Shown piece by piece: positions 1-64,000 of a stretch of DNA of 64,000 bases. Under the pieces are notes generated by a model. That model saw nothing but the letters and a program-made list of their open reading frames with translations, ran no database searches and had not been told where the DNA came from. Source of the stretch: Eledone cirrhosa (lineage: Eukaryota). The stretch is from contig OZ024747.1 in NCBI GenBank assembly GCA_964016885.1, positions 12,772,001 to 12,836,000 on the forward strand, given 5' to 3'. A program made the position numbers and the translations under genes. The number at the start of each line of letters is the position of its first letter. Position 1 is the stretch's first letter.

Positions 1-868
1 AACACAGAAGATCTCCAATATAATGTAGTTGATAGACAGACTCATGGTCTTCTATATAGCGTAGTTGATAGACAGACACATGATCTATATAACGTAGTTG
101 AAAGACAGACTCATGGTCTTCTCTATAGCGTAGTTGACAGACAGACACATGATCTATATAACGTAGTTGATAGACAGACTCATGGTCTTCTATATAGCGT
201 AGTTGATAGACAGACTCATGGTCTTCTATATAGTGTAGTTGATAGACAGACACATGATCTATATAACGTAGTTGATAGACAGACACGATCTATATAACGT
301 AGTTGATAGACAGACTCATGGTCTTCTATATAGCGTAGTTGATAGACAGAATCATGGTCTTCTATATAGCGTAGTTGATAGACAGACACATGATCTATAT
401 AACGTAGTTGATAGACAGACTCATGGTCTTCTATATAGCGTAGTTGATAGACAGACACATGATCTATATAACGTAGTTGATAGACAGACTCATGGTCTTC
501 TATATAGCGTAGTTGATATACAGACACATGATCTATATAACGTAGTTGATAGACAGACTCATGGTCTTCTATATAGCGTAGTTGATAGACAGACACATGA
601 TCTATATAACGTAGTTGATAGACAGACACATGATCTATATAACGTAGTTGATAGACAGACTCATGGTCTTCTATATAGCGTAGTTGATAGACAGACACAT
701 GATCTATATAACGTAGTTGATAGACAGACACATGATCTATATAACGTAGTTGATAGACAGACTCATGGTCTTCTATATAACGTAGTTGATAGACAGACTC
801 ATGGTGTTCTATATAGCGTAGTTGATAGACAGACACATGGTCTTCTATATAACGTAGTTGATAGACAC
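1..868. repeat. Minisatellite of interleaved 36-bp and 33-bp units
   Basis: Units GTAGTTGATAGACAGACTCATGGTCTTCTATATAGC (36) and GTAGTTGATAGACAGACACATGATCTATATAAC (33). Both lengths are multiples of 3, which explains the repetitive ORFs 216..836 and 272..940. Confidence 0.95.
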
Positions 869-1080
869 GAGATGTTCAATATTACGTACTCTCGGGTCTT
901 AAATAATAGGGGTGGGCTGAATATACGCTTCAATTCATAGATATGCCTCGGGCTGATTAATGGTATTGCTTTCTCAAAGCACCGGTGATAAAGCAACGCA
1001 AAAGATCAGCCTGTAACTTATCAATGAATTGAAACAGCAGCAGTAAGTTTTATTTCTTCGAGTGTTTTCTGTTCAACTAT

Positions 1081-1135
1081 TAGCTGTCTGATGAGGTCAT
1101 AACTGTTGCATAACAGTTACCATCGAAAGCGATTG
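1081..1135 (+). ncRNA. Truncated hammerhead-ribozyme-like motif
   Basis: CTGATGA (1088), stem TAACTGTT-gcat-AACAGTTA, then GAAA (1125). Stem III and the stem I 3' strand are missing where the CRE-like fragment begins. Confidence 0.45.
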
Positions 1136-1145
1136 TAAACCCTCT

Positions 1146-2078
1146 GTGTTCAGAGAACGTGAGGCCGCCTGTGAGACGTGGGACCGGCTGGGACTTAGCC
1201 CAGTAGACGTCCCTCCTCCTTCTCCCTCTGTTGACGTCAAGTCCTCCCCAACGCACTTGGGATGCCATCCAGTGCAGCCTGGCCTCAGACAGGCTCACGC
1301 GCCAGCTCGACCAGCACCGCCTGCTTGTTTTCGTGCGGCCTCAAAACCCCACAGTGGTGCCTGGCTCCATGCTCTGCCCTCCTTCTCCACTGGCACGCAG
1401 CTAGACAACCATAGCCCGCGAATCGGCGTTTCCCTGAGGCTCGGCCTCCGGATCTGCCAGCCACACCAATGTCGCTGCGGTTCCACCGTGGACTCTTTCG
1501 GCCTCCACCCGCTTTCCTGTCGCCACAATGCCGGCCGCATTCCACGCCATACTGCCCTCAACGAGGTCATTAAGCATGGCTTGGACGCTGCAGGCTTCCC
1601 TTCCCAACTCGAGCCAGTGGGGCTGGATCGAGGGGACGGTAAAAGGCCAGATGGCATGACCATCTTCCCGCTCCGCGGTGGCAAACCCCTCGTCTGGGAT
1701 GCCACTTGCTCCGACACTTTCTGCAGCCGCAACCTGGTGCAGTCTGCGACTGACCCAGGTTCTGCTGCACGTCGGGCTGAGGGGGCCAAACTCCTCAAAT
1801 ACTGGTCGCTCTCCTACAGGTTTGCGGTCGTCCCCCTGGCACTGGCAGTGGAGACTTCTGGTGTCCTCAGCCCCAGGGCTACCTCCTTACTCACCACCAT
1901 AGGCGCTGAGCTGGCCAGCCGCAGGTGTGAGCCCCGCGAGTTGGAGAGGCTTTTCCAGCGCGCCTCCCAGTCTGTCCGCCGGGGCTGTGGGTGGGCCCCA
2001 TCGCGTACCAATACATTAGTTAAATACCGTTCTTTCATCTGACACAACACAATAAAGACAGTGTGAAACATTAAAAAA
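1146..2078 (+). mobile_element. 5'-truncated CRE-like non-LTR retrotransposon (zinc knuckle + restriction-like endonuclease C-terminus)
   Basis: ORF 1146..2042 shows SGAWLHALP, C-x-C..H..C (CRCGSTVDSFGLHPLSC), RH, KRPDG, LVWDAT, AExxKxxKY, VETSG and LFQR motifs typical of CRE-clade RLE elements. AATAAA and an A-run precede the (TA)n tract. Confidence 0.85.
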
Positions 2079-3085
<1,007 letters not shown>

Positions 3086-3105
3086 TATTATAATTATACT
3101 CCGGA

Positions 3106-3320
3106 GTGGTGGTTTGGCAGTGTCGGTAGAGAGTCGGACGCCATGTTTTGCAGCATAGAGTTACAGCCCTTTTTGATCCGAGTTCAAATCTAGTCGAGGT
3201 TAACTTTGCCTTTCATCCTTACGAGGTCGATAAAATAAAGTACCAGGCACGCATTGGGGTCGATTTAATCGACTTTCCTCTCCCCCAATATTGTTGGCCT
3301 CGTGTCTATATAAGAAATTA
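3106..3320 (+). mobile_element. tRNA-derived SINE family A (long subtype)
   Basis: A-box-like TGGCAGTGTCGG, B-box GAGTTCAAATC, body GCCTTTCATCCTTACGAGGTCGATAAAATAAAGTACCAG. Target duplication TAATTATACTCCGGAGT on both sides. Confidence 0.9.
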
Positions 3321-3529
3321 TAATTATACTCCGGAGTATGCAGACCTTTTTGTATATTTCGTCGAGTGATCTATTTTGCATACAACAGTGTCGGATGATT
3401 AACTAACACACACAAAATTTATTTTTTATCATTAACCATATAAAAAATAATAATAATATATTTTTAGAGAAGGGCTTCAAATTTCACATAGCTTTTAGGG
3501 CCTCAGCGGGTGAAAGTCCGGCTCTGGTC

Positions 3530-4830
3530 AGAACTAACTATATTTAGTATATTGTCTAATATAGCAACACTGTAATAGCTTATTGCATCTTAATAACTTA
3601 AACTAACTATATTTGATAAACTAACATAGCTAGACTGTAATAAGGTTAACTAACTATATTTGATATATTAACTAACATAGCTACACTGTAATAACGTTAA
3701 CTAACTATATTTGATATATTAACTAACATAGCTACACTGTAATAACGTTAACTAACTATATTTGATATATTGACTAACATAGCTAGACTGTAAGAACTGT
3801 TTCTACTTTTGGCACAAGGCCATCAATTACCCAGTGCATTACTGGTACTTTATTTTATCGACCCCGTAAGGATGAAAGGCAAAGTGGACCGCGGCGGGAT
3901 TTGAACTCAGACCGCAAAGGGACGTAACTATGCTGGAAAGCATGGCGTCCGACCCTCTACCGATACTGCCAAGCCACCACCCTTAACGTTAACTAACTAT
4001 ATTTGATATATTAACTAACATAGCTACACTGTAATAACGTTAACTAACTATATTTGATATATTGACTAACATAGCTAGACTGTAATAACGTTAACTAACT
4101 ATATTTGATATATTAACTAACATAGCTAGACTGTAATAACTTAATCTAACTATATTTGATATATTAACTAACATAGCTAGACTGTAATAACTTAATCTAA
4201 CTATATTTGATATATTAACTAACATAGCTAGACTGTAATAACGTTAACTAACTATATTTGATATATTAACTAACATAGCTAGACTGTAATAACGTTAACT
4301 AACTATATTTGATATATTAACTAACATAGCTAGACTGTAATAACGTTAACTAACTGTATTTGATATATTAACTAACATAGCTAGACTGTAATAATGTTAA
4401 CTAACTGTATTTGATATATTAACTAACATAGCTAGACTGTAATAACGTTAACTAACTATATTTGATATATTAACTAACATAGCTAGACTGTAATAACGTT
4501 AACTAACTATATTTGATACATTAACTAACATAGCGAGACTGTAATAACGTTAACTAACTATATGTGATATATTAACTAACATAGCTACACTGTAATAACG
4601 TTAACTAACTGTATTTGATATATTAACTAACATAGCTAGACTGTAATAACGTTAACTAACTGTATTTGATACATTGACTAACATCACTGTAATAGCTTAA
4701 ACTGACTAACTATATTTGATATATTAACTAACATAGCTAGACTGTAATAACTTAAACTAACTATATTTGATATATTAACTAACATAGCTAGACTGTAATA
4801 ACTTTAATTAACTGTATTTGATATATTGTC
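3530..4830. repeat. 51-bp minisatellite interrupted by a SINE
   Basis: Unit TAACTAACTATATTTGATATATTAACTAACATAGCTAGACTGTAATAACGT, period 51. Confidence 0.95.
3796..3982 (-). mobile_element. SINE family A (short subtype) inside the 51-bp array
   Basis: Reverse complement of the family A consensus. The array resumes in phase after it. Confidence 0.9.
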
Positions 4831-4906
4831 TGCTGTAGCGACATTGGAAAGGTTTAACCAATAAAGCAACTGGTTTCCTCGTATGAAGATTCAAATGTCG
4901 ACGGTA

Positions 4907-5761
4907 AATTCTAGTAATCTAGTCTCTACCAAGTCAATTCTAGTAATCTAGTCTCTACCAAGTCAATTCTAGTAATCTAGTCTCTACCAAGTCAATTCTA
5001 GTAATCTAGCCTCTACCAAGTGAATTCTAGTAATCTAGTCTCTACCAAGTCAATTCTAGTAATCTAGTCTCTACCAAGTGAATTCTAGTAATCTAGTCTC
5101 TACCAAGTCAATTCTAGTAATCTAGCCTCTACCAAGTCAATTCTAGTAATCTAGTCTCTACCAAGTCAATTCTAGTAATCTAGTCTCTACCAAGTCAATT
5201 CTAGTAATCTAGCCTCTACCAAGTCAATTCTAGTAATCTAGCCTCTACCAAGTCAATTCTAGTAATCTAGCCTCTACCAAGTCAATTCTAGTAATCTAGT
5301 CTCTACCAAGTCAATTCTAGTAATCTAGCCTCTACCAAGTCAATTCTAGTAATCTAGTCTCTACCAAGTCAATTCTAGTAATCTAGTCTCTACCAAGTCA
5401 ATTCTAGTAATCTAGCCTCTACCAAGTCAATTCTAGTAATCTAGCCTCTACCAACTCAATTCTAATAATCTAGTCTCTACCAAGTCAATTCTAGTAATCT
5501 AGTCTCTACCAAGTCAATTCTAGTAATCTAGTCTCTACCAAGTCAATTCTAGTAATCTAGTCTCTACCAAGTCAATTCTAGTAATCTAGCCTCTACCAAG
5601 TCAATTCTAGTAATCTAGCCTCTACCAAGTCAATTCTAGTAATCTAGTCTCTACCAAGTCAATTCTAGTAATCTAGCCTCTACCAAGTCAATTCTAGTAA
5701 TCTCGTCTCTACCAAGTCAATTCTAGTAATCTAGTCTCTACCAAGTCAATTCTAGTAATCT
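4907..5761. repeat. 29-bp minisatellite, about 29 copies
   Basis: Unit AATTCTAGTAATCTAG(T/C)CTCTACCAAGTC. Confidence 0.95.
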
Positions 5762-6671
5762 CATTGAGTGAACAAATCCACCAAAAATACTCCATATTTA
5801 TAAAAGGTGACAAATGAAAAGAAATCCTTATTTTCAAGGAAAGTCAATTTTCAGAATTGGTGGAGCGTCGGACAAAATAAGTTTAGTTACGATCTGTGTT
5901 TAAATTTGGCTTGTGTCCTTCTGGGATCAATAAACTGAAGTACTACTGAGGACGATTTTATTAACTATACTTCCCTTCACTCATCTAACTCAAGGCCTTG
6001 TGCTCACGTTAGAAATCCTTATCTATACAAGCTGAAGTGATAAGTGACGTGATAAAGTAATAAGTTCTCACTGATGCAGGGCACGGTTGTACTGTCTCTG
6101 TTTTATATTTCAGTTGATAGCGGGAAACTGAAACTTTTTACTTATATAAGAATACAATAAATGAATTTCTTTATATCTGGTAAAACAAAGATTCGGTTCG
6201 AAACTTTTGTCCCCCAAGTATTGGAGTAAAGATAAATAGTACCAGATACAGTGGACACTAGAGTTGATAGAAGAAATGGATATCATCTGCCAATTGCTTC
6301 AAGTGAACCTTAATCTATGTAATACCATACCATGAATGTTTGGTAAAATAAGCTTCTTGGGTAGCCGTAGCTGATCCCATCAACGATCTATTTATTTTAA
6401 ATTATATAACAGCAAACTGTTATTAGTCAACACTTAAACACGTTCTGCAAACGACATCAGTGATCCGATCAATACATTTTTTCACCGTGTCCACCAGTCA
6501 GAGCTTTCATTGGTCAGATGGAAGAAAAACAAATATACCAAAGCTCATTTATATGATATTCACATATATTAACTAGATTCCCACCACACCCGCACTGTCA
6601 CTCAAAGAATCATGTAAAGGCATTCTAATTAAGATTATATCAAATGCAAGAACAGCAGACCCGATATACTT

Positions 6672-6900
<229 letters not shown>

Positions 6901-7242
6901 TGCGACCGATAGATAGTATTAGCAATTGGAAAGACCAATGGAAATATTATTTCCTCGGTCCGATTTGACGAAAGTCGATAACTGTCCATATATATATATA
7001 TACAGAGAAGTTACCTGTCATTGCTGATGTGAGCATTAGGTGAAACGTCAGCAAACAGGACAACACTAATGAGTTGTTTCTACAGAACATTCAGTTTCCA
7101 TACCTGGATTATAGGTTCATATTTCCATCACATCTTTCGTGTATTTAGCAAAGTTATAAACATTTCTACAAAACATATAGTTTTTATAATTGAATTATAA
7201 GTTCATGTTTCTACCATAAACATTTTACTGGGATTATTAGGT

Positions 7243-7652
7243 GCATAAAAGACACCTCTCTAACTCGAACCATAAAAGACACCTCTCTAACTCGAACCAT
7301 AAAAGACACCTCTCTAACTCGAACCATAAAAGACACCTCTCTAACTCGAACCATAAAAGACACCTCTCTAAACTCGAACCATAAAAGACACCTCTCCAAC
7401 TCGAACCATAAAAGACACCTCTCCAACTCGAACCATAAAAGACACCTCTCTAACTCGAACCATAAAAGACACCTCTCCAACTCGAACCATAAAAGACACC
7501 TCTCCAACTCGAACCATAAAAGACACCTCTCCAACTCGAACCATAAAAGACACCTCTCCAACTCGAACCATAAAAGACACCTCTCCAACTCGAACCATAA
7601 AAGACACCTCTCCAACTCGAACCATAAAAGACACCTCTCCAACTCGAACCAT
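7243..7652. repeat. 27-bp minisatellite, about 15 copies
   Basis: Unit CATAAAAGACACCTCTC(T/C)AACTCGAAC. Explains the three repetitive minus-strand ORFs. Confidence 0.95.
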
Positions 7653-7664
7653 ATTTAAGCAAAG

Positions 7665-7880
7665 AGCGGTGGCTTGGAAGTATCGGTAGAGAGTCGGACA
7701 CCATGCTTTGCAGCATAGAGTTACATCCTTTTACGGTCTGAGTTCAAATCCCGCCGAGATTAACTTTGCCTTTCATCCTTATGGGGTCGATAAAATAAAG
7801 CACCAGTAACGTACTGGGGTCGATTTAATCGACTTTCCTCTTCTCCCAAATTACTGGCCTTGTGCTTATACTAGAAATCA
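7665..7880 (+). mobile_element. SINE family A (long subtype)
   Basis: Full consensus. TSD CATATTTAAGCAA. Confidence 0.9.
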
Positions 7881-7984
7881 TATTTAAGCAACTCTAAAAA
7901 CACAATTTGTAAGAGAGAAACTATATACAATTTTGTAAGGTTTAGGTTTTGGCATTTATTGAATTGTTGAACTAAAAAATACCC

Positions 7985-8285
7985 TCACACACTTACACAC
8001 ACATACACACACACATGCATATACACACATACATACACACATACACACACACATACACACATACACACACACATACACGCATACATACACACACACACAC
8101 ATACACGCATACACACATACACACATACATACACACATACATACATACACATACACACACATACATACACACGCACATACATACATACACATACACACAC
8201 ATACATACACACATACACACACATACATACACACACATACACACACATATACACACATACATACATATATACACACTCACACACA
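7985..8285. repeat. Compound (CA)n/(CATA)n microsatellite
   Basis: Directly visible. Confidence 0.95.
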
Positions 8286-8666
8286 GATGCCAATTATTGT
8301 TAAAAGCATATTTATATTCTATAAACATTGAATGTGATTCAGTTTAAGCACCTGTAGAAGTCACTATAAACCTTCCGTCATAATTTCATTTAAGAATCTT
8401 TGTTAAATGCGTTAAGTGCAATTCAGCGAAGAAGAAATAAATTTTATTATTCTCCAGACAAACTGTTGTTCTCTGTACAAATTTAATAAAAGAGAGAGAG
8501 AGGGAACAAGCAAATGGCGAAAGTAAGGTGTTGTGTGGGAAGAAGCAGCAGACACTATACCCCAGTTTAGGCGGGGTTCTTCTGTGACCCTAAACTCCGC
8601 CAGTTGCAGACTGCGCATTAACATGTGACATCCCTCGCCACAAAGTTCGATCACCAACAGCAGAGT

Positions 8667-8909
8667 TCAAAGAGCGTAGATCAAGTCCAGCCCATACGTT
8701 GACATAAACACAACCACAAGGATATGGTCCGAACGTAGAAGAGAAGAACTCCCACTGTCATCGCCTCCATCTCTCTCGCCCTCCCCATCTCTCTGTATGC
8801 TGAGCAAATGGGGTTCCACGTGCTGGCCTCCCCACAACCCCGGCGGACAGAATGGAGAAGGCCTTTCCCCGGAGGATGGTAAGGGAGATGCGCTGGAGGA
8901 GCCATTCAA
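8667..8909 (-). mobile_element. CRE-like retrotransposon 3' fragment
   Basis: Minus strand reads EWLLQRISLTILRGKAFSILSA, the conserved CRE C-terminal helix. Nucleotide similarity to 56390-56540. Confidence 0.7.
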
Positions 8910-9204
8910 GTTGACATTGTCAAGTCATCGTTTTGGCTGCCGGCCTCTGCTTCTCTTACCAGCCAACATTCCTTCCAGGCATGACCTACTCACACCACGA
9001 GTTTATCTTTTTATATGACAGTATAGTTTAAGTACTCTTGACTTGACAAATGATATAATTGGTCAAAGTCTGGTAATGTTGAGCAGCTCACTGATACAGA
9101 TACGGTCGCTGAGTCGCTTGCCAGTCATAAGTCTCATGATGTGGTTCTGGAATATAGAGAGCTTCTGAAGTGACCTTGTTGTCCAATTAACACAGTCAAG
9201 GCCT

Positions 9205-9453
9205 TAATTGCACCCGGCGGACAAAATGGCTAAGACATTGCCACGTATAACAGCTAGCGATACTCACTGTATCAACCACACCACTCCTTAGGACCTCAGG
9301 GCTCCTTCATCAGGCGGGATACACGCCTCCCAGTTTTGCGGAGGAAAATGGCAGTTTAGGTACCGAGGACACCAGAGGTCTCAACGACCAAAAGGAAGCG
9401 GTTGGTAAAGCCCCCAATATCTAGCTATTTTCTTCCCTTCCGCGTTACGGGCA
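9205..9453 (-). pseudogene. Degenerate CRE-like endonuclease C-terminus
   Basis: Frameshifted minus-strand translation ARNAEGKK..RY / LLVVETSGVLG / VSLAVIRGNVLAILSAG parallels ORF 1146..2042. Confidence 0.7.
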
Positions 9454-9759
9454 TGTGGAAGCACTTGGCCTAGTGGTAAGGGTGTTGGACTTACGATCAT
9501 AATATCGTGAGTTCGATTCCTGGGCTGGGTTGTGTTTCACGTTTATCCAATATACTCAGCTGAAAAGGAATATCCTCAATAGCAAGGGTGAGGGGTTAAG
9601 TCTGCGATGGACATAAAACGTCTCGGGTGACGAACGGTGCCTCGGGTAATGAACATGCAAGCCGGCAACAACAGTTGGCCATAAACTAGGTATATCCACA
9701 GGAAAGCATCACTTGTTGTGTAGTTAGTTACTATGGTGATATCTATCTGTCTTTCACAC

Positions 9760-9824
<65 letters not shown>

Positions 9825-10305
9825 ATTTCTCTTTCAACATTTCATATGGGAAAAATAGTTTCGGTTTACAAACATTTCGATTGACGCACGGCATTTAGGA
9901 ACGAATTAAGTTTGTGAACCGAGGCTCCACTGTAGACAGAAATACAGCAACTGCGAAAAGAGTAGAGTAACATTGCAGTAATTTACTGACAGTATGTCTA
10001 GACTAGAGAAAAACATGTGATTCTGTCCATAAATCATTATTTATAATTAGTTTACATGTCTTACTAAATCATAGTCCACTAAGCAGTTAAAATTGGAAAC
10101 ATCTGTCACAAATAACGAGAGATTATTTAATAGAATATTCTTGGAGACAGACTCACTTCACTGTTTGTGCTGTGAAACTCGATTAGTTTATATCTGTTGA
10201 GGGAAAACTAATGGTATTTTTAAACATATTTAGATATGGACATGAAGATGTTGCCTTTGTCTTACTATGGCCTTCTTCTTCTTCTTCTTCTTCTTCTTCT
10301 TCTTC

Positions 10306-10349
<44 letters not shown>

Positions 10350-10350
<1 letters not shown>

Positions 10351-10550
10351 AGAGAGTCGTGGGGACAGAATCCTCAAACACTCCTTCCAGCGGGTCCTGT
10401 CAGAAGCAACTGTCTACAACTGACCCGGCTGGATCCCCAAGCTAGACCAGCCAAGCTCATGGATGTTATCCAACCACCATACTCCGGATCTACTTCCGCC
10501 GGGTCTTCTGCCAGTTGGTTTTGCCCGATATTTCCACAACGTTGCTACGC
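10350..10550 (-). mobile_element. RTE-like LINE 3' fragment
   Basis: Minus strand reads WWLDNIHELGWSSLGIQPGQL*TVASDRTRWKECLRILSPRLS, followed by (GA)n/(AAG)n. Second copy at 60645-60770. Confidence 0.6.
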
Positions 10551-11996
10551 AACAAAGATTTTTAGCGATTTATTTATCGATCGCTGGAAATGATTATATA
10601 TTTAATTTAATTATATAAAATTGTATAAAACTGTGATCCTTTAAGGTTCAGCAATGCGCCCTCTAAAGTCTGCGTCCTAGGGGTATTTTGTGAGGCTTTA
10701 TGACCAAGTGTATACACTCACGGACAAATACGTAAACCAACTTTTTAAAAATCCTTTTAAAATCAGAATATATTTGACATGCAATGTTAACATTAGTAAA
10801 AATAAGTGAGAGAATCTTTGGCAATGCTGTTTATTTTGATACATTATATACATATTTTTTCATATTATTGAGTAGAGTAATGTATATTTTTTCAAAAAAG
10901 ATATATACTTTATCAAAATAACCAGCATTGCCAAAGATTAAAATCACTTTCCGTTGCCTTCTATATTTAATCAGTTTTAATTAATTTAAAATTCGATATA
11001 GCCTTCTCTGTTTTTCTTGACCAGAATTAGTTATTAAAATAATGATTTTTTTCTTATCGCTAAAGGTGTGATTTTAATTAAATTTTCTTGTGTCACTACA
11101 TCAAGCAAATCAACGTTCTCTTTAGTATTAATGTTTCATGTAATCAGCTTCTTTCGATATTCCTCCCACTAGTCATTCTTCTAATAAGTGAATATTTTGC
11201 TACATAGTACAGTAGTAAAATATCGAATGTAAAATATCAGCCATTTTCCCAGCAATCTTACAGTATTGTTTCCTGCGGCTAACATGAGATGAAAATGTGA
11301 ATTTAAAGACTACACTGGTAGAAAATAACACCAGGACATACGATTGTTTACAGATATGTTTAAAATATACCTTGACCTATATAAATATCTAATAGAATCT
11401 AAGACAAATGTAATCTGCCACGTAACACAAACGATTTGTAAGGTTTAGAGAGACTAGAGTTCGTTGAAAAGTCGTCAAAATTAGGTGAAACACACTCGCA
11501 GGCAATTTCCGTTCTAGTTGACGAAAAATTTAAGTTAATCATTAACCTATATTGTTGTTTCTTTAACTTCATATACGACTAGATACGTTAGTTGTTTACT
11601 GTTCTAATCATTAAACATGTATAGGAAAACAAATGGGTAGGTAGTAAATATGACAAGAAGAATTACGTCTTTCATTTCATAAAGCGAGAGAGAAAAAAAG
11701 AAAGATCGTGGCGGATTTTGCTGGTGAAATAAAGCTATAGAAATTAAGAGAGAATTGAGATTTGAACATTTCTCATTAAGTAGAGTAAGGCTTATATGAA
11801 TGTGTTTGTAAGAATTGCATATCAATAAATCATTTAAACAATTGATGCTGTAGAAATATTCGGGAAAATGGCACATAGATATCTCGCTCTTTCAGAAAGT
11901 CTCTTGAATAATGTGTGTAGCAAATGTCTGTGTTTTAAAACTGGTGTGTTATGGGAAATATAAACATATTTTAGTGCTTAGAAATCAATTTTAAAT

Positions 11997-12185
11997 AATT
12001 GTTTCTACTTTTGGCACAAGGCCAGCATTTATCCCAGTGCATTACAAGAACTTTATTTTATCGACCCCGTAAGGACGAAAGGCAAAGTTAACCTCGGTGG
12101 GATTTGAACTCAGACAATAAAGGGTCATAACTCTTTGCTGCAAAGCATGGCGTCCGACCCTCTACCGATACTGCCAATCCACCGT
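11997..12185 (-). mobile_element. SINE family A (short subtype)
   Basis: Consensus match. TSD TCAATTTTAAATAAT. Confidence 0.9.
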
Positions 12186-12619
12186 CAATTTTAAATAATG
12201 CGAGTGACACATGTTCGTGGTGCTGGAATTATTTCGGACTAACTTTAAAAATAGGAAGGGTCTTGAAAGAGGTAACGAGGACTTCGTCGTCTGCGAAACA
12301 TATCTGGCTAACGGGTCGAATACCTGGACTTTTATAGAGTAAAATCGGCTCAAACAACTGTTTAAAAACCGCAGTTAGCTGCTACATGTTTTTCAACCCG
12401 AGACATGGATTCATAGTGTCTATTTGCTAACGAGAAGCAAAGAAATACGAGTTCAATTCTAGGCTTTGTTATTTAACGACCATTTTCTGCTATATATGGT
12501 TCATCTACATTACTGCAATTGTATTCTGACCGTAGCTTCCGACTTAGGCTTACAAGTCTTAAAGCACAAGGTTATGTAATACAATTATGAGACTCAATCC
12601 AAAGAGGCTGGTGTTTTGG

Positions 12620-12902
12620 ATATTCACGGAGTTGCTCAGAGTTGCTGAAGCATGGAACAAACTACCTGCATCAGTTATTAGCTGTCGAGACACTGCATCT
12701 TTTAAAACCTCCATGCTTCCTGAGATTCGCCAACACTACACCCGATGTCACCCCTCCATACACACCCACACATGTATTTCATGACTCGTACACTGTTAAT
12801 TTTCCTGACATTTGTACATTATTTTATGTACTATACATGCACCTTTGATGAGTTGTAGTGCACCTGAGCACTGTATACAATAATTTCATTATTATTATTA
12901 TT
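12620..12902 (+). mobile_element. CR1/L2-like LINE 3' end
   Basis: RVAEAWNKLPASVISCRDTASFK matches the RV..WNxLP..V....FK end of CR1-group ORF2. The 3' UTR ends in (ATT)n. Confidence 0.75.
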
Positions 12903-13086
12903 GGATTGGCAGTATCGGTAGAGGGTCGGACGCCATGCTTTCCAGCATAGAGATACGGCCCTTGCCATTCTGAGTTCAAATCCCGCCAAGGTTAACTTTG
13001 CCTTTCATCCTTACGGGGTCGATAAAATAAAGTACCAGTAATGCACTGGTTAATTGCTGGCCTTGTGCCTAACGTAGAAACAATTA
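12901..13086 (+). mobile_element. SINE family A (short subtype) inserted in the LINE (ATT)n tail
   Basis: Consensus match, flanked by ATT repeats. Confidence 0.9.
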
Positions 13087-13387
13087 TTATTATTATCATT
13101 AAATGACTGACAGAGGTCAAATTTGACTTTTATTCTTTCTGGGTCAATAAAATAAAGTACCAGTAATGCAGTGAGGTCGATTTAATATTCCTTTATAGTA
13201 TCCTATTCATAAATAGAATCATATGACTTCATCTGTGATTACTGATATGATATACATATGTAAAGAGGAACACAAAAGCATTTATACACACATAAAAAAG
13301 AAAAAATATGCTTCATCTTGTCGAAAGTTCAACAAAAGAGTTTTGACGTTTGTTTAAAGATTTGTTATATTGTTGACAAGAAAGCAC

Positions 13388-13860
<473 letters not shown>

Positions 13861-13875
13861 CGTATGCACACGTAC

Positions 13876-13957
13876 CTGCAAATGAACGATGAAGCTTCAA
13901 TGAGGTGGCTAGAACAGCAAGAAATAGCAGTCAAGACTCCTTATTGTAAACTACACC
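13876..13957 (-). other. Candidate 82-nt non-coding internal exon
   Basis: Minus strand: ACTAAT branch-like motif, GCTTCCTTCCTTTTCAG acceptor, exon, then CAG|GTACGT donor. Stop codons in all three frames. Confidence 0.45.
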
Positions 13958-14141
13958 CTGAAAAGGAAGGAAGCATTAGTTAATGTAGTCTTAGATGTAC
14001 GATGCTTAAAATAAAGAAATGATATTCAAGGTTGGAAGATCTTTGATATGTTTGTTTGACCAGGGCTTGGCTGGTGTCTAAATAACAACACATTCGTGTA
14101 TATACGTATATACATACATACTGCCTCCTGTCCATTTTACT

Positions 14142-14187
<46 letters not shown>

Positions 14188-14190
<3 letters not shown>

Positions 14191-14390
14191 GGAAAATGTT
14201 TAACCCCGACGGCAGAGCTCAAGCCGTTTCGAGGGCTATTTCAGTCCAGAAATAGCCGTCGAAGCGGCTTGAGCTCTGCCGTCGGCGTTAAACATTTTCC
14301 TATTACCCACTCTACCACTCTACTACCCTAAGTATTGAGTACTCTGGTGCGTTATGGTCCATCTGGTTCCTTACCACACTTCCTTCGTTT
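14188..14390 (+). mobile_element. Fold-back Penelope-like pLTR remnant with hammerhead 3' half (family H1)
   Basis: Near-perfect hairpin 14188-14303 with arms containing GAAA-CGGC-loop-GCCG-TC-GGGG, then a tail with TATTGAGTAC. Flanked by (TA)n. Homologous to 25304 and 57792. Confidence 0.7.
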
Positions 14391-14439
14391 TATATATATA
14401 TATATATATATATATACTGCCTCCTGTCATTTTACTCAC

Positions 14440-14535
<96 letters not shown>

Positions 14536-15186
14536 CAAACAAATATATGGGCACATAAAATGGTGCTGATTACTTTAATTTCAGAAAAAAACCTTTCCCT
14601 AGTTTCGCAATTCTCTCACACAAATCCATAAATAGTCTCAAGTCAATTTATTATAAACCAGTCAATAGTGTGATTGGGTCAGAAAACGGGACTATGAACC
14701 AGGGCCTTTCTTCTTTTGAAAAGAAAGTTATAGAGATTAGGGATTCAACAAGTTTTTCATATTTAAATCAAATCCCTTTTTAAAAATCTGTTTATAAAGA
14801 AAATAAGGACAGAAACAGAAAACCTTTACAATTTGTATCTTTCCCACCAGTTTTACATTTCTTTACATGTTGTAGACAATTCTTTCTTAATATAAGGACA
14901 TTGATTTTATTTATTGTAGTTGTATGACGTAAATAAATATTGATTGCAGCTGGTAGAATCCCAGCTGTTCAAGACTAAAGAAGTCTTTTCTGGCACCAAA
15001 GAAAAGACTCTCACGAAGAGAATTCAAATATATAGTTAAGTGGGTTCTAACATGTTTAACGTATTGAACTAAATAAACCAATGAACAAATGAAAATTTAA
15101 TCAATCAAAATTACTCCGGAATGAAAAGAAAAATCCTGAACGTTAATGATAATTCTTGTTAAAAGAGACAGTGGAGATAACTCTGA

Positions 15187-15490
15187 TATCTATCTATCTA
15201 TCTAGGGCAGGTAAAATTCCCGAGATCCATGGGCGAGTTCTCTCCAGCGGTCTCTGTCCCTCATTATCGCTGCCATGTCCTGTGTCTCCAAGAGACCAGT
15301 GTCTGTCCTTAGGGCATCAACATATGTTAACCTCGGTCTTCCTCTTTCAGTGTGTCCATGCAGTGGCTCCCACAGGAGCACTGAGTGCAGTTTCAACTCT
15401 GGATGTCAGTGAGCATGTCCAACTAACCTTAGTGTCTTCTGTGTCACTTTCGAGCTGACTTCTGGGAGGCTCCCGTACAGCTCTGATATC
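15187..15490 (-). mobile_element. RTE-like LINE 3' fragment
   Basis: LLWEPLHGHTERGRPRLTYVDALRTDTG..AIMRDRDRWR, followed by a short (TAGA)n tail. Confidence 0.75.
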
Positions 15491-15789
15491 CAAATTGATT
15501 AAACATTGAATGAATAGTCACCATGGAAGGTTGTTTGAGATTTTTCAGTCTGGGACTTTGTGATGAATGTAATAGTTTTAACTATTAAGGTATGAGAGAT
15601 ATAGTTTTTCATGAGGGAAATAGTGAGGGATATAGAGATAAGGAGTTTGTTATATCTTGTACAATCCGCCATCAGAAGTATCTCATTGAATGTGATGATT
15701 GGTTGTCTAGGGTTGCTGGTTAGAAAGGTGACATGGATTTACAAGATGAAACTTTAAATCTGTTGTGGTGAAACAAAGTTTCTTGGTGA

Positions 15790-15991
15790 ATTTACCTTTC
15801 ATCCTTACAGAGAGGGGAAAGTCGATTAAATCGACCTCAGAACGTTACTGGTGCTTTATTTTATCGACCCCCCCGTAAGGATGAAAAGCAAAGTTAACCC
15901 CGGCGGGATTTGAACTCAGACCGTAAAGGACCGTAACTCTATACTGCAAAGCATGGTGTCCGACTCTCTACCAATACTGCCAATCCACCGC
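15790..15991 (-). mobile_element. SINE family A (long subtype, 3' end disrupted)
   Basis: Consensus match. Confidence 0.85.
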
Positions 15992-16660
15992 CATCGCCAC
16001 CGCCATCGAGGATGTAACAATAAAAACACTGAACGTAATTCTATGGCGACAGAAAGAATTGTGTACTCCTCAAACTGTCAGACTGTACTTCGAAGCTGAA
16101 GGATAGAATAGTGTACCACCGTTTAGCTGAAGAATAATATATATAGGCGAAACACACGAGCACACTTGAGACACGTGATTGTGATATGATTACACAACAC
16201 TTGTTTGATAATACTCAATATGAGTTCAATACACGATAAAATTAAAAGAAACTTTCTCAACTGTTTGGTCACAAATACTCAATTTGTGATCTTTCTAACC
16301 CCCCCCCCCCCTTACCCCACAAAAAAAAAAGAAAAAAGAATTAAGAATTTTGAAGGATTTAGTAAAATTACTAAGTCTGTAATTGCTAAGCTGGTGTACC
16401 GACTTGGCGTTTACAACGATATCGTTAAATCTGGCTTAAGACACAGCTGGTTCCCCGCCGAAGTTGGTGAAGTTAACTGAGGGGTATAGTAAAAGGTCGG
16501 ATGACATCACACTCCCCATTACGGATGTGATCTGCAACGATATTTTCTCCCCGTGGTAATATGATGAAATCAACATAAGACGGAGGCTTCGCCGGTCGAC
16601 TGTCGCAAGCTGACAAAGTACCAGATGCTCTTTGATAGGTTTCTTGTCGAATATATATAT

Positions 16661-16724
<64 letters not shown>

Positions 16725-16807
16725 TTATATGATATATATATGTATTAAAATTCATATTTTCATATTTTTTAATCAGAAGCTGATTAGAGGTATGGGGCTT
16801 GCAGCTG

Positions 16808-16882
<75 letters not shown>

Positions 16883-16929
16883 CCTATATATACATACATA
16901 TACATACATACATACATACACACATTCAT

Positions 16930-16960
<31 letters not shown>

Positions 16961-17201
16961 AATATAATACTCCAGTTGTAAGACTCGTAGCTCAAATCAG
17001 CTTTTGATAAAAAACTATAAAAATATAAATTTTAATAAGTTTTAATAAGTTTAAAAAAAAATAATTCCAGAATTTCTGAACATAAAAATCCGAAGAACTT
17101 TAACGTAAAAGTCATAATTAAAATCTTAGAATGGAATTAAAAAAAAAGAAAAATCTATGCTAATACGAATAAGTGCCTTAGTTGTTGCCTAACTGCGGTA
17201 T

Positions 17202-17424
17202 TTAAACCTTTAGCATTTAAACCGGCCATATCCGGCCAGAATTCTTTCACCTCTTTTTGTTCAAACCGGCTGTAATCGGCCACACATACTGATGTTAAGG
17301 TATTGTTCTCAAAGTAAATAATATCAAAATCTCGTAGCTTCGATATTATGTGAGATAATTATGTGAGGTAAAACCACAAAAATTTAATAGTATATATAGA
17401 GTAATGTAAATGATAAAGGGTTAA
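17202..17424. mobile_element. piggyBac-type MITE
   Basis: TTAA-flanked inverted ends (A/C)CCTTTAGCATTTA..TAAATGATAAAGGG. Inverted sibling at 23467-23748. Confidence 0.65.
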
Positions 17425-18859
17425 AGAATGGAGGCAAATGGCCATAATGTTACTACGGCATCGTAGGAAATGGGTTCGACATAACCATTGCTTTCCTTTC
17501 ACGAGACTTCCCCACCTCTCCTCTTCTCTCGTACAAACTCGTAGACATGAATATTTAAACTCGGCTGGTGTAGTTCCAATGTAGTAGGCTATTAGCCAGG
17601 GTTGCCAGGGTGATTTCCTTTCAAAATGTCAACCGTCTTTCAAGAATATTGTCCCCCTCCTACATCTTTTAACAGTTATATATTGATTTCTTACATTGGT
17701 GAAAAGTTCATCTAAGAGCTATATATCGAGAATGAATATTTTGTTTGAAATGAAAATCACCCATAATATCATACAATACCATATCATACAATACAATACA
17801 CTACAATACAAAACAAGAAACTCGTGCCAAAATGGTCGGTTTTATTTTTTATAAATTTCGTACATTAGAAAAATACCAGAAATTTGCAGTTGATGGAATA
17901 CATGACCAATGCTTATTGTATCGATTTCCGTAGGATACAGGGTTAAAACTTAGATGGACGAAAATAAATTCTAAAAAGTACCGTGTCCGTTGGTTTACCA
18001 TATTGCCAAACTACTGCTATTATTGCTCTCAAAACACTCTTTTGGGATTGAGAAAATAAAGTACCAGTCCAGCATTGGGGTCGATTTAAAAGACTTTCCT
18101 CATTTCCCAAAATTGCTGTCCTTGTGCCTGTGTTAGAAACCATAAGGGCAGTGTATTGGCAGAATCATTGGAGCATCTGACAAATGCTTAGCTGTATTTG
18201 TTCTGGCTTTTGACGTTCTGAGTTTGGTCAACTTTTCCTTTCATTCTTCTGAGGCCAATACAATAAAGTACCAGTTCCCTTCCTACCTAAATTACTAGCG
18301 TTGTGCCTAAATGAGAAACCATTGTTGCTGCCAAACAAAGAATAAAATGAAGACTAGAGTACAAGATTGGTAACGCTCTCCCCCATCTCCGGAAACGTTT
18401 GAAATTCGCTTGATTTATGTCTTGAGGATAGGTGAGGGCTGGTTGATGATTCGGCCAGGATAAAAGACCATTATCCCCATCTCATTTCTTCGAAGAAGAT
18501 CCTCACCGAAAGTGCCCGAACCAATCTTATCGCAAAGCTCACGGACTTATCTTATTTTATTAATTTTATTAAAGACAAACCAAAGTTTGGCAAACCAGAA
18601 AATTATTTTTACGCTAAACTGAGTTTGCGAATTCCAAATGACTATAATTATGTGAGAGCTGACAATTCTTGAGCATTCTTACGGTCAACAGAAACAGTCA
18701 GATGTCCAGTCTAACGTGATCACTGTGATTAGAATGTGATTTACAACCAATAAAAATTGACAATGCGTCTTGATCATTCAGACTAAATATTTCCCACTGT
18801 TTTTCTTTGAAATTACAACAGATATTTACAGAAAATAATTATGATTTTGGATTACAATG

Positions 18860-18913
<54 letters not shown>

Positions 18914-19074
18914 TAATTGTTTCTACTTTAGGCACAAGGCCAGCAATCACCCAGTGCATTACTGGTACTTTATTTTATCGACCCCGTAAGGATGAAAGGC
19001 AAAGTTAACCTCGGCGGGATTTGAACTCAGATCATAAAGGGACGTAACTATGCTGGAAAGCATGGCGTCTGACC

Positions 19075-19075
<1 letters not shown>
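18914..19075 (-). mobile_element. SINE family A (short subtype, head truncated) in (TA)n
   Basis: Consensus match. Confidence 0.85.
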
Positions 19076-19133
<58 letters not shown>

Positions 19134-19138
19134 CACAC

Positions 19139-19196
<58 letters not shown>

Positions 19197-19559
19197 CATG
19201 TAGATCTCGAGTGAAATATATATATATATGTGTGTGTATATATATATACACACACACACATATATATATATGTACATATATATCTATCTATCTCTCTCTC
19301 TATATATAGTATGTGTGTGTTTACTCATCTATTCTGCTTTCGTTTCTATCAACGCCTCTTACTTCCACCCAACCGTTTCTTCACTTTTCTTTCATTCTTT
19401 GTTTCATTCTTTCATTGCGTTTTTATTATTTATTACCGAAATATGTTCTGTTCCTTGCATTCTGAGTTCAAATCTCTCTACGACCTATTTCGGTGGTGCA
19501 AGTAATTCCTTGTCCCTTTTAACAACACCGCCTTGCTCGTAAAACTGATAGAAACAACT

Positions 19560-20280
19560 ATATTAAGACATTTTCCCTTTCTCTCAATGCTTCCCTACTA
19601 CAAAAAGAAAATAATTTCAGATTTAAGCTATTTTGTCAGCAGCAATCTATTAATAAAGCATTTCTTCTAGGTTTGAAGGATCAAAATAAGCAATAAGAAT
19701 ATTAAACCCCCGAAACGCTGACTTGTTAACTTGTGTAGAAAACTGAATTTATCTACTTTTCAACATCTTCTGCAGTGTCATAAATACGCCATTTTATTAT
19801 ATTGTTACCCAGAGAAATAATTTTAGGAAAAGATATAGGGTCCTTATTCATAACAGTTTCTATAGCTTCCTTTCCAGCTGATATAATAATGTCTTCTTCA
19901 ATTGTACGCGGAATTCCTTGTTCGTTATGTTAAATAATTGTTTCTACTTTTGGCACAAGACCAGCGATTACCCAGTGTATTACTGGTACTTTATTTTATC
20001 GACCCCGTAAGGATGAACGGCAAAGTTAGCCTCGGCGGGATTTGAACTCAGAATGGCAAGGGCCGTAACTCTATGCGTCAAAGCATGGCGTCCGACCCTC
20101 TACGATACATATCGTAAAAAGCCTTCCTTTCATTCAGTGACTTAAACTGAAAATATCTGCTTTACTTAACTGAATGCATCATCTCAAACTGGTCTTTCAT
20201 TTCCGAAGGTTTCATTACATGATTTCCAGATGTCTTTTCACACAATAAACTCTCTACAAATTTGACGTTCTTACAAATAT
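19560..20280 (-). pseudogene. Decayed hAT/Charlie (ZBED5/SCAND3-like) transposase, split by a SINE
   Basis: Frameshifted pieces MKPSEMKDQFEMMH, GIPRTIEEDI, AGKEAIETVMNKDPISFPKIISLGNN, RIYDTAEDVE, FSTQVNKS and NLEEML follow the order of Charlie motifs (MKPS.L..H, KPHTIGE.LI.PA, IPLSNNT..RRI..MA.DVE, FS.QLDES). Confidence 0.65.
19934..20103 (-). mobile_element. SINE family A (short subtype)
   Basis: Consensus match. Confidence 0.88.
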
Positions 20281-20362
20281 ATCACTTCACCACCTGCTGA
20301 CAACAGTCTTTTCTCCAAATATGGAGAAGTGTTTAACGAGGAAGTGTCAACCTTCCTTACTT

Positions 20363-20442
<80 letters not shown>

Positions 20443-20604
20443 GTTATGCAATATGGTAAAGGAACCATTCAAGGAAGGATCGATGGGCAGTACAGCATGG
20501 AAAGTTTATAAAGAACAAACATACTTGACCCAAAGATACGCATCAATGATGGAAATCTTCTTTATACATGTGGTCAATCGAATCGCTAGAAATAACAGCA
20601 ACTA

Positions 20605-21247
20605 GAAAAACACAACCCACTATCTTAAATAAAGAACGGTGCATTGAACAAAAAAGACGTTACGGTCATGGTTGGAACGACTTTGATGACAGGCCGGCTC
20701 AATCATGGCGGCCATGGTACAAAACAACATAACACAGCACAAATTCTGCAACAAGACATGAGCTGAAAAAACACAACCCACTGTCTTAGATAAAGAACGG
20801 TGCATTGAACAAAAAAGACGTTACGGTCATGGCTGGAACGACTTTGATGACAGGCCGGCTCAATCATGGCGGCCATGGTACAAAACAACATAACACAGCA
20901 CAAATTCTGCAACAAGACATGAGCTGAAAAAACACAACCCACTGTCTTAGATAAAGAACGGTGCATTGAACAAAAAAGACGTTACGGTCATGGCTGGAAC
21001 GACTTTGATGACAGGCCGGCTCAATCATGGCGGCCATGGTACAAAACAACATAACACAGCACAAATTCTGCAACAAGACATGAGCTGAAAAAACACAACC
21101 CACTGTCTTAGATAAAGAACGGTGCATTGAACAAAAAAGACGTTACGGTCATGGCTGGAACGACTTTGATGACAGGCCGGCTCAATCATGGCGGCCATGG
21201 TACAAAACAATATAACACAGCACAAATTCTGCAACAAGACATGAGCC
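20605..21247. repeat. 161-bp tandem repeat, 4 copies
   Basis: Near-identical units. The ORF track repeats at 161-bp offsets (20805, 20966, 21127). Confidence 0.95.
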
Positions 21248-21714
21248 GAAGTCAGGCGCTCCAGGAAGCTTATAACATACAGAACATTGAACCTGAACGT
21301 CTGGAGAAGATCATTGGAATAAATATTGCAAACACGATATATGTCAGTACGTGTTAAAATTTCGGATATGTTATTGTTATTTAAAACAAACGATTATTTC
21401 TCATTAATTTATTTCATTTTTATGGTGACCCTTAGGGTAAATAAATATTTAATTACGAAAACATTTGAAACGCCATTCACTGCCTATCATAGAAACGTGA
21501 TTATAAAAATTATGTCTCAGAAACTGAGTCCGTTTGCGTGTGTCTACACACATTACGCACAAACAAACACATACATGTAAGTATGCACACACACACAGAC
21601 ACGCACAGACACAGACACAGACACACAGATGCACAGACACAGACACACAGATGCACAGACACACACACACACACATATTTAAACATGCATCAATAATATA
21701 TATATACATATATA

Positions 21715-21751
<37 letters not shown>

Positions 21752-21858
21752 CACGCACACACACATATATATACATACACGCACACACATATATATATAT
21801 ATATATATACATATATATACATATATATATATATACACATATATATATATACACATAC

Positions 21859-21889
<31 letters not shown>

Positions 21890-22991
21890 GGAGTACATCA
21901 GGGTTCGGTCCTCAGCCCGCTCTTGTTCATTATAGTCCTCCAAGCCATAACAGAGGAGTTTAAGACTGGCTGTCCATGGGAACTTCTCTATGCTGACGAT
22001 CTGGCTCTTATGGCAGAATCAGTAGAGGAGCTAGAGAATAAATTCCGGCTATGGAAACAGCAGTTGGAAGCAAGAGGACTGAGAGTAAACCTAGCTAAGA
22101 CAAAAGTGTTGATGAGTAGAAAAGAGGACAAATCTCTGATTCCGTCAGGGAAATGGCCATGTTCGATATGCAGAAAAGGAACTGGCATAAATTCTATAAA
22201 ATGCACACAATGTAGGTCCTGGGTACACAAGAGATGTAGCGGGATAGCAGGCAAACTAACAGGTAGGGAGAAATATGTATGCAGTAGATGTACAGGGAAA
22301 TTAGACAGTAGAAGTCGCACTGATAGACACATTTTTCAAATGCGAGAGGGCGCTATAGAAGTGGTGGATAGCTTCCGGTACCTAGGAGATCAGATTAGCA
22401 TGGGAGGAGGGTGTTCCGAGGCCATAGTATCTAGAATAAGGACGGGTTGGAAGAAGTTTAGGGAGCTGCTTCCTCTGTTGACGAAGAAGGGTTTCTCCCT
22501 GCGTACGAAAGGCCGGTTGTATGATGCCTGTGTGAGGAGCGCGATGCTGCATGGTAGTGAGACATGGGCAGCTACCGCAGAAGATATGCGACGGCTGGAG
22601 AGAAATGAGGCAAGCATGCTCCGTTGGATGTGCAGTGTAAATGTGCGTGAACGACCCAGCATAAATGTGTTGAGAGAGAAACTGTGTCTGAGAGGGATAG
22701 AATGTAGTGTACGGGAGAGGAGACTGAGGTGGTATGGACATGTGATGCGCATGGAGGATGACCGATGGGTGAAGAAGTGCCAGGAAATGCCAGTTGAAGG
22801 AAGACGTGGTAGAGGTAGACCACGAAAAACATGGGCGGAGGTGGTGAGAACAGACCTCAGATCATTGAAGCTCACGGTGGAGATGACGAGGGACCGTGAC
22901 GAGTGGAGAGATGCTGTGCTAAATAAGACCCGTCCCACCCTTGCAAGCAGGGAAAAGCGGACGTAAAATGATGATGATGATGATGATGATG

Positions 22992-22993
<2 letters not shown>
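21890..22993 (+). mobile_element. Young 5'-truncated RTE-clade LINE: RT C-terminal half with embedded PHD-type zinc finger
   Basis: Open frame 21890-22966: [29 protein letters not shown], Cx2C-x10-Cx2C-x4-Hx2C-x14-Cx2[26 protein letters not shown]. (ATG)n tail. Inserted in (TA)n. Confidence 0.93.
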
Positions 22994-23022
<29 letters not shown>

Positions 23023-23069
23023 CATACATACATATATATACACACACGCGCGCGCGCGCGCGCCAACAA

Positions 23070-23107
<38 letters not shown>

Positions 23108-23466
23108 CCAAGTTAAAATGCTTCTATGTGTATTTGACTGCTATACTAAAACTTGTATCAATTTCCTGTATATTGCTTGAAATAGCTTTGTACAAACTGA
23201 GGGCATTCATAGCAATAGAAGATTTTTGGAACATCTATAAACTAATATTTTATCATAAAGAAGGATCAATGTTTAATGATATTTTATATTTTATATATAA
23301 CAAATATACTTGTTGTTACTAAGACCTATATTGACTGTGGTTGACCATACCTATAATAAAATGCCTTCCAATTATGACCAACTACACCGTCTTTTAGTGT
23401 ATTTAGGATTACATTTTCCAATATGTCTTAACTTATCTTGTAAAAATTAAAAGAAATAATATATTT

Positions 23467-23748
23467 TAACTCTTTAACATTTTCATTACTCTATATTTAC
23501 TATTATATTTTCATGGTAAAGATTTTACCTCACATAATATCGAATTTCTGAGATTTTTATATTATTTATTTTGATATAAAATAAAGTACCAGTAATGTAC
23601 TGGGTAATTGCTGGCCTTGTGCCAAAAGTAGAAACAATTATTTATTTTGAGAACGATACTTTAACATGAGTATGAATGGCCAGTTATGGTCGGTTTGAAA
23701 AGAAATAGGTGAAGGTCGGATACAAACGGTTTAAATGCTAAAGGGTTA
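23467..23748. mobile_element. piggyBac-type MITE carrying a SINE A tail fragment
   Basis: Ends ..TAAATGCTAAAGGG-TTAA. Inverted homolog of 17202-17424. SINE tail at 23576-23640. Confidence 0.6.
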
Positions 23749-24392
23749 AAGATGGTAAGGTGTGGTTTAAGTGAACTTAACTGCTAATTCCAGCATATCT
23801 TTGTCTGGAAATAAATGCGGTGAAAGGTGAAATTGATATATTACAAAAAAACAAAACAAAAAGGAGAGAAAAAAAAGGTCGTTCTCAATACAGAAAATTC
23901 ATAGCAATATTCCCTTTAAGATATTGTTACTAATTAGGACATCTTCGTGCCAAATTTCGACTCATTCTGACCAAAAGCAAATATCTTCAGTCCTTCTCAA
24001 CCATCTCATTAAGCTGTATATACAGGAATATATATGATGGACGTGTCACAACAATGCCACAGACTTTAACAGAGAAACATGGAAATACATGAAAATAATT
24101 ATGGATTCGGATTTAACACTTTTCATACTAAACCGCACGTAAACGACCCTGATTCCATGATATAATAATTTAAGCCATCCATTATAATTTTATATAAACA
24201 CATTTTCTTAAATTATGTACCAAACACCGAAATAAAAATGAGAACGTTAGTTATAATATGAAATCCCTCAGGTTCTTGGCTCTTTTCAAAATTAATTAAA
24301 ACACAAAGACAGTGCCTTTCATTAGAGATATGGTAACGAAAGGGTTAATATTTTTGTCAAACATGTCGAAAATTCATGTATACTGTATATAT

Positions 24393-24812
24393 ATATTGTT
24401 ATACTTTGGGAGAGTCATGTTGCCAATAAAAAACACACGCACCAGTTGCTTTCACTCCAATTTATTATAAATTAAAATTTTTTTTCAAAAAATTCCTTAA
24501 AAGAAAATTTTTTTTAATAAATTTCCGGTTGGTTGGTTGGTTCCACAACTGGACGGTTCATATATTGTCAAAGTTCTTTCGTCACACATTCTGTGACCTC
24601 TTCAGTGATTGGGGATGGGATTCTTTTCCTTGTTCTGTGCCTCTCCTTTGTTCTGTCCTACGCCATCTTGTTTTTGTGTGTGTTGTGTGCTTAGTTTGCG
24701 CATGTGTTACATCCGGGTGTCTGGCAACATGACCCTCCCAAAGTATAATAATATTGGTTTCAACACACGTTTTCAGATAAAGAATCTTGCTAAACAAATT
24801 CAGAAACGAAAT
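24393..24812 (-). mobile_element. Inverted-repeat Penelope-like remnant with degenerate hammerhead (family H4)
   Basis: Arms 24393-24425 and 24722-24754. Minus strand 24568-24608 reads CTGAAGA-gGTCACA-gaatg-TGTGAC-GAAA. Arm and tail are homologous to 61790-61958. Confidence 0.55.
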
Positions 24813-24823
24813 ATATATATATA

Positions 24824-24999
24824 CGTTATTCCGGGTTGAATCGGAGGTAACCACAGTAAGTAAGGTACTCAATACATTGCAGAGTATAAAAGTTTTAATA
24901 TAGATGAGATTCTACAGGACTAGAACTGTTTCATTCTTTAGAAATCATCAGGAATCACTGAAATTCCTGATGATTTCTAAAGAATGAAACAGTTCTAGT

Positions 25000-25003
<4 letters not shown>
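24824..25003 (-). mobile_element. Fold-back Penelope-like remnant (family H2)
   Basis: Hairpin 24916-25002 and tail with TATTGAGTAC, between (TA)n tracts. Homolog at 50097-50273. Confidence 0.75.
24908..24956 (-). ncRNA. Type I hammerhead ribozyme motif
   Basis: GATTC-CTGATGA-tTTC taaa GAAt-GAAA-CAG ttctagtc CTG-TA-GAATC. All three stems pair, cleavage triplet GUA, U-U at the base of stem II. Confidence 0.75.
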
Positions 25004-25046
<43 letters not shown>

Positions 25047-25244
25047 AATACGTGATTGATTTTTTTCGTTGCATTGGTTTTATGTGGTTAGGTTCAGCAG
25101 TCGCAGTTTTCAATTTATCAAGCTATCTAACGTATGTTATTACTCTAAGGTGACACAACCTTATCGAGTGATTTGCTACACATTCCTAATTGTATATCGT
25201 TAGCTTGACCACAGCCAAAACTTCGATTTTACTAAACTTCTATT

Positions 25245-25303
<59 letters not shown>

Positions 25304-25305
<2 letters not shown>

Positions 25306-25494
25306 CGAAGGAAGTGTGGTAAGTAACCAGGTGGACCATAATGCACCAAAGTACTCGATACTGGGTAGTAGAGTGGGTAATACGAAAAGAGTCAGGACCC
25401 CAACGGCTGAGCTCCGGTCGTTTCGATAGCTAGTTCAGATCTAGCTGTCGAAACGGCCGGAGCTCAACCGTTGGGGTCCTCACTCTTTTCCTAT
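25304..25494 (-). mobile_element. Fold-back Penelope-like remnant with hammerhead 3' half (family H1)
   Basis: Hairpin 25379-25494 with GAAAC(G)..GCCGT arms and a GAGTAC tail, between (TA)n tracts. Confidence 0.7.
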
Positions 25495-25615
25495 ATATAT
25501 ATATATATATATATAAATTTCGTATTTCTAAAGAAATACGGTTTTAGGAAGCCATAGCTATGCAAACACCGGGGCTAACGCCCTCTGGTGGTGTCCAGCA
25601 GAAGCAAGGGGGACA

Positions 25616-25659
25616 ACCGTCTATGCATTTCAGGCTTGACTGGCCTTCGTCAGGACGGT
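25616..25659 (-). ncRNA. Minimal type I hammerhead ribozyme
   Basis: ACCGTC-CTGACGA-AGGC cagtcaa GCCT-GAAA-TGCA-TA-GACGGT. Palindromic ATGCAT stem III as in minimal PLE hammerheads. Stem I extends to 25593/25686. Confidence 0.85.
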
Positions 25660-25948
25660 CCCTCCCACCGCTTGCTACTGCTGGACTTGAAAACAGTCGA
25701 GAATATATAGTTTTCTCGTCTGTGTAAATGAGGTGATTAATCTCATTTGCATATGAAGCTGCATAAGTTGGCTCAACTTATAATAGAAAAGAAATAGGAT
25801 TTCGCTTCAAGCATAGCTTTATACAATATGAGAGACTTTTCGCAAAATACATAATATTTTTTTTATTCGAGAAGGTAATGATAGCATTCTATATGTAGGT
25901 GCCCCCCCCCTTCATCTGGCAACCAATATGTTTAGACCTAGTTCGCCA

Positions 25949-26028
<80 letters not shown>

Positions 26029-26030
<2 letters not shown>

Positions 26031-27595
26031 CATAAGATCAAAAGATGGTTAAAAGAGTTCCAAGTATTTTATTATGCGCATTTCAAAAACAAATATCATC
26101 ATGGGATGATATCTGCGTTCTCATCAGATAAAATACGGAGACATGATATGAAGCTTAAAAAACACTTGTCAGCAGTGAATTTTTAAATCAACATATGAAA
26201 AATAAATTAAGATGGATGTATGAGATTGGGAAAAAGTGAGGGGTGGGGGTGGGGGTGGTTGGAAAAGGTAAGGAAGAGGAAGAAATAAGAGTAAAGGATG
26301 GTGGGGGGAGGAGTATAATATAATATCTCAATACCTTACTAGTTTAAAATACCCATCTTTCTACCTTATTTCAGTATTATATATTATATAATACAATTTA
26401 CTCATTCTATGTCATTCTTCTTTATCACTTTCCTTTCTTCCTTTTTTCTTTTTAATTTCTAATCTCTAATCTGTACTTTTTCTTCCCAACTATTTCTCAA
26501 TTCATATTATTACTCACCACAACATTATCCATTCTTCCATCTTTCTTCATATCATTGGCCATAAAAATTTATTTTTTAATACATTATAATATTACCATTA
26601 GCAGTCCTTCGTAAACATATAAACTTTTTGACGTTAGATTTTTTTCTTCCTTAAATTTTTCTTATCTCTTCTATCCTTTCATGCTCGTTTTAAACCTTAA
26701 TTTTACTTTTACATATTACAATACACAAAAACAAACTTAAACCATAACTAATTTCTTTTAATATATTATAATATTACCATTAGAAAATATTTCGTAAACA
26801 TATATACTTTTGATGTTAGCTATTTTCTTCTTTAAACATTCTTTTTTCTTCTCTCCTTCCGCGCTCATTTTAAACATACTATTTACGTATACATATTACA
26901 ATACATAAAAACAAATTAAACCCTAACTAATTCCTCTAAATTCATAACTCATTTATTCTCCTTCCTTTCATATTATATCCTTAATATCATTAATATTTTT
27001 ATTTTAATAATACATATTAATAAATTCTTTTCATATTATTAAACCCTTCAATATACAAACCTTAATTTAATACTATTCTTAATTCCTTTTTCTTCATGCA
27101 TAAACCTCATTAACTTTTAACTTTTAATTTCAAAATCTTTTAAATGATCTATTATCTTCCAACGGATTTTTAATTTCTCTCTGTGAGACAATATTTTTTC
27201 TCAGTTGTAAAGGCTATCTCTCTCTCTCTATCACCCACCTCTCCTCCTCTCTCATCCTTCCTTCTTATACTCCTCCCCCACCATCCTTTACTCTTATTTC
27301 TTCCTCTTCCTTACCTTTTCCAACCCTCCCCCTCACTTTTTCCCAATCTCATACATCCATCTTAATTTATTTTTCATATCATGTCTCCCTATTTTATCTG
27401 ATGAGAACGCATATATCATCCCATGGTGATATTTGTTTTTAAAATGCGCATAATAAAATACATGGAACTCTTTTAACCATCTTTTGATCTTATATTATTT
27501 ATACTCCAATCCTACAAACTGTAGAGTGCTACTTATCCGATATTTGCATTGCTTTATTGTGCTACAATAAAACTGACCTCCTACATTATATATAT
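26029..27595. mobile_element. About 1.5-kb element with inverted hammerhead-bearing terminal repeats (Penelope-like pLTR pair)
   Basis: 26029-26315 is the reverse complement of about 27263-27495. The pyrimidine-skewed interior holds two ~180-bp repeats (about 26575 and 26757). An unpaired tail runs to 27595. (TA)n on both sides. Confidence 0.75.
26064..26136 (-). ncRNA. Minimal type I hammerhead ribozyme
   Basis: GTATTTTAT-CTGATGA-long stem II-GAAA-TGCGC-ATA-ATAAAATAC. 9-bp perfect stem I and palindromic ATGCGCAT stem III. The sister copy at 27390-27460 (+) has GAAA changed to AAAA. Confidence 0.85.
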
Positions 27596-27601
27596 ACATA
27601 T

Positions 27602-27653
<52 letters not shown>

Positions 27654-27657
<4 letters not shown>

Positions 27658-27731
27658 CTTTCTCTCTGTGCTATTTGGGCTTACTTTATTCATATATATA
27701 TGTTTTTGCATGTCAGATTCAAACTTACAGC

Positions 27732-27783
<52 letters not shown>

Positions 27784-27845
27784 GCTGTAAGTTTGAACTT
27801 TATTCATATATATATGTTTTTGCATGTCAGATTCAAACTTACAGC

Positions 27846-27899
<54 letters not shown>

Positions 27900-27978
27900 G
27901 CTGTAAGTTTGAATCTGACATGCAAACACATATATATATGAATAAAGTAAGCCCAAATAGCACAGAGAGAAAGAGGGA
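27654..27978. repeat. Nested inverted repeats centred on (TA)n tracts
   Basis: TCCCTCTTTCTCTCTGTGCTATTTGGG..CTTACAGCATT-(AT)n-AATGCTGTAAG..CCCAAATAGCACAGAGAGAAAGAGGGA, with a partial internal duplication. Confidence 0.85.
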
Positions 27979-28089
27979 GAGAGGGGGAGGGGGGAGAAAT
28001 GAGGTGCAACAGAAATGAAACATGGTTAAAATATAGTCTAGATAGCTGTGAAACAAAACGAGGATGTAGTTTATGGAACACCCAAATGA

Positions 28090-28550
28090 TTTAGAAGTCG
28101 ATCTTAAGTCGGAGCAATAACATTAAGAAAGACATGAAGGACACCACAACACTTTGTTTTGAAAATTTTGAAAGTAGGTTTATAAGTATGAATTTTCATA
28201 AGATTGTTGTAGTTGTCTCTGTGGCCTATCGGTAGGTACTAGACACGGTGAAGATCCTGGCCTTGGGTTCAATCCTGGCCTTGGGTTCAATCTTGGTCAG
28301 TTTTTATTTTACAATCAATAGAAAAAAAAACTGAAAAGGTTAACCAGGAACCCTACCCCGACCAGGATCAAACTTCAGACCAGGATCACCACCGTCTATA
28401 ATTCCTCCAACTAGGCCACCGAGTCAGTTACAAAAGTATAATGAAAATTGATAATTATAAACGAACTTTCAAAATCAAAGTTAAAAAGATGTGGTGAGGT
28501 TCATGGTTTTCCTAGAGCTATTAGTAATATTTAGGGTCGACTTCTGGTCA
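28090..28550. mobile_element. Degenerate fold-back element with tRNA-like A/B boxes
   Basis: The left half (AGAAGTCGA..TTTGAAAGT..TGGCCTATCGG..GGGTTCAATCC) mirrors the right half (GGATCA..TAGGCCA..ACTTTCAAAA..TCGACTTCT). Confidence 0.5.
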
Positions 28551-28705
28551 TTATTGAAAGTCTCTGGATTTCGCAAAATGCATAATATTTTTTATTGGAG
28601 AAGGTAAGATATTTTTCCGCAAAAATTTGATTGCAGTGTTTTGTTTCCACTTATGTATTTTTCGAAAATGTTATTTATTCATAAGTGGAAACAAAACAGT
28701 GCAAT

Positions 28706-33215
<4,510 letters not shown>

Positions 33216-34559
33216 ATGTGACGGCCTATTGCATTATATGGTTATTCATTGTTTTTTTTATTTTTTCTTATAATTAATTGTGTGCGTGCGTATGTAGGTT
33301 GTCCATGGTCCCCGTCTCTCAGTAATAAAGATGGGAAGAAACGACAACTCACGTGCACAGAGACACATACACAGACACAGATACACATTGTTAGCTTATA
33401 ATCGTTGTGAACCTTATTCAGAAATTCAGAAAGTGTTTGTGAAGACTAGGTTGTCTGTCAAATTAAATCTTCTTCAGTGAAAAATCCTCCATTGTAAAAC
33501 TTCAAATACCATAACAATAACTCCGGGATATACAATAATGAAGACAGGTTACGAAATGCAGTATGCTTGTCCTTGTTGCATATTATAATATAGCTGTTTC
33601 TATTATAATATAGCTGCTGTTTGATATTGGAGATGAAAGAGATTATTGTTTGCCCAAGAAGAGAATAAAAACGAAAAGATACAAAGGAAAAAGGTAGACA
33701 GAAGCTTTTCTCTAGTATACTTTAGTTACTACAATAATTGTTGAAATATTCTGCTAGTTGATTAATGGTTAATAACACCAAATACAGACCTTTTCTGAAC
33801 AAACGAAACAAATATCTAATATTATCAATAACGACTATAATTGGATTAACGAAATGTTTTACGAAGGAGATATTATTCTGAGAAGCTTTTAGACAGAAAT
33901 ATTTTAAGTAATTTCGTTCATTGACGGAATCTACATCAAATAAAATAGAATATTCTTTAGTTGCTTGGAAACTCCAACTTTAAAAAGAAACGTTAACCTG
34001 CAAATATTGCAATATGTCTGAGGACAATATTATTATAATCATCTTTATATTAATACTACCGTTGTTTGAAACTATATAAATACCTGGGTATTGTACGTGT
34101 ATGTCACGCTAAGGGAACCATCTGAAACAGAATAAGAGACAGACAGTTGATAGTCTTAGTTGTAATGGCGGCCTTGATGATGTTGGTGATGATGAATGGT
34201 GGTAGTGGTGGTGGGGCTGGCAGTGGAGATGTTAGGGATGATAATGATAAATGGTGCTGGGGGGGTGACCGACCTAGCAGAACTTCGGGCAATTATCAGC
34301 AACGAACTCTTGAGCCGACCAAGAGCGAAAGTCTTTTAAAGGACACAGAGAGAGAGAGAAAGAGAGAGAGAGAGCGAGAGAGCGAGCGATATATATATAT
34401 ATAGAGAGAGAGAAACAGAGAGGGGGGGAGAAGGAAGAAGAAAGCAGCAGTTAAGGTTAAACCCCTTCAAGTTGATAAAATTATGGGATCTATCTTCTCC
34501 CAACCTTAAACGGAAATTGTCATTTCAACTCAGTGACCAGTGATGACTTGAAGGGGTTG

Positions 34560-35010
34560 AGAACTGTGAAAATGTTTGAAAATTCAAAGCATAGGCCACG
34601 AGCAATGGCCATTTCCAAGAATTCTCTGAATATGAAGTCCTCTATAGTTGCAGTGGAACCCTTTCAGTACAGAATGAGCAGCCATCTTCGCAGATGGCTA
34701 GGCTTGCCACACAGCATGAGCAGCTTTGGGTTGTATGTGAAGAACAAATTCTGGCTTTCGTTCGGCTCTGTAAGTGAGGAATGTATGGCGATGTGAGTAT
34801 GAGAACATCTGCCGTACACCAGTGAGGGATAATTGTAAAGACTGTGAAGAAATAGTGGGAAGTTGAGACAGTCTAACAGGCAGTGGTACAGTTGAAATGT
34901 AGGGCCCTTCTAGAGAGTCAAGCACAAGACAGGACCGTACAATTCGAATATCAATCTGACACTGGAAGCAGGTAGGAGAGGCGGAATTTGGTGCGAGCAA
35001 GCAAAACATT
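34560..35010 (+). pseudogene. Decayed Hero/NeSL-like non-LTR retrotransposon fragment
   Basis: SSHLRRWLGLPHSMSSFGLY..NK..LSFGSVSEE resembles the LRxWLGLPxSLSSxxLY..KL.LPF.S..EE thumb region of Hero-type RLE elements (recalled motif). Confidence 0.55.
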
Positions 35011-35018
35011 GGCTATAC

Positions 35019-35269
35019 CAGGCATGTCAAACATGAGGCCCGCGGGCCGAATGCGGCCCTTTACAAGCACACCTGCGGCCCGCACAAAGATTTTTACAGC
35101 GCGAGCATGTTTTATCTTCGTAATATATAAAAAAAAAAAAGGTGTTGTAATGTGCGCAATTAGTTGTCGTGTGTGGCCCTCAGACAACACATTTGTGATC
35201 CATGTGGCCCTCAGACAACATATTTGTGACCCATGTGACCCTCGGGGGACCCTCAGTTTGACATGCCTG
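35019..35269. mobile_element. hAT/Charlie-type MITE
   Basis: Perfect TIRs CAGGCATGTCAAAC / GTTTGACATGCCTG, GCGGCCC subterminal repeats, 8-bp TSD GGCTATAC/GGATATAC. Confidence 0.9.
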
Positions 35270-35329
35270 GGATATACGAAGGCAATCTTAAAATTTCATT
35301 TCCCTTTTTCGATCAGAACTAATCATTAA

Positions 35330-36700
35330 GCTAATCTATTGTATGTTGGGATTAAGATTTTTGGAGATGGATCCAAGATGGTTATTAGCAATTTTCAAGT
35401 GTTGCATCACCGCTTAATCAAATATCTTATCACGATTCCTTAAATTCTGCCGTTCAATATTTCAACATTTAAGTATTAGTTCTGCTTTATCTTTTAACTT
35501 CCTTGAAATCGATGTATTGATGGAGTAAAGTTTCTCATGAGTTAAAACTCCAAAATTTATTTTGCTGCGGCCTATTTCCTATTTTAATTTAGCGAAAGGA
35601 AATCTATATACAATTAGAGCAATCTTCTCATTCCTGTAAATATTTATTCATATCTTGAACGGCTTGTTTGATCCTAGATACTAAGCAACTAAATTCCAAT
35701 AAGCCAATAGCACTTTTAACACTTTGGTAACGTTTTCCTTGCATGTATTGATTTTTCTTACCCGTTTCCACCCAACTCTTGTTTTCTGTGTTACTAGCTT
35801 TAGTTTTCCCTGTTTTCTTTTTCAGGTAATTATTCTTTAAACGCAACCAATTCTATCTTTTTATTATTATCTTCTATTTGACTTGTTCTTTTAAAGAATA
35901 CAGAATACTGTTACATGTTTCCATAACTAATTTTGTGACGTTCTTTCATGTTTGAAGATATCCATTGTTATCGTATTTCCTTTTATTATTTCCTCTAAAA
36001 AGAATTTCTTCTATTATGCCTCATACGTTAAACAAATTCACAATCTTTCACTTCAATCTTTTTTTCGCATCAAGGTAAACGATATATATCTTTTCTCTGG
36101 CGTAGATTGTGTGCATTTCCCGCCCATCCCTAACTATTTCTTCTATTCGTATTCTTCAACTCAATTATGAATTCTTGTATCGTATTTCTTTTTAAATTTT
36201 AATAATTCTTTCAAAGTAGTGTTTTTTAAATATTATATCATTAATTCCCCTTTTAGTTTCTCACCTTTGAGATTATATATATGGCCTTTGTTGGAGAGAA
36301 TTTTCATTTCCTTACTATATACAATACAAATATTCATATTTTTATTCCCTTAAAGCTTCGTCTATTTGGAGAAATAATTCTTTAGTTATGAACTTCAGGA
36401 GCTTTGTTTAATAATTCAGATATAATGTGTGAAGTCTGAATTCCTTGAAGCTGTTTTTGTTGATAAAACTTCATTAAATAAATGTATGTTTTAAATGTTT
36501 TCAACAACAAAAGTTATCGTAATTCGCCAGCCATTTCTAGCTAGAAAACAAATATGGTTTTACCAACGAGGGAACCTTTTTATAATCATTCAATCTGTTG
36601 GAAATGACAATAAATTCTCAGCCGTTTTTCAGATGAAAAACCGTCTAATTTCAAGTATCTACCGCAGAAAACTTTCATTGTACTTGATGGTGCTATTCTT
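35330..36700 (-). pseudogene. Heavily decayed probable hAT/Charlie transposase
   Basis: Scattered pieces in the expected order: RYLKLDGF, KP..KWLAN, SHIISELL, EKLYSINTSI/QG, LKDKAE, MQHLK. Many stops and frameshifts. Confidence 0.4.
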
Positions 36701-37491
36701 ATTTCTTTAGCAGGTGGGTTGGTTATGTTTCGTATGTGCTGATGTGTGAATTGAAGTGAGGGAAAGCAATCTCCGCAAAGCATTAAAATTGAAGTAGATA
36801 AGGACCAAAAAGGAGGCAACGCCCAATTACCTATTTATTTTAGCCATGAAATACAACAAAACCATATTACATTATATTGTTTTACAGAGTTCACAGAAAT
36901 ATAATTATAAACATGAAATCGTGTACTTTTGGTGATATATTTATGTGTTTAGATGTGGAATATGTAAAATGAGATATATTGAATGTGTATGTGTAGAGAA
37001 GGTAAAGAAATTCGACAGTTTTTGTCAGTGTTTGGCTGCCCAAAACGATCAGACAGAGGTACCTGTGTTTGTATTATGGGAGGAATAGGAAACAGAGCTT
37101 GTCGGGGTCTGAATAGCCTTAATATACCTTTAGTGTCAAGTTAAACTCGAGGATAATTTCCCTGCATTTCTATTGTCGCCTTTGTGGTTATTTATGATGT
37201 TATTGTCGCCTTTGTAGTTATTTATGACGTTATATCACTTATAATTTTCGTTTTAGTTGTTGTTTGGTTCCAATTTGTTTCTGTTCAACCAAAACAATGA
37301 TAAACGGCATTTCAGCCATGGCCATCCTATCTCAGGTAGTTTATCTAGGATTGCATTAGTCACCGTGACCTCCCATTTCTTCATTGGTAGAATAGTTATC
37401 TGAAGGAGATTTAGTGGCTATTTCTAGCAGGTCGAGCAACCATGTAGAGGTTTGAAGGAGGAGTAAGTGGATCTTAATGAATTGTTAAGTA

Positions 37492-37678
37492 ATAATTGTT
37501 TCTACTTTTGGCACAAGGCCAGCAAATACCCAGTGCATTACTGGTACTTTATTTTATCGACCCCATAAGGATGAGAGACAAAGTTAACCTCGACAGGATT
37601 TGAACTCAGAACATAAAGGGACGTAACTATGCTGGAAAGCATGGCGTCCGACCGTCTACCGACACTGCCAATTCACCG
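37492..37678 (-). mobile_element. SINE family A (short subtype)
   Basis: Consensus match. Confidence 0.88.
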
Positions 37679-38898
37679 CACCGTCCAATGAGTTACCAAA
37701 AAAAAGCCATGTTATGAGGAGAGGCCTTTCACTGCATGAAATACATATTTAGTAAATATGTATGGAGACGTAAGTCCTTATAGAGTCGTAGGAGCGCTGT
37801 CGTGACATTTAGCCCGTCTTGGGCATTTTAAATCTGGTGGAGCCCATCACATCTCCAGATCTGATTTCTTCAAGAGAAGGAAAGGAAGGAAGTGAGAAAG
37901 GGATATAGAGGATGAATTGAGTCCAGTACTAGACTGGTACTTATTTTCATCGACCTTAGAGAGCCAGAACAAATACCACAAATCATTCTGTCAGACATTC
38001 TAACAACTCTGTCAATTCACCGCCTACTTGGTAAATATACCGAGTATGTGTTTAGTCACGTTTTATTTTGTTATTTTTATTAGTAGTGTTACTTATGAGC
38101 TTCTGTTATTCCTGATGCTTACTTGTTCTATGTATTGTTATTATCATTATTCTTGACTATCTGAAGAGGGTAGCGTCTTTCATTTTAATAATCTTCCCTT
38201 ACTGTTACTTCCGCTGCCATTTGTAAAAATACATGTTATTTGTCTTGTCAGTAAACGATAAAGTTCAACTATCTTTCCCCAGAGGACAGTTGTTCCTCGC
38301 GATGAAATCGCTTTACTCCAGTTGCGTTCAAAATACAATAAACTAAGAAACAGACAATGAAAATATAATTAAATAAAGAAGTAAAAATCCACAGAGCTTC
38401 TCTTTTAATGTTTGCCACTGCATGTTAAAAAATTCAGTAAATATTTTAATGGGCAGGCGGCTAAACATTTTGAGAATTGGTACAGTCGATCAAATCAACC
38501 TCAGTATTTAACCGGTACTTATTTTATTGCACCTTGGAAGATAAAAAGCGAAGTTGAATTTTAAGAGAATTGAGTTTGTAAGTAAATACGACAAAACTAA
38601 TTTATAACAAGGGCTAAGGCCATAAAGTATTTTACTTGTATTTATTTTATCGATCACGGAGGAGGTGGGGGACTGAAAAGTGAAACAATTGCTGCTGTTG
38701 CCACCATTTTCAAACGGAGGTCCATTACAATTTCAAAGTGATATGTCTATTGGACAGAATGAAACTTATGTGACGTTCATGCTTTTCTCGTGTGAATTAG
38801 CAAAAAAAGAAATACTTGAGAGGAACTTTGTTTGTCGAACGTGCGTCCAACCTATTTTCTTAACAACGATTTCTAGCTCAGTTAGTAGCTAAGACATA

Positions 38899-39075
38899 AA
38901 TGTTTCTACTTTTGGCACAAGGCCAGCAATTATCCCAGTGCATTAGTGGTACTTTATTTTATCGACCCCGTAAGGATGAAAGGCAAAGTCAACCTCGGCG
39001 GGAGTTGAACTCAGATCGTAAAGGGACGTAACTATGCTGGAAAGCATGGCGTCCGACCCTCTACCGATACTGCCA
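38899..39075 (-). mobile_element. SINE family A (short subtype)
   Basis: Consensus match. TSD TAAGACATAA. Confidence 0.9.
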
Positions 39076-39120
39076 ATAAGACATAATGCCACAGTTTCGT
39101 GGAAGAGAGTAGCCGAGTAA

Positions 39121-39697
39121 ATCGACACCAGTACGTAACTAACGTGTCGACACCAGTACGTAACTAACGTGTCGACACCAGTACGTAACTAACGTGTCAA
39201 CACCAGTACGTAACTAACGTGTCGACACCAGTACGTAACTAACGTGTCGACACCAGTACGTAACTAACGTGTCGACACCAGTACCTAACTACCGTGTCGA
39301 CACCAGTACCTAACTACCGTTTCGACACCAGTACGTAACTAACGTGTCGACACCAGTACGTAACTAACGTGTCGACACCAGTACCTAACTACCGTGTCGA
39401 CACCAGTACCTAACTACCGTTTCGACACCAGTACGTAACTAACGTGTCGACACCAGTACGTAACTAACGTGTCGACACCAGTACCTAACTACCGTGTCGA
39501 CACCAGTACCTAACTACCGTTTCGACACCAGTACGTAACTAACGTGTCGACACCAGTACGTAACTAACGTGTCAACACCAGTACGTAACTAACGTGTCGA
39601 CACCAGTACGTAACTAACGTGTCGACACCAGTACGTAACTAACGTGTCGACACCAGTACGTAACTAACGTGTCGACACCAGTACCTAACTACCGTCG
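39121..39697. repeat. 25-bp minisatellite, about 23 copies
   Basis: Unit GTGTCGACACCAGTAC(G/C)TAACTA(A/C)C. Confidence 0.95.
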
Positions 39698-40071
39698 AAG
39701 ACGCTACTTTTTTCCTAAAATAAGTCTAAAGAATCTACCATGCGTCCTGGAGGCCGAAGGTTGATTATTATTTTTTTTCAAATTGGTTAACTTTGCCTTT
39801 CATCCTTATGGGGTCGATAAAATAAAGTACCAGTAATGTACTGGATAATTGCTGGCCTTGTGCCAAAAGTAGAAACAATTATTTTTTTTCAAATTTTTGC
39901 TTGTCAAAATTAGGGTGCGTTCTCGAGGACGAAGCGTCTTCGGCGACGGGAAATACGGTATATTTCATTTTACCTATCCCATAAGGATGAAAGGCTAAAC
40001 TTTTACGAGATTTGAACTTAGAAAGTAAAGGAGCATAAACGCATACGTGATATATCAATACCGATTTAATA

Positions 40072-40470
40072 ACGATTTCTAATTTTGACACAAGGCCAGC
40101 AATTATCCCAGTACATTACTGGTATTTTATTTTATCGACCCCGTAAGGATGAAAGGCAAAGTTAACCTCGGCGGGATTTGAACTGAGATCATAAAGGGCC
40201 GTAATTCTATGCTGCAAAGTATGGCGTCTGACCCTCTACTGATACTGCCAAATAACGGTTTCTAATTTTGGCACATTTTTTGGCGAGTAAAAGTAAGTTG
40301 AATATATCGACCCCAGTCCTTGGTTGGTATTTATTTTATCGACTTCGAAAAATGAAAAAAACAAAGCTAACCTGAGCGAGATTCGAACTCAGAACGTAAC
40401 AGAGAGCCTAAATAAATACTGCTAAACATTTATCTGATGCTCTGATGACTCTGCCAATTCACCGCCCGAT
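40072..40470 (-). mobile_element. Young SINE A nested in an older SINE A-like copy
   Basis: 40072-40250 is consensus-like. 40252-40470 is a diverged copy with the same tail. Confidence 0.8.
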
Positions 40471-41317
40471 TAATGATTTCTAAAAGACACAATACTACAA
40501 ATTATGAAGATATTTATGAAACTATCAAGTTTATTAATTTCTCACTGTACCTTGAAATGAAAACGATCTTAAGTTGAATTCAGAACTAGGTCTTCGTTCC
40601 ATGTAAACATTCTGTCGCACTTCAGAGCACTAATAACAAGTTGCTCTACTAGTTTTGAAAAAAAAAAAAAAAGCCCTCCTATTTGAAACGATTGTATCGG
40701 TTTAACATATTCACAATAGTTGTAATTTTTCTACTTTAAGCCTATAATATTGTAATTGTATTGTTTTGGTTTAGCACGTACGCAGTAGCTGTAATGTTTT
40801 ATATTTTCTACCTAAGGTGTGCCACAAATAATATCTATATACACCTACGTAGTTGTCTCTACTGCTAGTATCAAATCACATGAAATAAAATGATTTCCGT
40901 GAAATATGCCAAGGTTAAATGATCCAAGCGTCCCACTCTCTCACCAAAGACACCTCCCTCCGTCTTTTCCTTTGCTTTTCATGTGTGTCGAAGGTAAGTG
41001 ATTCGAGTGGACTCAATCACGACCCCCCCCCCCCCCCTCACCTGATTTTCCTTTACTCTTCATGTGTGCCGAGGCTAAGTGACTCGGTTGGATCACTTAT
41101 GGCCTACCAGCCTTCCGAAGGCTCTCCCTGTGTTTTTTTTTATTATCTCTCCTCAAACTACAATTAGAACATTAGAACATCAAATACGAGGTGAACAAGA
41201 AACGAAGAGAAACATGGCTCAGTCGGAAATCGAAACTCCATCGCAGTCTCTGTTTGCTGAGAACAAATTAACACTTTACTGTATTCTCAAATGGCATTAT
41301 AAGTGGATGTTTAGTTG

Positions 41318-41733
41318 TGGATTAGTAGTATCGGTAGAGGGTCGGACGCCATGCTTTGCAGCATAAAGTTACGGCCCTTTACAGTCTGAGTTCAAACCCC
41401 GCCGAGGTTAACTTTGCCTTTCATCCTTACGAGGTCGATAAAATAAAGTACCAGTAATGCGCTGGTGTCGATATAATCGACTTTCCCCTCCCAACAAATT
41501 GTTGGCCTCTACCTACATCAAAAACCATTATTACTTCGTCCACGAGCGGTGGATTGGCAGTAACGGTAGAGAGTCGGACGCCATGCTTTGCAGCACAGTT
41601 ACGTCCCTTTACGGACTGAGTTCAAATCCCGCCGAGGTTAACTTTGCCTTTCATCCTTACGGGGTCGATAAAATAAAGTACCAGTAATACACTGGGATAA
41701 TTGCTGGCCTTGTGCCAAAAGTAGAAACAATTA
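41318..41733 (+). mobile_element. Two tandem SINE A copies (long then short)
   Basis: Consensus matches. The second copy is flanked by TTATTACTTCGTCCAC duplicates. Confidence 0.9.
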
Positions 41734-42491
41734 TTACTTCGTCCACAGACGACCCAGCCAATGTGGGAGCCTCTACGTGGTTGCTCATTCTGTTAGAAAT
41801 AGCAGCAACCCTACCATCTTAACAAAAGAAGCACATTCTGAACAATTTAGTCCAGAGCGGTTACATAAGTCTGCTTAATTAGTTGACCTGGGGTTAAAGA
41901 TAATCAGCATCGTTCATAGAACGTACTAGTTGATTGAGCGCGTATGTATTGGGTCAAGTATGAACTTTGTAGAAATTTGTTTTATTTCTATAAATTTCTA
42001 CAAATTTCATACTTGACGACCCAATATATGTGTAGTTTAGTTTCAGGTAATCTCTAATCAAACAAACCCATGACCAACAGAGTTCCAGGCATGAACATCC
42101 TGTCTTTTTATCACTGATAGTGTATCAAAAATTACTTTACTGAATGTGTCCTTCTTATTAAGATGGCTTAAACAAATAAACATTTGGTTGGGGGACAGAT
42201 AATTGGCTAGATTTGAGGATCATATACCCTAGCCTGAGATGATGGAGCAGGGTGGAGGAACAAGTGCAAGGAGAAAAAGAGGGACAAGAAAATAGCTGAC
42301 ATACCATTGTATTACCGGTACATATGCATATGTTCACACGTATTTTAGAAAATGAAACAAATGGCGGGGAAGATATATATATATATATATATTATATTAT
42401 ATTTAGAGTTTTAAACTCAAACAGTTATTTACAATTAATTAGCTCAAAGAAAGAAGCATTTCTGAGCCGTGAAATACAAGTTAATATAAAT

Positions 42492-42680
42492 TAATTGTTT
42501 CTACTTTAGGCACAAGGCCAGCAATTACCCAGTGCATTACTGGTACTTTATTTTATCGACCCTGTAAGGATAAAAGGCAAAGTTAACCTTGGCGGGATTT
42601 GAACTCAGATCATAAAGGGACGTAACTATGCTGGAAAGCATGGCGTCCGACCCTCTACCGATACTGCCAATCCACCGCCC
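42492..42680 (-). mobile_element. SINE family A (short subtype)
   Basis: Consensus match. TSD AGTTAATATAAATTAAT. Confidence 0.9.
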
Positions 42681-43098
42681 TTAGTTAATATAAATTAATA
42701 TATGATAAACACGTAAGTGTTTGCATTGCAAAAGACGAAGTTAGCTAGAATGAAATAAACTAATTAAAATAAATATAGTTTGTCCGTCTCGAGAGAGAGA
42801 GAGAGAGAAAACAGAGAGATCGAGACCGTGATCTCTTTACTGCGAAGCAAACTTCTTAACCACTCACTCAGTCATGCCAGTAAAAATATAAAAACGGTGC
42901 CAATATATACTACGTAGATTCTAAAAGTCATAATATAAGGTATTATGTAAAATATATAAAACATATAAAGTATAAGATATAAAAAAAAATAGTATTGATA
43001 CCGAGAAAAATTGGAAAAATAATAAAAAGAGAAAAAAGAAAAACTGAAGGTGATGAACACAAATTGAAAAATAGTGTTGATATTATCACTAATAGTGT

Positions 43099-43146
43099 GG
43101 TTCCTTGGTGGAGTGGTTTTCACGTCTGCTTCACATCCAGAAGGTC
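43099..43146 (+). pseudogene. Truncated tRNA-Val-like fragment (diverged copy)
   Basis: GGTTCCTTGGTGGAGTGGTTTTCACGTCTGCTTCACATCCAGAAGGTC, no T arm. Confidence 0.65.
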
Positions 43147-43185
43147 ATTTTTTAAATTATATATTTGTTAGTAAAGATATTAACA

Positions 43186-43357
43186 GTTTCTATTTGCGGC
43201 ACAATTATCCCAGTACATTACTGGTACTATATTTTATCGACCCTGTAAAGATGAAAGGCAACGTTAACCTCGGCGGAATTTGATCTAAGACCGTAAATGA
43301 GCGCAACTCTGTGCTGCAAAGCATAGTGTCCGACACGATACTGCCAATCCACCGCCC
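43186..43357 (-). mobile_element. SINE family A (short subtype)
   Basis: Consensus match. Lies between the two tRNA-Val-like fragments. Confidence 0.85.
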
Positions 43358-43375
43358 TATTATCTATAATAATGT

Positions 43376-43423
43376 GGTCCCTTGGTGTAGTGGTTATCAC
43401 GTCTGCTTCACACCCAGAAGGTC
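43376..43423 (+). pseudogene. Truncated tRNA-Val(CAC)-like fragment
   Basis: GGTCCCTTGGTGTAGTGGTTATCACGTCTGCTTCACACCCAGAAGGTC matches the 5' two-thirds of metazoan tRNA-Val with anticodon loop TTCACAC. T arm and 3' acceptor are absent. Confidence 0.75.
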
Positions 43424-43519
43424 TTTTGTTTGTTATATATTTGTTAGTAAAAGATATTAAGAGTAATATATTGACTTCGTAGTTGTGAAGAGTATAGACA
43501 ATGACGATAAAGTGGATTA

Positions 43520-44022
43520 ATAATGGTTTCTTATACAGGCACAAGGCCAGCAATTTTGGGGGAGGTGAAAGTCGATTAAATCGACCCCAGTACATTATTG
43601 GTGCTTTATTTTATCGACCCCGTAAGGATGGAAGGCAACGTTAATCTCTAATCGACCCCAGTACATTATTGGTGCTTTATTTTATCGACCCCGTAAGGAT
43701 GGAAGGCAAAGTTAACCTCTAATCGACCTCAGTACATTACTGGTGCTTTATTTTATCGACCCCGTAAGGATGGAAGGCAACGTTAACCTCTAATCGACCC
43801 CAGCGCATTACTGGTGCTTTATTTTATCGACCCCGTAAGGATGGAAGGCAACGTTAACCTCTAATCGACCCCAGTACATTATTTGGTGCTTTATTTTATC
43901 GACCCCGTAAAGATGGAAGGCAAAGTTAACCTCGGCGGGATTTGAACTCAGATAAACGGCCGTAACTCTATGCTGCAAAGCATGGCGTCCCACCCTCTAA
44001 CGATACTACCAATCCACCGCCC
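43520..44022 (-). mobile_element. SINE A with an internal 71-bp segment amplified 5 times
   Basis: Unit starts at 43579, 43650, 43721, 43792, 43863. TSD ATAAAGTGGATTAATAAT. Confidence 0.92.
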
Positions 44023-44202
44023 TTATAAAGTGGATTAATAATAAAAGTACTGAAATAATGGTAACAATGACAACAACAAGAACAACAACAATATTTCTTT
44101 TTAATATTGGCACAAGGACAGCAATTTGAGGGAAAGGTAGAGAGGATAGTACTATACGAGTACGTTATATCAACACCAGTACTTTATTTTATAAACCCTG
44201 GG

Positions 44203-44339
44203 GTAGTGCCAGATTTACTACTGTACTTAGGCATAGGGCCCATCTTCCTGCCAACAAATTTTTACCTCCTTCAGGGCCCAAATAAGGGGCCTCATAACTT
44301 AACTAGCGCAGGGCCTCATTTGTCCTAAATCCGCCATTG
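44203..44339. mobile_element. hAT-type MITE (CAGTGCCGGATTT family)
   Basis: Degenerate TIRs. Body shared with 46781-46945 and 49548-49697. Confidence 0.7.
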
Positions 44340-44391
44340 ACTACAAGAATATGGTTCTTTTTTGGTTTTCCTCATCATATTGCAGTTTCAG

Positions 44392-44560
44392 TTTCGATTA
44401 AATCGAACCCAGTGCATTACTGGTACTTTATTTTATCGACCCAGTAAGGATGAAAGGCAAAGCTAACCTCGGCAGGATTTGAACCCAGAACGTAAAGGGC
44501 CGTGACTCTCTGCCGTTAAGCATGTTGTCCGACGCTCTACCGATTCTGCCAACCCATCGC
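44392..44560 (-). mobile_element. SINE family A (diverged)
   Basis: Consensus match. Confidence 0.8.
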
Positions 44561-44706
44561 AAATGATTATAATAATAAAAGTTGAGAAAACCGAGTACAA
44601 TACCACTGGAAACAGAGGAAATTGGACATAAGTACCTGCGAAGAATCGAACCCGGCATCTCACGGGTTTGTGCCAGCCCAATTCATCGTATATATATATA
44701 TACATA

Positions 44707-45097
44707 CTAGCCGAATTACCCGCGCCTTGTTGGGTTTCACACATTTTTTTTCCAAGAAAATGATGATTGATTTTAAATCACTGATATAATTTATGGAGAA
44801 AAACTCCATTAGGGTGTCTTAATATTATTGAAATTTGCTGAAATTTTGTGAATAAGCATAATATCTTGTCATTTACCTATGGTTTAAATTTCATATAAAT
44901 CGAAGGGAAAACATTTTCAGCGGGGGGTTTTCAGCAGGGGTTTGTGCCCCCGGGGAACCCTTTGATTAAAATGAAATATACTTATCCAAGTACCTTGGGC
45001 AATGTAGTTGCAGAATATATATAGTTATGGGGGTCTATCTCCAAAACCATAGGAGGAGTTCGTGAACAAACAAACAAACAAACAGACAGGAACTACA

Positions 45098-45110
<13 letters not shown>
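44707..45110 (-). mobile_element. Non-autonomous Helitron-like element
   Basis: The minus strand begins TATATATAAAGTTG..(TTTG)n and ends CCC-aacaaggcgc-GGG-taattcgg-CTAG|T, the hairpin plus CTRR 3' terminus of Helitrons. Confidence 0.65.
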
Positions 45111-45143
<33 letters not shown>

Positions 45144-45695
45144 TAAGATGTATGGTAGGTCGTATGTGAATCGCGATGATCACGTCTGACCTACCAAATA
45201 TGTGACGGTAGCTAGTTAAGCTCTATGCGTATACGCAGAGCAGAAATATTCCTATCTCTTCAATTTATATATATTGACAGTCGATCGTTCTTTCCAATTG
45301 CTAATACCGGTCGCAACTCCAGGCAGAAGGGGCAACGTGAAATAAAGTGTCTTGCTCAAGGACATAACGCATCGCCCGGTCCGGGAATTGAACTCACAAC
45401 CTTGCGATTAAGCAAGACACTTTATTTAACGTTGCACCTTCTACCTGGAGTTGTGTGAGCCCAAGGCTATGGTAAAGACACTTGTCCAAGATACTATGTA
45501 ATGAGATCGAATCCGAAACCTCATTATTGCGAAGCAAACTTGTTAATCACTCAGCTGTGACTGCATCCTGCATACATAATAACATTCTCTCTATATAATA
45601 TCCTATGTTGATTGAACAGCTGATTAAGACTTTAGTATAAGTCACTCAATTTTCTTTTTATACCTTACACACACACACACACACACGCACGCACA

Positions 45696-45777
<82 letters not shown>

Positions 45778-45888
45778 CATTACTGCACCAGCTTCTGCAG
45801 TTCTTGCACTTAATTCAGCTTCCTGCATTCCATTCCATCACTCGTGAACATGTTTTTATATAATATCCAAATATCCAGAAACTTCAAT

Positions 45889-46122
45889 CTAATGGTTTCT
45901 TATTTAGGCACAAGGCCTGCAATTTTGGGGGAGGGGAATATCGATTAAATCGACTCCCCCCCCCCCCCCCGTGCGTGTCTGGTACTTTATTTTATCGACC
46001 CTGTAAGGATGAAAGGCAAAGTTAACCTCGGCGGGATTTGAACTCGGATCATAAAGGGAAGTAACTCTATGCTGCAAAACATGGCGTCCGACCCTCTACC
46101 GATACTGCCAATCCACCGCCCC
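45889..46122 (-). mobile_element. SINE family A (long subtype)
   Basis: Consensus match. Confidence 0.9.
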
Positions 46123-46430
46123 TTTAGAAACTGGTATTTAATAAAAACAAAACACTCCATTAAAGGGAACAGAAAAGGAAGAAGAGAAAAGAAATGACAA
46201 GGAGAAAAAGGAAGAAGGATCAAGCGTCGAAAGAAATGGAGATGGGGTGGACAGGAGGACAGTCACTACACCCCCACTTTGAGCGGTACCTCAGCCGCAC
46301 CCCGGGAACAAAACGGCAAAAGCGTTACTGCGGGGAGAATTACCAGAGACCCCTGCTGCAACAGCCACCCCACCTCACGGGGTTTAATCCTCAAAGAGGC
46401 TACCGGGTGAAATTGAAGAGATAGGAACTG
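46123..46430 (-). mobile_element. Unclassified repeat abutting the SINE head, possibly a LINE 3' UTR
   Basis: Homologous to 51324-51505. Pyrimidine-rich on the minus strand, ending TTATTAAATACCAGTTTCTAAA. Confidence 0.5.
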
Positions 46431-46780
46431 TCTGGAAGCCAGTCAGAAGGACAGTACCTGTAATTCAAAGGGGGATGGGGTCAGCCTTGTCACATTCTGT
46501 GAAAATAATCTTAAAAGGTACACGTGTTTGTGGAAGGCTCAGCACACAATGAGTCACACTGAATCTCCCTGAGAAATACGTTTAGAGGTAGACGCATCTG
46601 TGGAATGCTCAGCCACTTACATGTTAATTGTTTCGTGTATCAAACAACTGGAACACTCGTCAATGTATAGAAATGTTTTTAGTAAGCATGTTTAGTTGTA
46701 CCAGTTGATATAGGGGTTAATCATGGAGTGCTCTATACTGTGGAACAGATATATGTTCTCTTGCTATTTCTTACTACAAG

Positions 46781-46945
46781 CAGTGCCGGATCTATCATTG
46801 TGTCCAGGGCCTCGTTCGTCAGGATGGCGGGGTCCATCTTCCTGCCAAAAAATCTTGTTACGAAGAATTTTTCAAATGTCAAATGCTCAAAGGGGCCTCA
46901 TAACTTAACTAGCACAGCGCCTTATTTGTCCTAAACCCGGAACTG
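46781..46945. mobile_element. hAT-type MITE
   Basis: TIRs CAGTGCCGGAT / ACCCGGAACTG, 8-bp TSD ACTACAAG/ACTATAAG. Confidence 0.8.
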
Positions 46946-47470
46946 ACTATAAGGGTATGGTTCTTTTTGTTTTCCTCATCATGTTTCAGTTTCAGTGGTC
47001 TTATTCGCGCTGGTAACCAATCTGGTACTTTGCCAAACCCGCAACAACTAGGCTTTTTTAAGAGGCGGCCTTTACTCGCCTCATTGTAGCTACATCACTG
47101 GGTTGTGAGAGTTTTCTTGGGAGTTACAGGTGTCACCCATTGCTCCATCTACCCTAGAAGTTTACCGGTGTTGCTCCGGGTTGCTTATTCGTCCGGCAGT
47201 TTCCCACTTATATCACAATTAACCATCATATCTGGTAGCTGTATCGCTATTCGCCACCTGCGACCCGTTCTCTGCCGAGAAGCAGAACAGAGTATGAAGT
47301 ACCAATTTCGAATGAGTACTCAATACAAATTAGTAGAGAATATATAGTAAATCTTGTAGCTACTACATAAAACTGAAAGGGTGTCAGGATAATTCTTAAC
47401 GTTTTCCGTCAGAATGGTTGAAATATTCTATTTTGTTTCATCAGTGTGAGTGTAAGAGAGACAGACTAAC

Positions 47471-47507
<37 letters not shown>

Positions 47508-47615
47508 TTAACAGAGAGGTGGCTATGAAGGTTTTCCAAAGCTCAGCACATTGCATGGAATAATAAATAAATACAAAACAAATGGAAATGATGTGTTGCC
47601 AACTTATCCAACCCA

Positions 47616-47655
<40 letters not shown>

Positions 47656-48258
47656 GTGGTTCAGTAGATCCGTGGTTTACTGAGGCGGGTAATCAATAAA
47701 TGTATATAGAGGGGGGGGGGGGGCATAGAGAGAGGGAGAGAGGGGGGGGGGGTAAAGTAACGTTAATAGATAACGCTTCAAATGGCATTGCTATACTTCA
47801 TCAGCCCCTACGTGGAAGCCCGGTCTGCTAAAGAAAGCAGCTAAATCTTATTCAAAACACACGTAACAAACCACCATCTTAAAAAAAATAAAAAATGATA
47901 GACGCAAAATAATCCTAAAAAAAAAAAATGAGGGGAATGTCATGACTGGAACGCCTTTGATCGTAAATTAACAGAAGCAGGGCTGACATGGAGCTAAACA
48001 ACAAGAAGAGCAGCCTTTTTATTCTACCATTCTATCATTGCGATTCCTTTCTTCATTGACGAAGTAATTGCAACAAAAAAAGGGGGGGGGGGGGAAGAAA
48101 AAGAAAATTATGCTAAGGAAGGAAAAAAACAAAAGGAAAACAAAACTGGCAGCGAATAGAATTACTGTTTTAAAAACTGAGTTAACATCTCGTCAAACCC
48201 TGTAAAGTCTTACATGATAGAGTGGGTGTCGTTAGCAGGTAAACTGCACCAATCTTAC

Positions 48259-48518
48259 CTTACAATAGCAGCAACAATCAGTTTGTAAACATTCACATAA
48301 CATGAACCAAAATCGATTTTTAAGCATCAACCATTGTTTCGAACCGTAGTTATGCAGAACAAAAACAACATAATTTGTACATACACACATATAGTTACCT
48401 AGAGACATACTTATACATATAAAGATACAGACAGATACATGAGACATACATATCAATATTTACATATATAGTTTCAGATTTAAGTACAAATAGAAACATA
48501 ACAGAGATACAAAGAAAC

Positions 48519-48570
<52 letters not shown>

Positions 48571-49277
48571 GTCTCACCCGCGCGTATCACCTATCTATCT
48601 ACCACACTTCGCAAAAATATTCGAACAAACATGCAGTGGGGGTGAGAGAGAGAAAGTTACATTGAAAAGTATATAATACATCACACACATATAATTATAC
48701 ACACACACACACACACACATCTGTATATATTTATATTATATAGGTGTGTGAATGTGTATGGCTACTAATATAAATACACAGTAATTCGCACACACTCACA
48801 TATACATACAGATACCGATATTGAAAGGGAAAAAAATATATACACAGACATTAAATGTGTATATACATTTACACACGCACTCACTCAGCCATAGACATAA
48901 CCCTCCCACGACAGCCGAGGAAATAAAGCACGAAAGAAGTAGCACCTTATTTTCTGGTGCTCTACAGTCCAACTTGAGCTTTACGAGAGCGGCAACTTGC
49001 GGCTTAACTAATGCGACAAAATAAACACAATTTAAAAACATACACACACATATATATGCAAGGAAAAACACACACACCCTATTGGAGGAACAAATGATGC
49101 AGCAAGCATAATTCTCAAGGAACGCAGGTAAGTTGTCACATTAAGGTATCTTTCTTAAACCAAAAAAAAAAAAGCAACAACAAAAAACCCCTCACCTTAC
49201 TTAAATGTTCAGGTGTGTTGATTTATATATTTTCAACGCTAACATTTCAGGTGCTTGTTTGCGATATTAACAGTTAA
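48259..49277. other. Apparently unique island with splice signals on both strands (candidate 5' exons/promoter)
   Basis: Minus donor AAG|GTAAGA at 48258. Plus donor CAG|GTAAGT at 49128. Plus GCTAAC..TTTCAG acceptor at 49250 with GTAAGA at 49278. Confidence 0.25.
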
Positions 49278-49547
49278 GTAAGAATTTCGCAATCTATAAT
49301 ATCTCTTACGTGTGGATGAGTGTGTGAATGAGAGAGAAAGAGAGAGAGAGAATCAGAGTTAGTTTCCATATAATGCTTTCACTAATAAATGACACTTTAC
49401 AACTAAATAACGAATAACACACACACACACATTAATATAACTACTCACTCACACACGCACTTTCTCCCATTTTTGTTTAAACTGTTAGCAAGAATGTAAG
49501 ATTTTTGATGTTTGTACGTTACACACACACACACATATATATATATA

Positions 49548-49697
49548 CAGTGTCGGATTTAGGACAAATGAGGCCCTGTGCTAGTTAAGTTATGAGGCCC
49601 CTTACTTGGGCCCTGAAAGAGGGAAAACATTTGGCGGGGCTGGAAGATGAAGCCCTGTGCTTAAGTACACATAAGCACAATTGTAAATCCGGCACTG
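49548..49697. mobile_element. hAT-type MITE
   Basis: TIRs CAGTGTCGGATTTA / TAAATCCGGCACTG. Confidence 0.85.
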
Positions 49698-50096
49698 TAT
49701 ATTATATATATGCACTCTATCTTGTAAAACAAACAACTTCTTATTAAAAATATTACTTTAATTAGAGTAAGGAATTTCCTATTATAAGGTTTTGTTCACA
49801 ATGCTTAACTCCTGTTGAGAAGGAAACGAACTTTCTACTCAGGCTTAAGAAGCAATAAAACTTAATTAAAAGGAAATATTTTCTTATGAAAAATGGACTT
49901 TCGCCTTCGGATGTAAGTTTTATTTGTTTTAGCAACGAAATCGCCACTGGCTATGGAATGTACACTGACAAGGTTTTGCTCTGGTTTCTTTACTGCTTAT
50001 ATAAATAAGAAAACAAGTATTTCGTGGAATGTTGGGTTGCTTTCTTTTATTTTCTTTATTTTCGTGACAAAATGAAAGTTTTACTGAACTATATGT

Positions 50097-50273
50097 TGAT
50101 ACCGAGTTGAATCACGGCTAACCACAGTAAATAAGGTACTCAATACATGTGTAAGTGATGACAGATTTATATAGAAAAGGCTTCTACAGGACTAGAATTG
50201 TTCCATTCAAAGGAAATCATCAGGAATCCTGATGATTTCATACGAATGAAACAGTTCTAGTCCCGTAGAAGCC
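50097..50273 (-). mobile_element. Fold-back Penelope-like remnant with two opposed hammerhead motifs (family H2)
   Basis: Hairpin 50179-50273. The plus arm reads CTGATGA-tTTC atac GAAt-GAAA-CAG..CCG-TA-GAAGCC. The tail is homologous to 24824-24900. Confidence 0.75.
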
Positions 50274-50298
50274 CTCCCCTCTCTCTCTTTCTAACTAA

Positions 50299-50347
<49 letters not shown>

Positions 50348-50348
<1 letters not shown>

Positions 50349-50540
50349 ATTGGCGACTGAGAGAAAAGAGTACTCAATATCGAAGTAGAGTTTGAATATT
50401 CATTTTATTAAAGCTGAATAGTGAGTCTTGTTTCTCTGGAGTTTCATCTGTTTATCACCGTGTTTATTTAATGACCCTGTGATAAACAGAGGAAACTCCA
50501 GAATAACAAGTCTTACTGTTTAGCCTTAATAAAAGAGTAT
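50348..50540 (-). mobile_element. Fold-back Penelope-like remnant (family H3)
   Basis: Hairpin 50403-50535. The consensus of the two arms gives GAAA-CTC-ca-GAG-TA. Tail with TATTGAGTAC. Confidence 0.6.
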
Positions 50541-51132
50541 ATATACGGTATACTATAGTTTTTCTGGGCGTGGGGAAAACAGATCAGCTGCTTTCTAAAC
50601 TTCGTTACCGTTATATTTTGATTGAAAAGGCCTCTATAGTAGAATTAACTTTGTCTTCCATCCGCACAAAACAGATCGTTTAAAGTAGGTACTAATATAC
50701 AATACAAGATTAGTTTTGTTTCAAACATCTCTCCTTTGTTAAGTTTGGTTACAAAACAAACAGACTTAATTTTTGAAAGAAAAATGAAACGGTAGAGATT
50801 TCGCGGTCATTTTAAAAATAATTACACCTGTCGTCTCCCATTTTAGAGTTAGTATTATCAAAACACATCAATATCATACACTTTCACCCCGAAAGAGAGA
50901 CAGGTGTAATTACCGATTTTACCGTAACAAATTTCATACGAAACCTGCTAGCGTCTGCTTTTTATCACTGCAGAATCTATAAACGAATAATAATAATATA
51001 TATATTATATATATATATATATAGTGATATTGGTTCAGGTTTATTATTTTGAATGAAAAACGTCTTTACAAATATATCGCTATTCGTCTGGGTTTTAGAC
51101 GATTAGATTTCATGTCCAGATTTATCTTTAAT

Positions 51133-51323
51133 AACCGTTTCACTTTTGGCACAAGGCCAGTAATTATTTCAGTGTATTACTGGTACTTTATTTTATCGAT
51201 CCCCGTAAGGATGAAATGCAAAGTTAACCTCGGCGGGATTTGAACTCGGATCATAAAGGACCGTAAGTCTATGCGTCAAAACATGGGGTCCGACCCTCTA
51301 CCGATACTGCCAATTCACCGCCC
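51133..51323 (-). mobile_element. SINE family A (short subtype)
   Basis: Consensus match. Same upstream neighbour as 45889-46122. Confidence 0.88.
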
Positions 51324-51598
51324 TTTAGAAACTGGTATCTAATAAAAACAAAACGCACCATTAAAGGGAACAGAAAAGGAAGAAGAGAAAATAATTGAAA
51401 AGGAGAGAAAGAAAGAAGGATGAAACGGCGAAAGAAATGGGGGTGGGAAGGGGGTCAGTCACTACACCCCACTTTGAGCGGTACCTCAGCCGCGCCCTGG
51501 GAACAATTAGAGAGGCAGTTTCTGAATAAACACTCACCCAGTAGTAACTTTATATATTTTGTCGCAAAAAATATATATATATATATATTTTGTCGCAA

Positions 51599-51629
<31 letters not shown>

Positions 51630-51644
51630 TTTTGTCGTAAAAAA

Positions 51645-51675
<31 letters not shown>

Positions 51676-52209
51676 TTTGTCGCAAAAAATAATATATATA
51701 TGTATATATATATTTTGTCGCAAAATTGGTTTTTGAGAATTTGATTAATTACTGAATCGTAAAACAGAAATCAATTAAAAAAATCGAAGTCAAAAATGAA
51801 AATGTTGCGACACTCTGAGACAGAGGAAGGAAACCTAAAAAAACTCTTTTTACGGAATCGTAATCTCAGATGTTTAAAACATAGAATTCCAAAGACATTT
51901 TTGACCCTTTATCTCAAACAAATAAGAAATAAAACAAGTTACGCGGAAGGTGTACTTATTCCCAAACTCCGCTATTTAGTTAAAAATCTACCACCAAAAT
52001 AGATTTCCTTTTTTTCTAGTTGTACTTACGTACACATATGAAAGTCTCTAAGTTCACACTTTACAGACGAGAGAGTCTATCTATCCCACTACTCGACTGC
52101 TACTTTATTTATTAACCTGGAAAAGTTGATAGAATGGTGGTTGGATTTGAACTCAGAACGCAGTGAACCGAACAAAAAAAAAAATACAGAGATATTTTTA
52201 AATCAGACG

Positions 52210-54185
52210 GTTGTAACGCATGGGTTGTCTCTAGCAGGGCTTGTTTAGGCCTGAGCTACAACATCAGAACAGAGGCAACCCTGAGCTACATCAACAAAAT
52301 ATAGGTTGTCTCTAGCAGGACCAGTCTATTGTTGAGCTACAACAACAGAACATGAACATAGGTTGTCTCTAGCAGACCAGTCTATTGTTAAGCTACAACT
52401 ACAGAACATAGGTTGACCCTAGCAGGACCAGTCTATTGTTGAGCTACAACTACAGAACATAGTTTGACCCTAGCAGGACCAGTCTATTGTTGAGCTACAA
52501 CTTCAGAACATAGTTTGACCCTAGCAGGACCAGTCTATTGTTAAGCTACAACTACAGAACATAGGTTGACCCTAGCAGGACCAGTCTATTGTTGAGCTAC
52601 AACTACAGAACATAGGTTGACCCTAGCAGGACCAGTCTATTGTTGAGCTACAACTACAGAACATAGGTTGACCCTAGCAGGACCAGTCTATTGTTGAGCT
52701 ACAACTTCAGAACATAGTTTGACCCTAGCAGGACCAATCTATTGTTGAGCTACAACTTCAGAACATAGTTTGACCCTAGCAGGACCAGTCTATTGTTGAG
52801 CTACAACTACAGAACATAGGTTGACCCTAGCAGGACCAGTCTATTGTTGAGCTACAACTACAGAACATAGTTTGACCCTAGCAGGACCAGTCTATTGTTG
52901 AGCTACAACTTCAGAACATAGTTTGACCCTAGCAGGACCAGTCTATTGTTGAGCTACAACTACAGAACATAGGTTGACCCTAGCAGGACCAGTCTATTGT
53001 TGAGCTACAACTACAGAACATAGTTTGACCCTAGCAGGACCAGTCTATTGTTGAGCTACAACTACAGAACATAGGTTGACCCTAGCAGGACCAGTCTATT
53101 GTTGAGCTACAACTTCAGAACATAGGTTGACCCTAGCAGGACCAGTCTATTGTTGAGCTACAACTACAGAACATAGGTTGACCCTAGCAGGACGAGTCTA
53201 TTGTTGAGCTACAACTACAGAACATAGGTTGACCCTAGCAGGACCAGTCTATTGTTGAGCTACAACTTCAGAACATAGTTTGACCCTAGCAGGACCAATC
53301 TATTGTTGAGCTACAACTTCAGAACATAGTTTGACCCTAGCAGGACCAGTCTATTGTTGAGCTACAACTACAGAACATAGGTTGACCCTAGCAGGACCAG
53401 TCTATTGTTGAGCTACAACTACAGAACATAGGTTGACCCTAGCAGGACCAGTCTATTGTTGAGCTACAACTACAGAACATAGGTTGACCCTAGCAGGACC
53501 AGTCTATTGTTGAGCTACAACTTCAGAACATAGTTTGACCCTAGCAGGACCAATCTATTGTTGAGCTACAACTTCAGAACATAGTTTGACCCTAGCAGGA
53601 CCAGTCTATTGTTGAGCTACAACTACAGAACATAGGTTGACCCTAGCAGGACCAGTCTATTGTTGAGCTACAACTACAGAACATAGGTTGACCCTAGCAG
53701 GACCAGTCTATTGTTGAGCTACAACTTCAGAACATAGTTTGACCCTAGCAGGACCAGTCTATTGTTGAGCTACAACTTCAGAACATAGTTTGACCCTAGC
53801 AGGACCAATCTATTGTTGAGCTACAACTTCAGAACATAGTTTGACCCTAGCAGGACCAGTCTATTGTTGAGCTACAACTACAGAACATAGGTTGACCCTA
53901 GCAGGACCAGTCTATTGTTGAGCTACAACTACAGAACATAGGTTGACCCTAGCAGGACCAGTCTATTGTTGAGCTACAACTTCAGAACATAGTTTGACCC
54001 TAGCAGGACCAGTCTATTGTTGAGCTACAACTACAGAACATAGTTTGACCCTAGCAGGACCAGTCTATTGTTGAGCTACAACTACAGAACATAGGTTGAC
54101 CCTAGCAGGACCAGTCTATTGTTGAGCTACAACTACAGAACATAGTTTGACCCTAGCAGGACCAATCTACTGCTGAGTTATAACA
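52210..54185. repeat. 51-bp minisatellite, about 36 copies
   Basis: Unit TTGACCCTAGCAGGACCAGTCTATTGTTGAGCTACAACT(A/T)CAGAACATAG(G/T), with degenerate precursor units at 52210-52400. Confidence 0.95.
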
Positions 54186-54786
54186 AAGCATTAAAAGAAA
54201 ACAAAGATTTACGGTAATCAAAAAGGACGCTTACAAACAATCTATAATATCCAGCGACACTTGCTGATTCAGCCACCCCCACCTTACAGTGTAATACTCC
54301 CCCAGGGGGTACGGCTGAGATGTACCGCCCAACCAAATGGGAAGAGTTTTTCCCATACTTCCCCCTTTTTTTTTTCTTTTAATTTTGATTTAAAAAAAAA
54401 ATGCGTTGATTATTGTATACATCTGCTCACTTATAAATATTTCATTTACTAATTATGTATAAAGCTGTAGTATTTTTCGTGTAAAACGTCTGTCATGCTG
54501 AAAAGGGGGTGGTAAGAATGTGTGTGTGAGAGATAGCGATGGTGGCCGTAGCGGCAAAGTCGAAAAATAATTTTTTGGTAAATCCCGGATAATTATAGTG
54601 TGCCTTTAACTTATAATAGAACATCTTAAATGTCATACTTGGGGGTTGTTTCTAATTAAACCGAGGAATTCTCACGGAGTCGGCTAGTTTAATCTAAAGG
54701 TAGTACTTTTAGAATGCATTAAAGTACGGATATGTTTTCCTTTGTATCTTGGATTAACTTTATCTCAGCCAGTTCAACTTTCTGTG

Positions 54787-54994
54787 TAACCATTTCGTTG
54801 CCATATTTCTAACGCTTGCTTTTCAAATAATTTTGAAAATAATCGAGAATTTGGAGAGATGAAATAATATAACTTTATTAAGCTAGTGATTGAAACATAA
54901 CATAAATAAAATTGATTGATACATAACATAAATATAAACATTTTAAAATAAACAATCGAACCAAATACGGTTTCAGGGTTTCAAAAGGGTTAAC
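54787..54994. mobile_element. piggyBac-type MITE (degenerate)
   Basis: TAACCATTTCGTTGCCATATTTCT..AAAAGGG-TTAA. Related ends at about 24330, 55450, 63280 and 63650. Confidence 0.5.
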
Positions 54995-55040
54995 TCATAT
55001 ATAGTTCTGGTGTGTGAGATTCTTAGGTAAGGGTCATGAG

Positions 55041-55214
55041 CAGAGGCGTAACTAGGAAAAAAGCGCTTATAGCAAGAAGTGAAATTGCGCCCCCCCGCGC
55101 GCAGAGGAGCTATCTCCAACGATAGCTTATCTGACTTTAATAGAAAATGCTTCTAGTCTATGTGGTGCCCCTGGCACGTGCTATGCTTGCTATACCCTAG
55201 CCACGCCGCCTCTG
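55041..55214. mobile_element. hAT-type MITE
   Basis: TIRs CAGAGGCG..CTAGG / CCTAG..CGCCTCTG, imperfect 8-bp TSD GTCATGAG/GTCACGTG. Confidence 0.7.
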
Positions 55215-56099
55215 GTCACGTGAAATGGCGTCGTCGATGCCTACTTCAATATTAACCGTGACAAACGTGAAAGAAGCTGACTTCAAATGAAACTCGTATT
55301 AAAACCTGTAAAACTGCGAGAGTTCTGTACTGATTCTTCATAAACAACACTTGCTATGCTGTTTCAGTAACTTTGTTAAATGTTCAATAGATCGATAAGT
55401 ATACAAGTGACGAGAATCTTATACGTTCTTCACTTAAAGATTAAGTCGTTAGCCCTTTCGTTTCCATATTTCTCTCTGATTTTAAAATAATTTTGAAAAT
55501 AAAAAACTTGGAGTGATTTAGTAGAATAACCTCCTAATTTATTAAGCTGGTACTTATAATTTCACACCTTTTTACCTAAGATTATAATGGAAAGTTTTAC
55601 TTTTTAGTCTTTTATTCACAGTTGTATAAACATTACAAATCGTTTGCAATTCTTTCAGAATGAAAATATAAACAGAACATATAAATAAATTTACAGTAGA
55701 ATAACATAACAAATATGTTTTAAATACATACATAAATAACATTACAAATGCTTAGATAACATTATAAATTGCTCGCGATTCTTTCAGAAAGATATATTAC
55801 AATATTAAATAAAATGTAAAGGAAGGGGTGAATAACGGAGCCAACACCAGAGCAAAAGACAGCAATGAGGGGTACTGGGCAACCTCAAACACTTTAAAAC
55901 AAACAAAAAATCGTATTGTAGGTTCAAAGGAGCGGCGAAGTTTCATGTTTGGTATCAAGAGTTGCTATCTAATATTTACTTTAATTTGATGAATATAGTT
56001 TAAAATAAAACAGATTTAAACATTCATTTTCTAGTTCGTATTTCACTATGTCTTATCTTAGTTCCATGCACCTTCGGGAGTGGTGCTTATTCTCTATAG

Positions 56100-56260
56100 C
56101 AGGGTTTCCCAAACCTTTTCAAATACAGAACCCTTTTTTGGTTCAGAAACTTTTGGGGGGAACCCCAAAGTCTAATACTGTTATATGGTCGTAATATAAA
56201 TATACTCCTCTACCTTTTATCACGGAACCCCGGATACTTCTTTGTGGAACCACTGTTCCA
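56100..56260. mobile_element. Partial hAT/Charlie-type MITE
   Basis: Left TIR CAGGGTTTCCCAAAC and GGAACCC subterminal repeats. Right TIR missing. Confidence 0.5.
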
Positions 56261-56317
56261 TAGCATATAAGCTATTTATAATTGGCAATTTCATAAAGTG
56301 ATATATATAGTCTGGAA

Positions 56318-56550
56318 CTAAAGTATATATTTATTAGGTCGTATAACATGTGATTGTAATACACAAACCGAATTCCAAGTTCTTGCCAATGTGTCCGAGC
56401 ACGGAAAAGCCGAACTCCCACTGACATCGCCTCCATCTCTCTGCATTATGAGCAAATGGGGTCCCCACGTGCTGGTGGATAGAATGGAGAAGGCGTTTCC
56501 CCGGAGGATGGCAAGGGAGATGTGCAGGAAAAGCCATTTCATCTCGCATT
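56318..56550 (-). mobile_element. CRE-like retrotransposon 3' fragment
   Basis: EMKWLFLHISLAILRGNAFSILS. Homologous to 8725-8908. Confidence 0.7.
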
Positions 56551-57027
56551 TCATAAAGTTGTCTAAGTAGTTGTATTTCTGTATTTAGACATGTTTTTTT
56601 CCTGATTCCAACATGCCCTGGTTTACTCACTACCGATTGAAATGTTTCGTTACAACCCTTACTTTCAATTGGTTTGGATAATTTTCTCGATATATTAAAG
56701 GGATTGGCCTCATGTATTTATATTGCGATTATATATACACCCCCCGCTCTTTATATATATATATACACACATTCATGCATACATACACATATCGCTGTCC
56801 TGACAGACGGCGTGTCTTGGATATTTTCAACTTGACGGAGTCCATCCCTTGCTAGGTCGGAACATAGATTCTTTTTGTCTACAAGAAATTATCTCAGTAT
56901 TGGATTGGTACTTTATTTGTCGATCTCGAAAAAATGAAAGGCAAATTTAACCTCGGCGAGATTTAAACTCAAAGCGCAGTAAACTGAAACCAATACCGAA
57001 GACTTTTAATGCGACGCGCCCTAACGA

Positions 57028-57073
<46 letters not shown>

Positions 57074-57075
<2 letters not shown>

Positions 57076-57335
57076 GAAGTGGTTACACAACAATTGTTAC
57101 ACACAATTGTTTCACCTTAGCGGATCCTCAGCTGAGGATCCGCTAAGGTGAAACAATTCTTCTCGGTATGGTGATCTAACTGTGTTGTGTAACCACGTCT
57201 ACTTAAATCGTCCCATGGACTGAGTGTTCTACCACTATATATATATCTAGATATATATATATATCTATATATATATATATCTGAGTACCCTCCGCGCGCC
57301 AACGATCTCAGTCACTTGAAAGCAGTCTTGTTATA
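57074..57335. mobile_element. Fold-back element with back-to-back hammerhead cores (family H5)
   Basis: Perfect 54-bp palindrome 57105-57158 centred on CAG|CTG. Minus strand reads CTGAGGA-tCC gctaa GGt-GAAA-CAATTG tgtgtaa CAATTG-TT. TGAGTAC at 57282. Confidence 0.7.
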
Positions 57336-57379
57336 TTTTATAAAATTTCTCCGGAAAGCCGTATATATGGTGTATAAAT

Positions 57380-57580
57380 ATTGGTTTCTACTGTAGGCAC
57401 AAGGCCAGCAATTTTGGGGGAGGGGAAAGTCGATTAAATCAACCCAGTGCATGACTGGTACTTTATTTTATCGACCCCGTAAGGATGAAAGGCAAAGTGA
57501 ACTCAGATTATAAAGGGCCGTAACTCTCTGCTGCAAAGCATGGCGTCCGACCCTCTACCGATACTGCCAATCCACCGCCC
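57380..57580 (-). mobile_element. SINE family A (long subtype, small internal deletion)
   Basis: Consensus match. TSD TGGTGTATAAATATTG. Confidence 0.9.
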
Positions 57581-57723
57581 GTGGTGTATAAATATTGTCT
57601 GGTTATCTGTAACATCTTTTACTGTTGTTCGGTATTTATATGTTTTGTGTCGTGGATCAACCACCCACTTGACCAGATGCGATTCTTTTTCTCTTTCCCT
57701 TTCGCTCTTTTACTTTCAAATAT

Positions 57724-57791
<68 letters not shown>

Positions 57792-57795
<4 letters not shown>

Positions 57796-58010
57796 AGAGT
57801 CAGGACCCCCACGGCTGAGCTCCGGCCGTTTCGACAGCTAGATCCGAACTAAACCAGTATACTGCTGGCTTAATGCGGATCTAGCTGTTGAAATGGCCGG
57901 AGCTCAGCCGTCGGGGTCCTGACTATTTTCTTATTACCCACTCTACTACCCTAAGTATCGAGTACTCTGGTGCGTTATGGTCCAGCTGGTATTTTACCAC
58001 ATCTTGTTTG
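57792..58010 (+). mobile_element. Fold-back Penelope-like remnant with hammerhead 3' half (family H1)
   Basis: Hairpin 57792-57930 with GAAA(C/T)GGC-cggagctca-GCCG-TC-GGGGTCC and tail AAGTATCGAGTAC. (TA)n flanks. Confidence 0.72.
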
Positions 58011-58732
58011 TCGCACGCATGCACGCAGGCAAGTAGGCAGATATATATATATATATATAAATGTAAGTATGTATGTATACGTACATACATATATGTATAC
58101 AGACGTACAGTAGCATGCATATATATATATATATATATATACATACATATATATACAGGTACACATACATATATGTACGTATCAGTTTAGAGTGAGAAAT
58201 GAAATTTCGTTTTCATTTTATTACAACTATATATATATATATATATATACATATAAAGGACGCCATGAACTTGGTTTTTGCTAGATAAGTATGTTACGCT
58301 TGGTGCTCATCGAATAAGAGAGTTGATGTAGTTAGTTGATTCCAATGAGGTTCGATCGTGTTTAGTTTGTTGCTTTGAGGGAGAACAGCAGTGAAATGGA
58401 AATTGCGAAAAATTCTTTTCTTAGAACCAACTCACTTCTACCGACTAGATAAAAAATAAGTGTCCCATAGCAGCTAGTGTAATATTTCTTTGATTGTATT
58501 TGGAATATAGATTTTAGTCATCTGGGAAGACGTTAAATTAAAGGGAATAATTAAAATGAAAAGAGACAGGAAATGTTGAAATGGGGAAATAAAGAAACCG
58601 ATCTCAGCAGTGAGGAGAAAATAGATATTTCATTTCAATCTGGAGAGAATGAGGAATGAGATACGCATATTCAGTTTGTAGTGTTTAAAAATGTATACAT
58701 ATTTGGTCATTCAATCGTCCAAATGGATGCAA

Positions 58733-59030
58733 CATGGTCGAATGGCTAAGTCCGTTTCTCAATCGTGGGTTCAATACCGTTGTATGACATCTTGAGCAAG
58801 TGTCATTTAGCATAGTTTCGAGCAGACGACCCTTGCCTTATGGAAATTGTTTGGAAGCCCTCGTAGAATGGAAAGTGTTTGTAATTCAAAGGGCCAGCCT
58901 TGTCACACTTCCACGTTAGCCTTGTGAATTATGTTGACTATACACTTGTCTGCGGGATGCTCAGTCACTTACTTTAATTTTATGAGCAGGCTGTTTCTTT
59001 GATCGAACAAATGGAATAATCATCATCGAA
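58733..59030 (+). mobile_element. Diverged tRNA-derived SINE (family B, longer form)
   Basis: TGGTCGAATGG / GGGTTCAATACC boxes and TTGAGCAAG. The 3' part GTAATTCAAAGGG..CAGCCTTGTCACA also occurs at 46460-46660. Confidence 0.6.
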
Positions 59031-59414
59031 ACTGAAACAAAAATGAAAAAAAACTACTTAAACAGGGGAATACTAAAGAACATAAACTGTAAAGTCGGCT
59101 CTTTACTATCAAAACGAACCACAAGGCTGGTCATGGAAAAAGGTCTTCTTCCTAGAAGTAGTTAGAGAAATCCTGTAGTTTATATTGATTACTAATACGT
59201 TGAAGTGATTCAAGATAAGAATATTTTAATAATTTATTTCTGATATACAAATAATTACATAAATGTTCAGCATGTATCAGGTACAAATGACTTACAGGAT
59301 TAAATGTATGAGTAACATTGGATAAATAACTATTTACAAAAGCCAAATCTAGTTAGTTGTGATTGGAAAACAAACTTGTAGCAGCATGACTGAACTAGGA
59401 AGTGTGTATGTGTG

Positions 59415-59750
59415 GAAATAGTCGGGCTTGACACCCGATCGCGCGGTTAAACCACTGTTAGTGAAGGACCCCTAGCCTTTGCCAGGGCATTCTTCTAGGA
59501 GAAGGAAACTCAGGAAACTGGGATAACTCCGATATAAAACCTGCGGCTCAGTAGTTACCGATGATGTTGATCTTTTCTTCTTTTCGGGTTATAGCTACTG
59601 TCCATCAGACAGTGGGATTGGCTCAGTGCACAGTCTTTCCTCACTTTAAAAAATATTTTCACGCACAGGCATTGCACGATAGAATTAATTAATAATTATT
59701 AATAATGGTATATCGTGCAATGGCCATACTCGATAACGAGGGGGCAGCCA
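59415..59750 (+). mobile_element. RTE-like 5' UTR or RTE-derived short element
   Basis: GGGCA..TCTAGGAGAAGGAAACTC..AAACC and CACTTTAAAA..GCACAGGC resemble motifs recalled from RTE 5' regions. Confidence 0.4.
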
Positions 59751-59973
59751 ACATCATGTATGTATGTATGTTCTGGTTTTATAATTTCGCAAATTTTTGC
59801 CAATAGAGAGTCAGTTTCTAACATAGTTACAAGACTCTCTCATTGGAATTTACACATCAACTAGGTAGATATGTATGCATGTCTGCATGTGTGCGCAGGT
59901 ATGGATGTTATTGTATGCGTGGATGTGTGTTTTGAGTTGTATATGTGCATGTGCATACGCTTTGTATCTGTTA

Positions 59974-60230
59974 TCAGATGCAACATTTTTGGAATGTTTT
60001 ACATAGTTTTACTGTTCCATTAATGCATTGTACTTGTAATTTCCTAACCAATTGTGTTCTTTCTGTTCCTGTGAAGCCCAGCTTCTCAAGATTTGTATTG
60101 AGGCAGTTACTAACATATTCAAGTGCCCCAATAATCACGGGTATAAATCTGAAGGTATAGTCAGGGTGGAGTATCTGCAGATTTTTCATTAGTTCTGCAT
60201 AAATATTCTCCTTTTCGTTAATCTTTAATA
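59974..60230 (-). mobile_element. R4/Dong-like non-LTR retrotransposon C-terminal fragment
   Basis: EKENIYAEL..LQILHP..FIPVIIGAL..LEKLGF..KLQVQCINGTVKLCK matches the RLE tail pattern K..KY..L / P(I/V)IIGALG / LQ...GT. Confidence 0.65.
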
Positions 60231-60644
60231 TTATGTATGTATGTGTAAATTTTATAGTTACAGACGGATATATATATATATATATACACGAAAACACACA
60301 TGGTGTATTACTATGGTTGGTTGATAAGAGGAATGAAGAGACTATTTCTTTAATGTCAGCAGATTGATTAATAATTAGCATCGAACTCCATAGTCTTTCT
60401 CTTACCACAGAATGCAAAGTAAATCAGAGTTTTGAAGGATAACATTCTTAAAATCTGCTCGGACACTTCAAGTGTAGTAGTGGTTGACATTCGATATTAA
60501 CTACTATTAAAACAATATCAAAGTGGGGGATTGGCAGAATTGATAGCCAGAGCAAATACCAAAAGAGTATTTATCCGACGTTCTATTTACATTCCGAGTT
60601 CAAATTCTTCCGTGGTCGATAAGATGAAATACCAGTTAAGCAAC

Positions 60645-60965
60645 CGTCTCCAACTGATCCGGCTGGATCCCCAAGGGAGACCAGCCAAGCTCATGGATGT
60701 TATCCAACCACCATACTCGACCTCTACCCCTGGGTCTCCTGCCGGTTGGTTTTGCCCGATATTTCCACAAAGATGTTTAGCGATTTATTTATCGATTACT
60801 GGAAATGATTATATATTTAATTTAATTATGTAAAATTGTTTAAAACTGTGATCATTTCAGGTCCAGCAATGCGCCCCTCTAAAGTCTGCGCCATAGGAGT
60901 ATTTTGTGAGGCTTTATGGCCAAGTTTAGACACTCACGGACAAATACGTAAACCAACTTTTGAAA
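60645..60965. repeat. Second copy of the composite repeat at 10405-10745
   Basis: Colinear similarity across the RTE-fragment/AT-rich junction. Confidence 0.85.
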
Positions 60966-61391
60966 TCGTATTTGATTGATAGTGGTGGTGGTGTTAATTT
61001 TAGTCTTGTATTTTTTCGAGGTCAACAAAATAAAGTACCAGCTAAGTACTGAGGTTAATTTAAGCGACTGGAATCTCTTTCAAAATATCTGGCCTTGTAG
61101 CTATGTCAGAAATCACTATCATTTAAAGATTTTGCAGGAGTGTCTCTTTTTAAAATTATTATTGTTCATTAGAATTTCCTTTAACAATGACTGCTTTAGG
61201 TACTTGTACAACATCTTATCTATATCTATCTATCTGGGGATTTCGATTGTTAAATTTGTTTGTTTTAATAATAGTTTTACACGATTGTATGTAAAATCCC
61301 CGGCATGTGTCTTTGTATTGTCCCCTTTTCTTGTGCGCCCTTGTGGCAAATAAAGAAATATATCTATCTATCCATCTATATATATATATAT

Positions 61392-61774
61392 TTATATCAA
61401 AGGTATATATTGAGTTAGAAACTCAAAATAGTCTCTAACAATTAAATAGCTCAAAGAAAGAGGTTTTTCTGAGCCGTGTAATATAATTGAATATAAAAGA
61501 GGGATAAACACAGATATAAACATACATGTGTTCAAATTGTAAGGGACCAAGTTCGCTAGGGTTGCGAAACAGCCTACCATAAGCTGTCTGGGTGTTCCGG
61601 CAGTTGCCCAATATAGGTTTGTATTCCTTTTCTTGATTTATTGTTTTAAATTGAGTCTGGCAAACCATATTGTTAATAGTTAGTATTCTGTTCACCCTAG
61701 CGAACTTGGTCCCTTACGATTTGAAGACATGTATGTTTATATTTGTGTTTACCTCTCTTTTATATTCAATTATA
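61392..61774 (+). mobile_element. Inverted-repeat Penelope-like remnant with hammerhead 3' half (family H6)
   Basis: Arms 61481-61562 and 61694-61774. GAAA-CAGC-ctaccataa-GCTG-TC at 61566-61588. Tail homologous to about 42400-42490. Confidence 0.65.
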
Positions 61775-61789
61775 TATATATTTATATAA

Positions 61790-61958
61790 ATTTGTTTTGC
61801 AAGGTTTTTGATTTGATATGAAATCGTGTGTTGAAACAAATATTTTTATATTTGGGGAGGGTCATATTGTTATAATATTGCCTGAAATATATAATAAAAC
61901 ACATTTTAATATATTTCTGGCAATATTATAATATGATCCTCTCCAAATATAACAATAT
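61790..61958. mobile_element. Fold-back remnant (family H4)
   Basis: Hairpin about 61851-61957 plus tail homologous to 24722-24805. Confidence 0.6.
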
Positions 61959-63374
61959 ATATATATATATATAAGTACATTTGATACGATAATGTTGTTT
62001 TATAACTATATTAATCTACAAGGTGTGTCTGAATTGCATCGTTTTTAAACTGTTTCGTGTGTGTCTTGAAAAGTGATATTCCTACTTGTAAAACCTCAGT
62101 ACATTTATATTCTTTAATAGTTCTTGTCACATTGAATCCTCACTGGGACCCTTTTTAATGGCTACGCCATGTTGTTATTAATTCTAAGGTGTAATGTCGC
62201 ATGTGGTGTTTGATAGGAAATTTTGTAGGTAGTTTTAGATTAGTTCTTCCATTATCTAGTTTGTCCCCTCACAAAAAACATTTTAATGACACAATTTGAT
62301 GAAACGGAACCCCTTTAATTTATTGAATCAAATATTTCAAACATCCAAACAGAAATGTAAATATCATAGGCATTCATGACATTCTCTTTCATCAGTCGTA
62401 TAATTAAATATTTATCGAATTTTATATTACGAAAGCTAACACAGAGGAAAGATTGACGCAATTATATCTCTATGCAAATCAATGTTTTCTGCACCCTCAG
62501 AGATCGGTTTCATATTGTAACAATGTAATCTGCCCACCTCAGAGACTGGTTTTGTATTGCAACAGTGCAGATGCGATAATGTTACCATTTAAAATCAAAA
62601 CAACGTTTCCCCTTGATTATTGGACATTCTTTTTAGAGAGATTCATGGCGTAACATTAGTTCAACAAGAGAGGCAATTGCATTTTTTGTTTGTTTTTGGT
62701 GGTGGGGATTCAATGATATCGCTTAATATTTTTTTAGTGTCTAATTATAATTTTAGATCCATTAATGAATACACTTGCTCTTAATGGTGTCTTTACAAAC
62801 AAATGCTTTTTTTTCTTTCTAAACATGTAAATGTTTGCAATGTTGAAATTCATTATTTGAATTAATGCATGCTCACTATGGAATAATCAAGATTCAACAT
62901 CTTTTATCAACACTGAATCAATTTCTCAAATTGGCGTTGATCTTTTATCATAAAGTGTGTGTGTGTGAAGGAAAATATCTACAAAACCGTCAACTCATAC
63001 CTTATATTTTTTTTATTATTCACAGTTGTATAAATAACATAATAAATAGGTAATACACACATCTAGGACCACATACAACAAAAGGCAGGCGAAAGGGGTG
63101 GACAAACGAACTGCTTCCTGAGCAAAAGATAACAATATCGCGAGGAGCAGTGGAAAACATCTTTAATTATTTAGTATAGATGTAAGAAACATTAACTTAT
63201 GTTCCAATGAGAAGTTTAGTTATATTACTGCATCCATCCAAATTCTTAATTATTTGAAAATCTTAGGCAGTTTCTTTCATTAGAAATATGGTAACGAAAG
63301 TGTCTATATTTATTTAAAAACCTTCCATCGAAATTTTATGCAAGAACCATTGTTATGTTCGAAACACCAGCTTA

Positions 63375-63563
63375 ATAATTGTTTCTACTTTTGACACAAG
63401 GCCAGCAATTACCCCAGTGTATTACTGGTACTTGATTTTATCAACCCCGTAAGGATGAAAGGCAAAGTTAACCTTGGTGGGATTTGAACTCAGAACGGAA
63501 AGGGCCGTAACTCTATGCGTTAAGCATGGTGTCCGACCCTCTACCGATACTGCCAATCCACCG
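63375..63563 (-). mobile_element. SINE family A (short subtype) inside a piggyBac-type MITE
   Basis: Consensus match. TSD GCTTAATAAT. Confidence 0.9.
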
Positions 63564-63685
63564 CTTAATAATGGTGAAGTTAGTTATATTACTGAATCTC
63601 TCCAAATTCTTGATTATTTGAAAATCTTAGGCTGTGTCTTTCATTAGAAATATGGCAATAAAAGGGTTATCATTATTATTTACAT

Positions 63686-63972
63686 TTCCTAGTCTAGATC
63701 TTGTATGTTCCTAGTCTACATCATGTATGTTCCTAGTCTAGATCTTGTATGTTCCAAGTCTAGATCATGTATGTTCCTAGTCTAGATCATGTATGTTCCT
63801 AGTCTAGATCATGTATGTTCCTAGTCTAGATCATGTATGTTCCTAGTCTAGATCTTGTATGTTCCTAGTCTAGATCTTGTATGTTCCTAGTCTAGATCTT
63901 GTATGTTCCTAGTCTAGATCTTGTATGTTCCTAGTCTAGATCTTGTATGTTCCTAGTCTAGATCTTGTATGT
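63686..63972. repeat. 22-bp minisatellite, about 13 copies
   Basis: Unit TTCCTAGTCTAGATC(T/A)TGTATG. Confidence 0.95.
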
Positions 63973-64000
63973 TTTAAAAATCTGTTTCTAAAATGTTTTA

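Follow-up and report, generated by a model that had tools for sequence, protein, structure and literature searches.

Palindromes in the window

The window, a 64,000-nt stretch of the Eledone cirrhosa genome (assembly GCA_964016885.1, contig OZ024747.1, positions 12,772,001 to 12,836,000), contains three short palindromes of one family, H1, at 14188-14303, 25379-25494 and 57792-57930 (copies 1 to 3), whose arms are 91%, 89% and 85% complementary and whose folding z-scores against shuffles are -19, -17 and -15. Each adjoins (TA)n on at least one side, and a 27-mer of the arm has 2,605 exact matches in the 3.0-Gb genome of the same animal, with none for the reversed control. A preliminary description of this DNA had picked out the three palindromes and had read in each arm the order stem II 3' strand, GAAA, stem III, GUC and GGGG, with apexes that differ and the CUGANGA half absent, i.e. 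the 3' half of a GUC-type hammerhead within an inverted pLTR, and all of this was borne out. The three are 5'-truncated head-to-head copies of the terminal repeat (pLTR) of a Penelope-type element (PLE). In the numbering used here the G of GAAA is 0, the 3' strand of stem II is -13..-1 and loop II is -42..-14.

14188..14242, minus strand: copy 1 tail-less arm, subfamily group b, ending at -12 in the stem II 3' strand
14240..14387, plus strand: copy 1 tailed arm, starting at the predicted initiator A (14243, -18)
25306..25433, minus strand: copy 2 tailed arm, subfamily a, ending at -9
25431..25494, plus strand: copy 2 tail-less arm, starting at -18/-19, with the predicted initiator A at 25432
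57790..57860, minus strand: copy 3 tail-less arm (subfamily a), which begins at the short 3' end and stops at -31 in loop II
57859..57860, no strand: copy 3 junction, a 2-nt AT overlap common to both arms
57859..57932, plus strand: copy 3 tailed arm, from the 3' part of loop II to the stem I 3' strand (stem II 3' strand 57877-57889, GAAA 57890, then stem III and the stem I 3' strand)
after 57912, plus strand: predicted ribozyme cut in copy 3
57933..58009, plus strand: copy 3 tail, +43 to about +120
50349..50535, no strand: palindrome belonging to H2, a second family, and bearing one tail (50349-50402)
24916..25002, no strand: palindrome of a third family, H3, retaining CUGAUGA
50181..50270, no strand: second H3 palindrome, retaining CUGAUGA

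The tailed arm of copy 1 possibly starts up to 3 nt earlier, via TTC microhomology, and in copy 2 it is the tail-less arm that reaches further 5'. The pivot had been placed inside stem II; that describes the shorter arms of copies 1 and 2 (-12 and -9) but not their longer arms, which end in the loop (-18 to -21), nor copy 3, both arms of which end at -31, in loop II. The copy 3 type of junction was found again at loci L447 and L449. The element at 50403-50535, to which the same geometry had been ascribed, is a palindrome (arms 81% complementary), but of another family, and its right arm retains part of the core, both stem II strands and GAAA (50492), so that it pivots differently.

The tails at 14304-14387, 25306-25378, 57933-58009 and 50349-50402, together with those of H3, have in common a motif around TATTGAGTAC, preceded by CTCT-rich sequence, that is a candidate protein-binding site setting both of the start sites considered below. 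Other features of the window are a different interspersed repeat beside copy 3 (~57400-57580, also in L056 and L128), a perfect inverted repeat around a (TA)n spacer (27819-27926) that is unrelated to families H1-H3, and a very AT-rich (GC 4-15%) satellite-like array of several kb (~28000-33300). At L041, L065, L123, L158, L324 and other loci, different families stand back to back in one (TA)n run, which suggests that the same microsatellites are targeted repeatedly.

The parent element

Longer copies extend 5' through a complete hammerhead into a 3' UTR and then an ORF. Many have open frames near 784 codons, some in ~3.53-kb tandems, and one encodes 717 aa comprising RT, a CNC-x5-C linker and, C-terminally, GIY-YIG. 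Its translation contains YRDD and VIY...YIG, and also RWR (RWK-like), DKT and CNCPDRSIC; by eye there is no endonuclease CCHH, a Pfam search of this ORF gave no match, and the protein has 1,826 relatives at E<=1e-30. A (TA)n target, a pLTR with hammerhead, tandem and inverted copies and a tail at one end, all traits of the Hydra clade, are present. Judged by motif match to the clade definition in the available text of PMC8557442, the parent is a Hydra-like Penelope element. According to that same text the likeness takes in the single ORF with RT and C-terminal GIY-YIG, the RWK-like (RWR), DKT and CxCX5C motifs, the pLTR hammerhead, (TA)n, partial tandems, an inverted 5'-truncated copy and a one-ended tail, whereas here the unit is ~3.5 kb, the tail ~80 nt rather than 30-40, stem II is 11-13 bp with a ~30-nt loop that holds the predicted start, and mini palindromes are present in thousands. 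The element type, its inverted pLTRs, tail and ribozyme are already known. Arrays in which as many as four near-identical 3.53-kb units follow one another head to tail (L371, at G000:C1:437197500-437207400, and similar loci) are consistent with circular or read-through templates and with recent activity.

Arms were measured in two sets, A (80 elements chosen by tail pattern) and B (an unbiased 82, met off-centre in sampled loci, in the window and in 180 kb beside it), leaving out elements <330 nt from the edge of a locus, those scoring under the cut-off and those in loci selected for long copies. The 3' ends of insertions in set B are concentrated at two positions, +42 (38/124 arm ends) and +122 (39/124), both of which are start sites used by kilobase-long copies too. 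Since the tail of a full-length copy continues as 5' UTR and then ORF, an ATG standing at about +212, these 3' ends lie near the 5' end of the message, as they do in PAc (PMC11167929).

The ribozyme

For the long copies a complete type I hammerhead is predicted, with cleavage predicted after GUC. All six subfamilies fold in this way, with a stem II of 11-13 bp and a loop of ~30 nt, and across 20 long copies 87% of 440 cells are paired as against 24-48% in slid controls. Five pairs show a double change, among them the core pair 3-8 (UA 14, CG 2, UG 1 of 20); the compensatory changes in stem II and at 3-8 track subfamilies, which makes them few independent events, and a pair-count covariation measure was not above shuffles (351/500). 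Full copies do carry the missing half, as the preliminary description had expected, though not as the GGACCCC-CTGANGA it had envisaged: they read GGAC, a bulge and CCCC, then a YUGANRA core, frequently in its U3-A8 variant UUGAYAA (1,201 matches to one pattern; the YUGAGGA form has 14). CTGANGA at 5-35 nt from GAAA had 11 matches, none in helix context, the real spacer being ~56 nt. Rfam gave no hammerhead match on long copies, nor was there one among the 150 matches listed. PLE hammerheads, including the U3-A8 variant, have been described (PMC4209133), and its accessible text agrees with what is seen here in the type I fold within the pLTR, the long helix II and U3-A8 covariation; helix III here is, however, a full hairpin of 4-5 bp and not the minimal palindromic form.

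Arm ends are not in excess at the predicted cut site (+23; 4/225, with neighbours 2-7). A non-LTR retrozyme, consisting of tandem monomers each with a whole hammerhead, was considered and set aside, the short copies being head to head and without the 5' half. In b3 (L249, L255-L270), the youngest full-length subfamily, many copies have a G-U mismatch in stem III with the core intact. Another possible hammerhead in the window (1088-1165) reads CTGATGA, hairpin, CGAAA.

One tail, two arms

Of 106 short palindromes, 103 carry exactly one tail. Which arm reaches further varies: it is the tail-less one in 44, the tailed one in 34, with 25 within 2 nt of each other, or 13, 14 and 14, respectively, in set B. 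The arms share their family group in 136 of 137 cases, and the two within a palindrome resemble each other more closely than random pairs do (0.053 vs 0.121 for b; 0.120 vs 0.136 for a), a likeness that fits one RNA but also fits the proposal of the preliminary description. There, a single cDNA ends shortly beyond stem II, folds back onto the hairpin and self-primes the inverted arm; breakpoints do cluster in the stem II domain, and self-priming has been proposed for PLE palindromes in the part of PMC3846280 at hand. A longer tail-less arm, however, means that neither arm contains the other, and therefore that one folded cDNA cannot make the palindrome, copy 2 being a case in point, and the tail-less arm is the further one in 44 of the 78 asymmetric cases. 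Snapping back also needs a cDNA that has reached the 5' strand of stem II with the natural loop kept, yet in sets A and B together none of 264 arms ends in that strand (22 reach it), and the pattern of such a product has just three matches genome-wide, none with a natural loop (one subfamily's loop being covered). With the ribozyme being crossed in 25 of 26 ORF-bearing loci, and with H3 palindromes that retain CUGAUGA pivoting upstream of it (both considered below), self-priming on stem II is scarcely credible.

Were the palindromes instead amplified as units from a few palindromic masters, SINE- or MITE-like? Junctions do recur, the partner arm ending at -14 in 12 and at -16 in 6 of 70 loci. 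The recurrent junction nevertheless has its tail on either arm and in different subfamilies, most junctions are distinct, and both outer ends are the start sites that kilobase-long copies use as well, so that master copies seem very improbable. The centres of palindromes are deletion-prone, and an apex might have been removed asymmetrically, once the element was inserted, from what had been a longer palindrome or a single folded-back cDNA; in favour of this the microhomology or templated inserts at many junctions could be cited. But more diverged palindromes are not more asymmetric (rho -0.03, n=137; 0.10, n=105), and deletion leaves unexplained a non-genomic G at one fixed base, which is present also at arms bordering unrelated flank; this too is quite improbable. 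Two cDNAs, joined, are the preferred reading.

The partners of long arms tend to be long as well. Among 60 long arms a partner was present at the locus in 26 rows, and 19 of these partners (16 of 23 distinct elements) extend past -78, as against 18 of 121 arms in set B; not one of the partners terminates at -18 with G.

Where the arms end

The preliminary description had looked to a sharp peak of breakpoints within stem II. The distribution is indeed sharply non-uniform, with the peak in loop II. In set B the 3' strand of stem II holds the ends of 24 of 94 arms (0.022 per nt) and -16..-14 those of 10 of 70, while at -21..-17 a stop is seen in 34 of the 60 that reach there (0.154 per nt), with 7/26 in the rest of loop II and 0/19 in the stem II 5' strand. 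The peak coincides with a TYAGT motif in loop II, 18 nt before GAAA, that is nearly invariant across the six subfamilies while the surrounding loop diverges, and whose position is identical although it is base-paired in group b but unpaired in group a. TCAGT is an initiator consensus. For pLTRs, initiator-like motifs or a start site have been reported (PMC3846280, PMC2377424, in their available portions). Group b has TATA-like TATTTAAA/TATTTATT 29-31 nt upstream; group a has no TATA-like sequence there, and no downstream promoter element was seen by eye at +28.

The ribozyme structure is itself no stop for the enzyme, because the 5' pLTRs of ORF-bearing loci cross the site. In these loci, a non-random choice that may include tandem units and is made up of the top protein matches to a young subfamily, 25 of 26 with a 5' pLTR cross the loop II site (p=2e-6 vs 26/60); overall, the 5' pLTRs of 30 such loci comprise 4 that end earlier, 22 that pass the whole ribozyme, 3 that end at -52..-60 and 1 at -21. 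Retrovirus-like strand transfer using the -18..+22 redundancy was also considered, and with a constant success rate it is disfavoured, the ribozyme being passed in 22 of 26 second encounters versus 18 of 60 first ones.

Some arms pass -18 by a few bases, to -21..-25. Of the 71 arms extending to -31, 18 have that very position as their end, the next base being T in 11, C in 6 and G in 1; another 4 end at -32, 3 with G. Position -31 probably acts as a sink for TA-like microhomology, which either a minor start further upstream or long template may supply. A minor start at -32, which would explain copy 3, is suggested by 3 of 4 arms.

An extra G

For arms that start at A(-18), T or C is the genomic base immediately ahead. 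The base found before the end has a G:A ratio of 11:1 at -18 as compared to 18:40 at other ends (p=1.4e-4). Genome-wide, group b has 6,645 matches with a purine before A(-18), and the first 100 listed have 88 G and 12 A. In 70 group-b loci the G is explained by the partner arm in 23 and was scored otherwise in 37, with A in 8; the other inserted bases in these loci are 41 G versus 78 A. Of the G cases scored as untemplated (31 or 37), about six or seven trace to the partner once one point mutation is permitted. The G stands on both arms in several elements, and certain arms that carry it border unrelated flank. Subfamily a is weaker, with C 57, G 32 and A 11 by eye in the first 100 listed of 1,228. 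For L1 and SVA an untemplated 5' G has been attributed to copying of the cap (PMC3287187, available text). A fixed 5' end, a non-genomic G and a core-promoter position, as would be left by running off a capped end, occur together here, more weakly in subfamily a.

An uncapped end could perhaps serve as well. Reverse transcriptases add C at template ends, and the G could be such a terminal-transferase addition at a wall where, in loop II, RT stalls or RNA is broken endonucleolytically, with two cDNAs again being joined. Immediately upstream of -21, subfamily a contains a GC-rich inner hairpin, and the hazard is still raised as far as -31. Against a stall or break are the identity of position whether the site is unpaired (a) or paired (b), its crossing in the ORF-bearing loci, the lack of G excess at other ends and the H3 wall 29-30 nt behind a TATA, and on balance it is unlikely.

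H3 as an independent replicate

In long copies of H3, TATAAATA precedes, by 29-30 nt, a purine that sits just 5' of the ribozyme core (10 rows, of which two are one element). For this family the G was predicted beforehand, and the first 100 listed of 1,426 matches, read by eye, have 81 G, 10 T and 9 A. In 30 loci, 22 have G, of which 9 are partner-explained and 13 otherwise, 4 of these 13 lying beside unrelated flank; among the 8 loci lacking G, 3 hold long copies in which a point change has occurred. The pivot of H3 palindromes is upstream of an intact ribozyme and behind the TATA, and therefore tracks the predicted start and not stem II. At 3 of the 30 loci the arms are joined via the natural complement of stem I, so that a ribozyme helix can supply pairing; this is the sole place where the helix-supplied pairing of the preliminary description applies.

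Proposed paired priming and run-off

We consider it probable that the palindromes are paired short cDNAs, head to head, that ran off the 5' end of an RNA and were inserted in (TA)n. What is seen directly is the element's identity, the two 3' ends, the one tail, the -18 peak, the extra G and the recurrence in H3. Both ends of the cut target would prime RT at two internal starts, +42 and +122, and both cDNAs, probably from one RNA, would run to the 5' end of a capped mRNA and off it, with transcription starting at -18 and the extra G being a copy of the m7G cap. The 3' ends of the cDNAs would be trimmed and joined via 0-4 nt of microhomology or short inserts; hence the differing apexes and that either arm can be the longer. 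For arms ending 3' of -16, i.e. most second arms, trimming is an assumption. With the predicted start inside loop II, the capped message would hold only the 3' half of the ribozyme, because of which CUGANGA would be missing from the short palindromes, and long copies would likely derive from read-through or circular RNA without an end at -18. Against run-off at a cap is copy 3, with its ends at -31 on both arms.

A wider scheme is offered more tentatively. PLEs may integrate by paired priming, in which a dimeric enzyme makes one cDNA per fixed site on a single RNA, one from each target end, the inverted pLTR being the joint. With the H1 promoter inside the ribozyme, capped message would be unable to self-cut and read-through RNA able to, so that the ribozyme would sort message from long template, and the mini palindromes would be strong-stop-like fossils that map the start to the base. 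This arrangement would also suggest how an element can retain a self-cleaving ribozyme in the region of its promoter.

Relation to known systems

The origin of PLE inverted repeats and of the one-sided tail is posed as an open question in the available text of PMC8557442, and the standing proposal for the repeats is self-priming (PMC3846280, likewise in part). The latter has in common with the present data head-to-head inverted pLTRs, palindromic junctions, TATA and initiator-like motifs, but invokes self-priming on an antisense template, while the data here fit two sense-templated cDNAs with a fixed 5' end. In vitro, PAc protein, a predicted dimer, cuts and extends both strands from two internal starts (PMC11167929, accessible text). 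As in this Poseidon PAc, two internal RT starts bound the tail and the template spans the pLTR-ORF junction; there the start site is alike on both strands, and here there is one start of each kind in 103 of 106. Inverted repeats and the cap are not addressed in the part of that work available, nor are cap-marked PLE palindromes in the available parts of 10.64898/2026.07.22.740005, PMC12029980 and PMC13282606. Among literature titles and abstract openings, with subscription papers and supplements lying outside the search, neither a cap-derived G nor paired priming for PLE inverted repeats was found, and no cap-marked run-off palindromes, one-tail pairing statistics or start inside the ribozyme.

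The thousands of insertions in this genome discriminate between models for PLE inverted repeats, with predictions to the single base for the transcription start, the copied cap and the use of two start sites as a pair. Cap run-off followed by joining would likely explain how PLEs acquire inverted ends. Among the MITE-like hairpins of animal genomes, it is further suggested, a large class consists of retro-products, usable to map PLE promoters without RNA.

In L1 twin priming both target ends prime on the RNA, and the cDNA ends are joined by microhomology. Two-end priming with microhomology joins is thus common to L1 and the present elements, but here the two cDNAs overlap and duplicate one sequence, and from two fixed starts the cap would be reached after 60-140 nt. 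An extra G at full-length 5' ends is a further likeness to L1 (PMC3287187, in the text available). At L059:230-1600 the inverted arm is a non-overlapping upstream segment (the end of RT, endonuclease and 3' UTR), an inversion resembling L1 twin priming from a further internal site.
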